A stretch of 64,000 nt of DNA, taken from assembly GCA_964643545.1 (NCBI GenBank), contig CAZXTE010000001.1, positions 85,839 to 149,838 on the forward strand, written 5' to 3'. A program made the position numbers and the translations under genes. Source of the DNA: an uncultured Candidatus Saccharibacteria bacterium (GTDB lineage Bacteria > Patescibacteriota > Saccharimonadia > Saccharimonadales > AWTP1-31). Below the pieces are notes generated by a model. It ran no database searches and was not told the origin of the DNA. It was given only the letters and a program-made list of their open reading frames with translations. This document shows positions 1 to 64,000 of this stretch, one piece after another (position 1 is the stretch's first letter; every line of letters begins with the position of its first letter).

Positions 1-819
1 CCACGGTGTAATGGTCATAACCCCAGTACCAAACTTTGGGTCGACGGCTGCATCTTTGATAACGGTTGCCGTAACAGGGCCATTTATCCACTCGGCTTCA
101 AAGGTGTCCCCGTGCTTGTATTTCTTATAGCGTTTGTCGTTGGGGTGCATAACAACGTATTTATCACCAAACTTGGTCTCTGGGCGGGCGGTACTAATCT
201 GGAATGGTCCGTACTGGAAGGTATAGAATTTAGCCTTTTCTTCCTTACGCTCAACCTCGTCGTCGGCAATGGTGGTTTCGAGTTTTGGGTCCCAGTTCAC
301 AATACGGTGACCTCTGTAAATTAGGCCGTCGTTATACATTTTAGTGAAGGTTTCGTTTACGCATCTATTAAGCGCAGCGTCTAGGGTGTAGCGTTGCCTT
401 GACCAGTCGCAGCTCGCACCCATGGCACGCATCTGAGACACCATGGTATCTCTGCTGTCGCCCACAAACTCCTTAGTTCGGCGGAGAAACTCTTCCCTTC
501 CCACCTCGTGTTTATCGGTACCTTCGTCACTTAATTTTTTTTCGATGATTGCGTTAACGGGGAGTGCGGCGTGGTCGGTGCCCGGTAGCCACAAAACATC
601 TTTGCCGTTCATGCGTTGGTAGCGCGCCATGATATCTTGCAGTGTTAGAAAGAGCGCGTGCCCGATACTGAGCGTACCTGTTTCGTTCGGGGGTGGCATG
701 CTAATCGAGAAGCGTTCGGCTTTTCGCTCTGGATGGGCTTCAAATACTCCTGTTTTTTCCCACAGTGTGTAGATATCTTTTTCGTATTTATGTGCTTCGT
801 ATGCTTTTGATAATTTCAT
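1..819 (-). CDS. valS: valyl-tRNA synthetase, N-terminal 273 codons (gene runs off the window start)
   Basis: Frame is open from ATG at 819 to position 1; it is absent from the ORF track because it is open at the edge. My translation: MKLSKAYEAHKYEKDIYTLWEKTG...FSISMPPPNETGTLSIGHALFLTLQDIMARYQRMNGKDVLWLPGTDHAA...VDPKFGTGVMTITPW. This is the class I HIGH-type motif and ValRS-like context. SD AGAGGAA lies 5 nt upstream. Confidence 0.9.
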   Translation of the reverse strand, partial: MKLSKAYEAHKYEKDIYTLWEKTGVFEAHPERKAERFSISMPPPNETGTLSIGHALFLTLQDIMARYQRMNGKDVLWLPGTDHAALPVNAIIEKKLSDEGTDKHEVGREEFLRRTKEFVGDSRDTMVSQMRAMGASCDWSRQRYTLDAALNRCVNETFTKMYNDGLIYRGHRIVNWDPKLETTIADDEVERKEEKAKFYTFQYGPFQISTARPETKFGDKYVVMHPNDKRYKKYKHGDTFEAEWINGPVTATVIKDAAVDPKFGTGVMTITPW

Positions 820-1134
820 TCGATTCCTCTGTTAATGGTGTTTTCCGTATGGTATTTCTACACCACCACAGAGCGGATGCCGCCGCTTGGTACGTGTTGT
901 GATCTCGAAATCGGTTTCTGTGCACTCATCTTCCCTATCATACCACCTCTGTTTCATATACAAAATAACAGATACAAATTCACGTGAAAAGCATAAACAA
1001 AATCAAGAGTACTCTCTTTCAACTACCCACAACATTGCCTACTCATTTCTAGATTGTGGTGCAACCTGGCCGTAACCAGGCTGCACAATGTTTGTTTTCG
1101 TGTCCAGCATACGCCACCAAGCATAAGCGTGCAA
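820..1134 (-). promoter_or_regulatory. candidate long structured 5' leader of valS with a promoter-like element
   Basis: On the minus strand: TTGCAC (1134..1129), 17 nt, TATGCT (1111..1106). There is an 11-bp hairpin with a 6-nt loop at 1059..1086. A composite hairpin sits at 860..897 (ACAC-g-UACCA / UGGUG-GUGU enclosing AGCGG/CCGCU). The GGUGU segment could alternatively pair with ACACCA at 836..841, just upstream of the SD. Confidence 0.35.
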
Positions 1135-1298
1135 CATTGACAAAATACTTTAAATATGATAGTGTTGTGTTACTTAAAGAACAGACAAATATGACGGATA
1201 CGGATCAACTTGTACAGATTGTACAGACGGGAACGCGTGCCTACGAACTTATGGATCACCGGTTGGGCCAGCTGGTGAGCGGATGAAGGTTGACCATA

Positions 1299-2363
1299 CT
1301 ACATCGACAGGTTAGGGGCTATTTCTAGCGTATACGGGTCGGATGTCGGCTGATTGTGGATAGCCTTGAAGCAACCAAGGGTGGCAATCATAGCACCATT
1401 ATCTGTACATAGTTTTGGATCTGTGTAGGCAACTTCTATAGGTAGACGCTGGGACAATTGTCTTCGTAGCTTGGGGCTGGCTGCAACACCACCAGCAATG
1501 ACCACTGACTTGGGCTGGAACTCTTCGTAGGCTTGCATGGCTTTGTCGACGACTGTTTCTATGGCCACACGTTGGAAGCTGGCTGCAACATTGGCCTTCT
1601 GAGCGTCAGAAAGCAGCTCTGCCAGCTTAAAGCTAGGGAAGTCGTGACTTTTACCGCATTCAGCCTGAATAGCCCTTAAAACGGCTGTTTTTAGCCCAGA
1701 AAAGCTAAAGTCGTACTTGCCGGCCATTTTTGCTTTTGGAAACTGGTACGCAAAGGCGTCGCCGTGTTGTGCGAGTTTTCCAATACTCGGGCCGCCAGGG
1801 TAGGGGAGTCCTAAAACTTTGGCGACTTTGTCGAATGCCTCACCGATGGCGTCGTCGTGGGTTTGCCCCAAAAGACTATAGGTAAAATGATCCCGAAAGA
1901 GTGCGAGTTGGCTATGCCCGCCACTAACGATGAGGGCTAGAACGGGGAAGGCGGGTGGTTCTTTAGGCAGAGCATAGCCAGCCAGCGATGTTTCAGTTAA
2001 AAAGTTAGCATAAACGTGCGCCTCAACATGGTTTATGGCGTAGAGGGGTTTCTTTTTTGTGATCGCCAAGGTTCGGGCGGTCATTACCCCAACCAACAAG
2101 CAACCTCCTAGTCCCGCACCGTAGGTGACGGCAATTGCGTCAATGTCGTCCCAAGAGCACTTGGCGTCCGATAGAGCTTTCTTTATAGCTGGGGTGATAA
2201 ATTCTATGTGGCTGCGGGCGGCTATCTCTGGTACGACGCCACCATATTGGACGTGCAAATCCAGACTTGTAGACACGACATTGCTAACAAGGCGCTTACC
2301 ATCCTCGACAATAGCAACTCCTGTTTCATCGCAACTGGTTTCAATCCCTAAAACTCTCATCAA
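1299..2363 (-). CDS. tsaD: tRNA N6-adenosine threonylcarbamoyltransferase (Kae1/TsaD family)
   Basis: 354 aa. MRVLGIETSCDETGVAIVEDGK..., HIEAHVYANF and VSGGHSQL are typical TsaD/Gcp motifs. Confidence 0.93.
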   Translation of the reverse strand: MMRVLGIETSCDETGVAIVEDGKRLVSNVVSTSLDLHVQYGGVVPEIAARSHIEFITPAIKKALSDAKCSWDDIDAIAVTYGAGLGGCLLVGVMTARTLAITKKKPLYAINHVEAHVYANFLTETSLAGYALPKEPPAFPVLALIVSGGHSQLALFRDHFTYSLLGQTHDDAIGEAFDKVAKVLGLPYPGGPSIGKLAQHGDAFAYQFPKAKMAGKYDFSFSGLKTAVLRAIQAECGKSHDFPSFKLAELLSDAQKANVAASFQRVAIETVVDKAMQAYEEFQPKSVVIAGGVAASPKLRRQLSQRLPIEVAYTDPKLCTDNGAMIATLGCFKAIHNQPTSDPYTLEIAPNLSM

Positions 2364-2384
2364 AAGCCTAGTATACTAGAGTTA

Positions 2385-3746
2385 ATGGGTTTTCGTGATT
2401 TAGTCAAAAAGATCGTACCGGCTCGTCTGTTTCGGGAGATTGAGCCCTACGGCCATTGGGCAGAAGCAATTTTGGCGCAAGTTCGCTATGGCTTTCCGGC
2501 TCGAAAGCTAAAAATTATTGGTGTGACTGGCACGGATGGAAAGACCAGTACGTGCACATTGATCACGCAAATGTTGCGTGATGCGGGCTACAAGGTCGCT
2601 ATGGTTACGACAATTTCGGTTGATTACGGTGACGGTAAGGGTGAGCAACCAAACCCAACACGCCTGACAACGCTTGGGGCGTTTCCATTAGTGCGGCTAC
2701 TCAAGAAGGTGCAGGCAGGCAAAGCAGACTGGCTTGTGCTGGAAACAACCAGTCATGCGCTAGCGCAGCACAGAACGTGGGGTGTGCCGTATTCGGTTGC
2801 TGTTATGACCAATATTGGGCACGAGCACCTAGATTATCACGGAACATTCGAACGCTACCGAGACGCAAAAAAGATGCTCTTTACCCAGACAAATCGAAAT
2901 CGCAAGGGGCTACAAACTGGCATTGTGAATGGCGATGATCCAAGCGCAGCACTCTTTGCTAAAGAAGTGAAGCACAGCCTGGTCTATGGGATGAAAGAGG
3001 GCGATCTACTTGCCAAGAATGTGCAGTTGTCACCAAGCGGGAGTCGTTTTACGGTGCACATAAACGATGATTCCTATGAGATTGTTTGCCACTTACCAGG
3101 GAGTTTCAACGTCTATAATTCGCTGGCTGCAGTCGGGGTTGGGCATGTTGTGGGGCTGACCAAGGAACAAATCGAAAGAGGAATTGCATCATTGCAAGCA
3201 GTCGAAGGGCGCATGACGCGCGTAGACGAAGGACAAAACTTCGAAGTGATCGTAGATTATGCCCATACGCCAGAGAGTTTCGAAAAAGTGTTCAAGGAAT
3301 TACAGCCGGTAACCGAGGGTCGCATGATAGCAGTGTTCGGTAGTGCCGGGCGGCGCGATGAAGCCAAGCGTGCCAAACAAGGGGAAATTGCCGGCAAGTA
3401 CTGTGACATTGTCGTTGTGACCGAAGAAGATGATCGTGATATGGACGGTGAAGCAATTATGGAGCAGATCGCTAGTGGGGCAGAGCAGCATGGTAAAAAG
3501 AAAGATAAGAATCTTTTTCTTGTGCACAAACGAGAAGATGCTGTACAGAAAGCAATTGCCATGGCCAAAAAGGGAGATGTGGTACTACTTTTGGGTAAGG
3601 GGCACGAAAAATCCATCTTATCCAACGGCCCAAAAGCTGCCGAATTGCGTCATGAACTACAGAATGATACAGACCCAAAGAGGGTGATCAAACGACCCTA
3701 CGATGAAGTCGAAACAGTTCGGAATGTACTGAAATACGTGTTGTAA
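2385..3746 (+). CDS. murE: Mur ligase family protein, MurE-type (UDP-MurNAc-L-Ala-D-Glu amino-acid ligase) with a short N-terminal domain
   Basis: 453 aa. P-loop GVTGTDGKTST, ETTSHALAQHR, MTNIGHEHLDYHG and C-terminal GKGHE. The position of the mDAP-specificity DNPR motif reads EEDDRD, so the added amino acid is uncertain. Confidence 0.8.
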   Translation: MGFRDLVKKIVPARLFREIEPYGHWAEAILAQVRYGFPARKLKIIGVTGTDGKTSTCTLITQMLRDAGYKVAMVTTISVDYGDGKGEQPNPTRLTTLGAFPLVRLLKKVQAGKADWLVLETTSHALAQHRTWGVPYSVAVMTNIGHEHLDYHGTFERYRDAKKMLFTQTNRNRKGLQTGIVNGDDPSAALFAKEVKHSLVYGMKEGDLLAKNVQLSPSGSRFTVHINDDSYEIVCHLPGSFNVYNSLAAVGVGHVVGLTKEQIERGIASLQAVEGRMTRVDEGQNFEVIVDYAHTPESFEKVFKELQPVTEGRMIAVFGSAGRRDEAKRAKQGEIAGKYCDIVVVTEEDDRDMDGEAIMEQIASGAEQHGKKKDKNLFLVHKREDAVQKAIAMAKKGDVVLLLGKGHEKSILSNGPKAAELRHELQNDTDPKRVIKRPYDEVETVRNVLKYVL

Positions 3747-3819
3747 GTCGCGATGCAGGAGTGCACGAAGGCCTGGTCCGTATAGCAGACCCACACAAGA
3801 CCAGCCTACTCTATTCTAA

Positions 3820-4623
3820 TTATTGAGAGCTTCGTAATTCTAGCGTTAAACACTTAACACCACCGCCAGACTTTTGGTATTCAGATATTTCGCAGGGATG
3901 AAGGGTCATCCCCAGAGCTTGGTATTTAGCTATTAGTCCAGTCGCTTTTGCCGGTATGACTATGTTCTTACCATCGCTCATGGCGTTCAGGCCATAGGCG
4001 ACCGCATCTTCGTCGCTTGCTTCAATAACATTTGGAACAAGCTTATGAATTTGTTGCAACGACTCTTTCGTGAATGCTCCTGGGTAAAGCGCAACTGTAT
4101 CTTTACTGACAATGGTTAAAGCAGTGTCTAGGTGGTAGAACCGTGCATCGGCAAGCTGTAGGCTGACGACTTGCACGCCAAAAAAATCAGCCAGCTCGGC
4201 GTGTGCTGGCTTGTCAGTTCGCCAAGGGTAGCCCGCAAATAAGATGTCGTTCCAGAAAAGCGCATCGCCTTCACCTTCAAAGTCATATTTTGGGTTGTAT
4301 AGATCTTTGTAGCCGACTGAGCGGAACCAAGCCTCGAACTTAGCTGTTTCTGGCTGTCGATCTGGTTGTCGAAAGCGAGGAAGGGCTACTTTGCCATCGC
4401 GGAGCAGTGCGCCATTTGCGGTAAAGACCATATCTGGCAGACCGCTGGCTGGCTCGATAAGCTGCACATCCCAACCTAATTTTTCTGTATAGATTTTATA
4501 CAAATAATTCCATTGAACCGTCGCTTCGTGTTTGTTGACCTGGTTGTCGGTGTGCATCCAGGGGTTAATTTCGTACTCGATGTCAAAATGCTCTGGTGCG
4601 CACATTAGGATGTTTTTGCTCAT
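3820..4623 (-). CDS. amidinotransferase-fold (guanidino-group modifying) enzyme, DDAH/arginine-deiminase-like
   Basis: I chose the start at ATG 4623 (MSKNILMCAPEHFDIEYEINPWM...); the track ORF extends to 4719 without support. YHLDTALT and the C-terminal GGGVKCLTLEL provide the catalytic Cys context typical of this superfamily. Confidence 0.8.
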   Translation of the reverse strand: MSKNILMCAPEHFDIEYEINPWMHTDNQVNKHEATVQWNYLYKIYTEKLGWDVQLIEPASGLPDMVFTANGALLRDGKVALPRFRQPDRQPETAKFEAWFRSVGYKDLYNPKYDFEGEGDALFWNDILFAGYPWRTDKPAHAELADFFGVQVVSLQLADARFYHLDTALTIVSKDTVALYPGAFTKESLQQIHKLVPNVIEASDEDAVAYGLNAMSDGKNIVIPAKATGLIAKYQALGMTLHPCEISEYQKSGGGVKCLTLELRSSQ

Positions 4624-4689
4624 GTCTAAAAGTATAGCAATAAAAAAGGATTGATATTTAAGGCCAAAGGTGATATAATATGCCGAGTT

Positions 4690-5691
4690 ATGAGTGTTGT
4701 TTTCGCAGGTGAATCCCAAGAACTCGGACAGGCTTCGTTTGTTGACGCCCCCACTTCCTTTGATATTGCACGCGATGATGACATGAGGTTAGCGAACCCA
4801 GATCTAGCAGTACGTGTGAAGAGAATGGGCGAGAAGTCCCTTCTTTTAATTCGGGATCAGTTTGCTGCCGTTGATGAGGCTGGCCTGGTAGGCTCGTTTG
4901 TCGATGATGTTGAACTAGGTTCCGGACGTGACGAAAGTGCGCATGGGGTCTATTTTGGTCAACTTATTCTTGCTTCCGATAGTGACCATGAGCGCCCTGA
5001 GCTTGTTGCAATTAAACCCTACGGGCAAGATAAAAAGGGTGCTGTGCATGAACTTCTCATGAATTATCACTTAAACTCAAGAGATGCACAAAACCCCCGC
5101 AATAGAGCCTTTCAGCCACTAGGTTTACTTAGAGACGCGGACGGTGAATATGCGTTCATTACGCGGTATGAGCACGCTGTTACATCATACGACTCCATAC
5201 TCTGGGCCGATCCAGAACAAGAGTCGGACGCACTAACACCAAAGCGAATTTTAAAAGCTATCAGAGGTTCGGCTTTTGGGATTGGCCATATCCATGGATT
5301 AAGAGTTGCGCATGGTGATCCACAGGCGAAAAACCTGGGCAATGATAGTCACCAACCACGTTTTCTAGATCTAGAAGAAGCACGGATTTTTGCAACACGT
5401 GAAGATGGTAGCATCGACGAAGCGCTCGCTCGAGCTGCTGTTGATAGAGATTTAGAAATATTCCTCGACTCATGTTTTAGACGGCCAGAAAATGTTGAGG
5501 ACATCGCAGAAGTTATTATGGACAGTCCAAAAAGCATAGGAAGACTCTATCAGGGAGGCGTAAGACGGACGAGGTCGCTGGGTAGCCGAGCAATGTTGCC
5601 GGGGAATGTAATACCTACCGTGGACGACATAACGTCTATGGTAGACAAAGTAGTAACTGCCGAACTCGCGGCTATAGACCACGCTAGTTAG
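4690..5691 (+). CDS. hypothetical protein with protein-kinase-like fold motifs
   Basis: Start chosen at ATG 4690; the track start at 4651 is TTG. LVAIKPYG is a VAIK-like beta3 lysine. HGLRVAHGDPQAKNLG is an HxDxxxxN catalytic-loop-like motif. FLDLEEA follows about 15 aa later in a DFG-like position. Confidence 0.7.
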   Translation: MSVVFAGESQELGQASFVDAPTSFDIARDDDMRLANPDLAVRVKRMGEKSLLLIRDQFAAVDEAGLVGSFVDDVELGSGRDESAHGVYFGQLILASDSDHERPELVAIKPYGQDKKGAVHELLMNYHLNSRDAQNPRNRAFQPLGLLRDADGEYAFITRYEHAVTSYDSILWADPEQESDALTPKRILKAIRGSAFGIGHIHGLRVAHGDPQAKNLGNDSHQPRFLDLEEARIFATREDGSIDEALARAAVDRDLEIFLDSCFRRPENVEDIAEVIMDSPKSIGRLYQGGVRRTRSLGSRAMLPGNVIPTVDDITSMVDKVVTAELAAIDHAS

Positions 5692-5721
5692 TGTGAAGCG
5701 TGACAACAGGCTACAATTATC

Positions 5722-5751
5722 TTGACAGGCAAATTGGCGCTCCGCTATTAT
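5722..5751 (+). promoter_or_regulatory. sigma70-type promoter of groES-groEL
   Basis: TTGACA (5722..5727), 18 nt, TATTAT (5746..5751). Confidence 0.6.
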
Positions 5752-5763
5752 GAGTGCTGAAAG

Positions 5764-5790
5764 TTAGCACTCTAGTTATTAAAGTGCTAA
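5764..5790 (+). promoter_or_regulatory. CIRCE operator (HrcA-binding inverted repeat)
   Basis: TTAGCACTC-tagttatta-AAGTGCTAA, against the consensus TTAGCACTC-N9-GAGTGCTAA (one mismatch). It lies between the promoter and groES. Confidence 0.85.
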
Positions 5791-5821
5791 CGAAAAAGTG
5801 AACAGTAATGGAGGAAGTACT

Positions 5822-6091
5822 ATGGCACTAAACATCCAGCCAATGGCCGAATACGTAGTCGTACAGGCCGAAGAAGCACAAACTAAGACAGCAAGTGGCC
5901 TTTATCTACCAGGCAATGCACAAGAAAAGCCAAAAACAGCAAAAGTTGTTGCAGTTGGTAAGGAAGTAAACGAAGTTAAAGTGGGCGATCGCGTTATCTA
6001 CAAGAACGAATACGAAGCAACGAACGTAAAAGTCGGCAAAGACGAATACATTTTGGTATTCAAGAAAAATATAATCGCAACGGTTAAATAA
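5822..6091 (+). CDS. groES: co-chaperonin GroES
   Basis: Start at ATG 5822, preceded by GGAGGAAG. MALNIQPMAEYVVVQ...ASGLYLP...KVVAVG matches the GroES pattern. Confidence 0.93.
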   Translation: MALNIQPMAEYVVVQAEEAQTKTASGLYLPGNAQEKPKTAKVVAVGKEVNEVKVGDRVIYKNEYEATNVKVGKDEYILVFKKNIIATVK

Positions 6092-6102
6092 GGAGTAGAT
6101 CA

Positions 6103-7749
6103 ATGGCAAAAAAAGTATTTTATGACGATGATGCTCGACGCCGTGTGCTCGAGGGCGCAAAGATTTTATATGACGCCGTAAAGACAACCATGGGCCCCAA
6201 GGGTCGCAACGTTGTTATTGGCAAAAGCTATGGCAGCCCAACGGTTACACACGACGGTGTAACGGTAGCCAAAGATATCGATATTGCAGATGTTGACGAC
6301 GAAACGCTGGGCTACAAAGTAGGCGCCGAACTTATCAAACAAGCTGCAAACAAGATGAACGACGTTGCTGGTGATGGGACAACCACGGTAACCGTGCTGA
6401 CATTCCACATTTTGAACGAAGCCAACAAGCTTATTGCTGCTGGGCACAACCCAATGCAGCTGCGAAAAGGCCTAGAAGCGGCAGCTCACGATGTTATCAA
6501 AAAACTTGGCGGCATGTCAGAAGACATTAAGAGCAAGAAATCTCGTGTGGCCGAAGTCGCAACCATTAGTGCGGGTGACGCAGAGATTGGTAGCCTCATC
6601 GCTGATGTTATCGAAAAAGTCGGCAAAGACGGTGTTGTAACGGTAGAAGAAGGTCAAGGCCTGAGCCTAGAAAGCGAAGTAGTTGAAGGATTTACCATGG
6701 ATCGCGGTTTTGTGAGCCCGTACATGGTCACCGACACTGAGCGTATGGAAGCCGTCTACGACAAACCAGCTATTCTGATAACCGACAAAAAAATTAGCTC
6801 AGTCCAAGAATTTCTCCCCGTGCTCGAGAAGTGCGCGCAAGCAGGCAAGAAAGACCTTGTGATCATCGCCGAAGACGTAGAGGGCGAAGCGCTTGCTACG
6901 TTGGTGTTGAATAAGCTCAAAGGTGTCTTCAACACCGTCGCTGTAAAAGCCCCTAGCTTTGGCGACAAGAGGAAAGACCGCCTGCAAGACATTGCGGTCT
7001 TAACTGGCGGAACAGTTATCAGCGAAGAGCAGGGTACGGATTTTGAGGGCGTAGAACTAAACGACCTTGGCAACGCGCGCAAGATTATTGTCACCAAAGA
7101 CGAGACTACTATCATCGAAGGCGCAGGCCATGTTGCAGAAGTGAAAGACCGTATTTCTCAGATTACGGCACAGATTGCGAATGCGACCAGCGAATACGAC
7201 CGAGAAGACCTAGAAAAGCGTCGTGCAAGCCTAGAAGGCAAAGTTGCGGTCATTAAGGTTGGTGGTGCAACTGAAACTGAGATAGAAGAAAAGAAATATC
7301 GTGTAGACGACGCCGTTGCTGCCACCAAGGCCGCATTGGACGAGGGCATTGTTCCTGGCGGTGGTGTTACCCTCATCAACCTAGCTGGACATGTCAAAGT
7401 TGCTGGCCACGATTCGACTGCGGCTGGCGCAACCTTATTGCAGAACGCACTAGAACAACCTTTCCGTATTTTGCTAACCAATGCAGGGTTGAATGCTGAT
7501 GAATGGTTGCCACAGGTTAAGGCCGGTAAGTCAGGACAGGGCATAGATGTTAATAACCCAACGAAGTTGATCGATCTAAAAACTGCAGGCGTGATTGACC
7601 CAGTCCGTGTCACTAGAGAAGCCATTCAAAATGCCGTTTCTATTGCAGGGACAAGCATGACCATGGGTGCGCTCGTAACCGAGGTACCAGAAAAAGAATC
7701 TGCAGCACCTGCTGGCGGTATGCCCGGCGGTGGCATGATGGGCATGTAG
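6103..7749 (+). CDS. groEL: chaperonin GroEL
   Basis: 548 aa. AGDGTTTVTVL, GGGVTLI and the C-terminal GGMPGGGMMGM tail. Confidence 0.97.
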   Translation: MAKKVFYDDDARRRVLEGAKILYDAVKTTMGPKGRNVVIGKSYGSPTVTHDGVTVAKDIDIADVDDETLGYKVGAELIKQAANKMNDVAGDGTTTVTVLTFHILNEANKLIAAGHNPMQLRKGLEAAAHDVIKKLGGMSEDIKSKKSRVAEVATISAGDAEIGSLIADVIEKVGKDGVVTVEEGQGLSLESEVVEGFTMDRGFVSPYMVTDTERMEAVYDKPAILITDKKISSVQEFLPVLEKCAQAGKKDLVIIAEDVEGEALATLVLNKLKGVFNTVAVKAPSFGDKRKDRLQDIAVLTGGTVISEEQGTDFEGVELNDLGNARKIIVTKDETTIIEGAGHVAEVKDRISQITAQIANATSEYDREDLEKRRASLEGKVAVIKVGGATETEIEEKKYRVDDAVAATKAALDEGIVPGGGVTLINLAGHVKVAGHDSTAAGATLLQNALEQPFRILLTNAGLNADEWLPQVKAGKSGQGIDVNNPTKLIDLKTAGVIDPVRVTREAIQNAVSIAGTSMTMGALVTEVPEKESAAPAGGMPGGGMMGM

Positions 7750-7777
7750 CGACTCAGGAATCCTAAGTAGCTACAAG

Positions 7778-7810
7778 AAAAGACAGGAGTAGAAAGCTCC
7801 TGTCTTTTAT
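7778..7810 (+). terminator. rho-independent terminator after groEL
   Basis: aaaaGACAGGAG-tagaaag-CTCCTGTCtttt followed by at. The core stem is 8 bp, extendable to 12 bp with A/T pairs. Confidence 0.85.
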
Positions 7811-7859
7811 GCCTTTGCTCGCTTGTGTTTAAAGCCAAATACTTCTGTATGATTTAGTC

Positions 7860-9401
7860 ATGAGCGAATCAGCTGCGGAGTTTTTTGTAGAGCACCAAAT
7901 GGGACGTGATTTGCGGATTCATGATCCTTCACTTGGGTATGCCTATACGATTGGCCAGGAGGGTGTAGACGCAGTTATGTACGACGTTTTCACGACGCCC
8001 GTTGCGTCCAGGTCGCTTGATGTTTGTCAGCTATCAAAAGATAAAAACGCAGATACGATTCCGGGGCTGGAGAAGTATAGGCGCTTTCAGAGCCAAACGG
8101 GTATTTACGAGACAGCGCGTTACTTTGGTGCCCGTGAGGGGATTTCACCCGATGAGTTATTGGCCTACAGCCTAGTCGCTACTTTGGATGATTTCGCACA
8201 CGGCGTAAAGTCGCACGCTACAGATATAATGGTCGAAGGAGTTGGTGGTCGCGAGACGTTTCATGAAACAAGGATTGCTCAGATTATCGCACACGGTGGT
8301 CTTCGGCAGGTTTTTGAAAAACACAATATTCGACTTACTCAAGTAACCGCAGCGCATCAAATCGCCAAGCAGCTTGGGATCCGTATCCCTAACTGGGTAG
8401 AGAACGACCAGGGAGAGCCAAATCTTGATCGAGTTAACTATATCGCCGGCGAGAGTCGCATATGGTTTCCTGATAATGAACTTGTACGGCAAGCAACCTC
8501 ACTAGATGCACTACACATCGATGAAGATGGGCGCTTTGTTTTTGACGATATAGAGCTTGCACGTGTCTGGGGTAAGCTTGGGCTTTTGCTAAGCTCTGAA
8601 CACTGGAACGATCCAGTCAATCGCCTCATTCTTCTCATTTCTGTAGAAACTATTAAAAGAACTATTTTCAAACGTTATCTTGAGGGTGTCGATGAGATCG
8701 ATAATGGGGATCAAGCTGCGCCCGAGGACTATACGTTTTTCTGTGACTCCGATTTTGATCAAGCCCTTGAGAGACAGGCGCTCGATAATCATCGCCAGGA
8801 TGGGTTTATGACTGCTTCATATCTTATGCTCCAGACCCTGGGTTTTACCGAACGACTTAGATTTACGACACACAAACATGGAGTATACGCTGACTTTATA
8901 GCTGATGAACACGCGCAAGAATATCCATCTCCGTATGTAAATCCTCACATTGCAAAGTTCGGGCCTCTCCCTGTATTTGTGGAGGTTGTGTCAGATGGAG
9001 CAGAAGCCGAAAACATCGGTCGAGTTGAGGGACGCGGGCGGTTGCTTACCACAGATGGTCAGCCTATAGGTTATTTAAAGAACTTTAAGATTCGCCAATT
9101 CGACCCATTGGTGACTGTTAATGGCGCTACAAAGCGCCTGAGTGAAGTCGATAGTAGCTATGCTGGTTTACTGCGCCAGCACAAACAGGCAATTGTATAC
9201 ACCCAGGCGATGCGACTACTAATGAACGAGGATGCAAAGGCCACGTTCTGCTCCGCTGTTCAAGAGAACGATCAGGCTATGGAACAGGCTCGTGCTGATT
9301 ATCGACCGCTCAGTCCAGATCAATTGCGTAAAGTAATTAGCGGGGCAGGCAACCGCGCTCTTGAGTTAGCGATACGTGAAGGAAGATGGCGCACCCTGTA
9401 G
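7860..9401 (+). CDS. hypothetical protein with a degenerate HD-domain / dNTP-triphosphohydrolase-like motif layout
   Basis: 513 aa. LVATLDDFAHGVKSHATD aligns by pattern to the LLHDIGHxPFSHxxE block. PNLDRVNYIAGESR aligns to the D-x-lDYl-RDs block of dGTPase/SAMHD1-like HD proteins, but the HD dyad reads DD. Confidence 0.6.
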   Translation: MSESAAEFFVEHQMGRDLRIHDPSLGYAYTIGQEGVDAVMYDVFTTPVASRSLDVCQLSKDKNADTIPGLEKYRRFQSQTGIYETARYFGAREGISPDELLAYSLVATLDDFAHGVKSHATDIMVEGVGGRETFHETRIAQIIAHGGLRQVFEKHNIRLTQVTAAHQIAKQLGIRIPNWVENDQGEPNLDRVNYIAGESRIWFPDNELVRQATSLDALHIDEDGRFVFDDIELARVWGKLGLLLSSEHWNDPVNRLILLISVETIKRTIFKRYLEGVDEIDNGDQAAPEDYTFFCDSDFDQALERQALDNHRQDGFMTASYLMLQTLGFTERLRFTTHKHGVYADFIADEHAQEYPSPYVNPHIAKFGPLPVFVEVVSDGAEAENIGRVEGRGRLLTTDGQPIGYLKNFKIRQFDPLVTVNGATKRLSEVDSSYAGLLRQHKQAIVYTQAMRLLMNEDAKATFCSAVQENDQAMEQARADYRPLSPDQLRKVISGAGNRALELAIREGRWRTL

Positions 9402-9457
9402 AGTACTTGTAAAATATTAAGTTTTGTACTATAGTATGAATGAACAAGGAGTGTTTT

Positions 9458-9898
9458 ATGGCGATGTGGCCTTTTAGTCGATTCAATCGAAGAACAAAAA
9501 CAGCGGCAAGTTTGCCTGCTGAAGTACAAGAGTACTATCAATCTGAACAGCGAGAACGTGTTGGCGTTGCGTGGCTGATAGCGCTTGTTTCGCTACTCGT
9601 ATCCACGGTCGTTATTATTAGCCTTTTCCTAGGTGGTCGTTGGGCATACCGCAAATTCGTTCAAAAACCAACGCCAAAAACGACTTCTAGCTCTGAAAAG
9701 AAGGAACAAAACCCTAAAGATACCGGTGACAATAGCAGCACACAAGGGGCGCAATCGGATAGCAATAGTACTCCGAACGACAACAGCCAGCCCGGTATAC
9801 CATCACCCCAGACAAGCTCTAGCAGTACTTCAACACCGCAGCCAGCCACAAACGGCCAGAATAGTCTGGTTCGTACTGGTCCCGACGAAGACCTCTAG
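9458..9898 (+). CDS. hypothetical single-pass membrane protein with Ser/Thr/Pro/Asn-rich tail
   Basis: ATG 9458 is preceded by AAGGAG. The TM segment is VAWLIALVSLLVSTVVIISLFLGG, followed by a low-complexity C-terminus. Confidence 0.6.
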   Translation: MAMWPFSRFNRRTKTAASLPAEVQEYYQSEQRERVGVAWLIALVSLLVSTVVIISLFLGGRWAYRKFVQKPTPKTTSSSEKKEQNPKDTGDNSSTQGAQSDSNSTPNDNSQPGIPSPQTSSSSTSTPQPATNGQNSLVRTGPDEDL

Positions 9899-9901
9899 GG
9901 T

Positions 9902-10435
9902 TTATTCGTTGTTCTTTGGCTGTTGCGTAAAGTAGTTAATTTCGTTTACTACGTCTAGAAGAGCTTGGGCACGAGCTTTTTCATCAGTAATCTGGTTCGC
10001 GGCATCGTATGCAGACTGAACAAGAGACTGATCGTCACTTGCTTGGATAAGCATCATAATTGTCCGGAATTTTTCCTCGGGCGTTTGGTCTAATTTCCCT
10101 AACAACGGCGAAAGGCTTTGAAGTGCTTGTTGTTTGAGGCTGAGAAGATCACTTGAGCCGGTGCTCGCAGGTGGCTCAGCAGTGGGCATTGTCGAGGTGA
10201 TATCTGGAGCTGTCTTATCGAGGGGTTGATCTGCTACCGATGGGACTTCGTCGACAGGACTTGTGTTATAGGGGGGCGCGTCCGCTGAAGGCGCAGTCAC
10301 ATCGGGCTCTGGTGCGACCGTGCTTGGCACAGGACTCACTGGGTCTGTCCCAAGAACCCCGCCAGTCATGGTTGGGTCTACTGGTTGAGCTGTTGTATCT
10401 TGCACTGGTTGTGCTTGTGTTGTGTCGTCTAACAT
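9902..10435 (-). CDS. hypothetical protein, Pro/Thr-rich N-terminal half with a helical C-terminal domain
   Basis: Start chosen at ATG 10435 (MLDDTTQAQPVQ...). No family recognised. Confidence 0.5.
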   Translation of the reverse strand: MLDDTTQAQPVQDTTAQPVDPTMTGGVLGTDPVSPVPSTVAPEPDVTAPSADAPPYNTSPVDEVPSVADQPLDKTAPDITSTMPTAEPPASTGSSDLLSLKQQALQSLSPLLGKLDQTPEEKFRTIMMLIQASDDQSLVQSAYDAANQITDEKARAQALLDVVNEINYFTQQPKNNE

Positions 10436-10527
10436 TCCACCCCCGAAGTTGTATCTAGTATTATACTTGATAGTATATAGCAAGAACTGTAAAAGCAATA
10501 CCGTTTTACGGTGCTATAGTAGAACCT

Positions 10528-11046
10528 ATGCACGCATTTTGCTATGTCTGTGGGACCGAAACTACAGACCGCGATGAGAGAAGCTGGTACTGCAGCACCT
10601 GCCAGCAGCGATACTACGACAGCCCACGACCCGCCACCGACATTGTATTTTTTGACGAACATAACCGGGTGCTTTTGGCGAAGCGAGCACTGGATCCTGC
10701 AAAGGGTACCTGGGACACCATTGGTGGTTTTATAGAGAATCGGGAGACTACGCAGGACGCCCTCGTTAGAGAAATTAAGGAGGAAGTTGGCTTACAACCA
10801 GGAGACTACTCTGAACCCCTCTTCAATGCCGAGTATCTTGCTGAGTACCCCTGGGGAAAAGTAACGTATGACGTACTCGTTCTCAATTATGTGGCCCGCA
10901 TAAAGCCCGGGGTTACCTGTAGGCCAGCTGATGATGTAGCGGAGGTGGCCTTTTTTAATCTGCAAGACATTGATGAGCTCGAATTTGGATTTCCAAAACA
11001 CAAAAAAATTATTACTCGCGCCGCAAAAAAATTAGGCATAAGCTAG
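10528..11046 (+). CDS. NUDIX hydrolase with N-terminal zinc ribbon
   Basis: CYVCG...CSTCQ zinc ribbon; Nudix box GGFIENRETTQDALVREIKEEVGL. Confidence 0.85.
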   Translation: MHAFCYVCGTETTDRDERSWYCSTCQQRYYDSPRPATDIVFFDEHNRVLLAKRALDPAKGTWDTIGGFIENRETTQDALVREIKEEVGLQPGDYSEPLFNAEYLAEYPWGKVTYDVLVLNYVARIKPGVTCRPADDVAEVAFFNLQDIDELEFGFPKHKKIITRAAKKLGIS

Positions 11047-11084
11047 GTTATACTAAGAGCGCATAGTAACTGGAGGGTAAGATC

Positions 11085-12113
11085 TTGCTTGATGACTTAA
11101 AATTTATTCACGAAAAAGATCCACAAGATGCGCTGGGTGTAGTTGAGAAACAATGGCAACAGCTTGAACACCAATTTGATGTAACATTTGCGCCGTCAAA
11201 CGAAATTCGTAACGTCGTTCTGGCAGGCATGGGAGGCTCGGCATTGCCAGGTGTCTTTTTTTCGTCTTGGCCCGGCATGAATGTCCCATTTGAGATCGTT
11301 AGAAATTACGAATTACCCAATTATGTAGACAAGAACACACTTGTCATCGCATCGAGTTACTCAGGTAATACGGAAGAATCTCTTTCTGCACTGGCAGTAG
11401 CTGAGACAAAAGGCGCACAGATAGTTGTTATTGCCGCTGGTGGCCAGCTTTTAGACCATGCACATCAGAAGAGCTATCCATTATTTCAAATTCCAGGTGG
11501 CGTACAGCCAAGAATGACGTCATTCTACTTTCTTGTTGCACTAATACAGCTGTTTGAGTCGCTTAAACTTATTGCCGCTGGCTGCCTGTCTGACCTAAAA
11601 ACGACCAGTCCCTGGCTAAAAGAAGAGATACAAGCGTGGACAGCTGAAGTGCCAGCCAGCAAGAATCCTGCAAAGCAACTAGCGCAGGAGTTGATGGGAA
11701 AAACAGCCATTATATATAGCGGTCCTAAGCTTTTTCCGGCAGCAAACAAGTTTAAAATCTGTATTAATGAAAATGCCAAAAACCTCGCATGGGCGAATCA
11801 GTATCCTGAGTTTAGCCACAATGAGTTTATTGGTTGGAGCAGCCACCCAATCCAGAAGCCATACGCAGTCGTGGAAATTCGTTCCAATCTGGAACACCCA
11901 CGTGTACAAAAACGCTTTGAGCTGTCTGAACGATTGCTTTCGGGCAAGAGACCAGCCTCCAACGTCATTGTTCCAAAAGGTGAGACGTTAATACAGCAGC
12001 TGTTGTGGACCGCTGTTCATGACGATTTTGTCAGTATTTACCTCGCACTACTTAACGGCGTTAACCCAACACCAGTTGAGCTGGTAGAGAAGCTCAAAAA
12101 AGAACTTGGTTAG
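11085..12113 (+). CDS. bifunctional phosphoglucose/phosphomannose isomerase (SIS domain)
   Basis: TTG start with GGAGGG 7 nt upstream. GMGGSALPG, SYSGNTEE, and a C-terminal PGI/PMI-type domain. Confidence 0.8.
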   Translation: MLDDLKFIHEKDPQDALGVVEKQWQQLEHQFDVTFAPSNEIRNVVLAGMGGSALPGVFFSSWPGMNVPFEIVRNYELPNYVDKNTLVIASSYSGNTEESLSALAVAETKGAQIVVIAAGGQLLDHAHQKSYPLFQIPGGVQPRMTSFYFLVALIQLFESLKLIAAGCLSDLKTTSPWLKEEIQAWTAEVPASKNPAKQLAQELMGKTAIIYSGPKLFPAANKFKICINENAKNLAWANQYPEFSHNEFIGWSSHPIQKPYAVVEIRSNLEHPRVQKRFELSERLLSGKRPASNVIVPKGETLIQQLLWTAVHDDFVSIYLALLNGVNPTPVELVEKLKKELG

Positions 12114-12114
12114 A

Positions 12115-12645
12115 CTAGATGGGTTTGTTTTTTAGGTGTAGTTTGTAGCCTATGTAGGAGGTTGCTAGGTGCAAGCCAAAGTAGATCAGAAAAATGTATA
12201 CATAGTCGAGCAATGGTAGGCGAACAAATAACAGGCTGGCAACTAAGCCGCCGACAATGTAGTCAGACTGGTCAAACGGAAACCAGCTTTCACCAGACTT
12301 TATGCCCATTTGTCGTTTGAAGAAGCTCTCTATAGCGTCACCAGAAAGAGCGCCAAAACCCATGCTTGCACCCACAACTGCATATGATGCAAGGGTGTCG
12401 GCTGACGAGATTTGAAAGAGAATATACGCTTCGAAGCAGGCAACAACGCCACCTATAAATGTCCCAAATACCAGCCCGCGCCACGTTTTATTATCGCCGG
12501 ATATTCTTTTCCCTTTGATTTTTTTGCCGAAGTCCATAGGCGTCTTCCATCGGTTTAGGTAGGGGATTTTGTTAGCGAAAACAGGTGCCATGTTAGCAAG
12601 GCCGGCAGGTAAAAAGAACAAAAATAACCAGAAGACACCAGCCAT
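12115..12645 (-). CDS. CDP-archaeol synthase (CarS/DUF46) family CTP-transferase-like membrane protein
   Basis: 176 aa, polytopic. LPAGLANMAPVF...PMDFGKKIKGKRISGDNKTWRGLVFG closely matches the archaeal CarS signature PIDFGK...G-x-RILGDGKTWRG. Confidence 0.8.
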   Translation of the reverse strand: MAGVFWLFLFFLPAGLANMAPVFANKIPYLNRWKTPMDFGKKIKGKRISGDNKTWRGLVFGTFIGGVVACFEAYILFQISSADTLASYAVVGASMGFGALSGDAIESFFKRQMGIKSGESWFPFDQSDYIVGGLVASLLFVRLPLLDYVYIFLIYFGLHLATSYIGYKLHLKNKPI

Positions 12646-12646
12646 A

Positions 12647-13294
12647 TTATCTCGCTAACTTCTTTCTAATACGATGATATTTTGGATATAGAAGACTGTG
12701 GTAAGGAGGTCGCTCCACTGCAAGATGAGCGGTTCCCAACTGCTCTAAAAGGTTTTTTGCCGTCGGTGCTTTTTGTATGTTGGTGTAGCTCGTGCCCAAG
12801 CCTCGCTTGCCGTGGGCATCACTGCTGGCAGCAACATGCTTGTCTGCCAGCCTTGCCCATGTAGTCGCCTCTGGGCCGCGATTTTGGAAGAGAGCACGGG
12901 CATTGTGGATTTCGACTATATCAACTTCTTTGATAAGCAGGTCCATGACCTCGCGGCTAAGCCCTTTGCGCACGGTCTCGAAAGGGTGGGGTATGTAAAC
13001 CAATCCGCCCTGATCTGTTATAGCACGCGCTGTTGCCAGTGCTGTCATGCCTGGCTTTACAACCTCGGTTAGGAACAGTCCAATCAACTCACCCTGATTA
13101 CTCATGATTTCTTCACCAATAATAATATGATCACCTAGCGAAGCATGCAGGTTACGCGCAACTTCTATGGTGTTGTGATCGGTGATCGCAATATAGTCCA
13201 GGACCCCATTTTCAAGAATTTCCATGTACTCTTCTGGTTTAATGCCACCATCGTGCGATGCAATCGAATGTGTGTGTAGGTCTAGCTTGATCAT
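12647..13294 (-). CDS. PHP-domain metal-dependent phosphoesterase
   Basis: MIKLDLHTHSIASHDGG..., ITDHN and the histidine/aspartate pattern of PHP phosphatases. 4-nt overlap with the upstream gene. Confidence 0.85.
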   Translation of the reverse strand: MIKLDLHTHSIASHDGGIKPEEYMEILENGVLDYIAITDHNTIEVARNLHASLGDHIIIGEEIMSNQGELIGLFLTEVVKPGMTALATARAITDQGGLVYIPHPFETVRKGLSREVMDLLIKEVDIVEIHNARALFQNRGPEATTWARLADKHVAASSDAHGKRGLGTSYTNIQKAPTAKNLLEQLGTAHLAVERPPYHSLLYPKYHRIRKKLAR

Positions 13295-13920
13295 AGCTTT
13301 TTCATAATTGCTCTTAAGCGACTCACTGCAGTGATACTTGCAAGGATGGCTATAGCAACAACTGCAAATCGAAGGTGGTTGGTGAGTAAGCCCACCACGA
13401 GAAAGAACATCCTTACCTCAAAGCGCATCAGCCCATCCTGGAATAAACGGTTGACTTGGTTGGCAGTGAGTTCCCCGCCGGCAACAGCAGTTTCTCCCTT
13501 GGCTTTTACGTAACTAACCACCAGTGATGCGCCGCATGCAGTCACCGCCCAAACGGCCCAGTAGGAATAGCCGCTTGCAATAAGCGCGTAGGCTGCACCG
13601 CTGTAGAGCATAACTTCCTTCATGCGATCAGTTGATGCATCGAGCAGCATGCCACTGTTACTTGCTTTGTTCTGCAAGCGTGCAAGTGAACCGTCGAGCG
13701 CATCAAATAAACCAAAGATCACTAGTAAGACTGCTGCACGGATGTTATGCCTGGTCGCGATCAGCCACGCAATAGGAATGTGGGCGAATAAACCAAAAAG
13801 TGTAATGCTGTTCGGCGATATTCTACCGCCTGAGAGCTTGTGTATCAGCTGGGCAAGCCGGTTCATGTATCGTCGAACCGTATCTCGGACTATATCGAGT
13901 AATCGACTGGCGTAAATCAT
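13291..13920 (-). CDS. CDP-alcohol phosphatidyltransferase
   Basis: Perfect D-x2-D-G-x2-A-R-x8-G-x3-D-x3-D motif: DALDGSLARLQNKASNSGMLLDASTD. Multiple TM segments. Confidence 0.9.
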   Translation of the reverse strand: MIYASRLLDIVRDTVRRYMNRLAQLIHKLSGGRISPNSITLFGLFAHIPIAWLIATRHNIRAAVLLVIFGLFDALDGSLARLQNKASNSGMLLDASTDRMKEVMLYSGAAYALIASGYSYWAVWAVTACGASLVVSYVKAKGETAVAGGELTANQVNRLFQDGLMRFEVRMFFLVVGLLTNHLRFAVVAIAILASITAVSRLRAIMKKL

Positions 13921-13961
13921 TGATCGTATTATACCGTACGACTAACAGGTATAATAGGCAC

Positions 13962-14630
13962 ATGACTACAGAAGCGAGTAGGTCCTTGCGAGCAGTGACA
14001 GTAATGAGTGTTGCTGCAGTCGGTATGTATTTTGTGCGGAGTGTGGTTTTTAGCAGCAATGAATACTGGTACTTAAACTGGAATTTAGTTTTGGCTTGGA
14101 TGCCGTTGCTTTTTGCCTGGCTACTCGTTACATATACGCACAAAAATCCCTGGGTGAGCTGGAAGGGAATTGGGCTAACGGTGCTGTGGCTTGGTTTCCT
14201 CCCCAATAGCTTCTATATTGCAACAGATCTTATTCATCTACAGTCATCCTTGGATAAAACCTTATTGTTTGATGTAGTCCTTCTGCTCCTTTTTACACTG
14301 TCTGGTTTCGTGCTCGGCTACTTGAGTGTTTTCCTGGTGCATACATTGTTGCTTAAGCGAATGGGCAAAACTGCCGCCGCGCAAGTTATCGGGGCTATTT
14401 TTGGGCTTTGTAGCTTCGCTATATATCTCGGCAGATTTCTAAGATGGAATACCTGGGATGTGATTACAAACCCAGCGGGCCTCATAGTAGATATATCCGA
14501 CCGAATCATTAACCCCGTAGCACACGAGCAGACTTTTTGGGTGACGATACTGCTGTTTACGCTACTGGGAACAATCTATTTTGTTATCTGGCAGTTTATC
14601 GATGCTCTACGTTCAACGCGCACTCGCTAA
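13962..14630 (+). CDS. DUF1361-like polytopic membrane protein
   Basis: Start chosen at ATG 13962. NWNLVLAWMPLLFAW, LPNSFYIATDLIHL and GRFLRWNTWDV resemble DUF1361. Confidence 0.7.
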   Translation: MTTEASRSLRAVTVMSVAAVGMYFVRSVVFSSNEYWYLNWNLVLAWMPLLFAWLLVTYTHKNPWVSWKGIGLTVLWLGFLPNSFYIATDLIHLQSSLDKTLLFDVVLLLLFTLSGFVLGYLSVFLVHTLLLKRMGKTAAAQVIGAIFGLCSFAIYLGRFLRWNTWDVITNPAGLIVDISDRIINPVAHEQTFWVTILLFTLLGTIYFVIWQFIDALRSTRTR

Positions 14631-14649
14631 TCTGTTATAATCTGTAAAG

Positions 14650-16323
14650 ATGAAAGATGTACAAGCGGCTATCGAGGCCAGCGTTTCGACGTTGTATTCT
14701 ATCGAATCAAAGGTGGAATTAACGAGGCCAGACCCCCAGTTTGGTGATTATGCAACCAATGTTGCTTTGCAGCTTGCAAAAAAATTGGGCAAGAATCCTA
14801 GAGAGATTGCTGAAGCAATTTGCGAAGGGGTACTGCGAGACGATGGTGCTCTGTTCCGCACCGTTGAGGTAGCAGGCCCTGGGTTTATCAATTTGTGGCT
14901 AAAAGATGAAGTTATTATTGGGCAATTATCTAATGCCACTGACATTCATCGCTCGCTTACGAACAAGAGGGTAGTTGTAGAATATTCTGACCCAAACCCG
15001 TTTAAGGTACTTCATGCAGGCCACCTATATACCAGTGTCGTGGGTGATGCCGTAGCTAACTTGCTAGAAGTCGCTGGGGCAACTGTCTATCGTGTTAATT
15101 TCGGCGGTGATGTGGGGTTGCATGTTGGAAAAACCATGTGGGCAGTGTTACATAAGCTTGGCGACGAAAAGCTAGAAGCACTACAAGCGATTCCAGAAGA
15201 AAACTTTGTAAGCTGGATGAGCGATGCCTATGTACAGGGAACTGCAGCATACGAAGATGATGAGCATGCCAAACAAGAGATTATTGACCTAAATAAGCGC
15301 ATCTACGAGATGCATATGCAAAACGATCAGACATCGAGTTTAGCAAAAATATATTGGTACTGTCGGAGTTGGTTCTACGATGTCTACTTTAAAACTTTCT
15401 ACGATACGATAGGTACGCGCTTCGATAAGTACTATCCGGAAAGTGTTGTAGCAGAACTTGGTAGAGAGACGGTTAAAAAACACATTGCACCGGGTATGTT
15501 TGAAAAGTCAGACGGCGCAATTGTTTTTAGGGGAGAGCCCTACGGTCTACACACACGGGTCTTTATTAACAAACAGGGGCTACCAACGTACGAAGCCAAA
15601 GACGTCGGGCTGATTTTTACTAAGAAAAAAGACTTTGATTTTGACCTGTCGGTTGTTATTACTGGAAACGAGCAAGAGCAGTACATGGCAGTTGTTTTAA
15701 AGGCGCTTGAACAGTTTGCGCCAGAACTTACGCGCGCAACAAAACATCTAACACACGGCATTGTTAAATTGCAGGGTGGACAGAAAATGAGTAGCCGGAA
15801 AGGCAACATTCTTCGCGCAGTGGATGTATTAGAGGCAGCCAGCCAAGCCAATAAAATTGCTACTGGGAAAACGGACATGAATGTAGAATTGGGCGCAGTT
15901 AAGTACGCATTCTTAAAAGTACGAACCGGCGGCGACATTATTTATAACCCAGAAGAATCTGTGAGCCTAGAGGGGAACAGCGGGCCATATTTGCAATATG
16001 CTCATGCACGAGCAAAAAGCATTCTTGCCAAAGCTAGCGTGCCCAAAGGTGAGCTAGCGAGTCTTGAATCAAGCGAAAGATTGCTTGCCGTAAAGTTATT
16101 GGAATATGGTGACGTTATTGCTCGTGCAGTTGAAGAGTTAATGCCGCACCTGGTGTGCACGTATTTGTACGAGCTTGCACAAGAGTTTAATCGCTTTTAC
16201 GAGCATAATAGAGTTATCGATGACCCGCGCCAATCGGAACGACTTGGCCTCGTCGCGTGTTATGCGGACGTTTTGAATAAGGGTCTTATGTTGCTTGGTA
16301 TTCATGCCCCAGATAGTATGTAA
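14650..16323 (+). CDS. argS: arginyl-tRNA synthetase
   Basis: 557 aa. NPFKVLHAGHLYTSVVGDA (HIGH), KMSSRKG (KMSKS-like) and a C-terminal DALR-type anticodon-binding region. Confidence 0.95.
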   Translation: MKDVQAAIEASVSTLYSIESKVELTRPDPQFGDYATNVALQLAKKLGKNPREIAEAICEGVLRDDGALFRTVEVAGPGFINLWLKDEVIIGQLSNATDIHRSLTNKRVVVEYSDPNPFKVLHAGHLYTSVVGDAVANLLEVAGATVYRVNFGGDVGLHVGKTMWAVLHKLGDEKLEALQAIPEENFVSWMSDAYVQGTAAYEDDEHAKQEIIDLNKRIYEMHMQNDQTSSLAKIYWYCRSWFYDVYFKTFYDTIGTRFDKYYPESVVAELGRETVKKHIAPGMFEKSDGAIVFRGEPYGLHTRVFINKQGLPTYEAKDVGLIFTKKKDFDFDLSVVITGNEQEQYMAVVLKALEQFAPELTRATKHLTHGIVKLQGGQKMSSRKGNILRAVDVLEAASQANKIATGKTDMNVELGAVKYAFLKVRTGGDIIYNPEESVSLEGNSGPYLQYAHARAKSILAKASVPKGELASLESSERLLAVKLLEYGDVIARAVEELMPHLVCTYLYELAQEFNRFYEHNRVIDDPRQSERLGLVACYADVLNKGLMLLGIHAPDSM

Positions 16324-16325
16324 AT

Positions 16326-17057
16326 ATGCCGGTGAACGCAAAGCTAGTAGAAGAGGTTCGGCAGGGCTTAAGAAACGAGTCTGATGCAACTAAGGCGTCC
16401 TTTCTACCGCGTTTTTTTAAGTCAGACGGAAACAACAAAGATATTTTCCTAGGAGTCACCGTGCCTAAGCAGCGTGCAATTACAAGGAAATACTTCAAAC
16501 TTCTGACTCCCAAAGATGTCGTTATGCTACTACATTCCGAGATTCACGAAGAGCGACTAACCGCGCTCATGACTTGGGTGCTGCAGTTTAGGGCTGGTGA
16601 TGATGCCATCAAGCAAGGAATATATGAGCTGTATTTAGCGAACACAGACTGGGTAAATAATTGGGACCTAGTTGATTCTTCGGCAAGCTACATTGTCGGT
16701 AGTTATATTTATGATAAAGACCGCTCAATCCTGACAAAACTATCACACAGCGAGAACGTATGGGAGCGGCGTATTGCCATGCTGGCAGCAGGTGAATTCA
16801 TTCGTTATGGCGAATACGAATGGGTGCTGAAATTAGCCAAACAATATATGAATGACACACATCACTATATCCATAAAGCAACTGGCTGGATGTTGCGCGA
16901 GGTTGGTAAGCGTGACGAACAGCTGCTCAGGAGCTTCTTAGATACGTATGCATCCACAATGCCTAGGATCGAGCTTCGTTATGCAATTGAAAAGTTTAAC
17001 GCGCAAGACAGGGCGCATTACCTACTGTTAAAAAACAAGACGAACCAAAACAAATAG
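16326..17057 (+). CDS. DNA alkylation repair protein (AlkD-like HEAT repeat)
   Basis: VNNWDLVDSSASYIVG, WERRIAML and GWMLREVGKRD are typical of the AlkD/AlkC-like family. Confidence 0.8.
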   Translation: MPVNAKLVEEVRQGLRNESDATKASFLPRFFKSDGNNKDIFLGVTVPKQRAITRKYFKLLTPKDVVMLLHSEIHEERLTALMTWVLQFRAGDDAIKQGIYELYLANTDWVNNWDLVDSSASYIVGSYIYDKDRSILTKLSHSENVWERRIAMLAAGEFIRYGEYEWVLKLAKQYMNDTHHYIHKATGWMLREVGKRDEQLLRSFLDTYASTMPRIELRYAIEKFNAQDRAHYLLLKNKTNQNK

Positions 17058-17072
17058 GGCATAATTACGACA

Positions 17073-18416
17073 ATGATTATTGATTTACTAGACGAATTTG
17101 CCCGCGCCGGTGGCGGTGGGTCCGGTGGAGGCGGGGGAGGAGGCGGCGGCTCCGGTGGATCGGGTGGCGCTGGTGGTCTAGGTGTTCTCCTGTTCTTCCT
17201 GGGATACGTACCAGTTAGTTTTACCGTTAGTGCAGCAACAAAAAAATGGAGCCGAGCTAGTGCTTTCGGTTTGGGTGTCATGGAGTGTATTATCATTTGT
17301 TTTCTCAGCATCGCGGCGCTTAAGGGGTTTGGTGCAATAGTTTCGATAGGGGCAGTCGTTGGTCTGTTCGGTGGAAGATTGGACTTAACTGGAAGACTAG
17401 GAAAGCTTGCGAAAGCATCAAGAGAAAAGCTCAAAAAGGCTGCGGTGGCAGACCCTGCTTGGGACGAGACAGCGCTGCGTGCAGAAGTTGAAAAATGCTT
17501 TATGCAGTTTCAGCAGGATTGGAGCACGTTCAACTTTACACGTATGAAAACGTATCTTGCACCAGACTATTTCGAACATATGAGATTGGTTTTGTCTGCA
17601 TTGCATGCAATGGGTCGTCGCAACGAAGTAGCCAACCCAAAGCTCTACGACATAAACTTCATTGATGTTCAAGATGAGTCAGGCAAGGAAAGGGATGCAT
17701 TTACAGTTGCGCTATTCGCCGGTGCACAAGATAAGCTTCTTGATACGCTGGATAATAACAAAGAAATTTACGCGGACCAGAGTATGTTTACAGAGTATTG
17801 GCACTTTAAGCGAGTATCTGGGCGGTGGATCTTATCTAATATCTCGCAAGTAACTGAATCAAAAGATGTGCGATCCGACCCATTAAAGAAGTTTGCTTCG
17901 ACCAATGGATTCTTTTACAATGCCGACTTTGGCTGGTTGCTATTACCAAAGCGGGGCCAGCTTTTCTCGAAAGCTCAATTTCGTGTTTCTGATGTAAACA
18001 ATCACGTCATTGGTTTGTATAGAAATGTGCTCGTAGAGTTCTATAGCTATAGCGCACGAAAGCAGTCATCAAAGTACTTTGTGATTGCACAGGCTGTACT
18101 GCCTAAAACCTATGGCAACATTGTTGTTCGTCGTGACAAAAGTTTATTCCAGCGAGACATTCGAGGCCTGAATAAGTTATCAATGGAGGGCATGGAGTTT
18201 AACAAAAAGTATGAAGTATTTGCGACTGATGTGGAGCAAGTCACTAGCTTTGAGCTGTTGCACCCGGCGTATATGGCAAAGTTGATTGACCTCGACTATG
18301 AGGTTAACATAGAGGTAGTCGATAACGTTCTGTATCTGTATAGCACAGACAGTAAGACATCGTATGACTCAATGTTACTGCTGCTGAAGGCAGCTTTTGA
18401 CGAACTAAAATTATAA
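17073..18416 (+). CDS. membrane protein with N-terminal poly-Gly tract, Tim44-like domain and DUF3137-like C-terminus
   Basis: AGGGGSGGGGGGGGGSGGSGGAGG, then two TM segments, then DPAWDETALRAEVEKCFMQFQQDWSTFNF...YFEHMRLVL (Tim44-like pattern). The C-terminal FNKKYEVFATD...LLHPAYMAKL is DUF3137-like. Confidence 0.7.
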   Translation: MIIDLLDEFARAGGGGSGGGGGGGGGSGGSGGAGGLGVLLFFLGYVPVSFTVSAATKKWSRASAFGLGVMECIIICFLSIAALKGFGAIVSIGAVVGLFGGRLDLTGRLGKLAKASREKLKKAAVADPAWDETALRAEVEKCFMQFQQDWSTFNFTRMKTYLAPDYFEHMRLVLSALHAMGRRNEVANPKLYDINFIDVQDESGKERDAFTVALFAGAQDKLLDTLDNNKEIYADQSMFTEYWHFKRVSGRWILSNISQVTESKDVRSDPLKKFASTNGFFYNADFGWLLLPKRGQLFSKAQFRVSDVNNHVIGLYRNVLVEFYSYSARKQSSKYFVIAQAVLPKTYGNIVVRRDKSLFQRDIRGLNKLSMEGMEFNKKYEVFATDVEQVTSFELLHPAYMAKLIDLDYEVNIEVVDNVLYLYSTDSKTSYDSMLLLLKAAFDELKL

Positions 18417-18426
18417 AAGGAGATTT

Positions 18427-18831
18427 ATGAAAATTAACTATGTTGCTCTGTACGCAATAACACTCGGAATATTCCTAGCTCTCGATGGAATGTGGCTTGG
18501 ACTGGTTGCAAAAAACTTGTACGCAAGCCAACTGAAAGGCCTGATGACAGACAATGTTCGTTGGGTTGGTGCAGGTTTGTTCTATGCGCTCTTCATTGTT
18601 GGGTTGCTCGTTTTTGTTATTGCACCAGCGTTGCAGCAACAAAATCTCTCGTTTGCGCTCAGCAGAGGTGCATTATTTGGTCTGGTTACGTACGCAACAT
18701 ATGATTTAACGAACTACGCAACGCTCAAGGGGTTTCCCCTTACTATTGTTGGTGTTGATCTGCTGTGGGGTACGCTGCTTAGCACACTTGTCTGTACGGG
18801 TGCGTACGGTCTGTACGCACGGTTCTTTTAA
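18427..18831 (+). CDS. DUF2177-like membrane protein
   Basis: 134 aa, 4 TM. LALDGMWLGLVAKNLY pattern. Confidence 0.7.
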   Translation: MKINYVALYAITLGIFLALDGMWLGLVAKNLYASQLKGLMTDNVRWVGAGLFYALFIVGLLVFVIAPALQQQNLSFALSRGALFGLVTYATYDLTNYATLKGFPLTIVGVDLLWGTLLSTLVCTGAYGLYARFF

Positions 18832-18860
18832 GAAGAGGTGTCCTAGCATATACTATTGAT

Positions 18861-19262
18861 ATGGAAAAAGCACGTTCAATCAAACCACTCGCAGGATTCG
18901 TAGAATTTATTAGAGAGCAGGGCGTAATTGGCTTAGCAATTGGTCTAGTCATTGGTACTGCCGTGAAGAGCTTGGTAGACTCATTAGTTGCCAACATCGT
19001 GAACCCTATTATTGGGCTCATCCTCGGTGGTGTGGACCTTAGTCATAAATCACTCTGCATTCGAAGCGTAGATGGTGCCTGCACCACCTATCTCACATGG
19101 GGCTCGTTTGTCAGCTCGCTTATTAGCTTTGTAACAATTGCGGCGATTATCTATTTTGTGTTCAAAGGATTACGTTTGGATAAGCTCGACTTGGACAAAG
19201 ACCTTAAAAAGGGCATGACCAAAGGTACGGCCGGTGCTGCTTCAAAACTAGCCAAGAAATAA
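18861..19262 (+). CDS. mscL: large-conductance mechanosensitive channel
   Basis: GFVEFIREQGVIGLAIGLVIGTAVKSLVDSLVANIVNPIIG is the MscL signature. Confidence 0.93.
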   Translation: MEKARSIKPLAGFVEFIREQGVIGLAIGLVIGTAVKSLVDSLVANIVNPIIGLILGGVDLSHKSLCIRSVDGACTTYLTWGSFVSSLISFVTIAAIIYFVFKGLRLDKLDLDKDLKKGMTKGTAGAASKLAKK

Positions 19263-19378
19263 CGAAAATACAACGAATAATGCTAGCGCTTTTTTGCTAA
19301 TGTGCCTATACTTCTATAACTAGAGGCTGGTGGGGCACTCAAAAGGAGGAACACTAGCAGCAGACAATAATTATTCAG

Positions 19379-19405
19379 CACACGGTAACTCACGTGTGTT
19401 TTTTT
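19379..19405 (+). terminator. terminator-like hairpin plus T7 run directly upstream of the RBS of the transcarbamylase gene (candidate attenuator)
   Basis: CACACG (19379..19384), 8-nt loop, CGTGTG (19393..19398), then TTTTTTT (19399..19405), then AAAGGAGGG and GTG 19418. Confidence 0.5.
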
Positions 19406-19417
19406 AAAGGAGGGAAC

Positions 19418-20467
19418 GTGGCAGAGATAGAGCGGGTTGGTGGATTACATCCAAAGATAAACGGTGATTTTGAACAGGCGCATCTTCTTTCTATGCATCA
19501 ATTTACGCCTGATGATATAGGTGTTTTTCTTGAAGAAACGCTTGTAGCACAAGCTGCAATTCAGCGTAAGGGACAGTGGGGGCTTAATCTTTTGCCGGGT
19601 GCTGAGCTAAAAGCAGTCATGCGACAGCCTTCAACCAGAACTGGTGGTAGTATGGCTACCGCTATGACTAAACTTGGAGGGAATGCCCAGGTTATTAGCG
19701 GTATGGCGGCCTCTTCTGAAGGAAAAGGCGAGACACCCGAAGACTCGTGGATTGCTTTTGCGACCCAAGCAGATATTATTGGTTGTCGAACGCCCGAAGC
19801 TGGTGGGGTAGAGGTTGGGGCGATAGCTATCGATGACGCGGTAGAGAGCGGTAAGTTGCGGCGTCGTGTTCCCGTTATTAATCTTGGCGATGGCGTAAAC
19901 GAACACCCATCCCAGACCTTGGGCGACCTCTTTACAGTGTATATGAAATTCGGTGAATTTGCCGGATTGACAATTGTGACTGTTGGTGACCATGAGCGTT
20001 ACAGAGCGCACCACTCGCTAATGATCGGCGCCTCTATCTTAGGTACTAAAATAATTGCTGTCGAGTCATCTGCGTCACCCGTTCCTGATCATTACGCGGA
20101 TCTTCTAGGAGATAAACTGGAACGTACAACAGATATAGATGCGGCAATTCAAGCTGCCGATGTTTTGTGTATGGGGAGGAACCCAGATGAATACAGTGGA
20201 GAAGACGTTGATGAGAGGGCAAGAAGTGCCCAGTTGTCACAGGATTACGCAGGCTGGGTGGTTGATCGCGAAAGATTGCAGCAAATGAGGCCATCTGGTA
20301 TGGTTTTGCACCCTCGCCCTCGTGGAAAAGAGCTTGATCGAAGCATAGACGGTGACCCAAGAGCTTACGATGTGCAACAGATGGCGAATATGATCCCGGC
20401 ACGTATGGCAGCCATTGCGCTGCTGATGGGGGTTTCGATCAAGGACGCCGTGACATCCAGCCAGTAG
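19418..20467 (+). CDS. aspartate/ornithine carbamoyltransferase family protein, ATCase-like but divergent
   Basis: GTG 19418 with AGGAGGG upstream; the track start at 19394 lies inside the hairpin. STRTG (canonical STRTR), EHPSQTLGD (HPxQ), GDHERYRAHHSL (ATCase GDxxxGRxxHSL) and LHPRPRG (ATCase HPLPR). Confidence 0.8.
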   Translation: MAEIERVGGLHPKINGDFEQAHLLSMHQFTPDDIGVFLEETLVAQAAIQRKGQWGLNLLPGAELKAVMRQPSTRTGGSMATAMTKLGGNAQVISGMAASSEGKGETPEDSWIAFATQADIIGCRTPEAGGVEVGAIAIDDAVESGKLRRRVPVINLGDGVNEHPSQTLGDLFTVYMKFGEFAGLTIVTVGDHERYRAHHSLMIGASILGTKIIAVESSASPVPDHYADLLGDKLERTTDIDAAIQAADVLCMGRNPDEYSGEDVDERARSAQLSQDYAGWVVDRERLQQMRPSGMVLHPRPRGKELDRSIDGDPRAYDVQQMANMIPARMAAIALLMGVSIKDAVTSSQ

Positions 20468-20482
20468 GCTATACTGCTTACT

Positions 20483-20872
20483 ATGAATGACGAATGGATA
20501 ACTAGACTTACACGAGAACAGTATCGTGTACTGCGAGAGAAGGGAACCGAAGCACCATTCTCGGGTAAGCTGCTACATAATAATAAAGATGGTACCTATG
20601 GGTGCGCTGCGTGTGGCGCAACAATTTTTACGAATAAAGAGAAATACGACTCGAATACACCCGGTCTAGAAGGGTGGCCAAGTTTCTGTGAAGTATCTTC
20701 TCAGGGGGCCGTAGAACTAGTGGATGACAACAGTTTAGGCATGCAACGAACAGAAGTAGTCTGTAAAAAGTGTGGTAGTCATCTTGGGCATGTATTCGAT
20801 GACGCATCGTCACCAACCGGAACACACTACTGCATAAACTCGGTCGCACTCGACTTCAAACCAAAAGCCTAG
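20483..20872 (+). CDS. msrB: peptide-methionine (R)-S-oxide reductase
   Basis: Two CxxC zinc pairs (CAACG, CKKCG) and catalytic HYCINS. Confidence 0.93.
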   Translation: MNDEWITRLTREQYRVLREKGTEAPFSGKLLHNNKDGTYGCAACGATIFTNKEKYDSNTPGLEGWPSFCEVSSQGAVELVDDNSLGMQRTEVVCKKCGSHLGHVFDDASSPTGTHYCINSVALDFKPKA

Positions 20873-21201
20873 TCGCTGTACTTTGTGCCCCAGTCAGCCA
20901 TTTGCTGCAAAACTGGCAATAAGTCTTTGCCCTTTTTTGTAAGACTGTACTCACTCCTGGGGGGTACTTCTGCGAACGATTGTTTTGTAACAATCCCATT
21001 TTCCTCAAGGTCATCCAATCGCTGAGAGAGAGTACGGGGGCTAATATGCTCCAGCGACTTTTCTAGCTCGCCAAATCGTTTAGGGCCTGATAACAGATTA
21101 CGCAGTATCAGTGCGGTCCATTTATTGCCGACTACTTTTAGGCAGCCAGCAACACAGCCTGCGTTAGGCTCTAGGGGGCGAGGGGACTTTGATAATTTCA
21201 T
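20869..21201 (-). CDS. HxlR-family winged-helix transcriptional regulator
   Basis: GNKWTALILRNLLSGPKRFGELEKSLEHISPRTLSQRLDDLEENGIV is the HxlR pattern. Confidence 0.9.
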   Translation of the reverse strand: MKLSKSPRPLEPNAGCVAGCLKVVGNKWTALILRNLLSGPKRFGELEKSLEHISPRTLSQRLDDLEENGIVTKQSFAEVPPRSEYSLTKKGKDLLPVLQQMADWGTKYSD

Positions 21202-21210
21202 ACTTTACAA

Positions 21211-21242
21211 TGTATAGTAATGGATTTATACTTAACTATACA
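21211..21242. promoter_or_regulatory. candidate HxlR operator (perfect 8-bp inverted repeat) in the divergent intergenic region
   Basis: TGTATAGT (21211..21218), 16 nt, ACTATACA (21235..21242), between the hxlR-like gene and the FMN reductase gene. Confidence 0.45.
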
Positions 21243-21264
21243 AAGTATATCATAGGAGATTAGG

Positions 21265-21852
21265 ATGAAACTACATATTATTATTGGGAGCACTCGACAG
21301 GGACGCCAGACTGACAAACTGGCCAAGTGGGTGGCAAATGAAGCAAGCAACATGCAAGATGTTTCTGCTGAAGTCGTAGACCTCGCGGACCACCCGATGC
21401 CACTATTTGATGAAGCAGTTTCTCCGCAATATAATCCAGATCGTAAGCCCACTGGTGCAGTAAAAACGTGGCTAGATAAAGTAGCAGAGGCAGATGCATA
21501 CGTATTAGTTACGCCAGAATATAATCGTTCTACCTCAGGAGTGCTGAAGAACGCACTAGATTACCTAGACTTTCAGATGGCTAAAAAGCCCGTTGCCCTC
21601 GTTGCTCATGGTGGTACTGGTGGTGCGCAGGCAGTAAGCCACCTGCGGGGTATCATTCCACAATTGCAGGCGGTCAGTATCCCAAATACTGTTTACTTCT
21701 CATCTCGAGTAAGCGAAGTTATAAGCGACGAAGGTGAATTATCTGAGGAGCTAAAGCAAAATCCTTATGGCCCACAGGCATCGCTAAAAAGCGCATTGGA
21801 ACAGCTGCACTGGTTTAGCGATGCATTAGTAGCAGCACAAAAAACCACATAA
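21265..21852 (+). CDS. NADPH-dependent FMN reductase
   Basis: MKLHIIIGSTRQGRQTDKLAKW..., VTPEYNRSTSGVLKNALDY. Confidence 0.88.
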   Translation: MKLHIIIGSTRQGRQTDKLAKWVANEASNMQDVSAEVVDLADHPMPLFDEAVSPQYNPDRKPTGAVKTWLDKVAEADAYVLVTPEYNRSTSGVLKNALDYLDFQMAKKPVALVAHGGTGGAQAVSHLRGIIPQLQAVSIPNTVYFSSRVSEVISDEGELSEELKQNPYGPQASLKSALEQLHWFSDALVAAQKTT

Positions 21853-21882
21853 TCTTCTTCGAGGTACGGTATACTCGTAACC

Positions 21883-22431
21883 ATGATAGATAGACAGAAG
21901 CCCGCGACCAAACTACTTTGGGTCGATTTAGAGATGACAGGCCTTGATGTAGACACTGATCGCATTATTGAGATTGCTATTGAGGTTACAGACTTTCAGT
22001 TCAAGACACTGGCCAGTTACGAAGCGGTCATTCATCAGCCCGATGAGGTACTGACGAATATGAATAGCTGGTCAACAGACCAACATGGCGCTAGTGGACT
22101 GACGAGCAGAGTTAGGCAATCAAGCAAGAACGAAGAGCAGGTAAAGCACGAAGTGGTCGGGTTCATCCAGGCTCAATTCGGTAACGAGCCTGCAGTATTG
22201 GCAGGCAACTCTATTCACAATGACCGAAATTTTATAAAGAAGTGGTGGCCAGAGGTAGAGGAGTTGCTGCACTATCGAATGTTGGACGTCAGTAGTTTCA
22301 AAATTTTGATGCAGAGTAAGTATGGTCAAAAGTTTGAAAAGAATGATGCTCATCGGGCATTTGATGACATCCAGGCGAGTATTGCCGAACTACAACATTA
22401 TATTGACTGGTTACGCAACGGTGAATCATAA
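21883..22431 (+). CDS. orn: oligoribonuclease
   Basis: LLWVDLEMTGLDVDTDRIIEIA, AGNSIHNDRNFI and the AHRAFDDI DEDDh motifs. Confidence 0.92.
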   Translation: MIDRQKPATKLLWVDLEMTGLDVDTDRIIEIAIEVTDFQFKTLASYEAVIHQPDEVLTNMNSWSTDQHGASGLTSRVRQSSKNEEQVKHEVVGFIQAQFGNEPAVLAGNSIHNDRNFIKKWWPEVEELLHYRMLDVSSFKILMQSKYGQKFEKNDAHRAFDDIQASIAELQHYIDWLRNGES

Positions 22432-22765
22432 GCAAGTAGAAGCATATGTTTTGAGCATGCCCAATGCGGTACTGGAGTACCCATTTGGCGAGGATGTTGC
22501 CGTATACAAGGCAAAGGACAAAATGTTTGCCCTTATTCCCGAAAAAAGTAACCCATTAAGAATTAGTCTTAAGTGTGATCCAAAACTGGCTATACTGCTG
22601 CGTGAAAAATACGAAGAAGTAATGGCGGGGTACCATTTAAATAAGAAGCACTGGAACACCATTTTGCTCACAGGACAGCTGAGCTGGGAAGAAATCCAAG
22701 CGTTAATCCGGCATAGTTATAATTTGGCAACAGGCGAATTTGACACGGTTCCTCAGTTAGACTGA
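22421..22765 (+). CDS. MmcQ/YjbR-family protein
   Basis: YPFGEDVAVYKAKDKMFALI and KKHWNTILL. The start is uncertain: either GTG 22421, overlapping the orn stop by 11 nt, or ATG 22457. The track start at 22322 lies inside orn. Confidence 0.7.
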   Translation: MNHKQVEAYVLSMPNAVLEYPFGEDVAVYKAKDKMFALIPEKSNPLRISLKCDPKLAILLREKYEEVMAGYHLNKKHWNTILLTGQLSWEEIQALIRHSYNLATGEFDTVPQLD

Positions 22766-23370
22766 GTTGCTGTTCCGAGGAGCGTATCAACTCCGTTGTA
22801 GGCAGTCTGGAGTAGTTGCTTCGTCTTGCTTGAGGAAGTTGCATTGTATGCCTCACGGAGATTTCTCTGGTAAGATGCCAGTTCTTTTTGCATCTCCTCC
22901 ATGAAGACCTCATCAAAATTATTATTCAATGCGGCGCTGGTTAGCTTTTGATCGGTCTGGGTGTTCTTTTTTATGTCTAAAATTTTTGGGTCAACTTTCT
23001 GATCCTTTTTTACGATAGTCAAAAACTGTTGCTGTGAAGAGGCGACAGACACATTCGTGCTGATAGCAAAGTTAAGTGTGTCTGTTTTTCGTGCTTTGTC
23101 CTTTGCAATCGCGCTCACGCGGATAATCTCAGCTTGCTCCTGTGTCAATCCAAGGAGTTGCTTGCTAATATCATTCCCACCCGTAAATAACGAAAAAAGA
23201 AACAGCAGTAAGACGACCACAGTGAGTACTCCACCAAGAAGTATGGCAAGTCTTGTTTTGCCAGATTTACCACCGAGCGAGAACGGTAGCCAAGATTTCT
23301 TGGGCCCTTGTCCGGGGTTCATAATAAAATCGTAAGGGTTCTGAGGCACTTGTGGCTGACCGGGTTGCAT
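22753..23370 (-). CDS. hypothetical single-pass membrane protein
   Basis: Start chosen at ATG 23370 (MQPGQPQVPQNPYDF...). The TM segment is LAILLGGVLTVVVLLLFLFSLF. No family recognised. Confidence 0.6.
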   Translation of the reverse strand: MQPGQPQVPQNPYDFIMNPGQGPKKSWLPFSLGGKSGKTRLAILLGGVLTVVVLLLFLFSLFTGGNDISKQLLGLTQEQAEIIRVSAIAKDKARKTDTLNFAISTNVSVASSQQQFLTIVKKDQKVDPKILDIKKNTQTDQKLTSAALNNNFDEVFMEEMQKELASYQRNLREAYNATSSSKTKQLLQTAYNGVDTLLGTATQSN

Positions 23371-23472
23371 AAGCAGTATTTTAGCAGTTACGGCGCATAT
23401 ATGCACAAAATGACACACAACTATACATGCTTATGCTTTCAGGTTTTCCTTTCGAGCTATACACTTTAGGAT

Positions 23473-25248
23473 ATGGACGCGGTAGAAGAGATAAAATCAC
23501 GACTCAATATCGAGGATGTAGCTAGTCAGTATGTTGAGCTAAAGCGGTCGGGCCGGAACTTTAAGGCGCTGAGCCCTTTTACGAATGAGAAGTCAGCAAG
23601 CTTGATGATAAGCCCAGAGAAACAGATCTGGCATGACTTCAGTAGTGGTAAGGGTGGGGACATGTTTAGTCTCGTCATGGAACTAGAGGGGCTTGATTTT
23701 AAAGGATCAATGGAAGTTCTTGCCCGACAAGCTGGCGTAGATTTGGACCAATTCCGCGGGGCAACCGACAAGAATAGTGGCCAAAAGCAACGATTATTAG
23801 AAGCCCTTGAGAAGGCAGCGACTTTTTACCAAACGCATCTCAACAAAAACACACAAGCCTTACAGTACCTACGAACGAAGCGCGGTTTTAGCAAGCAGAC
23901 AATCATAACGTTTCGTCTTGGGTATGCTCCCGAAGGCGATGATGCGCTAACGCGTTTTCTGTTGTCCAGAAAGTTTACGCCAACCGAACTTAAAAAAGCG
24001 GGCTTAAGCACACAGCGCTATAGGGGGCTTGGTGATATGTTTCGAGGCAGAATCATGATCCCGCTCATGGATGGTACCGGGCAGGTGATTGGGTTTACTG
24101 CGCGTTTGCTCGCAGACCAGCCCAACGCACCAAAATATATCAACACACCCCAGACCCTTGTCTACGATAAGAGCCGGCATGTATTTGGTTTGCATGCTGC
24201 GAAGGAAGCAATAAGAAAACAAAGTTTTGCAGTCGTTGTAGAGGGCAATATGGATGTTATTGCTAGCCATCAAGCAAACGTTACCAATGTGGTAGCAACC
24301 GCTGGAACAGCACTGACAGAGTCGCACCTGAAAACACTCAGCAGGTTTACCAGTGATATTCGTCTTGCATTTGACCAAGATAAGGCAGGGCAAAATGCAA
24401 CAGAACGAGCGATTCCGCTAGCAAGCACGGTGGGAGTCAGCCTGGGGATCATATCTGTTAAAGAGGGGAAAGATCCCGATGAGCTGGTGCGTAAAGACCC
24501 AAAACTTTGGGAAGCGGCTGTGACCAAACCGCAATACGCCATTGACTGGTTAATTGATAGGTATAAAGCGCAGGTAGATATAGACACCGCACAAGGCAAA
24601 CGACAGCTGAGCGACCAAGTACTTGCTACCATCAAGGCGCTCAGCGACCCCGTTGAGCAGGACCATTATCTATTGCGGCTTGCCGAACTTCTAGCGGTTA
24701 GCCCAGACGCCCTGCGCGCTAAACTCAGACAAGCAACAACTGCGCCAGCGAGAACTCTGACAAAACGAAAAATTGCAGATCAGTCAAAAACAAACCCAGT
24801 GAATATAGATAAGACAAAAGCCCAAAATAACCTACTATGCCTTGCGCTCATGCATGCAGAACTTCGGGCATATTTAGAGCCGCTTGAAGCGAGTATGCTC
24901 ATAGATAATGAAGCAGGGCGGATGCTCGAAGTGCTAAAAGATAATCCAACGATGCCCTACGCAAAAATTCTTGCGCTTGAGCACGACGGTGCTTTGCGCG
25001 TCAGGGAAGATTATGGTAAAATGTTGTTATTATTATATGAAGAGCTTTACCACAACCTCGAGTTAACAGAGCTTCGCTATGAAGCCGCTCGATTGCAGGT
25101 GCGTTTGGTAAGCATGTATGTAAAAGAAGAAAAACAGAAAATTGCGATTGCTTTGCAGTCTACAGATGATCAAAAGACAGACCATCTACTCAAAGAAGCA
25201 AAGGCACTCGATCATTTATTAAGAACGACCAAGGAGAACGAAAGCTAA
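23473..25248 (+). CDS. dnaG: DNA primase
   Basis: 591 aa. The N-terminal zinc-binding-domain homolog ([11 protein letters not shown]...[11 protein letters not shown]) has its ligands substituted. The TOPRIM region is [10 protein letters not shown]...AFDQDKAGQ. Confidence 0.92.
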
Positions 25249-26375
25249 TGGCAGCCAAAGAGAAGAACACTGACGAAAACGCGAACCCCATAATGGAAGA
25301 GGTTCGAAAAGCGCTTGTTGCAAAAGCCAAAAAAGACAAAAAGATAGACCAGCGAGACATTACTGCTGCACTGCCCGATACCCCAGACAACGTTGATATT
25401 CTGGACCGTCTGTACACAGAGCTAGCCGATAATGGCATAAAGATCACTGCCGGAAACGAGCCAAGCACAGAGTTCAGTGATGAGTGGACAGAAGAGGGCG
25501 AGGAAGAAGAGGTGGTCATCCAAGAACAAGTGTACCTCGATGACGTCGCCGATGACTCTGTTCGATTATATTTGCGTGAAATTGGAAAGATACCACTTCT
25601 AACCGCCGAACAAGAGCTTGCGCTTGCGCAACGAGTGGTTGCGGGCGAAAAAGACGCCAAAGATCAGATGGCAGAAGCTAATATGCGCCTCGTTGTTAGT
25701 ATCGCAAAGCGCTATGTTGGTCGCGGACTCGACCTGCTGGACCTTATTCAAGAAGGTAACACCGGCCTACTTCGTGCAGTTGAAAAGTTTGACCCAGACA
25801 AGGGTTTTAAATTTAGCACCTATGCTACTTGGTGGATTCGACAGGCAATTACGCGAGCTATTGCTGATCAGGCGCGAACGATTCGCATCCCCGTTCACAT
25901 GGTAGAAACTATCAATAAGTTGCTTCGTACACAACGTCGTTTAACCCAAGAGCTTAATCGTGAGCCTACGAACGAAGAAATTGCCAAAGCAATGGAGATC
26001 GAGGTAGATAAAGTCGAACACATCATGAAGATCAAACAAGACATATCTAGTCTTGACGCCAGCGTGCGCGATGACGAAGAAGACAGTGTTCTTGGTGACT
26101 TTATCGAAGACGAAGACACGGTCAGCCCCGAAGAGTCTGCTACCGGCCAGCTTCTAAAAGAGCACGTTAAAGATATGCTCGGTGCGCTAACCGAACGAGA
26201 ACAAAAAATACTCAAACTTCGTTTTGGGCTCGAAGATGGCAAAAGCCACACGCTCGAGGAAGTGGGACAAGAATTTAATGTGACAAGAGAGCGTATTCGA
26301 CAGATCGAGGCCAAGGCACTCGCCAAACTTCGCAAGCATAAAGACGCTAAGAAACTGCACGATTATATAAAATAG
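25248..26375 (+). CDS. rpoD: RNA polymerase sigma factor (sigma70/RpoD)
   Basis: TAATG overlap with dna[34 protein letters not shown], and region 4 [17 protein letters not shown]. Confidence 0.96.
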
Positions 26376-26381
26376 AACAAT

Positions 26382-26969
26382 ATGAGCGCACAATTCACAA
26401 TATTAGGGATTGCAGGCACCAATGGCTCAGGCAAGGATAGCTTGGGTGAACTATTAGCAGAGAAGCATGGCTTTCTATTTGTCTCTATGACGGATATGCT
26501 TCGCGACGAATTGAAGCGTCGCGGGCTACCATTAGCCCGTGAGCACATGCGCAATCTTAGCGCCGAATGGCGACGTCAGAGTGGCCTCGGAGTTTTGGTA
26601 GACAAGGCGTATGAAGTATTTAAGGCTAGTGGCAATAGTATTGGTCTTACTGCTGCTAGTCTCCGTAATCCAGGTGAGGTTACACGAATTCACGAATTGG
26701 GAGGAAAGGTGGTGTGGGTGGATGCAGATCCAAAGATTCGCTACGCACGCGTGCAAAATCGCGGTGGCCACCGCTCCGTTGATGACCAAAAAACATACGA
26801 TCAGTTTTTGGCTGACGAAGAGGCGGAAATGCACCCTTCGGGCGATGAAGCGACGCTTAACATCGCAGGCGTCAAAGCCAATGCGGACTACTTTTTGGAA
26901 AATAATGGCTCAGACATAGATTCACTCGAAGCAGCGGCCAAACGTGTTCTAGGGCTTAATCTCAAATAA
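26382..26969 (+). CDS. P-loop nucleotide/nucleoside kinase family protein (dephospho-CoA-kinase/adenylate-kinase-like)
   Basis: ILGIAGTNGSGKDS Walker A. 195 aa. Substrate not assignable from sequence alone. Confidence 0.7.
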   Translation: MSAQFTILGIAGTNGSGKDSLGELLAEKHGFLFVSMTDMLRDELKRRGLPLAREHMRNLSAEWRRQSGLGVLVDKAYEVFKASGNSIGLTAASLRNPGEVTRIHELGGKVVWVDADPKIRYARVQNRGGHRSVDDQKTYDQFLADEEAEMHPSGDEATLNIAGVKANADYFLENNGSDIDSLEAAAKRVLGLNLK

Positions 26970-27044
26970 GAGCCATCAAGCCTACAAGCTAGTCATCTCC
27001 TGGACGACTACGCGTGTACCTACATCTAGCGTATACTGGTAGAT

Positions 27045-29684
27045 ATGGGAGAGACAAAGAGGAAGCGACTTGCCATTATAGATGGGAAGTCTGTTTTTTA
27101 TCGTGGCTATTATGCTATGCCAAGTTTGAGTACAAAAGATGGCACACCAACGGGCGGCGTTTATGGCTTTGCGGTTATGGCACTAGAGGTCATTAAGCGA
27201 CTTGACCCAGATTATGTCTGTGTTGCTTGGGATAAGCCAAAGACCAACATTCGCAAGCGGCTCGAGATGTACCCAGAATATAAAGCGGGTCGCAAACCAC
27301 CGCCACCAGACTTTTATGAACAAATACCACTACTCCACGAGCTACTTGATGCATTTGGATGGCCACTCTATGAGCTAGATGATTATGAGGCTGACGATAT
27401 TATGGGGACACTGGCGGTGCAGGCAACTGCGCAAGATATAGAAACCATGCTGATCACCAGCGATTTAGACATGTTGCAGCTACTCAATCTACACGTAAGT
27501 GTCTATGCACTCAAAAAAGGCCTGAGTAATATAGAGCTGTACCATCCAGAGAGTTTTACAGAAAAATACGGCCTACAACCAAATCAATTTTTGGACCTAA
27601 AGTCTCTAAAAGGCGATAGCTCGGATAATATCCCTGGGGTTCCTGGGATTGGCGAGAAGGGTGCGATAGAATTACTTACGCAATATCACACGCTCGATGG
27701 TGTCTATGACAACCTGGTCCTTATTAAAGACTCTTTACGGAAGAAGCTAGAAGCAGGGAAGGACCTAGCCTATTTGAGCAAAAAACTTGCAGCCATCTGG
27801 ACGGACGCACCACTAAAGCTCGATCTAGAAGCCATCGGGATGAGTGCGCACAATCCCGAAAAGATTGAACAAGTTTTGCAAAAGTTAGAGTTCCGAACGC
27901 TAGCCCGGCAGCTGCCTTCGTATATGCATGCGGAGCCAACAGCAGAGGCAAAAAAAGCAGAAAGCCACAAGCTACATGTTGCCAAAGGTGAGTTTATTAA
28001 TACCATAGAGGCGCTTGATGATTTAGTGCTGCCCAAAATTGACCAGCTCATTATCCATGCGATAAGCAATAAGCCACACGGGCAGGAGCCGCTGCGCCTT
28101 ACTATTTCTCCAAGTATCCAAGACGTCATCACGTTCGACCTGAATGCACTTGATCCAGACGCAATCCGAGCTAAACTTACGTGCTATCTAGAAGATACGC
28201 CACTTGTTGGGTATGACTTAAAGTCATCTTTGCAGACGTTAGCTACCCTAGGTATATACCCAAGAAATATAGAACATGATGTGTTCATTGGTGCGTTTCT
28301 ACTCAATAGCCTTCGTCGAGAACAAAGTCTCGAGGAGCTGGCTGCAGCAGATTTAAACGTACATTTAGCTGCGGATGATGGCTTGCCCGGTTTAGGCGGC
28401 GATGCAGAAACGGTGGCAGTTATTCGTGCACTTGCCGAACAGCAAGCCAACGATCTTGCTGAGCTACCGACCATTGCAACGCTCGCAAAGGATATAGAGT
28501 GGCCAGTAATTCCCGTATTGGCTGCCATGGAATATGTGGGTATTCGTCTCGATACACAGTACCTCAAGCTCATGGCAGGGCAGATAGATGACACTATAAG
28601 TGATATTGAACAACAAATTTATGGTTTTGCAGACCAAGAGTTTAATATTGGTAGCCCGGCTCAGTTGGCGGACATCCTATTTAATAAACTAAAGCTTTCA
28701 ACGGGGGGTATAAAGAAGGGCAAGACTGGCTTCTCGACTGCTGCTAGCGAACTAGACAAGCTACGGGCAACACATCCCATTATTGACTTCATCACTCAAT
28801 ATCGTGAAGTTATGAAGCTCAAGAACACCTATGTGGACACGCTTCCTGTCATGGTGGATAAGCAATCACGCGTACATACCACATACAACTTAACGATTGC
28901 ACAAACTGGTCGCCTAAGTTCAACAGACCCTAACTTGCAGAACATTCCTGTGCGTACGGAATTAGGCAAACGAATTCGCACGGCGTTTGTCGCAGATGAG
29001 GGCAAAGTCCTTGTCAGTGCAGATTACAGCCAGTTCGAATTACGGCTTGCTGCAGTACTAGCCGATGATAAAGAATTGATAGAGATCTTTAACCGAGGCG
29101 CAGACATTCACACTATGACGGCTGCGCAAGTGTATGGGCGTAGCCCCGAAGACGTGACGAAAAGCATGCGTCGGGATGCCAAGGTTATTAACTTTGGCGT
29201 GCTTTACGGGATGAGCCCACATGGTTTAAGCGCAGCCACTGGCATGACCTACGAGCAGTCTAAACAATTTATCGACAAGTACTTCGAAGTTCGTAAGCCC
29301 CTACTGACCTACCTTAATAGTCTCAAAGAGAAAGCTCGCACCGACGGTTATGTCGAGACGTTATTTGGCCGACGTCGACCTATGCCAGATATAAAGTCGA
29401 GTAATTTTATGGTTCGGGCTGGTGCTGAACGCGCAGCCATGAATATGCCGATACAGGGGACAGAAGCAGACCTCATGAAAATGGCCATGATTGCTGTCGA
29501 TAAAAAGCTTGATGATGACTGTCTGCAGTTGTTACAGGTTCATGACTCCATTCTTGTGGAATGCCCCAAAGAAAAGGCAGAAAAAGTAGCACAGCTTCTA
29601 AAAGATGCAATGGAAAATGTGCACAAACTTCCTGTAAAGTTAGATGTCGATGTTACCACAGGTGAAAACTGGGGTGAATTATAG
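27045..29684 (+). CDS. polA: DNA polymerase I
   Basis: 879 aa. The 5' nuclease region is LAIIDGKSVFYRGYYA...; pol motifs are VSADYSQFELRLAA, KVINFGVLYGMS and QVHDSILVE. Confidence 0.97.
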   Translation: MGETKRKRLAIIDGKSVFYRGYYAMPSLSTKDGTPTGGVYGFAVMALEVIKRLDPDYVCVAWDKPKTNIRKRLEMYPEYKAGRKPPPPDFYEQIPLLHELLDAFGWPLYELDDYEADDIMGTLAVQATAQDIETMLITSDLDMLQLLNLHVSVYALKKGLSNIELYHPESFTEKYGLQPNQFLDLKSLKGDSSDNIPGVPGIGEKGAIELLTQYHTLDGVYDNLVLIKDSLRKKLEAGKDLAYLSKKLAAIWTDAPLKLDLEAIGMSAHNPEKIEQVLQKLEFRTLARQLPSYMHAEPTAEAKKAESHKLHVAKGEFINTIEALDDLVLPKIDQLIIHAISNKPHGQEPLRLTISPSIQDVITFDLNALDPDAIRAKLTCYLEDTPLVGYDLKSSLQTLATLGIYPRNIEHDVFIGAFLLNSLRREQSLEELAAADLNVHLAADDGLPGLGGDAETVAVIRALAEQQANDLAELPTIATLAKDIEWPVIPVLAAMEYVGIRLDTQYLKLMAGQIDDTISDIEQQIYGFADQEFNIGSPAQLADILFNKLKLSTGGIKKGKTGFSTAASELDKLRATHPIIDFITQYREVMKLKNTYVDTLPVMVDKQSRVHTTYNLTIAQTGRLSSTDPNLQNIPVRTELGKRIRTAFVADEGKVLVSADYSQFELRLAAVLADDKELIEIFNRGADIHTMTAAQVYGRSPEDVTKSMRRDAKVINFGVLYGMSPHGLSAATGMTYEQSKQFIDKYFEVRKPLLTYLNSLKEKARTDGYVETLFGRRRPMPDIKSSNFMVRAGAERAAMNMPIQGTEADLMKMAMIAVDKKLDDDCLQLLQVHDSILVECPKEKAEKVAQLLKDAMENVHKLPVKLDVDVTTGENWGEL

Positions 29685-30080
29685 ATGAAGCAGTTTAACG
29701 TTGGTATAAAAGGTGTTGTTCGGCGTAAAGACGGTGCAGTACTTCTGCTCAGAAAAAATCAAGATGATACATTCTGGGATGTCCCGGGCGGCCGGATTGA
29801 TGGAGATGAATCCATAGAACAAACACTTAACCGAGAGCTTTCAGAAGAACTGCCCGGAATTCAGGATATTCGCATTGGAAAAATACTTTGTGCATACCGG
29901 CTGCAAAAAGACATCGCGCTAGACACAAGTCTTGCGTTGGTCTATTACGAGGTCACCGCGGTGCTACCAGATCCTGTGCAGTTATCAGACGAACACAATG
30001 AATACTGCTGGGTGAGTAGTTTGGATCAAGCGGCGCTTGGTGACGGCACTCGTGAAGCATTGATGGCTCTATTTGGTTAG
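29685..30080 (+). CDS. NUDIX hydrolase
   Basis: Starts immediately after the polA stop. Nudix box GGRIDGDESIEQTLNRELSEELPG. Confidence 0.85.
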   Translation: MKQFNVGIKGVVRRKDGAVLLLRKNQDDTFWDVPGGRIDGDESIEQTLNRELSEELPGIQDIRIGKILCAYRLQKDIALDTSLALVYYEVTAVLPDPVQLSDEHNEYCWVSSLDQAALGDGTREALMALFG

Positions 30081-30836
30081 AGACACATAATTTTCTGGGT
30101 CATGAACGCGCAAATACTTTGCGCCGGCACGAGCAGCAATGCGACCAGCCGTTACGTTCGCGCGAACATCGGTCTTTTCGACACCCCAATGGTCTGCAAT
30201 AAAGCGCTTTCGAGAGTGCCCAATAAGCACCGAAAAGTCAGGTACGAGTTCCGCAAACTTAAGTAAGTTGTAATTTGTCTCCATGGTTTTACCAAACCCA
30301 ATACCCGGGTCTAGGATGATGTTCTTTTTTAGTACTCCCTGCGCAATCATCTCCTCTGCACGGGTAAGTAAATCATCTCGAACGGTGTACACACTGTCGA
30401 CGTTTGGACCTTCGTGAGCAACTTGAATAGAGGGTGCAGCGAATGGCATATGACTAACGATGCAACGAGTCTGATATTCTACGGCAAGGGCGACCATGGC
30501 GGGATCACGAAACGTGGTGACGTCATTCAGGATAACTAGACCAAGGCGTAGTGCTTTCTCGGCGGTCTCTGGGTGATGCGTATCGAGTGATATTCTCCCA
30601 GGGTATGCTTCTATAAGATTGCCCAGAACAGGCTCAAGGCGAGCCCACTCCTCGACGTTCGTTAGAGGACTAGCCCAAGGATTTGTAGCTTCTGCGCCTA
30701 CGTCCAACAGGGCAGCGCCACTGGCGATAAGCTGATGAGCTTTTTCGAGTGGGTCGGTGCCCGTTTCTATGGTGCCATCATGACTAAAACTATTATCAGT
30801 AATATTCAGTATGCCAATAAGCTGCGGTTGTGTCAT
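30069..30836 (-). CDS. folP: dihydropteroate synthase
   Basis: Start chosen at ATG 30836 (MTQPQLIGILNITDNSFSHDG...); DVGAEATNPW, DPGIGFGKT. The track ORF start at 30992 is an unsupported extension. Confidence 0.9.
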   Translation of the reverse strand: MTQPQLIGILNITDNSFSHDGTIETGTDPLEKAHQLIASGAALLDVGAEATNPWASPLTNVEEWARLEPVLGNLIEAYPGRISLDTHHPETAEKALRLGLVILNDVTTFRDPAMVALAVEYQTRCIVSHMPFAAPSIQVAHEGPNVDSVYTVRDDLLTRAEEMIAQGVLKKNIILDPGIGFGKTMETNYNLLKFAELVPDFSVLIGHSRKRFIADHWGVEKTDVRANVTAGRIAARAGAKYLRVHDPENYVSLTK

Positions 30837-30903
30837 AAACAGAGTATAGCAATATTGTAATAACAAACATAATATGATATTATATATCCATAAAAGGGAC
30901 GAT

Positions 30904-31485
30904 ATGCCAAAGAAGCACCGACTTATTATATTTCTAACCATAATCCTGGGTCTTGTTTTGATTTTTACCATTTTTACTCGCGGTGGAAGCAATAAAACTC
31001 AAACCAAAAAAGAGAAGCCCCAACCCCCTAAGCCGCTTGTTTTAACTGATTATATAGAACGTGATTCCAAAGTAGTATTTACGGTGGATGGTCAGGTAGT
31101 TGCTGATGAGAAGCACCAGGCAGTGCGCATTACTGTCGGGCGCAGTAGCAAGCAAATCGAGATCTTGCAGGGTTACCAAGGCAACGTCATTAAGTCCCAG
31201 AGTTTTGATAATAACCAACAAGCGTATGACGTGTTTTTGCGCGCATTATCTCGTTTAGGTTTTGCAAAGAAGCGCAATACGACAGTGACCGACGAGCGTG
31301 GCGTCTGCCCCACTGGACAGCGCTATATTTCACAAATTATTGATAATAACGACCAAGTATTGCGTACCTGGTCCATAAGTTGTGGTAGTGGTGGTACCTC
31401 AGGTGCAGTAACGCCATCGGTACTCAGCTTATTCCAAAAGCAAGTGCCCGACTACTCGAAGTTTACCAGCGGCGTAGCACTGTAG
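30904..31485 (+). CDS. hypothetical membrane-anchored protein
   Basis: ATG 30904 (MPKKHRLIIFLTIILGLVLIF...). The extracytoplasmic domain contains two Cys. No family recognised. Confidence 0.6.
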   Translation: MPKKHRLIIFLTIILGLVLIFTIFTRGGSNKTQTKKEKPQPPKPLVLTDYIERDSKVVFTVDGQVVADEKHQAVRITVGRSSKQIEILQGYQGNVIKSQSFDNNQQAYDVFLRALSRLGFAKKRNTTVTDERGVCPTGQRYISQIIDNNDQVLRTWSISCGSGGTSGAVTPSVLSLFQKQVPDYSKFTSGVAL

Positions 31486-31503
31486 CTCCTGTATAGTAGG
31501 GGG

Positions 31504-32079
31504 ATGATCAAGGGTATTATTTTTGACTGTTTTGGCGTGCTGACTGGCGATAAGTGGAAAGAGTTTGTTGGGTCATTGCCGGTAGATCAACAAGAGCCGG
31601 CTAGAGAATTAAATCGCGCACTCGATAGGGGACAACTAGGCCTACAGGATTTTAGCCGCGAGATCGCAGGGCTGACTGGCAGAATGCCCGATCGTGTAGA
31701 AGCGATTATGCAAGCAGAGATGCAAAAAAATGAACCGCTCCTCGGCTATATTAAACAGTTGAAACAGCACTATAGAATTGGTTTACTCAGCAATATTGCG
31801 TCAGATTGGATACGCACAGACTTTTTGAATGCGGCGGAGCAGGCTCTTTTCGACGACATGATCTTTTCGTATCAGGTTGGCTTGGTAAAGCCTGATGGGC
31901 GTATATTTGAACTTGCAGCCAACCGTTTAGATCTGACCCCTGGTGAGATCGTTTTTACTGACGATAGTGCTATGAACTGTCAGGGCGCGAAAAAGGCGGG
32001 CATGAATACTATTCAGTATGATAATTTTGCTAGTTTTAGAAAGCAGCTGGACACGCTTCTGGGGGTAAGTGGTAGCTAA
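31504..32079 (+). CDS. HAD-superfamily hydrolase
   Basis: IIFDCFGVL (motif I variant), LLSN (motif II) and the FTDDSAMNCQGAKKAGM region (motifs III/IV). Confidence 0.8.
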   Translation: MIKGIIFDCFGVLTGDKWKEFVGSLPVDQQEPARELNRALDRGQLGLQDFSREIAGLTGRMPDRVEAIMQAEMQKNEPLLGYIKQLKQHYRIGLLSNIASDWIRTDFLNAAEQALFDDMIFSYQVGLVKPDGRIFELAANRLDLTPGEIVFTDDSAMNCQGAKKAGMNTIQYDNFASFRKQLDTLLGVSGS

Positions 32080-32121
32080 CAGGGTATTGACAAGTAAGCA
32101 TAAAAGGTATAGTATATGTTC

Positions 32122-32382
32122 ATGAGCGAAAAGCCTGCAACCCCTACACCACACGTTTTTGAACTGCTTCATCCAGGTGAAGAAGTAGGCCAGGGAATGC
32201 TTGTAGTTGGCGTTAATGCTGATAGGCAATTTCGCAAAGATGCAGATGAAGAAGTAGGCGAACCTGGCCCAAAATTGGTAGACGTTGTTATTGTCAAAGT
32301 CCCGACTGAAGACGGAGAGGTAAGGCATGAAGCACATATCCCCGCCACAGAAGTACAACCGCCCCAATCAGAACAGAACTAG
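32122..32382 (+). CDS. hypothetical small acidic protein, possibly leaderless
   Basis: TTGACA 32087..32092 with TAGTAT 32110..32115 (17-nt spacer) places a transcription start at about ATG 32122. ATG 32116 is too close to the -10. Confidence 0.5.
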   Translation: MSEKPATPTPHVFELLHPGEEVGQGMLVVGVNADRQFRKDADEEVGEPGPKLVDVVIVKVPTEDGEVRHEAHIPATEVQPPQSEQN

Positions 32383-32625
32383 TCAAGACTGAATACGTAT
32401 CTGAAGTTGTCTCTTTGTCTTGCAGCGTTTCTGTAGATCATATAGATGGGTGCGAAGGCTGCCAGCAAGTGCTGCATGGGCAACCACAATAATAATCTGA
32501 TTTTCTTGCAGAATGACGCTCACGTTTGCTCGAAAATGCTCCTGTACAAAATCTTTGATTATCGTAATTTCTCTAGGCTCTCGGAAACTTTTATTCGCCA
32601 GAATGTCACTAAGCGCATTACTCAT
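32383..32625 (-). CDS. hypothetical protein, possibly DUF721/DciA-like
   Basis: MSNALSDIL...QIIIVVAHAALAGSLRTHLYDLQKRC resembles the DUF721 pattern (L-x-V-x-V-x-s-x-a-x-a-x-eL). The function call is low confidence. Confidence 0.5.
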   Translation of the reverse strand: MSNALSDILANKSFREPREITIIKDFVQEHFRANVSVILQENQIIIVVAHAALAGSLRTHLYDLQKRCKTKRQLQIRIQS

Positions 32626-32702
32626 GAATGTATTGTACACGACCAAAAAAATACCCCATATGATCTAATACGAATGAAATGAAGCATACTTATAAAAATA
32701 AT

Positions 32703-32732
32703 TTGACAATAAATTTTACATGGGGGTATAGT
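32703..32732 (+). promoter_or_regulatory. sigma70-type promoter of glmS
   Basis: TTGACA (32703..32708), 18 nt, TATAGT (32727..32732). Confidence 0.65.
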
Positions 32733-32777
32733 CCTTGGCACAAGCATGATTGTTGCTTCTAACGAAAGGACAAAGCT

Positions 32778-34598
32778 ATGTGCGGAATCGTTGGCTTTAT
32801 CGGATCAAAACCGGCCGAGCAGTATCTAGTTGCTGGCCTAGAACGGATGGAATATCGTGGCTACGATTCTGCCGGAATTGTCATGGTACGTCAGGGCAAG
32901 CTGAATCGTATTAGAGTTAAGGGAAAGATAGAACAGCTAAAGAAACAAATTGAAAAACATCCAGACAATGTAACAAAAATAGGGATAGGTCATACTCGTT
33001 GGGCAACTCATGGAAAGCCTTCTGTTAAGAATGCGCATCCGCACATTGCGAACAAGATTGCCATTGTGCACAACGGCATTGTCGAGAACCACACACTACT
33101 TCGGCAACAACTTATAAAGAGCGGTGCGGTATTTCATAGCGAGACGGATAGTGAAGTGCTCGCATGGCTTGTAGAAAAGTACTACAAAGACAGTTCGCTC
33201 GAAAGTGCTGTTTGCCGTGCGCTGCCCGAAGTAGAAGGTGCATTTGGCCTGATTGTGGTCGCAGCGGATGACCCGAACACACTCGTAGTAGCCCGGCGCA
33301 GTAGCCCAATCGCTATTGGGCAGAATGGCAATAGTATATATATTGCAAGCGATGCTACAGCGTTGGCAGGTTACGTAAAGGATGTGATCTACCTAGAAGA
33401 TGATCAAATAGCCGTGTGTACAACGGGGAGCGTCCAAATCAAGACACTGTCTGGTAGAGCGCAACATATTACAAAAACAAAATTGCACATGGCTGTATCG
33501 ACCTTGCAGAAACAAGGGCATAAACATTTCCTGATCAAAGAAATTAGCGAGCAACCAGAAGCGGTACGTTCAGTATTGCGTGGTCGCGTTGTATCTAAGA
33601 GGGCAACAAGTCAGCTGGGAGGACTTAACGTTCCATCAGCTACCCTACGGGAATGTCAGCACATTGTTTTGGTCGGTTGTGGCACGGCCTACTACGCAGG
33701 GCTGTTTGCAAAGTATATGTTGGAGCGTTTAACAGGGGTGTCTGTAAGTGTGGAGATGGCCAGCGAACTGCGCTACCGACAGGCAGTTTTGCCGCCACAT
33801 ACGATAGGCATTGCTATCTCGCAATCAGGGGAAACAGCAGATACGCTTGCAGCTATACGAGAGCTTAAGTCGCGTAATGTGCCTGTACTCGGTGTTGTGA
33901 ATGTGGTTGGATCTAGCATCGCCCGTGCTGTTGACGGTGGGGTCTACTTGCATGCAGGGCCAGAAATTTCTGTGGCATCTACAAAAGCATTTACGACGCA
34001 GGTTATTGCATTGCTGTTATTTGGGCTAAATCTGGCAGCACATAAAAAGCATGCCACGAAGGCACGCCTTGACCTCGTGGCCGCACTCGAGCGATTGCCC
34101 AGTGAGATAGAAGAAATATTAGAATTAAACCCCGTAATCGCTAAGCGTGCCACGCTGTGGAAAAACTATGAGCATGCCTTCTACTTAGGCCGTGACAGCT
34201 TGTACCCGATTGCACTGGAAGGCTCTCATAAACTAAAAGAAATATCGTACATTCATGCAGAAGCGTACCCGGCCGGGGAAATGAAGCATGGCGCAAATGC
34301 CCTGATAGATGAGAAGTTGATCACCGTGTTTTTGTTAGAAGAAGGGCCGCTCTTTGCCAAGTCCCTCAGCAATTTAGCGGAAGTAGAGGCACGCGCGGGG
34401 AAGGTTATTGTTGTAACTAATAGCCTGCAGTATGCTCGTGAACACAAGGATGCCTTATTCGCCAAAACATCCTCGGCCTGGACGAGCCCACTCGTGCTGA
34501 ATGTGGTACTGCAATTGATCGCATATTATGTGGCATTGGCGCGACATTGCGAGATTGACCAACCTCGCAACCTGGCAAAAAGTGTCACTGTAGAGTAA
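32778..34598 (+). CDS. glmS: glutamine--fructose-6-phosphate aminotransferase
   Basis: MCGIVGFIG N-terminal nucleophile, two SIS domains, and C-terminal KSVTVE. Confidence 0.97.
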   Translation: MCGIVGFIGSKPAEQYLVAGLERMEYRGYDSAGIVMVRQGKLNRIRVKGKIEQLKKQIEKHPDNVTKIGIGHTRWATHGKPSVKNAHPHIANKIAIVHNGIVENHTLLRQQLIKSGAVFHSETDSEVLAWLVEKYYKDSSLESAVCRALPEVEGAFGLIVVAADDPNTLVVARRSSPIAIGQNGNSIYIASDATALAGYVKDVIYLEDDQIAVCTTGSVQIKTLSGRAQHITKTKLHMAVSTLQKQGHKHFLIKEISEQPEAVRSVLRGRVVSKRATSQLGGLNVPSATLRECQHIVLVGCGTAYYAGLFAKYMLERLTGVSVSVEMASELRYRQAVLPPHTIGIAISQSGETADTLAAIRELKSRNVPVLGVVNVVGSSIARAVDGGVYLHAGPEISVASTKAFTTQVIALLLFGLNLAAHKKHATKARLDLVAALERLPSEIEEILELNPVIAKRATLWKNYEHAFYLGRDSLYPIALEGSHKLKEISYIHAEAYPAGEMKHGANALIDEKLITVFLLEEGPLFAKSLSNLAEVEARAGKVIVVTNSLQYAREHKDALFAKTSSAWTSPLVLNVVLQLIAYYVALARHCEIDQPRNLAKSVTVE

Positions 34599-34611
34599 AC
34601 TAGGCTCTCTT

Positions 34612-34890
34612 ATGGAGATACACCCCGAAAAAGTTGTACTGGTGGGCTTTTGCGAGTTAAATACGGCTCGTCATGCGGTACGTGCGGCATTTGCCGATGG
34701 CGACCCATTGGATCATAAACTCTCCGCGTTAATTGATAATGCCGACGGTTGGCCAGATCCAGCATCGAGGTATGAGATTCCTATGCCCGACGGTATGCAC
34801 GTTGTCTATGCACTGCATCGCTACAAAAGAACCCTGCCAGACAGTGACTGGCGTATGGCTCAATCGGAGTCAATGCTCCCGACGCTGTAA
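34612..34890 (+). CDS. hypothetical protein
   Basis: 92-aa ORF packed between glmS and mutM. No family recognised. Confidence 0.5.
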   Translation: MEIHPEKVVLVGFCELNTARHAVRAAFADGDPLDHKLSALIDNADGWPDPASRYEIPMPDGMHVVYALHRYKRTLPDSDWRMAQSESMLPTL

Positions 34891-34920
34891 TTGACCAGGT
34901 TAAAGTACAATAGATAGACC

Positions 34921-35799
34921 ATGCCAGAATTACCAGAGGTTGAAACGGTTCGCACGGGTCTTGCTCGTTTATTGCCTAATAAGCGAGTTGCCGACGTTTG
35001 GTTTGATACGGATAAATCATTTCCGAATGCCCCGGAAGATGTACAGGCTTTTTTGGTAGGCGCCAGCATAGTTGGTGTACATCGTCGCGCAAAAGTACTG
35101 ATAATAGATCTTAGTACCAACTACAGTCTGCTTATTCACCTAAAAATGACAGGTCAGCTCGTGTTTCGCTCCAAGGATGATAGTCAGCGCTTTGGCGCGG
35201 GTCACCCGAACGGATCGTTAGTGGGAGTGCTCCCCGACACGTCTACGCGAGTTGTCCTAGACCTTGGAGATGCAACGCTTTTTTTTAACGATCAGCGAAA
35301 ATTTGGCTGGATGCGCTTGATGCCAACGGCAGAGGTGGCAAACGTTGATTTTATAAAGAAGCTCGGTCCCGAGCCACTAGCGGCCGATTTTTCGGCAGCA
35401 AATTTCCGTGACAGATTCTTGCGGCGCCCAAACACAAGCATAAAAGCAGCTCTATTAGACCAAACGGTAGTAGCTGGGGTAGGTAACATCTATGCAGATG
35501 AGAGTCTATGGGGTGCAAAAATTCACCCGAGCACTCTTGTTAAGAACGTAGCAACAACGAAGATGAACACATTATTTAGAGAACTCCAATACGTGCTTCA
35601 TTTGGCCATAGAGAAGGGTGGTTCTACCGACAAAAACTATGTAGACGCAGAGGGCAAGAAAGGAAGCTATATGAGTTTTGCGCGTGTGTTTCGCCGTGAA
35701 GGTCTAGGGTGCCCACGTTGCGGTTCCGAAATTGCAAAAATACGTGTCGCCGGTCGCGGAACTCATATTTGTACAAAGTGTCAGAAGATAAAGAGGTAA
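34921..35799 (+). CDS. mutM: formamidopyrimidine-DNA glycosylase
   Basis: MPELPEVETV, H2TH region, and C-terminal zinc finger CPRCG...CTKCQ. Confidence 0.95.
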   Translation: MPELPEVETVRTGLARLLPNKRVADVWFDTDKSFPNAPEDVQAFLVGASIVGVHRRAKVLIIDLSTNYSLLIHLKMTGQLVFRSKDDSQRFGAGHPNGSLVGVLPDTSTRVVLDLGDATLFFNDQRKFGWMRLMPTAEVANVDFIKKLGPEPLAADFSAANFRDRFLRRPNTSIKAALLDQTVVAGVGNIYADESLWGAKIHPSTLVKNVATTKMNTLFRELQYVLHLAIEKGGSTDKNYVDAEGKKGSYMSFARVFRREGLGCPRCGSEIAKIRVAGRGTHICTKCQKIKR

Positions 35800-35824
35800 T
35801 TTATACATTTCTCTAAAGCAGAAA

Positions 35825-36775
35825 GTGTTCTCCTGCTATTCTAGACAGGTGATAACGACACTTACGGGGAGTAATACATATGCATTGAAGGCGGCGCAGA
35901 AAAGCCTTGTACAGGCCTTCGTTGAAAAAAATGGCGAGTTTGGCTTAGAGCGATTTTCTGGCGAAGATGGATACGACAAGATCTTGCAGGGGGTACAGTC
36001 GGTGCCATTTTTAGCCCCCGCCCGAATGGTGGTCATCACGGATATTGTGGCCAACAAGCAACTCGTAGAAGGCATAGATAGGCTACTTGCTGCTATCAAT
36101 CCAGAAACTGATGTGCTATTTGTTGAGCCAAAGCTGGATAAACGAACTGTTTTGTATAAAACCTTAAAAAAAAGCACAGAGTTTAGAGAATGTAACGAGT
36201 TGGATGAAAGGGCGTTAGCGCAGTGGCTTGTACAAGAAGCGTCACAGGCCGGAGGGGTGATGAGTAGAACAGATGCTTCGTACCTAGTGTACCAAGCCGG
36301 TACCGACCAATCCCGACTCGGTAATGAGCTTGAAAAGCTGCTGCTCTACGATCAAAATGTTACAAAGCAAACCATTGATCTTTTAGTGGAACCGTCGCCA
36401 CAGTCAACAGTTTTTGCCTTATTAGACGAAGCGTTTTCGGGCAACGCGGCTCGAACCTTGGCCATATACCAAGATCAGCGAAAGCAACGAACTGAGCCGC
36501 AGGCAATTCTTGCAATGCTTGCTTGGCAACTTCATGTACTCTGTCTTGTTAAGACGGCCGGTAATGAGTCGGTTGAGCACATATCAAAAGCGGCAAAGCT
36601 CAACCCATTTGTTGTCCGCAAAAGCCAAGTAATAACACGCAAGTTGAGTATGGCGACGTTAAAAAAACTTATTCACGATGTTGTTGAGCTTGATGTTCGA
36701 CTAAAGACAGTCAGTACCGACGCGGACGAAGCCGTCCAGACGTTCCTGCTAACTGTAGCAAGCGCTACTTCTTAG
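35825..36775 (+). CDS. holA: DNA polymerase III subunit delta
   Basis: About 310 aa. SYLVYQAGTDQSRLGNELEKLLLY and the overall HolA-like layout. The start is either GTG 35825 or GTG 35849. Confidence 0.75.
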   Translation: MFSCYSRQVITTLTGSNTYALKAAQKSLVQAFVEKNGEFGLERFSGEDGYDKILQGVQSVPFLAPARMVVITDIVANKQLVEGIDRLLAAINPETDVLFVEPKLDKRTVLYKTLKKSTEFRECNELDERALAQWLVQEASQAGGVMSRTDASYLVYQAGTDQSRLGNELEKLLLYDQNVTKQTIDLLVEPSPQSTVFALLDEAFSGNAARTLAIYQDQRKQRTEPQAILAMLAWQLHVLCLVKTAGNESVEHISKAAKLNPFVVRKSQVITRKLSMATLKKLIHDVVELDVRLKTVSTDADEAVQTFLLTVASATS

Positions 36776-37136
36776 CTGTCTTCTTTGTCGCAGCAGATTT
36801 CTTCGCAACAGGTTTTTTGGGCGCGACCTTCTTTGCGGCCGTTTTCTTTGCCGCTGGTTTTGCAACTGCTTTTTTGACAGTACTGCCAGTCTTAACGCCT
36901 GCAGCTTTTGCTCGTGCTGCAATTTGTCGTTGCTTTCGAGCGGCTTTATTCTTGTGCATAATGCCTTTTTTTGCAGCCTTATCGATCTCACTTTGTGCTT
37001 TACGCGCGGTGTCTGTCTTCGCGCTTGTAACGAATGCCTTTAGTGCTGTTTTTAAGGTACGCTTTGTCTTGCTGTTGCGTACGGCAGCACGCTTGGCAAC
37101 GCGAACTCGTTTTTTAGCTGATTTGATGATTGGCAT
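36765..37136 (-). CDS. rpsT: 30S ribosomal protein S20 with a Lys/Ala/Pro-rich C-terminal extension
   Basis: MPIIKSAKKRVRVAKRAAVRNSKTKRTLKTALKAF..., then about 45 aa of AKKPAAKKTAAKK-type tail. Convergent 11-nt overlap with holA. Confidence 0.92.
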   Translation of the reverse strand: MPIIKSAKKRVRVAKRAAVRNSKTKRTLKTALKAFVTSAKTDTARKAQSEIDKAAKKGIMHKNKAARKQRQIAARAKAAGVKTGSTVKKAVAKPAAKKTAAKKVAPKKPVAKKSAATKKTAKK

Positions 37137-37182
37137 AGTGAGGGGTTCCTTGCTTAGTAGTTGATATGGTTATCGACCAACG

Positions 37183-37211
37183 ACTATAACAAATTTCTTA
37201 TCTGTTTGCAA
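37183..37211 (-). promoter_or_regulatory. sigma70-type promoter of rpsT
   Basis: On the minus strand: TTGCAA (37211..37206), 17 nt, TATAGT (37188..37183). Confidence 0.6.
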
Positions 37212-37306
37212 AGAGTTACAAGATAATGCAAGAAGAGTAGGGGTAAAGTAATGGACAGATCAAAATGATTATGGTAGTCTAGCCTCAAGCGGAATAAAAT
37301 AAAAAC

Positions 37307-39064
37307 ATGAACCCACAGCAACCATACGTGCCACCGACAACACCACCGCCAGCGGGCCAACCAAACCCGATGGCACAGCAGCCAATGTACCAACCTCCGG
37401 CATACCAACCGGCTCCTACGCCACCGATAGCGCCGGCGTATAATCCAGCCCCTGCTGGGTCGCCAATGGCTGCACCAGCATTCCCGGGCCCTCAGCCCCC
37501 ACAGCCTGCGCCACTAGCTAATGTAAAGCAGGAGGTAACACAACGACTGCAGCAAGCTAACAACGTTCTCGTAACGGTTAGCAATAACCCCTCGGTAGAC
37601 CAGTTGGCTTCTGCAATTGCGCTGACATTACTCCTAAACAAGCTCGATAAGCACGCCACCGCAGTTTTTAGCGGTGAAGTACCAAATACAATTGAGTTTT
37701 TGCAGCCAGAGAAGACGATAGAAAAAACAACAGACAGTCTGCGAGATTTCATCATAGCTCTCGATAAATCAAAAGCAGACAAGTTACGTTATAAGGTTGA
37801 AGATAAGTACGTAAAAATCTTTATTACCCCGTATCACACGAGTCTTAACGAAGATGATCTCGAATTTAGTCAGGGTGATTTTAATGTAGATGTAGTTATC
37901 GCACTTGGTGTTCATCACAAAGAAGAGCTCGACAACGCAATTACAGCGCACGGTAGGATCTTGCATGACGCTGTGGTTATCAGTGTGAACAACAAACAAA
38001 CAGCAGACCTGGGGAGTATTAATTGGTACGAGCCTACGGCGAGTAGCCTCAGCGAGATGCTGGTCAGTGTTGTTGAGCCTCTTCAAGGCAAGAAGATATT
38101 GCTCGATGGGCAAATTGCGACGTCTTTCTTGACAGGTATTGTTGCAGAGACCGATCGATTTAGTAACGATAAAACTACTCCGCACACAATGAATGTCTCA
38201 GCTACGCTTATGAAAGCGGGCGCAAACCAACAACTCATAGCGAGTAAACTGGAAGAACCCGAGCCAATCCCAGAGCTAGAGAAAACACCCGAACAGCAAG
38301 CGCCAGCGAAGTCTGCGCAATCTGGTGCAAATGTGCCATTACCAACCCCTGTTACAAGTGCAGACGGTTCTCTGGCTATAGAGCATCCTGTTGAAGCTGG
38401 TAATACGAAAACACTGGCGGATCTAGAAGAAGCCCTTGCCCAAGATAATGCCAATGTCGAGAACGAAGAAGACGATCTAGACAAAATACACATAGATGAC
38501 AATGGTCGATTACAGCGCCTTGCCGAGCTGCGGGAACAGCAAGAACGAGCGGCACGCGAGGCAGCAACGAATCAATTCCCAGAGCATAGCTCTAATATGA
38601 TTTTGGAGCCCCCAACGTTGGGCGGTGAACTAAGTGCAAATACCAAAACTGCTGTAGCACCACCATCGTATGACCCATTGAGTCAGCCCGTCTCATCAGA
38701 AGTCGGTAGTATGCAGCACTCAAAGCCACTTCAGCCTCTAAATCAGCCCATCGCTACACCTGAGGATGCTCCTCAGACGCTAGATCAGATAGAGCGGGCC
38801 GTCAAAAGCCCACATCTTAGTGAGCAAGATGCCCGCGAGCAGGTATCTTCAATTGAAAACCAGATTACTCAGCAGAGACCAGAGCCAATAGCAGCGCTTA
38901 ATGCGCAGCCCCTTGGTGATATCAGGAGCGACTCTGCAGATGCAACCTCTTCAAAACTAGTGCCGCCAGACAATGGTCCTCCACCCGATCCAACCGCTGC
39001 AAGCCACAGCCCTACCGCACCCCCGCCGGTACCTCCACCACTGATGCCCCCAGCAGGGAAATAA
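37307..39064 (+). CDS. hypothetical protein: Pro-rich N-terminus, DHH/NrnA-like core lacking catalytic motifs, long disordered C-terminus
   Basis: 585 aa. IATSFLTGIVAETDRFSN matches the DHHA1-proximal GIxTDTGxF block and ASSLSEMLVSVV matches the aSTsEiv block. The DHH position reads VNNKQ and the DxD position reads NNPSVDQLAS. Confidence 0.7.
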   Translation: MNPQQPYVPPTTPPPAGQPNPMAQQPMYQPPAYQPAPTPPIAPAYNPAPAGSPMAAPAFPGPQPPQPAPLANVKQEVTQRLQQANNVLVTVSNNPSVDQLASAIALTLLLNKLDKHATAVFSGEVPNTIEFLQPEKTIEKTTDSLRDFIIALDKSKADKLRYKVEDKYVKIFITPYHTSLNEDDLEFSQGDFNVDVVIALGVHHKEELDNAITAHGRILHDAVVISVNNKQTADLGSINWYEPTASSLSEMLVSVVEPLQGKKILLDGQIATSFLTGIVAETDRFSNDKTTPHTMNVSATLMKAGANQQLIASKLEEPEPIPELEKTPEQQAPAKSAQSGANVPLPTPVTSADGSLAIEHPVEAGNTKTLADLEEALAQDNANVENEEDDLDKIHIDDNGRLQRLAELREQQERAAREAATNQFPEHSSNMILEPPTLGGELSANTKTAVAPPSYDPLSQPVSSEVGSMQHSKPLQPLNQPIATPEDAPQTLDQIERAVKSPHLSEQDAREQVSSIENQITQQRPEPIAALNAQPLGDIRSDSADATSSKLVPPDNGPPPDPTAASHSPTAPPPVPPPLMPPAGK

Positions 39065-39106
39065 TCGCACCCAAACCTGGTGTGGTCGTGTGTTACGCTG
39101 TTTGAC

Positions 39107-39769
39107 ATGGACGAAGTGGTACTCATAGACAAGCCAAAAACATGGACATCTTTTGATGTTGTGGCTAAAATTCGATCAAAATTACGGCAGGAAACGGGTC
39201 AGAAAGTTAAAGTTGGCCATGCGGGCACGCTTGATCCACTTGCGACCGGCTTGCTTATCATCCTCGTTGGCGCAGCAACCAAGCGCCAAGATGAATTTAT
39301 GAAGCTCGATAAAGTCTATGAAGTTTCTATGAAGTTAGGGCAAACCAGTACAACAGCAGATGAAGAGGGTCAGAAAACATACGTCTCCGACGAGAAGCCA
39401 ACAGTTACGGAGATAAAAAAATCCGTCGAGCATTTTGTTGGTGACATAGAACAAGTCCCGCCGATTTATTCTGCCATCAAGGTAAACGGACAGCGGGCGT
39501 ATAAGCTTGCACGGCAAGGCAAGACCCTAGAGCTTGAGCCCCGGAAAGTCACGATTTATTCCATTGATAATCTGGAGTATGACTACCCGAACGTTACGTT
39601 CTCGGCGCATGTATCGAGTGGCACCTACATTCGTTCATTGGTACAAGATATAGGCCAAAAGCTTGGTGTTGGTGCATACATGACAGACTTACGACGCGTG
39701 CGTATTGGCGATTACTCTATAGACAATGCAGGGATGGTTGAAGCCCCAAAAAAAACGGCAGAGCAATAG
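39107..39769 (+). CDS. truB: tRNA pseudouridine(55) synthase
   Basis: Start chosen at ATG 39107. GHAGTLDPLATGLL catalytic Asp motif. Confidence 0.92.
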   Translation: MDEVVLIDKPKTWTSFDVVAKIRSKLRQETGQKVKVGHAGTLDPLATGLLIILVGAATKRQDEFMKLDKVYEVSMKLGQTSTTADEEGQKTYVSDEKPTVTEIKKSVEHFVGDIEQVPPIYSAIKVNGQRAYKLARQGKTLELEPRKVTIYSIDNLEYDYPNVTFSAHVSSGTYIRSLVQDIGQKLGVGAYMTDLRRVRIGDYSIDNAGMVEAPKKTAEQ

Positions 39770-39812
39770 GGGTTGCAGATTCTGCTCGTATCTGATACAA
39801 TCTGCCTAACAT

Positions 39813-40079
39813 ATGATCAGTACAGAGAAAAAACAGGTAGTTATTACAAGCCTGCAAACAGATAAAAAGGACACTGGCAGCAGCGCTGTCCAGGTTGGTA
39901 TTTTGACTGAGCGGATTAAGGAATTAACCGAGCATCTTAAGACCAACAAAAAAGATTTTGCAGCCCGACGTGGTTTGCTGCAGATGGTTGGCAAACGCCG
40001 CCGTTTGCTCCGATACATTGCCGATCACGATAGCCAAGCATACCTGGACTTGATCCAGAAGCTCGGCATCCGTCGCTAA
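39813..40079 (+). CDS. rpsO: 30S ribosomal protein S15
   Basis: TGSSAVQVGILTERIKELTEHLKTNKKDFAARRGLLQMVGKRRRLLRY. Confidence 0.96.
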   Translation: MISTEKKQVVITSLQTDKKDTGSSAVQVGILTERIKELTEHLKTNKKDFAARRGLLQMVGKRRRLLRYIADHDSQAYLDLIQKLGIRR

Positions 40080-40248
40080 ACGAGTGCATAGACTCAATTG
40101 CTCTAAAGAAGAGCAACAAAGCTTGTGCACATTAAATAAAAGAGGCGTATTCGCGCATAGAGCAACAGATATACATGCTTGAGATATAGCACAAGAGCAG
40201 CAGTATATTTGCACTCTGTGGGCGAACCCTTGAAAGGAACAATAGACT
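40080..40248 (+). promoter_or_regulatory. structured rpsO-pnp intergenic leader
   Basis: Nested helices: GAGTGCA (40082..40088) / TGCACTC (40210..40216); CTTGTGC (40122..40128) / GCACAAG (40189..40195); local hairpin TTGCTCT (40098..40104) / AGAGCAA (40110..40116). A second AGAGCAACA copy lies near 40160. Confidence 0.5.
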
Positions 40249-42393
40249 ATGGGAAGCACCATAAATCCGTTCGGGAAAGACATTATAAAAGTAGAAACAG
40301 AATTCTGTGGGCGAACCCTGAGTTTAGAGGTTGGCCGAGTTGGTTTTCGAACCAGCGCAAGCGTCCTCGTTCGTTACGGCGAAACGGTAGTGCTAGGCAC
40401 TGCAATGGTTGGTCAGAGCCCCCTAGAAGGGTTTGATTATTTTCCACTATCTATAGATTACGAAGAAAAAATGTATGCAGCAGGAAAAATTAGCGGTAGT
40501 AGATTTATTAAAAGAGAGGGTCGACCAAGCGATGACGCCATTTTAATTGGCCGTCTTATCGACCGACCAATTCGTCCGTTATGGCCAAAAGGCTACCGAC
40601 ACGAAGTGCAAGGTGTTGCAACTGTTCTGAGCATGGACCCAACCTTCCGCCCAGACATGATTGCTATGCTTGCTATGAGTACTGCATTTATGTTGACCGG
40701 CGCACCATTTGAGGGGCCAATCGCAGGTGTTCGTGTTGCTCTTGAAGACGGTAAACTCGTTGCGTTTGCGTCTCCTGAACTGTACGACCAAGGTGATCTT
40801 GATCTTGTTGTAGCTGGTACAGAAGAAGCGATTATGATGGTAGAAGCTGGTGCAAACGAAGTGAGTGAAGCTCAAATTGCCGAAGGCTTAGAGTTTGCAC
40901 ACAAAGCCATCCAGCCAGCCGTAAAACTGCAGAAAGAACTTGTCAAAAAAGTAGGCGTCACAAAACAAGAGTTCGTGTTGTCTCTGCCGGATACCGACAT
41001 TCAGCAGCGCGTTGACTCGTGGCTCGAAGGCAAACTCGGCACAGGACTCCGCCTGCCATACCCAGAGCGTAACGATTTGGTGAAGAACTTACGTCAGGAT
41101 ATGCATGCGCATTTTCAAGAAGAGTTTGGCGACGATTTCGCTGGACTCAAGCGAGAGTACGATGATGCATTTCAGATGAGCCTACACAAAGATGTCCGCA
41201 AGGGGATTATAGAAGATAATGTTCGACCCGATGGTCGTAAGACGACGGAAATTCGTCCGCTTAGTAGCGAAGTTGGTCTTTTGCCGCGTGCGCATGGTTC
41301 GAGCATATTTACTCGTGGTATGACGCAGGCAATGAACATTGTTACTCTCGCACCACTTAGCTATGCACAGATGATTGACACCATGGAGCGCGACATGGAA
41401 AAGCGCTACATGCACCACTACAATGCTCCTGGCTATACCGTTGGTGAAGTTCGCCGACTTGGTAGCCCAGGCCGCCGCGAAATTGGCCACAGTGCCTTGG
41501 CAGAACGAGCATTGCTGCCCGTTATTCCAAGTGAAGCAGACTTTCCGTATGCTATCCGTTCTGTTACCGAAATCATGAGCCAGAACGGCAGTACCAGCAT
41601 GGCCGCTACCTGCAGTAGCTGTCTTGCGCTCATGGATGCTGGCGTACCACTACTTCGACCAGTAAGTGGTATTGCCATGGGCTTGATGCTCGATGGCGAT
41701 AAGCCAATTATCCTCAGCGATATTGCTGACGCCGAAGACTTTGCAGGCGACATGGACTTTAAGGTTACTGGAACAGAAAAAGGCATCACAGCCTTGCAGA
41801 TGGACATGAAGGTTCACGGCTTACCAGTACCTGTGCTCGCAAAAGCACTCGAGCAAGGAAAGCAAGGACGTATGGAAATCCTAGAGCACATGACTTCAGT
41901 TATGAAAGCGCCACGTGACACAATGAGCAAGTACGCACCACGAGTAGAATCCATCAAGATCAACCCGGACAAGATACGAGAAGTTATCGGTAAGGGTGGT
42001 GAGACCATTCAGAAGATAACAGGTGAAACAGGCGCCGAGATAGACATTAAAGACGATGGAACCATCATGATTGCCAGCCCAGATGGTGCTAGCATCGATG
42101 CAGCAAAGCAGTGGATTCAGACTATCGTTGCCGAACCAGAAATAGGCAAGATCTACAAAGACGCTCCCGTTGTTAGTGTTATGGACTTTGGTGCATTCGT
42201 GCAAGTGATGCCAGGCAAAGATGGTCTTGTTCACGTGAGCGAAATGAGCGAAGAGCGGGTAAACAAGCCGAGCGATGTCGTAAAAGAAGGTGACAAAGTC
42301 ACTGTAAAATTAGTTGCGATAGACGATCGTGGCCGCCTACAATTAAGTATGAAAGCTGCACAGAGGGAATTGAAAGATGGGAAGAATAAATAA
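40249..42393 (+). CDS. pnp: polyribonucleotide nucleotidyltransferase (PNPase)
   Basis: 714 aa. Two RNase PH domains, a KH domain (IGKGGETIQKI) and an S1 domain (GAFVQVMPGKDGLVHVSEM). Confidence 0.97.
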   Translation: MGSTINPFGKDIIKVETEFCGRTLSLEVGRVGFRTSASVLVRYGETVVLGTAMVGQSPLEGFDYFPLSIDYEEKMYAAGKISGSRFIKREGRPSDDAILIGRLIDRPIRPLWPKGYRHEVQGVATVLSMDPTFRPDMIAMLAMSTAFMLTGAPFEGPIAGVRVALEDGKLVAFASPELYDQGDLDLVVAGTEEAIMMVEAGANEVSEAQIAEGLEFAHKAIQPAVKLQKELVKKVGVTKQEFVLSLPDTDIQQRVDSWLEGKLGTGLRLPYPERNDLVKNLRQDMHAHFQEEFGDDFAGLKREYDDAFQMSLHKDVRKGIIEDNVRPDGRKTTEIRPLSSEVGLLPRAHGSSIFTRGMTQAMNIVTLAPLSYAQMIDTMERDMEKRYMHHYNAPGYTVGEVRRLGSPGRREIGHSALAERALLPVIPSEADFPYAIRSVTEIMSQNGSTSMAATCSSCLALMDAGVPLLRPVSGIAMGLMLDGDKPIILSDIADAEDFAGDMDFKVTGTEKGITALQMDMKVHGLPVPVLAKALEQGKQGRMEILEHMTSVMKAPRDTMSKYAPRVESIKINPDKIREVIGKGGETIQKITGETGAEIDIKDDGTIMIASPDGASIDAAKQWIQTIVAEPEIGKIYKDAPVVSVMDFGAFVQVMPGKDGLVHVSEMSEERVNKPSDVVKEGDKVTVKLVAIDDRGRLQLSMKAAQRELKDGKNK

Positions 42394-42574
42394 TCTGTTC
42401 AATCCAAAGAACCGTTCAGGCCAAGCTTGGTTGGGCATTGCGTTTCTAGTACTAACGTACGTTCTGGGTTCTAAGGGGCTCGACACGGGAAGTTGGTGGT
42501 ATTACGGCACAACGTTTCTGAGCCTTGCCCTTGCTATAAAGTTCCTGCACAAAGCCCTCCGTCCAAAAAAGTAA
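42377..42574 (+). CDS. hypothetical small two-TM membrane protein
   Basis: 65 aa. Overlaps the pnp 3' end by 17 nt. Two hydrophobic segments. Confidence 0.45.
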   Translation: MGRINNLFNPKNRSGQAWLGIAFLVLTYVLGSKGLDTGSWWYYGTTFLSLALAIKFLHKALRPKK

Positions 42575-42578
42575 TTCT

Positions 42579-43178
42579 ATGTCACAAACAAAACAGCAAC
42601 AACTTGATGGTATACAGCAGCAGATTCTAGATGATGGTGTGTGTCCAGAGCTAGCCAATCAGGCTACTCAGCTGGTCTTTGCTGATGGTAGTGCCGATGC
42701 AAAGATTTTGTTCATCGGCGAAGCCCCCGGCAAGAACGAAGACCTGCAGGGCAAACCATTTGTGGGGGCAGCGGGTAAATTTTTGGATGAAATGCTTGCC
42801 ATGATAAACCTAAAACGCGAGGATATATACATAACAAATATTGTTAAATATCGCCCACCAAATAATCGGGATCCATCACCAGAAGAAAAACAAGCATTCT
42901 TGCCATACTTGGTGCGTCAACTCGAAGTCATACAACCTGTGGTTGTTGTGACTTTGGGCCGGCACAGCATGGAGGCATTCTTGCCAGAGCAAAAAATTAG
43001 TCAGATTCATGGCGAGCCAAAACGCATTGCGTTTCTTGGTCAAAAGATAGTCATCTTGCCATTGTTTCATCCAGCGGCAGCACTCTATAACGGTGCAATG
43101 CGTCAGCCGTTGATAGATGACTTTGCTCGAATCCCCGTTGTGCTCAAGCAATTAGAAAAACAATCTCTCACTAAATAA
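42579..43178 (+). CDS. uracil-DNA glycosylase, family 4
   Basis: GEAPGKNEDLQGKPFVGAAGKFL and HPAAALYN motifs. Confidence 0.88.
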   Translation: MSQTKQQQLDGIQQQILDDGVCPELANQATQLVFADGSADAKILFIGEAPGKNEDLQGKPFVGAAGKFLDEMLAMINLKREDIYITNIVKYRPPNNRDPSPEEKQAFLPYLVRQLEVIQPVVVVTLGRHSMEAFLPEQKISQIHGEPKRIAFLGQKIVILPLFHPAAALYNGAMRQPLIDDFARIPVVLKQLEKQSLTK

Positions 43179-43190
43179 GAAAGGAAGAGA

Positions 43191-45245
43191 ATGAACGAAA
43201 ATAACAAACCTAACAGAAATCGGCCAAGACCGGCCGGTCAAAATAAACCAAACCAACCAAAGCTACAGCCAGTAGCAAACGGTGGCCGAAGTGTTTCGCG
43301 TGGCGCAGCAATGCGTGCCCAGCGCCGCACACAAGAAGACGCGCATCGCATCGCAAACCAATACCTCGACGCAGGTAGTAAGAACCAGCCCGAAAGACGA
43401 GCTAACTTTATTGATGATCAGCCACGACTCAAGATCGTTGGACTGGGCGGTATGGACGGCGGTGGCTCTAAGAACATGCTCGTAGTTGAATATATGAATG
43501 ATGCAATAATAATGGACTGCGGAAATGATCTTGGTGTTGATCTACCAGGCATTAACTACGCAATCGCCGATACGACGTATCTAGAAACAATCCGTAACAA
43601 AATACGTGCCTATGTAATTACGCACGGTCACTTAGACCACATTGGTGGCTTGCCACACATTGTGCCCAAGTTCCCAGCACCAATTTATGGTTCCAAATTT
43701 ACCATTGGTCGCGTAGAGGAAATCTTTGGTAACTTCGGTTTGCCAATGCCTGACGGCTTCGAGCTAAAGACCGTCATGATGAACGAGAATACTCACGAAC
43801 GCCTCAAAATAGGGAGCTTCTTTGTAGAGCTTGTGCGTGTGACACACTCTATACCAGGAAGTACCTGTATTGTGCTCGATACACCCGTTGGTCGTCTGAT
43901 CAACACCGGTGACTTCCGGCTAGATCCTAACCCACTCGATCACGAAAGAACCGATGCCGAACGTCTAACTCAACTTGGTGAAGAGGGTGTATTAGCACTC
44001 CTGAGCGAAAGCACTACGACTGAACGACCAGGTCGAACACCAAGTGAAAGCACCATCGAACAGAGCTTTGTAGATATTATGCAACAAGCTCCAGGACGCA
44101 TCTTTGTCGGATTGTTCTCGACCAATATGAACCGTGTCCAGATGATCATTAACGCAGCTGTCCAGAATGGCCGAAAAGTTGCCATGGATGGCCGAAGCAT
44201 GGTGAGTACGCTCGAGATGGCAGTTCGCCATGGATTTGTGCGTATTCCAAAGGGTACTTTTGTGCCTATCGCCTCTGCGGCAACTATGAAAGATACTGAG
44301 CTCGTTGTTGTCTGTACTGGTTCGCAGGGTGAGCCAAACTCGGCATTACAACGAATGAGTAATGGCGAACACAAGTACGTTAAGCTAAAAGAACAAGACA
44401 CCGTTATTCTTTCTAGCACACCTATACCGTACTCGGGCAATGACTCGCTGGTACGATCGATGGTGGACGAACTATTCCGCAAGGGCGTTCATGTGTTCCG
44501 ACACGAAACGCGAGAGATAGATGGTTGTGGACCGCTGCACGTTTCTGGGCATGCCAGTATCGAAGAGTATAAAGATATGATTCGCATGACACGTCCGAAA
44601 TTCTTCATCCCAATTTATGGCGACTATACAGGGAAGCGTCAACATATCGAACTGGCTGTCGAAGAGGGTATTCCACGCAAAGACACCGCCAATGTTAATA
44701 ATGGCGAGATCATTGCGCTCACAGCAGACAAAATGGAGATTATCGGCAATGTGCCCCATGGCACCGTATTGGTAGATCAAACGGGCGCCACGGTCAGCAA
44801 CATTGTTGTCAAAGATCGTCTCATGCTTGCAGAAGAAGGCCTGGTGGCAGTCATTCTAACAATCGACAAGCGTGGTGGTGTATTACTAACCAGCCCAGAC
44901 ATCATAAGCAGGGGCTTCATCTATATGCGCGATAACGAGGAACTCATGAATGTGTTCCGTGCAGAGCTGCGGCGTGCGGTGTCCCAGCGGTTCAAGCGTG
45001 TAGACCTTGACCGATTCAAACAAGAGATAAAAGAGCATGTTACGCACTTTCTGTTTGAGCAAACGGGCCGCAGCCCAATAGTAATCCCGGTCGTTAACAT
45101 TGTTGGCGCAAAGAACGAAAAGCCACAAGCATCGAACGACAAACAACAGGGTAAAAAACTCGCTCAAGAACCACCCGAAGATATGCAGAAGCGCTTTGCG
45201 CAAATGCGTGCCCAACTTCTTGGTCAAGACTCTCGCACAGATTAA
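43191..45245 (+). CDS. rnj: ribonuclease J with basic N-terminal extension
   Basis: 684 aa. The metallo-beta-lactamase motif is ITHGHLDHIGG, with beta-CASP and C-terminal domains. The first 70 aa or so are Arg/Lys/Asn/Pro-rich. Confidence 0.93.
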   Translation: MNENNKPNRNRPRPAGQNKPNQPKLQPVANGGRSVSRGAAMRAQRRTQEDAHRIANQYLDAGSKNQPERRANFIDDQPRLKIVGLGGMDGGGSKNMLVVEYMNDAIIMDCGNDLGVDLPGINYAIADTTYLETIRNKIRAYVITHGHLDHIGGLPHIVPKFPAPIYGSKFTIGRVEEIFGNFGLPMPDGFELKTVMMNENTHERLKIGSFFVELVRVTHSIPGSTCIVLDTPVGRLINTGDFRLDPNPLDHERTDAERLTQLGEEGVLALLSESTTTERPGRTPSESTIEQSFVDIMQQAPGRIFVGLFSTNMNRVQMIINAAVQNGRKVAMDGRSMVSTLEMAVRHGFVRIPKGTFVPIASAATMKDTELVVVCTGSQGEPNSALQRMSNGEHKYVKLKEQDTVILSSTPIPYSGNDSLVRSMVDELFRKGVHVFRHETREIDGCGPLHVSGHASIEEYKDMIRMTRPKFFIPIYGDYTGKRQHIELAVEEGIPRKDTANVNNGEIIALTADKMEIIGNVPHGTVLVDQTGATVSNIVVKDRLMLAEEGLVAVILTIDKRGGVLLTSPDIISRGFIYMRDNEELMNVFRAELRRAVSQRFKRVDLDRFKQEIKEHVTHFLFEQTGRSPIVIPVVNIVGAKNEKPQASNDKQQGKKLAQEPPEDMQKRFAQMRAQLLGQDSRTD

Positions 45246-45254
45246 GCATAAGCA

Positions 45255-45283
45255 TTGACAAACGTTGTATTTTTTGCTATAGT
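45255..45283 (+). promoter_or_regulatory. consensus sigma70 promoter positioned for a leaderless transcript
   Basis: TTGACA (45255..45260), 17 nt, TATAGT (45278..45283). ATG 45290 is 6 nt downstream of the -10. Confidence 0.65.
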
Positions 45284-45289
45284 AGGAAC

Positions 45290-45589
45290 ATGAACGAAGC
45301 AGGCCACACCCAAGAACCGGTTCGGATAGGCGAAGTTTTACCTGACGCGTTTGGCAGGCTTGTGTCTGATGCCCCTGAAGATACTGAGAGACACAGAGCG
45401 ACGACGGCAACAGATTTTAAGCACGAGATCCAAGGGCACGAAGGTGATATGGCCAATCTCGTAGAAGAGATAGAACTCCACCCGGGACGTCCAGAGCTTA
45501 AAGTGGCGCTGGATGCGGCAAAGATGGAGCACCTAAGGGCTGTAGCAGACAGAGCCGAGAACCTAGGCCAGAGTAATTCAAGGCAGTAA
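45290..45589 (+). CDS. hypothetical protein (99 aa), probably leaderless
   Basis: The ORF begins at the predicted transcription start of the consensus promoter. No family recognised. Confidence 0.6.
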   Translation: MNEAGHTQEPVRIGEVLPDAFGRLVSDAPEDTERHRATTATDFKHEIQGHEGDMANLVEEIELHPGRPELKVALDAAKMEHLRAVADRAENLGQSNSRQ

Positions 45590-45621
45590 CATTAACCGGG
45601 TGCTATAATTAACGGACTGAT

Positions 45622-47790
45622 ATGGCAAAAAGAAAAAAACAAACACGAAGAAAGAAGCAGGTGGTCGACGAGCGATCAGCATTCTGGCCGCTCGCCGGTG
45701 CGATAGTCCTTATACTCTTGGCTGTCTTTATGCTCATCGGTGGTTTTGGTACGGGCGGACCGTTGCCTATCGGTTTATTTAACGGGGCATATTGGACGCT
45801 TGGTTGGGCTGCGTATCTAACACCAATAGCACTTGTGTACTTCGGTGTGCTTAAATTCACAAACGAAGATCGCCAGATCCCGCTGAGTAATTTTGTGAGT
45901 ATGCTAACAGGACTCTCACTCAGTGCATCGTGGCTACACGTAGCGTTTAGTAATAAGAATGAGTTAGGCGATAGTGTTGGGGGACATGGCGGTGAAGTAG
46001 GTAAGCTAATCGGTAATGTGGTCTTGGGTGCTATCGACGGCTTGCCCGCGGCACTTATGTTCCTAATATTTGCTGTTCTAGCTTTCTTCTTTGCGTTTGG
46101 GGTTTCCCCACGCATAATTTTGAAACTTGCTGACGTGTTTAAGCGTCCCGAAAAAGAAGAGGGTGAATTAAACGCACTAAAGCAGCATGCGAGTGAGCAT
46201 GCGTTCAAGCTTAATGAAGGCGTGCCAGTTGAGCACCATAACGCTCGCTTGAGTAGTTTTCGCAATTCTGCCCAGAAACTTACTCCCACGGAAGAACACA
46301 GCGCATTAACGGCCGCCAGCGACCCAGACTGGAAGTTACCATCGACGAGCTTACTGAATCATAAACAAGACAAAGCTGATGCTGGGGATGTAGAAGGTAA
46401 TGCGCGCACCATCCAAGAATCGTTCGAGAATTTTAGCATTGGCGTCGAAATGGAAGGTGCTAATATTGGGCCGCGTGTTACCCAGTACACGCTTAAACCG
46501 CCTGCAGGGACGAAACTGACGAAGATAACTGCACTGGAAGACAACATTAAACTTGATCTTGCAGCAACCTCTATTCGCATGGAAGCGCCTATCCCGGGCA
46601 CGAAACTGGTTGGCCTAGAAGTGCCCAATAAAAAATCAGCCACCGTTCGTATAAGCAGTATTCTCGAAGCGCCAGAATGGCAAGAGGCAAAAAGCCCGCT
46701 GACGTTTGCTATCGGTAAAGATATTGGCGGTAAGCCAATCCTCGCAGATCTAGACAAGATGCCGCACGTGCTGGTTGCCGGTCAAACAGGCTCTGGTAAG
46801 AGTGTTATGATCAACACAATTCTAACAAGCTTACTGTATCGAAATAGCCCGGCAGACCTTAAGTTAATCTTGGTAGATCCAAAGCAGGTTGAGCTAAAGC
46901 CATACGACGATATACCCCATCTCCTAACCCCGGTTATTACTGAGCCAGAAAAATGCATCAGCGCACTTAAGTGGACAGTCGCCGAGATGGAACGTCGCTA
47001 TAAAGCGTTGAGTGAAGTCCATCGTCGCAACATTACCGAATATAATAACCTTAAACAAGAAGAGGGTATGCCTTACATCGTTGTGGTTATCGATGAGTTG
47101 GCAGATCTTATGATGATGGCCGCCCGTGACGTAGAAGCGCTTATTGTGCGTATTGCCCAAAAGGCTCGAGCAGTCGGTATTCATCTAGTACTTGCTACGC
47201 AACGCCCCAGCGTCAATGTTATTACGGGGTTGATTAAGGCAAATGTGCCAGCTCGTATTGCATTTACAACGGTGAGCCAAGTGGACTCACGTACTATTAT
47301 CGATCAAGGTGGCGCGGAAAAATTGCTCAACATGGGTGACATGCTGCTACTTACTGCTGATATGCCAAAGCCAAAACGCGTCCAGGGTGCATTTATTGAC
47401 GACGAAGAAACGCGAAAAATTACCGACTTTATTCGTGGACAACGTGGCCCGCAATATGACGATGAAGTCGTTAGTCAGCCTGTGCAGCTCGACGGGCGTG
47501 GTGGTGTCGTTGCAGACATGGATGCTGCCGACGAACCCATGTTTAAGCAGGCTGTTGAAGTGGTGGTACAGGCTCGTAAGGCCAGCACGAGTTTATTGCA
47601 GCGACGTTTACGCATTGGCTACGGCAAGGCCGCTCGTCTTATAGAGAGTATGGAAGAACAGGGCATTATTGGGCCCGCAGACGGGTCCCGACCCCGCGAA
47701 GTTCTGGTGAACAGTGCGGACGAAGTGTTCAGCATGATCGATGGTCCCAAGGAGCCCGAACCCGACGAGCAGCCCGATGCTATTGTGTAA
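45622..47790 (+). CDS. ftsK: DNA translocase FtsK
   Basis: N-terminal TM segments, Walker A GQTGSGKS, VVVIDELADLMM, and the C-terminal gamma winged helix LLQRRLRIGYGKAARLIESMEEQGIIG. Confidence 0.96.
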   Translation: MAKRKKQTRRKKQVVDERSAFWPLAGAIVLILLAVFMLIGGFGTGGPLPIGLFNGAYWTLGWAAYLTPIALVYFGVLKFTNEDRQIPLSNFVSMLTGLSLSASWLHVAFSNKNELGDSVGGHGGEVGKLIGNVVLGAIDGLPAALMFLIFAVLAFFFAFGVSPRIILKLADVFKRPEKEEGELNALKQHASEHAFKLNEGVPVEHHNARLSSFRNSAQKLTPTEEHSALTAASDPDWKLPSTSLLNHKQDKADAGDVEGNARTIQESFENFSIGVEMEGANIGPRVTQYTLKPPAGTKLTKITALEDNIKLDLAATSIRMEAPIPGTKLVGLEVPNKKSATVRISSILEAPEWQEAKSPLTFAIGKDIGGKPILADLDKMPHVLVAGQTGSGKSVMINTILTSLLYRNSPADLKLILVDPKQVELKPYDDIPHLLTPVITEPEKCISALKWTVAEMERRYKALSEVHRRNITEYNNLKQEEGMPYIVVVIDELADLMMMAARDVEALIVRIAQKARAVGIHLVLATQRPSVNVITGLIKANVPARIAFTTVSQVDSRTIIDQGGAEKLLNMGDMLLLTADMPKPKRVQGAFIDDEETRKITDFIRGQRGPQYDDEVVSQPVQLDGRGGVVADMDAADEPMFKQAVEVVVQARKASTSLLQRRLRIGYGKAARLIESMEEQGIIGPADGSRPREVLVNSADEVFSMIDGPKEPEPDEQPDAIV

Positions 47791-47793
47791 GCA

Positions 47794-47822
47794 TTGACTG
47801 TTCTCTGAAAAAAGGGTACAAT
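47794..47822 (+). promoter_or_regulatory. sigma70-type promoter of the rpsF-ssb-rpsR operon
   Basis: TTGACT (47794..47799), 17 nt, TACAAT (47817..47822). Confidence 0.65.
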
Positions 47823-47893
47823 TACCCCTGTAATATCAACTTCAGTTCGTGTCCCCTCGTGAGCACGGGCTTTAACCAAAGGAAGGATTATGT

Positions 47894-48274
47894 ATGGCCG
47901 AGTACGAAATGGCTATTCTTTATCACCCCGATCTTGAAGTGGATTTGTCCAAGGCAGAAGCCAAGGTGCAAAAACTCGTTACAGACAACGGTGGTAAAGT
48001 AACCAAGACCGACAACTGGGGCAAGAAAAAGCTTGCATACCCAATCGCCAAGCAAGAGCATGCAGTATATGTTTTTTATACTGTCGAAATGCCCGGACCT
48101 GGTGTCCAAAAAGTCGAAGCTTCGCTGAACATCACCGACGAAGTGATTCGTTTTCTGATCACCAAACCCGATCATAAAGCAATCGCGAAGGCAGAAGCTG
48201 CCAAGGCCGAAAAAGCCAAAAAAGCAGCCGAGCGTGGTGATAGTGACGACAAAGACCAGACCGAAGAAGAATAA
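47894..48274 (+). CDS. rpsF: 30S ribosomal protein S6 with acidic/Lys-rich tail
   Basis: MAEYEMAILYHPDLE...WGKKKLAYPI. Confidence 0.93.
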   Translation: MAEYEMAILYHPDLEVDLSKAEAKVQKLVTDNGGKVTKTDNWGKKKLAYPIAKQEHAVYVFYTVEMPGPGVQKVEASLNITDEVIRFLITKPDHKAIAKAEAAKAEKAKKAAERGDSDDKDQTEEE

Positions 48275-48355
48275 ACCTTATGCTTGACTGCATGGCGCAG
48301 CAGCAGTAGGGTAAAACTACAAACAACAAGACATATGTCTTATAAGGAGGGAACA

Positions 48356-48826
48356 ATGGCACGAAGTTTTAACCAAGTAATACTCATGGGGAACCTAACG
48401 CGCGATCCAGAATTGCGACAAACCCCAAATGGCCAGAGCGTTTGCAGCTTTAGCTTGGCACTGAACCGAAGCTATAAGGGCAGTGACGGTAACTGGCAGG
48501 AAGCAACCGACTATGTCGATGTGGTCGCCTGGGGACCACTTGGGGAACGTGTTGCTCAGTACGTAACAAAAGGACGACCCGTTTTAGTAAATGGTCGTTT
48601 GCAGTCACGTAGTTGGGAACAAGAAGGCCAGAAACGAAGCAAAGTAGAAGTTGTTGCACAAGATGTAACATTCTTGGGCGGACGAGGTGAGGGCGGCGAT
48701 AGTGGTGGTTATACTCCACCGGCAGAAGCAGCAGCGCCAAAGCCAAGCAAGAAGTCCAAAGAGGATGAGGTTGTCATTGAAGATATTGGCGATGAACCAA
48801 TCAACCTAGACGACATCCCATTCTAG
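48356..48826 (+). CDS. ssb: single-stranded DNA-binding protein
   Basis: ATG 48356 after AAGGAGGG. MARSFNQVILMGNLTRDPELRQTPNG..., with acidic tip DDIPF. Confidence 0.94.
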   Translation: MARSFNQVILMGNLTRDPELRQTPNGQSVCSFSLALNRSYKGSDGNWQEATDYVDVVAWGPLGERVAQYVTKGRPVLVNGRLQSRSWEQEGQKRSKVEVVAQDVTFLGGRGEGGDSGGYTPPAEAAAPKPSKKSKEDEVVIEDIGDEPINLDDIPF

Positions 48827-48848
48827 TTTTAATAGATAAGGAGAACTC

Positions 48849-49052
48849 ATGGCAAAGATTTTTAAGCACAGAACTGATGTAGCGTATTTTGACTACAAAG
48901 ACTTTAAGACGTTGCAACGATACGTCAATGTATATGGGCAGATTGAGACTCGCAAGAAGACTGGCCTCACAGAAAGCCAACAGCGACACTTAGCACGTGC
49001 AATCAAAAAAGCTCGACACATTGCTTTACTACCATTCGTAGCAAACAACTAG
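48849..49052 (+). CDS. rpsR: 30S ribosomal protein S18
   Basis: YFDYKDFKTLQRYVNVYGQIETRKKTGL...QRHLARAIKKARHIALLPF. Confidence 0.94.
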   Translation: MAKIFKHRTDVAYFDYKDFKTLQRYVNVYGQIETRKKTGLTESQQRHLARAIKKARHIALLPFVANN

Positions 49053-49061
49053 GAGGTCACG

Positions 49062-49628
49062 ATGGCATTTGGTGTAACCGATCTTAGAAAAGGTCAAATA
49101 TTCCAGTTAGACGGTGTTCCGTACCGTGTCGTTGAGTACGGCCAAAAAGTTATGGGCCGTGGTGGCTCTATCGTAAATGTAAAGATCAAGAGTCTTATCG
49201 ATGGCAAAGTGCTCGACAAAACATTCAAAGGCAATGACTCTATCGAACCAGCCGACGTGACCAATCAGAATGTGCAGTATTTGTATGCAGACGGCACACT
49301 GTTCCACTTCATGGATGAAGAGACGTACGAACAGTTCGAAATACCCGAAAGCATTATTGGCGACCAAGCAGGCTACTTAAAAGAGGGCGACAAGGTGCAG
49401 GTGCAGCTTTTTAACGGTCGTGTTATTAACGTAGAGCTACCCAAGAACGTCCCACTGCTCGTTACCTATGCAGAAGACGTTGTTAAAGGCGATACAACCA
49501 GCTCGGTTATGAAAGAAGCCACATTAGAGACGGGCATTCGCGTGAAAGTCCCGGCCTTCATAAAAACTGGGGATGTTATTAGCGTCGATACTGCCACGGG
49601 TGAGTATCGAGAACGCGTAAAAAACTAG
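49062..49628 (+). CDS. efp: elongation factor P
   Basis: LRKGQIFQLDGVPYRVVEYGQKVMGRGGSIVNVKIKSL. 188 aa. Confidence 0.95.
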   Translation: MAFGVTDLRKGQIFQLDGVPYRVVEYGQKVMGRGGSIVNVKIKSLIDGKVLDKTFKGNDSIEPADVTNQNVQYLYADGTLFHFMDEETYEQFEIPESIIGDQAGYLKEGDKVQVQLFNGRVINVELPKNVPLLVTYAEDVVKGDTTSSVMKEATLETGIRVKVPAFIKTGDVISVDTATGEYRERVKN

Positions 49629-49656
49629 GACCCGCTGCAGTGGTTGTGCCCCAAGA

Positions 49657-49695
49657 CAGCCTTGAGTAGGCTGCTTGGTTCCTGTATTGTTCTTG
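49657..49695 (+). terminator. possible terminator after efp
   Basis: CAGCCT (49657..49662), tgagt, AGGCTG (49668..49673), followed by a T-rich stretch cttggttcctgtattgttctt. The stem is short. Confidence 0.3.
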
Positions 49696-49696
49696 A

Positions 49697-50431
49697 ATGA
49701 ATGTAGCAAGAGAAAGACTGGACCAGGTATTGGTAAAGCGCGGTATTGTCTCTACGCGTAGTCAGGCGGAGAGCTATATAAAACTTGGGCAAGTAACAGT
49801 AAATGGGCGTGTTGTACAAAAGTCAGGGATGTTGGTGGGAGTTGCAGATGAGATTTTGCTGCACGCAACAGACCGCTATGTCAGTCGTGCGGCGCTAAAG
49901 CTCGCATCAATTGCTGAGACGTTTTCGTTAGATTTTTCAAACAAGGTTGTTTTAGACGTTGGCTCTAGCACGGGTGGCTTTACCGACTACGCATTGCAGC
50001 ACGGTGCGAAGAAGGTGATTGCGGTAGAACTTGGCAAAGAACAATTACACCCCAGTCTGCGAGGGAACGCAGCCATTGAACTGCATGAACAAACAGACAT
50101 ACGAAATCTTGGGGAGATAAGTGAGCGAGTTGATATTGTTGTCGCTGATGTTTCGTTTGTAAGCTTGCGTGATATATTACCGTCGGTCATAAAAATTGCT
50201 CCACAAGCTCAGTTTGTCATTATGGTGAAACCTCAGTTTGAAGCACAACACAACGACTTAAAACACAAAGGCGTCATAAAAAACGAACGTGTTCGAAGAG
50301 ATATTTTGTCCGCCTTCGAGACTTGGGCAAAGCAGCATTTTATTATACTCAACAAAGCAGATTCTGCTGTTGCAGGTGCACGAGGCAACAAAGAACGCTT
50401 CTATTTACTACGGGTTCCTGCAGGGAGATAG
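49697..50431 (+). CDS. tlyA: TlyA-family rRNA 2'-O-methyltransferase
   Basis: S4 domain RLDQVLVKRGIVSTRSQAESYIKLGQVTVNG and SAM motif LDVGSSTGGFTD. Confidence 0.9.
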   Translation: MNVARERLDQVLVKRGIVSTRSQAESYIKLGQVTVNGRVVQKSGMLVGVADEILLHATDRYVSRAALKLASIAETFSLDFSNKVVLDVGSSTGGFTDYALQHGAKKVIAVELGKEQLHPSLRGNAAIELHEQTDIRNLGEISERVDIVVADVSFVSLRDILPSVIKIAPQAQFVIMVKPQFEAQHNDLKHKGVIKNERVRRDILSAFETWAKQHFIILNKADSAVAGARGNKERFYLLRVPAGR

Positions 50432-50459
50432 ACATCCCCCTTATGCTACACTAGGCCGT

Positions 50460-51119
50460 ATGTACTTCGTTAACCGAGAAGAAGCTGGCAACATGCTTGC
50501 GAAAAAGATGAGCCGCTATCAAAAACAGCCGAGTGCAATTATCGCGCTTTCCGACGGGGCTGTGCTAGTTGCCGCGCCGATTGCTCGCGTGCTCGATTGT
50601 CCGATTATGATGCTCATGACGGAGCCTATTAAGGCTCCAGGAGAACCAGACGCGGTCGCAAGTATTAATCAAGAGGGCACCTATGCTACGAACCCAAGAT
50701 ATTCCACAGGTGAAATAGAAGAATTTGACATGGAATATCGCCAAACATTCGAGCAAGAAAAGATGGAAAAGCTTGCATATATGCATCGTATGCTTGGCCA
50801 AAAAGGTGTCATTCGACATGAGTTGCTCCGAAACAGGAATATCATCCTTGTTTCCGATGGGCTAGAGAGTGGCTTTCTGCTGGATTCGGCAGCTTTGTAT
50901 TTAAAAACAATAAAGATCAATAAGATAATTGTCGCAACACCCCTCGCCAGTGTGCCGGCCGTTGACCGAATGCATATTTTGGCAGATGACCTCTTTTGTC
51001 TAAGTGTTGTCAGTAACTACATGACCACCAACCATTATTATGAAGATAATATGATGCCGTCACACGAGACGATTATCGCTACGGTGCAGCAAATTGTAGA
51101 TGAGTGGCGAAGTAGGTAG
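50460..51119 (+). CDS. phosphoribosyltransferase-like family protein
   Basis: Start chosen at ATG 50460 (MYFVNREEAGNMLAKKM...); the track start at 50289 overlaps tlyA. The PRT-like loop reads ILVSDGLESG (canonical vDDGiATG). Confidence 0.7.
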   Translation: MYFVNREEAGNMLAKKMSRYQKQPSAIIALSDGAVLVAAPIARVLDCPIMMLMTEPIKAPGEPDAVASINQEGTYATNPRYSTGEIEEFDMEYRQTFEQEKMEKLAYMHRMLGQKGVIRHELLRNRNIILVSDGLESGFLLDSAALYLKTIKINKIIVATPLASVPAVDRMHILADDLFCLSVVSNYMTTNHYYEDNMMPSHETIIATVQQIVDEWRSR

Positions 51120-51189
51120 ATTTATAACCACAAATTGACAATCTGACTATAATCTGTTAGCATGTTATTTGTTATATAAAGACAAAAAT

Positions 51190-52167
51190 ATGCAAAACCA
51201 ACCAAGTAAAAAAGCAGTACTCAGCGATGTTATGTACACGGCAAAAATGCCAACCCCTTTTCGGGCATATTTGGTGTCTAGCTCGCTTTTTATCGTATTG
51301 TTTATCTTTGCCGTCGGGGGGTTGGGGCTTAAAAATCTGTGGAATGGTACCGCCGCACATGCAAACGGGGTGTACGCTGTTCGTGAGCCCGATACGACCG
51401 AAAAACTAAACGCCCTTGAAACGGCAACAGCAACGAATGTCTTGTCGCAGGCCGTCCTGATCCCCCAGGCAATTCCCAATAGGCCCAAGCAAGAGTCTTT
51501 GCAGCAAATCGTAGATCAGTGGAGAACGCTGAATGGTCAAACAACAGCAGGTGTTGTTGTGCAGGAAATTGGCGGCCAAAACCGCAGCGCTACCTTAAAT
51601 GCAAACAGGCAAATGTATGCAGCGAGTCTGTACAAGCTCTACCTTATCGATTACTTGTATAACCGCATTGAGCAGGGAAAACTGAATGCGAATGCTACGT
51701 TGTCTTCAGGCGGGACTGTCTCTGGTTGCATAGATGCTATGGTACTTGTATCGGACAATGTTTGCGCCCAGGCGGCTGCAAACATGGTCGGTTGGGGTGC
51801 AGCGAGTGCATTTGCAAAAAGCCGGGGATTTGTTGGCACAAACTTAGCTAATGCCGACATCGAAACAACTGCTGCAGATACGACTGCATTTCTTAAAAAA
51901 CTACAGGCAGGACAATTAATGAACCCAGAGCATACTAGGCACGTGTTGTCACTGATGAAGAATCAGAAACTTAGACAGGCAATTCCAGAAGGTGCCCCGG
52001 GAGCAGTTGTGGCAGATAAGGTCGGTTTTTACGGAATTTACTGGCATGACGTAGGCATTGTCTATGGATCAAGTTCAACGTTTGTCATAAGTGTGTTGAC
52101 GCAAAATGGATCAGCAGCGCAAATCGCTGATCTTACGAACCAGATCTACCAGTTCTTGCAGGGTTAG
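51190..52167 (+). CDS. membrane-anchored serine hydrolase, class A beta-lactamase / DD-peptidase-like
   Basis: SLYK (SxxK), SDN (VSDNVCA) and KVG (DKVGFYG) motifs in the canonical order. N-terminal TM anchor. Confidence 0.8.
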   Translation: MQNQPSKKAVLSDVMYTAKMPTPFRAYLVSSSLFIVLFIFAVGGLGLKNLWNGTAAHANGVYAVREPDTTEKLNALETATATNVLSQAVLIPQAIPNRPKQESLQQIVDQWRTLNGQTTAGVVVQEIGGQNRSATLNANRQMYAASLYKLYLIDYLYNRIEQGKLNANATLSSGGTVSGCIDAMVLVSDNVCAQAAANMVGWGAASAFAKSRGFVGTNLANADIETTAADTTAFLKKLQAGQLMNPEHTRHVLSLMKNQKLRQAIPEGAPGAVVADKVGFYGIYWHDVGIVYGSSSTFVISVLTQNGSAAQIADLTNQIYQFLQG

Positions 52168-53237
52168 ACGTTAAAGCGGAACTCTACAACATCGTTCGGC
52201 TTCATGATGTACGTTTTGCCCTCTGTACGGACTTTGCCGGCAGCCTTGGCTGCAACGAGAGAGCCTGCAGCTACAAGGTCGTTGCAGTCGACAATTTCGG
52301 CTGCAATAAAGCCGCGCTCAAAATCTCCATGTATCACGCCAGCTGCCTGCGGGGCAGTTGATCCTTTGGCTATGGTCCAGGCCCGGACCTCTTTATCACC
52401 AGCCGTTAGGTAGCTTTGCAAATCTAAGACATCGTATGCTGCGTGTATGAGCTGTACGAGGCCTGATTCCTTTTGCCCGTAGCTCTCTAGCAATTCTTGT
52501 CGGTCACTTTCGTCCAGGCCCCGTAACTCGCTTTCTAATTTGGCACAGACAAACAATGACCTACTCGGCGCAACAAGTTTAGCGAGCTCTGCCTTTCTAG
52601 GCTCGTTGCTAATCGTTTCTTCGTCTACGTTGAATACGTAAATCATTGGTTTTGCTGTAATAAGCTGCAAGTCAGCAATGTGATCTTGGTCGCTATCTAT
52701 GGTATTGGCCAACTTCCCGTCGTTTAGTGCTTGCTCAAGGGTTTTGTAAGTAGCAACAATTGGTTGTAGCTTTGGATTGGCTCGCGCCTCTTTCTCTATG
52801 CGGGGCAGGCGTTTTTCTAGCGTCTGTAGGTCTGCCAAGATCAATTCAGTATTAATGACGTCTATATCTTTTTTGGGGTCGTGCTGCTCGTCAACGTGTA
52901 TAACATTATTGTCCGAGAAGGCACGCACAACATGAACGAGGGCGTTCGTGGTGCGAATATGCGCTAGAAATTGATTGCCGAGTCCTTCGCCCTGGCTAGC
53001 ACCAGCAACGAGTCCTGCAATGTCGACGAACGTTACCGTAGCAGGAACTATGGGGGCGTTGTTGTATAAATCGGAAAGACTAAGGAGGCGTTCATCTGGT
53101 ATGGGCACAATCCCTGTGTTCGGCTCAATGGTTGCAAAAGGGTAGTTTGCAGCTAAAGCACCAGCATCAGTCAGTGCGTTAAACAAGGTTGATTTGCCAA
53201 CATTAGGCAAGCCAACGATCCCAATAGATAAACTCAT
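52164..53237 (-). CDS. ychF: ribosome-binding ATPase YchF
   Basis: Start chosen at ATG 53237 (MSLSIGIVGLPNVGKSTLFNALT...). C-terminal TGS-like domain GDFERGFIAAEIV. Confidence 0.95.
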   Translation of the reverse strand: MSLSIGIVGLPNVGKSTLFNALTDAGALAANYPFATIEPNTGIVPIPDERLLSLSDLYNNAPIVPATVTFVDIAGLVAGASQGEGLGNQFLAHIRTTNALVHVVRAFSDNNVIHVDEQHDPKKDIDVINTELILADLQTLEKRLPRIEKEARANPKLQPIVATYKTLEQALNDGKLANTIDSDQDHIADLQLITAKPMIYVFNVDEETISNEPRKAELAKLVAPSRSLFVCAKLESELRGLDESDRQELLESYGQKESGLVQLIHAAYDVLDLQSYLTAGDKEVRAWTIAKGSTAPQAAGVIHGDFERGFIAAEIVDCNDLVAAGSLVAAKAAGKVRTEGKTYIMKPNDVVEFRFNV

Positions 53238-53318
53238 GTGTGTAGTATAACAGAGGTATATATCTTGACCAAACAATAGAAGTGTGCTAGAGTATATTTA
53301 TCAGTAAGAAAACAAAAA

Positions 53319-53969
53319 ATGCCAAGTGATAGACCACAATCAGCTCCAACAGATGCAATACGTGCTCTAGGCGAAGAAAGTCGCAGCGCTGAGTTTAAAG
53401 AGCGACGTGATTCGTTATTACTGTCAGTTGATGACCTAGTTGGTAAGGTTCAGGCATCGGCTGCTTCCGGCGAGCCATTGCCCAGCGGAATCGTAGTGAA
53501 ACAAGGCCTAGGTATTCAGCGAGACGTTATTGCTCTTCCAGGAAGGAACAGGTCTGGCGTGATTGAACGAACAGGGAATGTTGGAGTATATTGTGGCGTT
53601 AGTAATTTCCACGGAAGAGAAGTGCCAACAGTACAGGTCGTAGAAAAATATGTGGTTGGGCCAAAAAAGCTATCCCATAAGATTTGGGAGTTCGAAGGTT
53701 CGAACCCCCTGGATCGTGCTGAATATGGCCCCGAAGCAGGCTATGCGAGCTCTGGGGGCTCGAGGCAGCTTGGCTTTATTCGGTTCGCCGAAGACGAACA
53801 CTATGTAGAGTTTGCACTAAATGGTGATGGCTCTATAAGGCGGACAACGCTTAGCGATAACGGCACGCATGAAGGTGCGCCAATACGAAATGCCGATGAG
53901 CTTGCTGAGGCTGAGTTGATAGTGTCTGAGCTAGCTGCTAGCCTCTTTGAGCCACCTGAATCAGCCTAG
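53319..53969 (+). CDS. hypothetical cytoplasmic protein (216 aa)
   Basis: The ORF is preceded by TTGACC-17-TAGAGT. There is no TM or signal sequence and no family recognised. Convergent with the cassette operon. Confidence 0.6.
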   Translation: MPSDRPQSAPTDAIRALGEESRSAEFKERRDSLLLSVDDLVGKVQASAASGEPLPSGIVVKQGLGIQRDVIALPGRNRSGVIERTGNVGVYCGVSNFHGREVPTVQVVEKYVVGPKKLSHKIWEFEGSNPLDRAEYGPEAGYASSGGSRQLGFIRFAEDEHYVEFALNGDGSIRRTTLSDNGTHEGAPIRNADELAEAELIVSELAASLFEPPESA

Positions 53970-53981
53970 AAAAGAGGTTCT

Positions 53982-54596
53982 TTAGCGGACGTCTTCACCG
54001 TTGATTGTCTCAAATTTTGGAGTGTTTTTAGTTACACCAATACCTTCGAGTGTTTTAGTAAGGATCACTTTGCCATCACTACTTACGCGCAAAACCGACT
54101 TGTCATCAAACCAAGGAAGATTTTTTGGGATTGTTTGAGCGGCAGAGGCAGTAGAACCAGTGTATTTGTTGTCACTGCCCGCACTCTCAGATACTTGGCC
54201 CGCTGGTTTTATCATGTAGTCGGTGTAGAGTACATTGTTGTTGCGTAGAATCTCAAGTTTGTAATCACCAGAGTTTGCCGCCGTGTCGGGAGTGCCATGT
54301 GTATAGCGTTCCAACTTTGTAATACTGAGCTCAGGATTTTTACCAGGCTCATATGTAAATACTGTAAGCATAACTTCTTGATCGGTTGCCGAGATGCGCC
54401 CACTACGAACAGCGTCCTCATATGTCGAGAACTGGAGTCCAGGAGCCTTGCTTGTAGCGGCTTGTTTTTTATGTTTACCAAAGTACCAGCCACCAAGAAG
54501 GCTTGCGATCAAAACAATACCTGCGACGGCTATGATCTTACCACGTCTGTGGGTAGGTTGTTCGGATGATTGGGCAGAGGTTGTAAAGTCTTCCAT
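53982..54596 (-). CDS. cassette partner A: single-pass membrane protein of unknown family
   Basis: 204 aa. TM segment IIAVAGIVLIASLLGGWYF. Paralog of 56453..57067 (shared YEDAV-x-GR-x-SA, DYKL, IPWF, GKVILT-x-x-L-x-G-x-x-VTKNTP-x-F-x-T-x-x-G-x-DVR). Confidence 0.75.
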   Translation of the reverse strand: MEDFTTSAQSSEQPTHRRGKIIAVAGIVLIASLLGGWYFGKHKKQAATSKAPGLQFSTYEDAVRSGRISATDQEVMLTVFTYEPGKNPELSITKLERYTHGTPDTAANSGDYKLEILRNNNVLYTDYMIKPAGQVSESAGSDNKYTGSTASAAQTIPKNLPWFDDKSVLRVSSDGKVILTKTLEGIGVTKNTPKFETINGEDVR

Positions 54597-54605
54597 TAAT
54601 ATTAC

Positions 54606-56426
54606 CTATTTAACATAGTTATCTATAGTGCTGTTAATTACGCGCACCGCAGGTGGTGAGAAAGTAGATGCACCATAAATGTTCATTATGTTGCTTTGAG
54701 AACCACGGCGCCAGTTGCCATACATACACGTGTTGAACTGTTGATCGGTGGGCTGCCAGAATGGGTTGGGAGAGTCGTCTTTGCAGTTAGCAGTAGCCCG
54801 TTGAGAACCTGAGGTGCCGCTATAGGCATACTCATCCCAAAGCCCCATTAAATGACTTAGTTCGTGCAGGGCCGCAGTTGCGCTTGAGGCGGTTGCATAT
54901 TTTCCATTAATCATGGCTACACCAAAGGCACCTGCGCTTGGGGCATCACCCCAAAGAGTAACTACTTTATCGGCAGTAACACCGGCAGCAGAGAGTTGTG
55001 AGGCCACATTTGCAGGGTCGCAGGATACGGCGCGGCCGGGGTTTGCTGGGTCGGCAGCACAAGTGACGGGTCGCTCCAGCCTAACTTTATGAATCACAAT
55101 AACATCTTTTCGGGTGCTATACGGTGGGGTAGAAATTATTTGACCGGCAGCACTACTCGAGGCTCTGTCAAAGGTGACTTGATCAGTATAGTTTGCGCCA
55201 GCGATAACGATGTGCAACTTGCGCGTCGTTGATGTGGTGCTTGTCTTGAATGCACCCAAAGCTTTGCCAACTAGTTCAACTTGGTCTGGTGGAAGGACAC
55301 CGGTAACTGGTAGCTTAAGGAACGCCTGGAAGTTCTTAATGGCGCGTTCGGTAGTGGAATCAACAACTCCGTTTACTTGCAGGGTGGATAGTGCAGCTTT
55401 TAAGTTGTATTGCACTGCAGAAACACACTGGTCTGAGCGGCCAACCTTGTCTCTGTAGCCAAGCGAAATAGTGGGATATGCCTTATTACAAACGTATGGG
55501 TTAGGTGAGCGTGTGTCTGGCGGCTGCGTTGTTGAGCCAGATTTGAACGGTCCAAACACCTTAGTGATATCATCCATCCCTTTACTATCCAGCTGGCCGG
55601 TTTGAGCTAGCCCAAAGAAGCCTTGGAAGTATTTAATATATTGAACTGTTGCTGCATCAATAACCCCAGTGAGCGCTGGCGCCGAGTAATTTTGAGAAGC
55701 TGATTGCAGGGCGTACTGTAGGGCGGTTACGCATTGATCGGTTCGCCCAGCTACATTGTTTCGGTCGCCAGACTTTAGTAACGCTGGGTAGGGTTTGTTG
55801 CAAACGTGAGGGTTGGTTCGTGGTCCAGAAGGGGGCTGAGTGGTTGCTGCCTTTTTAACCTGAATGTTAACAGAGCATATAGCGGTTGGGTGCCAGCTGC
55901 CACCAGCTTGCTTGAGTCGAAACTTAAAGGGATATGTACCTTCTGCAGCAGGAGCTTTGTAGCTACCGTTCCCAAGACCGGTTCGCGCATCGACGTTATT
56001 CAACCGACCAATGACATAACCGTAGCCGGAGTTGGTTCCACCGTATAGTTCCGCAGTATAGGGTGCGACGTTTGCTTCGTTACCCGCCGACCAGGTAGTG
56101 TCGTAGCTGCTGCCATTCCAGGGGACGAGCTTGAATCGCGTAGATGCCGGGGCGGCGCCACTGGCACTTGGCCATAATTCTTGACTGCTACCATTAACGG
56201 ATGGACTTCCATTGTAAACGAGGAAGCTTGCACTAAAATTTTGACCCGGCTCGACAACATTATCAGCAGCAGGCGATCCTGTTTCGAATTTAATCTGACA
56301 GTAGTCGTGGGAGTAGTCAATTGCTGACGCAGCAAAGCTAGCAACTACAAAAAACTGAGCTACAACTGCAAATGCAAACATAGTGCCTAAGAGTTTTTTG
56401 TTTAAGAATCTTGATCTTCCGGTCAC
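54606..56426 (-). CDS. cassette protease A: secreted multidomain M64-like zinc metallopeptidase with two PG-binding-like repeats
   Basis: 606 aa, GTG start. N-terminal hydrophobic signal/anchor, then a Cys-bounded beta-domain. Two repeats follow of the form NP-x-VCNK-x-YP...GR-x-DQCV-x-A-x-QY-x-L...IK-x-FQ-x-F. The C-terminal domain carries ALHELSHLMGLWDEY (HExxH-x6-DEY). Confidence 0.8.
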   Translation of the reverse strand: MTGRSRFLNKKLLGTMFAFAVVAQFFVVASFAASAIDYSHDYCQIKFETGSPAADNVVEPGQNFSASFLVYNGSPSVNGSSQELWPSASGAAPASTRFKLVPWNGSSYDTTWSAGNEANVAPYTAELYGGTNSGYGYVIGRLNNVDARTGLGNGSYKAPAAEGTYPFKFRLKQAGGSWHPTAICSVNIQVKKAATTQPPSGPRTNPHVCNKPYPALLKSGDRNNVAGRTDQCVTALQYALQSASQNYSAPALTGVIDAATVQYIKYFQGFFGLAQTGQLDSKGMDDITKVFGPFKSGSTTQPPDTRSPNPYVCNKAYPTISLGYRDKVGRSDQCVSAVQYNLKAALSTLQVNGVVDSTTERAIKNFQAFLKLPVTGVLPPDQVELVGKALGAFKTSTTSTTRKLHIVIAGANYTDQVTFDRASSSAAGQIISTPPYSTRKDVIVIHKVRLERPVTCAADPANPGRAVSCDPANVASQLSAAGVTADKVVTLWGDAPSAGAFGVAMINGKYATASSATAALHELSHLMGLWDEYAYSGTSGSQRATANCKDDSPNPFWQPTDQQFNTCMYGNWRRGSQSNIMNIYGASTFSPPAVRVINSTIDNYVK

Positions 56427-56452
56427 TTTGTTAAATCCTTTTGTTGTTATTC

Positions 56453-57067
56453 CTAGCGAACGTCTTGACCTTCAACGGTTTTAAAGTCGGGTGTATTCTT
56501 GGTAACTGCTACGCCTTTAAGAGATTGAGTCAGAATTACTTTTCCGGCGGCATCGGTAATCTTCAGTTCTACGTCATCCCCAAACCATGGAATGATTTTG
56601 GGTATCAAAATCCCGCTGGTCGACAAGCTACCATTAATTTTCTTACTCTGTTCATTAAAGCTCTCGGCGATGCTGCCCGATGGCTTTGCAAAGTTATCCG
56701 AGTACAAAGTGTCCGGGCCCTTCGTAACGGTAAGTTTATAGTCGCTTGCCGTGGTTGATGGTGTATTGGGGGCACTATTTGTGAAACGCTCCATGCTTTT
56801 GACAGAGAGTTCTGGCTTCTTTGCTTTGTCGTATACAAGGTTCAATACAAGAACCTCTATGTTCGATGCACTAAGGCGCCCAGTCTTGACGGCATCTTCG
56901 TAAGATAGTAGCGGAACGTCGCTAGACGAGTTTTTTCCATTCTTTTTCTTTTGTTGGTTAAACAAAACCCCCGCCACAACACTGACAAACAGGACGGTAA
57001 CAACAGCAATGACAAGCAGTAGTCTCTTCTTTGTCATATTTGCTTTCATATTTGTTAGTATTTCCAT
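56453..57067 (-). CDS. cassette partner B: single-pass membrane protein, paralog of 53982..54596
   Basis: Start chosen at ATG 57067, preceded by GAGGGGG; the track start is 57079. TM segment LLLVIAVVTVLFVSVVAGVLF. The C-terminal domain is alignable to partner A along its full length. Confidence 0.75.
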   Translation of the reverse strand: MEILTNMKANMTKKRLLLVIAVVTVLFVSVVAGVLFNQQKKKNGKNSSSDVPLLSYEDAVKTGRLSASNIEVLVLNLVYDKAKKPELSVKSMERFTNSAPNTPSTTASDYKLTVTKGPDTLYSDNFAKPSGSIAESFNEQSKKINGSLSTSGILIPKIIPWFGDDVELKITDAAGKVILTQSLKGVAVTKNTPDFKTVEGQDVR

Positions 57068-57090
57068 GATCCCCCTCATCTACTTAATGG

Positions 57091-59001
57091 CTACAAGAAT
57101 GACTTAATGGTTTCTTCGAGCACACGCATTGCCGGAGCAGAGAAGCCGCTTGCGTTCGCTGTCGACATAATGTTTACATCAGAACCACGATTCCAGGTGG
57201 ATGATGTGCAGCCACCGAACTGAGGATCGGAACTTCTCCAGTACTTATTCTCTTTGCCGTCCTTACAATTGTAAGTAGCAGTGTTTGGCGAATAAGAGGC
57301 GCCTGGATAGACATATTCATCGTGTAAGTTCATTAGGTGGCTAAATTCATGCAGCGCAATAAACGGGTGAAGATTCGCCGTTGCGAACTGTCCTCCAACA
57401 CCTCCAGCAGTTCCTCCCCAGGCGCTGTTGTTGTTTATGACCAATACTTTGTCATAGGGCACACCCTTAGCAGCGAGGGCCTTAGCTACTTGGTCGTAAT
57501 CACAGTACCAGTCTCTACCATCACCCGTTGAGCCGTAAGGTTTGCAGGTTATGCCGCCTACATTGACAATATGGAAAGCAATATCATTTTTATAGGTGCT
57601 ATATGGTGCAGTGCTTAAAATGTATTGAATCATCCCTTTAGCTGTACTGTCAAAGCTCCCGCCTGAAAAGTTTGCACCAGCGACAGCAATATCTAGTTTT
57701 TTGCCAGAACCACCACCACTGTTCCCGCCACCAGAACCACCACCACTGTTCCCGCCACCAGAACCACCACCGGTACCGTCGGTCTTATATGGCCCAAAGA
57801 CGGTAGCAAGACCTTCTACTTGTGCTGGTGTTAGCACTCCATCTGCTGTAGCTTTAAAGAACGCTTGGAAATTCTTGATGGCAGCCACCGTCGGTGCATC
57901 GGTTGTGCCGGTTACTTGCAGACTAGGAGTAGCTGCTTGTAGATTGTATTGCACTCCAGACACACAGTCATCCTTTCGTCCATCTGCCTTGTTCTTGTAC
58001 CCACTTTTAACGGTTGGATATGGTTTGTTGCATACGTAAGGATTGGCGCCTCGACCGCCACCGCCACCACCGCCACCACCGGGAGTAGAGGTCTTGAAAG
58101 CACCAAACACAATTTGAAAAGGATCTAGTTCGGCCGCGGTAAGTTGGCCGTTTGGTGTTGCATTAGCGCCCCCAAAGAATCTTTTGTAGTTATTAATGAT
58201 AGAGACCGTGGAGGCATCGATAGTTCCTGTTAGTGCAGGGACCCGAAGGTTAGGGTCTGAGGCTTGTAGGGCGTACTGCACCGCAGTGGCGCACTTATCA
58301 GTTCGACCCCCGCTACTGTCAGCAACCCCCAACTTCATCACCGCAGGGTAGGGCTTATTGCAAACATACGGGTTTGCTCGTACGACAGGAGGCTGCGGGT
58401 CATCATTCTTTACTTGCAAATTCCTTGAGCAAATTGCTGTTGGATGCCACGACCCACCAGCTTGCTTAAGCTGGAACTTGAACGCATATGTCCCGGGCGT
58501 ACTCGGAGCTTTGTAGTTGGTGCCATTACCAAGGCCTGTCCTGGCATCGTTACCCGCAACATTACCAATGAGGTAGCCAAAACTCGAGTTCGCACCACCA
58601 TATAACTCGGCAGTATACGGAGTTACGTTAGCGGCATTGCCGTTCGTCCAGGTAGTGTCGTAGTTGTTGCCAACAGACGGGACGAGTTTGTACCGCTTAT
58701 CGGTTGGTGTTGGTCCACTGGCACTTGGCCAAAGTTCCTGGCTGCTACCGTTCACGATAGGGCTACCGTTATATACGGAGAAACTAGCTCCAAAGGTTTC
58801 GCCGGGCTTTAGTACGCCGTCTGCCGCAGGAGATCCTGTTGCGAATATGATGCTACAGTTGTCTCTTGAGTAATCTACAGGGGTAGCTGCGAAAGCAGCT
58901 ATAAGTGAAAAGGGCACAATTGCTGCAAGGGCAAAGAGGATTACTGTTAATCTTTTTGACGCAAACTTTGGTCGATCTAATAGGTTTCTAATTTTACTCA
59001 T
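57091..59001 (-). CDS. cassette protease B: paralog of 54606..56426 with poly-Gly linkers
   Basis: Start chosen at ATG 59001, preceded by GAGGG; the track start is 59010. Same domain order as protease A. The zinc motif is ALHEFSHLMNLHDEY. Linkers are GGGGGGGGRGA and (GGGSGGGNS)n. Confidence 0.8.
   Translation of the reverse strand: MSKIRNLLDRPKFASKRLTVILFALAAIVPFSLIAAFAATPVDYSRDNCSIIFATGSPAADGVLKPGETFGASFSVYNGSPIVNGSSQELWPSASGPTPTDKRYKLVPSVGNNYDTTWTNGNAANVTPYTAELYGGANSSFGYLIGNVAGNDARTGLGNGTNYKAPSTPGTYAFKFQLKQAGGSWHPTAICSRNLQVKNDDPQPPVVRANPYVCNKPYPAVMKLGVADSSGGRTDKCATAVQYALQASDPNLRVPALTGTIDASTVSIINNYKRFFGGANATPNGQLTAAELDPFQIVFGAFKTSTPGGGGGGGGGRGANPYVCNKPYPTVKSGYKNKADGRKDDCVSGVQYNLQAATPSLQVTGTTDAPTVAAIKNFQAFFKATADGVLTPAQVEGLATVFGPYKTDGTGGGSGGGNSGGGSGGGNSGGGSGKKLDIAVAGANFSGGSFDSTAKGMIQYILSTAPYSTYKNDIAFHIVNVGGITCKPYGSTGDGRDWYCDYDQVAKALAAKGVPYDKVLVINNNSAWGGTAGGVGGQFATANLHPFIALHEFSHLMNLHDEYVYPGASYSPNTATYNCKDGKENKYWRSSDPQFGGCTSSTWNRGSDVNIMSTANASGFSAPAMRVLEETIKSFL
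57704..57772. repeat. 27-nt perfect tandem repeat (2 copies plus a 15-nt partial) inside protease B
   Basis: ccagaaccaccaccactgttcccgcca at 57704..57730 and 57731..57757, then ccagaaccaccaccg. It encodes the GGGSGGGNS linker on the minus strand. Confidence 0.9.
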
Positions 59002-59030
59002 GACCCTCATTATTATTTAAGCTTACGCTA

Positions 59031-59059
59031 ATAATATTTGCTTGTACAGCAAGTGTCAA
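59031..59059 (-). promoter_or_regulatory. consensus sigma70 promoter of the four-gene cassette operon
   Basis: On the minus strand: TTGACA (59059..59054), 17 nt, TATTAT (59036..59031). Confidence 0.6.
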
Positions 59060-59088
59060 ATCAGTCCCTACGAAGCAAAAAGAAATTC

Positions 59089-59117
59089 TTGCGTCGTTGC
59101 AGCTTAGTGGCTATACT
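59089..59117 (+). promoter_or_regulatory. sigma70-type promoter of the 1177-aa surface protein gene
   Basis: TTGCGT (59089..59094), 17 nt, TATACT (59112..59117). Confidence 0.5.
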
Positions 59118-59147
59118 CACTAGCATAAGAGTTTTGCAAGTTGCTAT

Positions 59148-62100
59148 ATGAACGACGACCAATCAGAAAATAATCAAAAATCACAGGCTGAGGTTACATC
59201 AGACGCCCCAAATGTTGTTAGTGTTGGCAAGAAAAGACGCATACCAAAATTATCCCTAAAGAAACGAACGATCACCTTGGTACTTCTGATTGTTTTGCTT
59301 ATTGCGGGTGTGGCTTGGGGTTTGCCTAAGTACCTTAATAGGAATGTCTATGCCAAAGTAGGCGACTTCACCATTACAAAAAAAGAATATGATGCTACCA
59401 AGAAATCGTGGATCAACGCATACAAAAAACCGAATACGAAACTAGATGCCAAAAATAATATCGATGCTCAAACACGTGACATTTTGGTACTGAACGCTGC
59501 GCTCAAAACCGAAGCTCAGAGGAGGGGGATTACCTACACGCAAGCAGAAGTAGATAAATATTCTTTGCCCAAATATAACGAGAAGGGTGGCAAGTTCCTG
59601 TACATTAAGTCGTACGAGCGTGACTACCAATGGACTGAACAGGACGTTATGTTGCGCCGCACCAACGACTACTTGCAGTACAAGCTCAAAGACAAGCTGA
59701 TAAAAGACAGAGTCTATTCAGAGGTGTACATACGTTGGGATAATATTCGTCTCCTGAAAACCGAGGATATAAACAAGCCAGCACCAGCAGAAGAGGAGAA
59801 GGCTGGACAGATTCTCAAAGAAAAGTACCTGCCGCTGTTCGAACAGAAAAAGTCCCCGGCCGAGCTTAAAAAAGCAGTAGATATCCGAGATGGAGATTCG
59901 TTAGAACAACAAAAGAAGGCCTATACGAGCACACGCGGGACAGGCAGTCAGTTCAGTACTATTCGAACAATCAACTTGGCGGCCAATCCTTTTAAGCCAT
60001 ATCCTGGTGATAATGGTGAAGACATGGGCGCTAAGCTAGACAGCCTCAAGAACGTTGGCGACTACACCCAGCCATTCCGTAGCAACATTGGCAAATACTC
60101 CATTATACGACTGGAATCGACTACCGGCGGTGGTTATGCTAACTGGGAGGCCTTGGTCCAACAATATGAAAAAGATGCTGGCCTGACGGATGGCAAGAAC
60201 CCGGTAATCTTGAGTTTTATAAAGCAAGCAATACAGCGAATTAGTAGCGCAATTTTTCCAAAAGCATACGCCTACCCAGACTGTACTGCGGGTGTTCATA
60301 GTATTCCTTACTATGTAACCTTGACAGATATCGACACGGGAGCGCTCCTAAATGGTTCAGTTTCGGCTTCGACGCAGCGTCATCGCCCAGATTGCGGCAT
60401 GGGACCCTACAAAGACCAAGGCTATAACCCGACTCCTTTTGTGAGTTCACCGGTGGACATATGGTTTAGCGTGTCCATGAGTGCATCTACTGGAGCGTAT
60501 GGGCCAGGATACCTGGGTATTGCGTTAGATTGTATGGGGCCGGTATGGAATCACTCCTATAATGTCCCGGGCTACAGTTTCGTTTCAGAGACGGAAGAGG
60601 CTCCCGGTCTCCCACAGCTGGGACATGGTGATAATTCACATAGTTACAACATTCAGGCGTATTTTAGGAACAACAGTCCACCAACGGGAGAAATCGACGT
60701 CATTAAAATGATTCCTGATGGATCGGGCGGTTGGCGGGAAGGGCAACCAGGAGGTAATCCGCAGATAGCCATAGGTTTGCTTACTAGCACGAACACCTCT
60801 TTGTACGCACCGGGCCTGACTCCTGGGGGACAGCAGCCGGTTTCAACTGCTAGCCCATCTGGCGGTTGGACATATCTCAGGACCGTCAATACCAATCTCT
60901 GTAATCCAAGCGCACCAGCAGCGTCTACAAGTATGTCCCTATCGGTGAATGTATTTGCAGATCCCTGTAAGCACTGGGTTCAGTTCTTCTACGAGTATAC
61001 GCCCCCACCACCGAAAGGAGACTTGCAGCTCGTTACAGAAGTTCCAAACGGTTCGGGGGGGTGGACCACCGGCAATGTGCCCGGCTCTCCCAATACCTGC
61101 GTTACGGGCTCGGGTGTACCGAGTGGCTATGACTGCAGTAACGCGAGTATTCACCCGGTGAATAACCTTGACCCAGGCCCTGGCTACTATGCATATGTCG
61201 ATGCTGCTGCTGCCCAATGGGAGTATAAAGGCTTTGTCGTTGCCTATAACCCAGGATGTAACGGACACCCAGACAGTAACGACAATGCTCCGCATCCGGC
61301 ACCAGCAGGGGCGGGGGGTAATAGCTATAACTTACGAGTATGTAAGGACCAGACTACGCAGATTCGCTTCCGCTTTGCGCCGGAGCCCAAACCATTTACG
61401 CTTACACCGAATGCGCTGTCTGCAACACCAGACGATGAAGAGTCGCCAACTGCAATAACATTCAGTACCGCAGTAAATTCATCAAGACTGATGAATCTGC
61501 CAACACCTATCGCGGCGACCCAAACCTACACGCTGAACGGGGCTCCAATTGCTGCGTGGTCAGCTGATACGTATGGAGCAAACTTTGCATCGAGCACCAG
61601 CTATACATCCTCGAAGGCTAAGGGCACTAACCCCCCTATATTAAAGGTGGGCGACACCTATTGTGTTACGGTAACAATTCCGCATGGTGCAGGGACATTT
61701 GATGGATCTACCGTTGTCTGGACATCAGGCGCCGTTACTTCAGCTCCAGCTTGCGGTGTAGTCTCCAATATGCCCTATGTCTCTTTCTATGGCAATGATG
61801 TCAGCGCCGGCGCAGCCTTTAAGCGTCCGTCTGCTTGTGTTGCTGGCGATGGTGCAGGCGCAACGATTTCCACAAACCTTAACGCTGCGAACGTAGGTTC
61901 CAGTGTGCAGTTCGCAGCCTTTGCGCTTGGCTCTATTAACACTTTTGTGTCTGCCAGCCAGCGGAGCACTACTCCCGTTGCTCCCAAGGGCCTAAGCTTT
62001 GCCAATACAACAGGCACATATGGTGGTGTGTTTGGCACGAACCCACGATGTCTCGACTACTACGGTACGCCACCATCACCAGATACGACGACAGCCTCAC

Positions 62101-62681
62101 TCAACGTAGCAGGTATTGACGGTGTTAAAAGCTACAAGCCAAGTGGCGGCACACTGACTGTCTCTGGTAATGTTGCAGCGTCCAAGCACGTCACCGTATA
62201 TGTCGAGGGCAACGTTATTATAAGTAGCAACATAACGACGGCGTCGAGCGGCTGGACTACTACAGACTCTATCCCTACCTTCGACCTGATCGTCAAAGGC
62301 AATATCTACGTCCAGAACAACGTGAACCAGCTTGATGGCTGGTACATTGCCCAACCCAAGGACGATGGCAGTAGGGGTGAGATTACCACGTGTGCTAAGC
62401 CTGGTGGTGGGCTGTACAACCTTGCGAGTAGCGAGCTGTACACCAACTGTGCCACGCAACTGGTCATTAATGGTAGCTTTACTGCTAAGAAGGTGCACTT
62501 CCTTCGTACTGCGAACTCGCTGCGCAATGGCGCCGCAAAAGAAGGTGCAATGGTGAGCAAAGCTGCCGAAGTCTTCCGCTTTAGTCCGGAAGCATATCTT
62601 GCAAAACACGCCCTGCCACAAAGCGCTGTTGCTGGTGTCGGTAGCACCGATTACTACACCACCTTGCCACCCGTTTTGTAG
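59148..62681 (+). CDS. large membrane-anchored surface protein: PpiD/SurA-N-like chaperone region plus about 800 aa of Cys-containing Gly/Pro/Ser/Thr-rich beta-rich region
   Basis: 1177 aa. TM segment ITLVLLIVLLIAGVAWGL. The first 350 aa or so resemble the SurA-N/PpiD-type periplasmic chaperone layout (VYAKVGDFTITKKEYD...). An internal repeat reads IPDGSGGWREGQPGGNP / VPNGSGGWTTGNVPGSP. Confidence 0.8.
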   Translation: MNDDQSENNQKSQAEVTSDAPNVVSVGKKRRIPKLSLKKRTITLVLLIVLLIAGVAWGLPKYLNRNVYAKVGDFTITKKEYDATKKSWINAYKKPNTKLDAKNNIDAQTRDILVLNAALKTEAQRRGITYTQAEVDKYSLPKYNEKGGKFLYIKSYERDYQWTEQDVMLRRTNDYLQYKLKDKLIKDRVYSEVYIRWDNIRLLKTEDINKPAPAEEEKAGQILKEKYLPLFEQKKSPAELKKAVDIRDGDSLEQQKKAYTSTRGTGSQFSTIRTINLAANPFKPYPGDNGEDMGAKLDSLKNVGDYTQPFRSNIGKYSIIRLESTTGGGYANWEALVQQYEKDAGLTDGKNPVILSFIKQAIQRISSAIFPKAYAYPDCTAGVHSIPYYVTLTDIDTGALLNGSVSASTQRHRPDCGMGPYKDQGYNPTPFVSSPVDIWFSVSMSASTGAYGPGYLGIALDCMGPVWNHSYNVPGYSFVSETEEAPGLPQLGHGDNSHSYNIQAYFRNNSPPTGEIDVIKMIPDGSGGWREGQPGGNPQIAIGLLTSTNTSLYAPGLTPGGQQPVSTASPSGGWTYLRTVNTNLCNPSAPAASTSMSLSVNVFADPCKHWVQFFYEYTPPPPKGDLQLVTEVPNGSGGWTTGNVPGSPNTCVTGSGVPSGYDCSNASIHPVNNLDPGPGYYAYVDAAAAQWEYKGFVVAYNPGCNGHPDSNDNAPHPAPAGAGGNSYNLRVCKDQTTQIRFRFAPEPKPFTLTPNALSATPDDEESPTAITFSTAVNSSRLMNLPTPIAATQTYTLNGAPIAAWSADTYGANFASSTSYTSSKAKGTNPPILKVGDTYCVTVTIPHGAGTFDGSTVVWTSGAVTSAPACGVVSNMPYVSFYGNDVSAGAAFKRPSACVAGDGAGATISTNLNAANVGSSVQFAAFALGSINTFVSASQRSTTPVAPKGLSFANTTGTYGGVFGTNPRCLDYYGTPPSPDTTTASLNVAGIDGVKSYKPSGGTLTVSGNVAASKHVTVYVEGNVIISSNITTASSGWTTTDSIPTFDLIVKGNIYVQNNVNQLDGWYIAQPKDDGSRGEITTCAKPGGGLYNLASSELYTNCATQLVINGSFTAKKVHFLRTANSLRNGAAKEGAMVSKAAEVFRFSPEAYLAKHALPQSAVAGVGSTDYYTTLPPVL

Positions 62682-62731
62682 AGGAAAAAAGCGTTTGTTT
62701 TAATGAAGCTTATGCTATAATCGACCTAACT

Positions 62732-63772
62732 ATGAGCGTACTGAGTGGGGTATCAGAATTCTTCGGACTAGACATCGGAACAACCGCAGTGAGGTTAGTG
62801 GAGCTTAGCGGAACGGGTAATGTTAAGGCGCTCGTTAAGTACGCATCAATACCCATTGAGGCAAAAGTGTCTCTCAGTGATGCGAAAGCAGATCAGCAGA
62901 AGGTTATGCTGGCGGTGCGCGACCTTATAGGGCAGGCCAACATTACGACCAAAAACGTTGCCGTGGGATTGCCTTCGCAGAAGGTGTTCACAACAGTTGT
63001 TGATATAGATCGACTGAATGAAGGCGAAATTGCCAAAACAATTATGTATCAGGCAGATTCGCTTATTCCAACGCCTATTGCTGAATCAAAAATTGATTGG
63101 GCGGTCCTAGGGGATTCGCCAAAAGATAAGAACAAGATAGAGGTGCTACTGACCAGCGTGACCAATGCATATGCCGAAAGTAGACTGGATATGCTGGAGT
63201 CCATCGGGCTTAATGTTATTGCCTTCGAACCTGATCATATGGCACTGGCACGAGCCGTCATCCCCGCCGATACAACCAATCCGTGCATGGCGGTAGATAT
63301 TGGCGAGAAGACAACGGATATTGTTGTTACTATGGCTGGCGCTCCTCGCTTGGCGCGCTCGATTCCAACAGGCAACGAAGCAATTGTGCGTGCAGCCAGT
63401 CAGAATCTTAATATTGATGAAAAACAGGCCGCACAGTTTATTAACAAGTTTGGCCTCGGCAAAGATAAACTCGAAGGGCAGATATACAACGCAATCATCA
63501 GCACTGTTGATATTCTGGCAACAGAGATAGAAAAGTCCATAAAATTCTTCCAGGCACGCTATACCGAGGCTCGTATTGAACGCATTATTGTTACTGGCGC
63601 AGCTTCGTCTTTGCCAGAGTTCCCCTTATATATCGCAAACAAATTCGGTATTAACGTAGAGATCGGTAATGCTTGGCGAAACGTTTCTTTCCCAGCAAAC
63701 CGACAGAACGAACTACAGGTCGCTTCTAACACGTTTGGTGTCGCTGCAGGCTTAGCGGGGAGACAGGCATGA
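62732..63772 (+). CDS. pilM: type IV pilus assembly protein PilM
   Basis: FGLDIGTTAVRLVEL actin-like ATPase N-terminus. 346 aa. ATGA overlap with the next gene. Confidence 0.9.
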   Translation: MSVLSGVSEFFGLDIGTTAVRLVELSGTGNVKALVKYASIPIEAKVSLSDAKADQQKVMLAVRDLIGQANITTKNVAVGLPSQKVFTTVVDIDRLNEGEIAKTIMYQADSLIPTPIAESKIDWAVLGDSPKDKNKIEVLLTSVTNAYAESRLDMLESIGLNVIAFEPDHMALARAVIPADTTNPCMAVDIGEKTTDIVVTMAGAPRLARSIPTGNEAIVRAASQNLNIDEKQAAQFINKFGLGKDKLEGQIYNAIISTVDILATEIEKSIKFFQARYTEARIERIIVTGAASSLPEFPLYIANKFGINVEIGNAWRNVSFPANRQNELQVASNTFGVAAGLAGRQA

Positions 63773-64000
63773 TCCAGCTCAATCTATTACCAGAAGTTAA
63801 GTTACAGTACATGCGTACGAGAAACCTAAAACGCACTATTACGGTTGTGTCAGCGCTTATTGCTGGCAGCGCCCTAACTATATTTATCCTCATGTTTGTG
63901 ACGGTGGCCATTTTCCAGAAGAACCACCTAAAGAATCTAAGTGCGGATATTCAAACTGACTCCAAGAAACTTCAGGATACAAAAGATCTAAACAAAGTGC
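63769..64000 (+). CDS. pilN: type IV pilus assembly protein PilN (partial, continues past the window end)
   Basis: My translation from ATG 63769: MIQLNLLPEVKLQYMRTRNLKRTITVVSALIAGSALTIFILMFV... This shows the INLLP-type motif plus a TM segment. Confidence 0.8.
   Translation, partial: MIQLNLLPEVKLQYMRTRNLKRTITVVSALIAGSALTIFILMFVTVAIFQKNHLKNLSADIQTDSKKLQDTKDLNKV

Follow-up and report, generated by a model that had tools for sequence, protein, structure and literature searches.

The locus raises the question of which reaction is catalyzed by a transcarbamylase-like protein of Saccharibacteria that resembles aspartate transcarbamylases (ATCases) in its carbamoyl-phosphate (CP) site and deviates from them where the second substrate is bound. 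Its gene lies in a DNA stretch of 64,000 nucleotides, which was analysed as a whole and is referred to as the window. The first-pass annotation of this DNA had described a divergent ATCase-like enzyme between mscL and msrB and suggested a non-standard second substrate or a catabolic role.

The gene and its product in the window

The longest form of the open reading frame starts with GTG 19394. GTG 19418 is the better start, since the spacing of the AGGAGG sequence (Table 1) and the start of the orthologue P0002 (81% identity), located at the equivalent residue, agree. Both neighbours named before were confirmed with Pfam. By consensus scan, no terminator-like site was found between the gene and msrB, and one was found 3' of msrB at 20915-20931. 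Judged from this arrangement, the two genes are probably co-transcribed. The pair recurs in several sub-clades of the family (also L083, L103, L108, L124 and L117), and the synteny argS-mscL-transcarbamylase-msrB-hxlR-FMN_red is conserved. mscL is not regarded as functionally linked to the transcarbamylase.

Table 1 Features of the transcarbamylase locus (residues in the 349-aa numbering of the product, ligand names such as R229 in E. coli ATCase numbering)
Feature	Position	Strand	Residues	Remarks
mscL	18861..19262	+		upstream neighbour; Pfam, MscL
hairpin with T-run, terminator-like	19377..19400	+		between mscL and the transcarbamylase gene; consensus scan only; the upstream transcription unit probably ends here
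Shine-Dalgarno AGGAGG	19406..19411	+		6 nt 5' of GTG 19418; read from the sequence
divergent ATCase-like transcarbamylase, CDS	19418..20467	+	349 aa	GTG start, TAG stop
MRQPSTRTGGS	19619..19651	+	68-78	phosphate-binding STRT loop; M at F48 position, Q at E50 position
SSEGKGE	19712..19732	+	99-105	80s loop with S80 and K84 equivalents
CRTPE	19784..19798	+	123-127	R105 equivalent kept, H106 replaced by T
NEHPSQ	19898..19915	+	161-166	H134 and Q137 equivalents (carbamoyl-group binding)
GDHERYRAHHSL	19985..20020	+	190-201	R167 equivalent (alpha-carboxylate ligand) kept
GRNPDEY	20174..20194	+	253-259	altered 240s-loop block; aligns with E. coli T-R229-V-Q231-K-E233-R234
LHPRPRG	20306..20326	+	297-303	HxLP-type motif, Arg replacing Leu/Gly267
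msrB	20483..20872	+		SelR domain, Pfam; 15 nt 3' of the transcarbamylase gene, same strand

The protein is a member of the aspartate/ornithine carbamoyltransferase superfamily (PF02729 and PF00185), as both domains exceeded the gathering thresholds (OTCace_N with E 1e-22 and 81 bits, cutoff 29.9; OTCace with E 4e-17 and 63.2 bits, cutoff 29.4). Relative to canonical ATCases, an insertion of about 10 residues (GVEVGAIAIDDAVESGKL) follows CRTPE. It lies in the 120s region; an extended 120s loop is, along with a proline-rich loop and the knot, a criterion for knotted transcarbamylases.

Similarity to ATCases and residue pattern of the family

Sequence and fold are nearer to ATCases than to ornithine transcarbamylases (OTCases). 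The NCBIfam pyrB models NF002032 and TIGR00670 gave 155.6 and 153.1 bits, compared with 90.7 bits for the best OTC model, 26.8 for YgeW (cutoff 453) and 35.6 for AOTC (cutoff 288). With phmmer against the PDB, ATCases were found down to 3.6e-34, the top OTC at 3.9e-17. Hence, the order of HMM and phmmer scores is ATCase, OTCase, then YgeW and AOTC. Every NCBIfam ATCase cutoff was nevertheless missed by about 100 bits (263 for NF002032, 236.95 for TIGR00670). For the AlphaFold (AF2) model (pLDDT 93.2, pTM 0.92) the best 50 Foldseek matches in the PDB were all ATCases, which are unknotted, headed by the PALA-bound enzyme of P. abyssi (TM 0.93, rmsd 2.1).

The clade comprises more than 170 proteins, nearly all of them from Saccharibacteria. 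They are named 'hypothetical protein' by NCBI and ATCase by JGI, and literature searches yielded no account of such an enzyme from Saccharibacteria or the CPR. In a simple neighbour-joining tree the family is monophyletic with a long stem outside 67 canonical ATCases, a weak placement with a single OTC-like outgroup. The canonical ATCases (about 30% identity) served as outgroup and for context comparison; they were the only proteins obtained by a contig scan with the family alignment, which was dominated by the generic pattern G[DN]GxxEHPTQ. A pseudogene or chance reading frame was rejected in view of the large family and its conserved invariant residues. The window protein is the catalytic chain of an ATCase-branch transcarbamylase, and its clade is essentially confined to Saccharibacteria.

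Residues were compared between 72 family members and the 67 canonical ATCases. All CP ligands are invariant in the 72 members, as are R167, R229, E233, K84 and S80. The aspartate ligands R167, R229 and K84' are therefore retained throughout, the fourth, Q231, being an invariant Pro. The F48 and E50 positions are occupied by M and Q in 72/72 members, whereas F and E are found in 67/67 canonical enzymes; likewise, Q231 and R234, unchanged in all 67, are P and Y in all 72. Position 267 is R throughout the family (L47/G19/A1 in canonical ATCases). Six positions that never vary in the 67 canonical ATCases (F48, E50, H106, Q231, R234 and G292) are thus all replaced; the replacements in the clade are E50Q, F48M, H106T, Q231P, R234Y, L/G267R, G166Y and G292M. 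E50, Q231 and R234 are important for aspartate affinity and domain closure in E. coli ATCase according to mutagenesis, and one structural match of the model, PDB 1tth, carries E50A in its title. Furthermore, the residues flanking the R167 equivalent in GDHERYRAHHSL are family-specific (R-Y-R-A-H), and the 240s loop after GRNPDEY is about 7-8 residues longer and carries new invariant residues, both acidic and basic.

The superfamily is recognized by SxRT, HPxQ, a conserved beta4 Arg and an HxLP-type motif (PMC4581275); the window protein has STRT, HPSQ, the R105 equivalent and HPRP, with Arg in place of Leu. For ATCases the motifs FxExSTR (with Glu50) and RxQxER are given, the latter 'found in all known ATCases' (PMC4581275); the corresponding stretches read M-R-Q-P-S-T-R-T and R-N-P-D-E-Y. 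The first-pass description of a divergent ATCase-like enzyme with intact CP site and altered second-substrate region holds for the whole clade, and the motifs STRT, HPSQ, GD..R..HSL and HPRPR, on which it was based, are all present. STRTG in place of STRTR, also pointed out, is correctly read, but it is no meaningful deviation, as the fifth residue varies in the 67 canonical ATCases (R44, S9, D4) and human CAD has STRTS. The R-x-Q-x-ER block had been reported missing. By regular expression R.Q.ER is indeed lacking; it occurs in 0/34 locus-derived family members compared with 77/79 sampled canonical ATCases. The block itself nevertheless exists in altered form as RNPDEY, with R229 and E233 kept. 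The reported lack of OTCase blocks was borne out, with no SMG, D...SMG, HCLP or H[TS]LP in the protein.

The residue pattern also bears on the idea of a non-catalytic or regulatory ATCase-like subunit, for example a scaffold for adjacent dihydroorotase-like proteins. Class A ATCases are supported by an inactive PyrC', of which such a role would be the mirror image. Family members recur beside three kinds of DHOase-like amidohydrolase, and catalytic residues are lost in the distant relatives P0368 (STRT to SSVV, HPxQ to QPIQ, R229 to A) and P0366 (STRT to SARI). However, these degenerate forms are outliers with 38-46% identity, and the CP ligands and catalytic residues are conserved 72/72 in the clade of the window protein, the signature of selection on catalysis. 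This explanation is regarded as highly improbable.

Gene neighbourhoods and proposed role

The absence of an adjacent pyrimidine gene, stated in the first-pass annotation, was confirmed by tblastn: no homologues of pyrC-like, pyrD, pyrF, PRT-like or carbamate kinase genes were detected in the 64-kb window. Its PRT-domain reading frame (50289-51119) is unrelated to the PRT-like protein of L109 and matches no NCBIfam model. As in the window, the gene has no pyr neighbour in most sampled lineages. However, five or more further lineages of Saccharibacteria have the gene in clusters with dihydroorotase-like, DHO_dh, OMPdecase and PRT-like genes. The orders are DHO_dh-transcarbamylase-DHOase-like in L086 and transcarbamylase-DHOase-DHO_dh in L123. 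In L112 a DHOase-like gene follows and a DHO_dh gene is convergent; L109 has a divergent DHOase-like gene, a class-2-like DHODH, OMPdecase and a PRT-like gene; in L126 the transcarbamylase, DHOase-like, DHO_dh and OMPdecase genes all lie within 7 kb. Since the pyr-clustered copies are at most about 72% identical to each other, they represent several lineages. The conclusion drawn earlier from the lacking pyr neighbours, a non-standard substrate or catabolic role, is weakened by these clusters and by the aspartate ligands, of which R167, R229 and K84, three out of four, are invariant.

Canonical pyrB shows the same pyrB-pyrC(-pyrF-pyrD) adjacency in many phyla, and the pyrC of these loci is 30-35% identical to the pyrC-like genes of Saccharibacteria. 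In its pyr clusters the family occupies the slot held by pyrB in other bacteria. It shares contigs of identical size (78625, 50257, 29989 and 3316; 4-5 matches) with the pyrC-like family. The same matching with pyrF homologues, from a table of mostly other Patescibacteria, gave 0 matches; size matching cannot show absence, as the known pyrC-like gene of L086 (53% identical, on a 400,967-bp contig) is missing from the list. The short pyrC-like proteins retain the HxH, Lys and DHAPH motifs, which also speaks for a PyrB function of the transcarbamylase. In the Saccharibacteria MAG L064 a canonical ATCase (RLQKER and HPLPR) was found in the block AspRS ... CarboxypepD_reg-HhH-GPD, where L088 carries a family member (AspRS 73%, HhH-GPD 55% identical between both). 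This shared block suggests that the canonical and the divergent enzyme are functionally interchangeable.

On balance we consider it somewhat probable that the window protein is a divergent PyrB-equivalent of Saccharibacteria with a rebuilt aspartate site. This is supported by the ATCase-nearest scores and fold, the invariant ligands, the pyr clusters with their pyrB-like adjacency and the L064/L088 block. The chains would assemble into a trimer whose active sites are shared between subunits; by analogy with established ATCase structures (PMC4581275), the 80s loop implies service to the site of the neighbouring subunit and hence this trimer. CP would be held by the unchanged set of STRT, R105, H134, Q137 and S80'-K84', and L-aspartate by R167, K84' and R229, whose pairing with E233 is presumably preserved. 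The machinery closing the domains over aspartate appears rebuilt: the ion pair E50-R234 would be substituted by Q and Y, Q231 by P and Leu/Gly267 of HPxP by Arg, and R267 or the longer 240s loop may compensate for the lost Q231. The product N-carbamoyl-L-aspartate would pass to the dihydroorotase-like enzyme, DHODH, the PRT-like enzyme and OMP decarboxylase, whose genes should lie elsewhere in the genome of the window.

Several points oppose this assignment. Six positions invariant in canonical ATCases are replaced, both ATCase signature motifs are missing and the cutoffs are not reached. Pyr neighbours are absent in the window and most sampled lineages, none of the pyr-type clusters showed a source of carbamoyl phosphate nearby, and some relatives have degenerate CP sites. 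Saccharimonadia are described as incapable of de novo nucleotide synthesis (PMC12592800), and no UMP-module enzymes are annotated in two complete genomes (PMC7786006 supplement).

The replacement of the ATCase-specificity residues throughout the family, the extra Arg in the site and the failed ATCase thresholds and motifs would also fit a transcarbamylase with another second substrate and/or a catabolic role, which we regard as possible but rather unlikely. In the catabolic version an N-carbamoyl compound would be phosphorolysed to carbamoyl phosphate, yielding ATP via carbamate kinase, a gain useful for an energy-poor epibiont. N-Carbamoyl-beta-alanine (from dihydropyrimidinase), carbamoyl-aspartate or a purine-derived ureide are candidate compounds. 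The solitary gene in many genomes is consistent with this, as is L126, where it is convergent with a gene for a protein passing the dihydropyrimidinase equivalog (472 bits, cutoff 393). In one peat lineage it lies beside xdhC/moaE/xanthine dehydrogenase, with a UGTCase-like (HSLP) gene, an OTC-like gene and carbamate kinase 8 kb away. However, carbamate kinase was found near the gene only in L091/L092, directly after two other transcarbamylases and separated from it by an opposite-strand XDH operon. OMP decarboxylase, DHODH and the PRT-like gene in the clusters argue for the biosynthetic direction; both carboxylate-binding arginines and K84 fit a dicarboxylate such as aspartate, and neither the UGTCase H(T/S)LP nor the OTC, PTC, DPTC or DBTC motifs are present. 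The specific proposal of a new catabolic enzyme of Saccharibacteria that is no ATCase, phosphorolysing an N-carbamoyl product of nucleobase breakdown for ATP formation by carbamate kinase, is unlikely; N-carbamoyl-beta-alanine (dihydropyrimidinase) or carbamoyl-aspartate from scavenged orotate or dihydroorotate would be its candidate substrates. A catabolic ATCase and a beta-alanine transcarbamylase figure in the 2015 family review as possibilities so far unproven (PMC4581275), and the window protein would be this enzyme if the catabolic explanation were true.

If the preferred PyrB assignment is right and the protein functions as an ATCase, the statement that all ATCases contain RxQxER and Glu50 does not hold. 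A natural alternative for aspartate binding and domain closure would then exist, which would help to understand and engineer the specificity of transcarbamylases. The family bears on the metabolism of Saccharibacteria, which are commonly said to lack de novo nucleotide synthesis. Because the NCBI pipeline calls these proteins 'hypothetical', the first committed pyrimidine step can be scored as missing in pathway reconstructions, even for lineages with a transcarbamylase-pyrC-pyrD-pyrF-PRT cluster. Another substrate or a catabolic role would add a new energy-yielding reaction to the metabolism of ultra-small epibionts.

Comparison with known transcarbamylases

With the ATCase catalytic chain (PyrB of the E. 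coli, archaeal and eukaryotic CAD type; e.g. PDB 1ml4, 5g1n, 1d09) the window protein shares the two-domain unknotted fold (TM 0.86-0.93) and the conserved STRT, R105, H134/Q137, S80/K84, R167, R229, E233, P266, P268, R269, E272 and R296. It is only 26-31% identical, the insertion after the R105 strand and the longer 240s loop are its own, and pyrI was not seen with it.

Knotted transcarbamylases (AOTCase, SOTCase, YgeW) were rejected due to the low HMM scores and the unknotted ATCases as top structural matches; UGTCase, OTCase and PTCase were rejected by motifs and scores. OTCases and PTCases have the superfamily membership and CP site in common with the window protein, and PTCases also match it in the Gln of FxQxSTRT (third position). 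In contrast, DxxxSMG, HCLP, the (Y/W)(G/W) loop of PTCases and the C-terminal extension are lacking.

The UGTCase of the Rubrobacter xylanophilus type is likewise a non-ATCase on the ATCase branch that keeps R167 without RxQxER (PMC4581275). Its defining features are H(T/S)LP and S258/K261 (PMC4581275), whereas HPRPR and RNPDEY are found here. L091 contains a separate UGTCase-like gene adjoining carbamate kinase, whose product (FYQPSTRT, HSLPR) is 28% identical to the window protein. The short HPGP-type second ATCases of Burkholderia, possibly catabolic, resemble the Saccharibacteria family in the variant residue at Leu267 and the uncertain physiological direction, but they keep FxExSTR and RxQxER, which the window protein does not.

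Gene model and setting

The ORF described in the first-pass annotation as a divergent ATCase-like transcarbamylase (here termed X) is real, and the form listed in the table is the better gene model. The longest form of the ORF starts at GTG 19394; GTG 19418 is preferred, since AGGAGG is located 6 nt 5' of it and the orthologue P0002 (81% identical) starts at the equivalent residue. Both transcarbamylase domains were detected with Pfam. The motifs reported earlier (STRT, HPSQ, GDHERYRAHHSL and LHPRPRG) were all found again, as were the flanking genes for MscL and MsrB. A motif search of the protein for R.Q.ER, DxxxSMG, HCLP and H(T/S)LP gave no match. The reading STRTG, previously regarded as a deviation, is not remarkable, because the fifth position is variable among true ATCases. 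X is preceded by a terminator-like hairpin and ends 15 nt upstream of msrB; no terminator-like site was found between the two genes and one is present after msrB. In agreement with the earlier remark on missing pyrimidine and arginine neighbours, no pyr, arc, OTC or carbamate kinase gene was detected within the 64 kb.

The window has a G+C content of about 47% and contains typical Saccharibacteria housekeeping genes, and the nearest relatives of X carry the names Candidatus Saccharibacteria or Saccharimonadales. Positions 1-64000 contain no tRNA gene and no match to an Rfam family above threshold. TGA is rare as a stop (3 of 58 long ORFs), thus there is no sign of recoding.

Three further features of the window were recorded. 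With 307 bits, the dimethylargininase homologue passes the NCBIfam equivalog for DDAH of the M. tuberculosis type (cutoff 300). A homologue of this protein has the corresponding position, upstream of groES/groEL, in L083, a locus with a relative of X. The predicted reaction is the release of citrulline from methylated arginine. In the protein with the Gly/Ser run (GGGGSGGGGGGGGGSGGSGGAGG) hydrophobic segments, a Tim44-like domain and DUF3137 follow. The large proteins, including two paralogous ORFs of about 600 aa, are probably surface proteins.

Coordinates of the features in the window and at loci of relatives
Sequence	Coordinates (strand)	Length	Feature
Window	3826-4605 (-)	260 aa	Dimethylargininase homologue
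Window	17073-18416 (+)	447 aa	Protein with N-terminal run of ~25 Gly/Ser residues
Window	19377-19400		Terminator-like hairpin
Window	19418-20467 (+)	349 aa	X
Window	54606-59010 (-) and 59148-62681 (+)	606-1177 aa	Large proteins with signal-anchor-like N-termini
L064	10010-10927		Canonical ATCase
L091/L092	35-2953 and 3867-9706		UGTCase-like, OTC-like and carbamate kinase genes; xanthine dehydrogenase, xdhC and moaE
L101	2474-3721 (-)	415-443 aa	Protein convergent with X
L109	543-1874 (-)	415-443 aa	Protein convergent with X
L126	11167-12546 (-)		Dihydropyrimidinase/D-hydantoinase

Classification and residue pattern

ATCases are defined by the motifs FxExSTR and RxQxER (review PMC4581275). X contains neither and lies about 100 bits short of every NCBIfam ATCase cutoff. 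It scored much higher with ATCase models than with OTC, PTC, AOTC or YgeW models, and the sequence matches in the PDB gave the same ranking, with ATCases first. The AlphaFold2 model computed from the family alignment was confident (pLDDT 93.2, pTM 0.92) and had only ATCases among its 50 best structural matches, led by the PALA-bound enzyme of P. abyssi (TM 0.93, rmsd 2.1 Å). As scores and fold point to ATCases, yet motifs and cutoffs are missed, X is a transcarbamylase of the ATCase branch which fails the formal tests for membership.

A search of 5.8 billion proteins yielded 172 matches, the best 120 being 51-98% identical to X; those with an organism name belong nearly all to Saccharibacteria MAGs. 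In a library clustered at 50% identity only 24 representatives had E<1e-30, followed by ordinary ATCases with about 100-130 bits. In a simple NJ tree, whose placement is to be treated cautiously, the family is monophyletic, is set apart by a long stem and falls outside the canonical ATCases sampled. Its annotation is inconsistent, with "hypothetical protein" at NCBI versus ATCase catalytic subunit at JGI, and no paper describing an enzyme of this type was found in literature searches. X represents an ATCase-like subfamily which is conserved, specific to its lineage and deviant in the signature motifs of ATCases. Among the distant representatives, P0370 is a hybrid of canonical FFEPSSRT and HPLPR with the X-type GRRPKEY. 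The carbamoyl phosphate site is destroyed in P0368 (SSVV for STRT, QPIQ for HPxQ) and P0366 (SARI for STRT). These three proteins may be pseudoenzymes or evolutionary intermediates.

For the residue pattern, 72 family members were aligned with 67 canonical ATCases from many phyla and E. coli PyrB, the numbering of which is used here. S52, T53, R54, T55, S80, K84, E86, R105, H134, Q137, R167, R229, E233, H265, P266, P268, R269, E272 and R296 are kept and invariant in the family. The carbamoyl phosphate site is intact, since its residues are among them. A role of X as a non-catalytic scaffold is very improbable, because every catalytic residue is invariant in the clade.

Six positions invariant in all 67 canonical ATCases carry another invariant residue in 65-72 of the 72 members: F48 is replaced by M, E50 by Q, H106 by T, Q231 by P, R234 by Y and G292 by M. 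Furthermore, L/G267 is exchanged for R in 72/72 members and G166 for Y, an insertion of about 10 residues follows the R105 strand, and the 240s loop has 7-8 additional residues. The aspartate-binding block had been considered missing. The canonical R.Q.ER is indeed lacking, but an altered block is present, with RNPDEY aligned to R229-V-Q231-K-E233-R234. Three of four aspartate ligands (R167, R229 and K84) are kept, and Q231 is lost. In E. coli ATCase, Q231 and the links of E50 with R234 and R167 close the domains over aspartate (PMC4581275 and established ATCase literature). In the family, these elements are exchanged as a set.

Gene neighbourhoods

The block argS-mscL-X-msrB-hxlR-FMN_red-RNase T is kept in relatives only 50-65% identical (L083-85, L103, L108), and the pair X-msrB alone occurs also in L124 and L117. 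In other lineages X is found with pyrimidine genes: as DHO_dh-X-DHOase-like in L086, as X-DHOase-DHO_dh in L123, and overlapping a DHOase-like gene with convergent DHO_dh in L112. In L109, X is accompanied by OMP decarboxylase, a class-2-like DHODH, a DHOase-like gene of very divergent sequence, and a protein with a PRT fold that matches pyrE weakly. A stretch of 7 kb in L126 holds X together with DHO_dh, OMP decarboxylase and a DHOase-like gene. Four further cases of X and a pyrC-like protein were detected on contigs of equal size. These copies of X are at most about 72% identical to one another, thus several lineages are involved. The same adjacency, pyrB-pyrC(-pyrF-pyrD), was seen for the canonical ATCases sampled in other phyla, with pyrC genes 30-35% identical to the Saccharibacteria pyrC-like genes.

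The protein convergent with X in L109 and L101 has no Pfam match; it matches a dihydroorotase HMM weakly (112 bits), contains the motif DPHxH and represents a third type of DHOase-like neighbour of X, which is very divergent. The ATCase of L064, a MAG labelled Candidatus Saccharibacteria, is fully canonical (FYEPSTRTR, RLQKER, HPLPR) and stands in a block AspRS ... CarboxypepD_reg-HhH-GPD, in which X is found in L088. AspRS is 73% identical between both loci, as against only 29% for ATCase and X. It looks as if one type displaced the other at a similar locus.

Proposed function

Altogether, we lean towards the most economical reading, in which X serves many environmental Saccharibacteria as their PyrB-equivalent. 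Its product would be carbamoyl-aspartate, its site for aspartate binding and domain closure would be a rebuilt one, and Gln231 might be compensated by Arg300 (position 267 of E. coli) or the longer loop. The gene model, the family with its residue pattern, the fold and the neighbourhoods are shown by the data; from these we infer that aspartate is the substrate, that the enzyme is a trimer, and that this genome contains the other pyr genes and a source of carbamoyl phosphate.

The main rival, less likely, is the one suggested by the first-pass annotation: another second substrate, or a catabolic role in which carbamoyl phosphate is generated. The motif changes argue for it, as do the many solitary copies of X (e.g. 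L082, L088, L122, L127) and one well-sampled peat lineage, where X adjoins moaE, xdhC and a xanthine dehydrogenase passing the pucD equivalog. A further argument for it comes from L126, where the gene convergent with X encodes a protein passing the dihydropyrimidinase equivalog (TIGR02033, 472 bits, above cutoff); the same contig also bears pyrC-like, pyrD and pyrF genes. This MAG is labelled Acidimicrobiales by NCBI, which may be a binning error.

In L091/L092 of this peat lineage, three genes are located 8 kb upstream of X, beside the three-subunit xanthine dehydrogenase, xdhC and moaE: a UGTCase-like one (FYQPSTRT and HSLPR, RxQxER being absent), an OTC-like one below all OTC cutoffs, and carbamate kinase. 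Most simply, this trio is a purine-catabolic, ATP-yielding module of its own, which would not be expected in a group considered metabolically minimal.

Also pointing away from a PyrB-equivalent are published reconstructions, which describe Saccharimonadia as unable to make nucleotides de novo (PMC12592800), two complete Saccharibacteria genomes in which no enzyme of the UMP module is annotated (PMC7786006 supplement), and the hybrid and degenerate X-like representatives. The result is relevant to the question whether pyrimidines are produced by some Saccharibacteria themselves. The function considered most likely is familiar; an ATCase lacking Glu50, Gln231 and Arg234 would surprise a transcarbamylase specialist.
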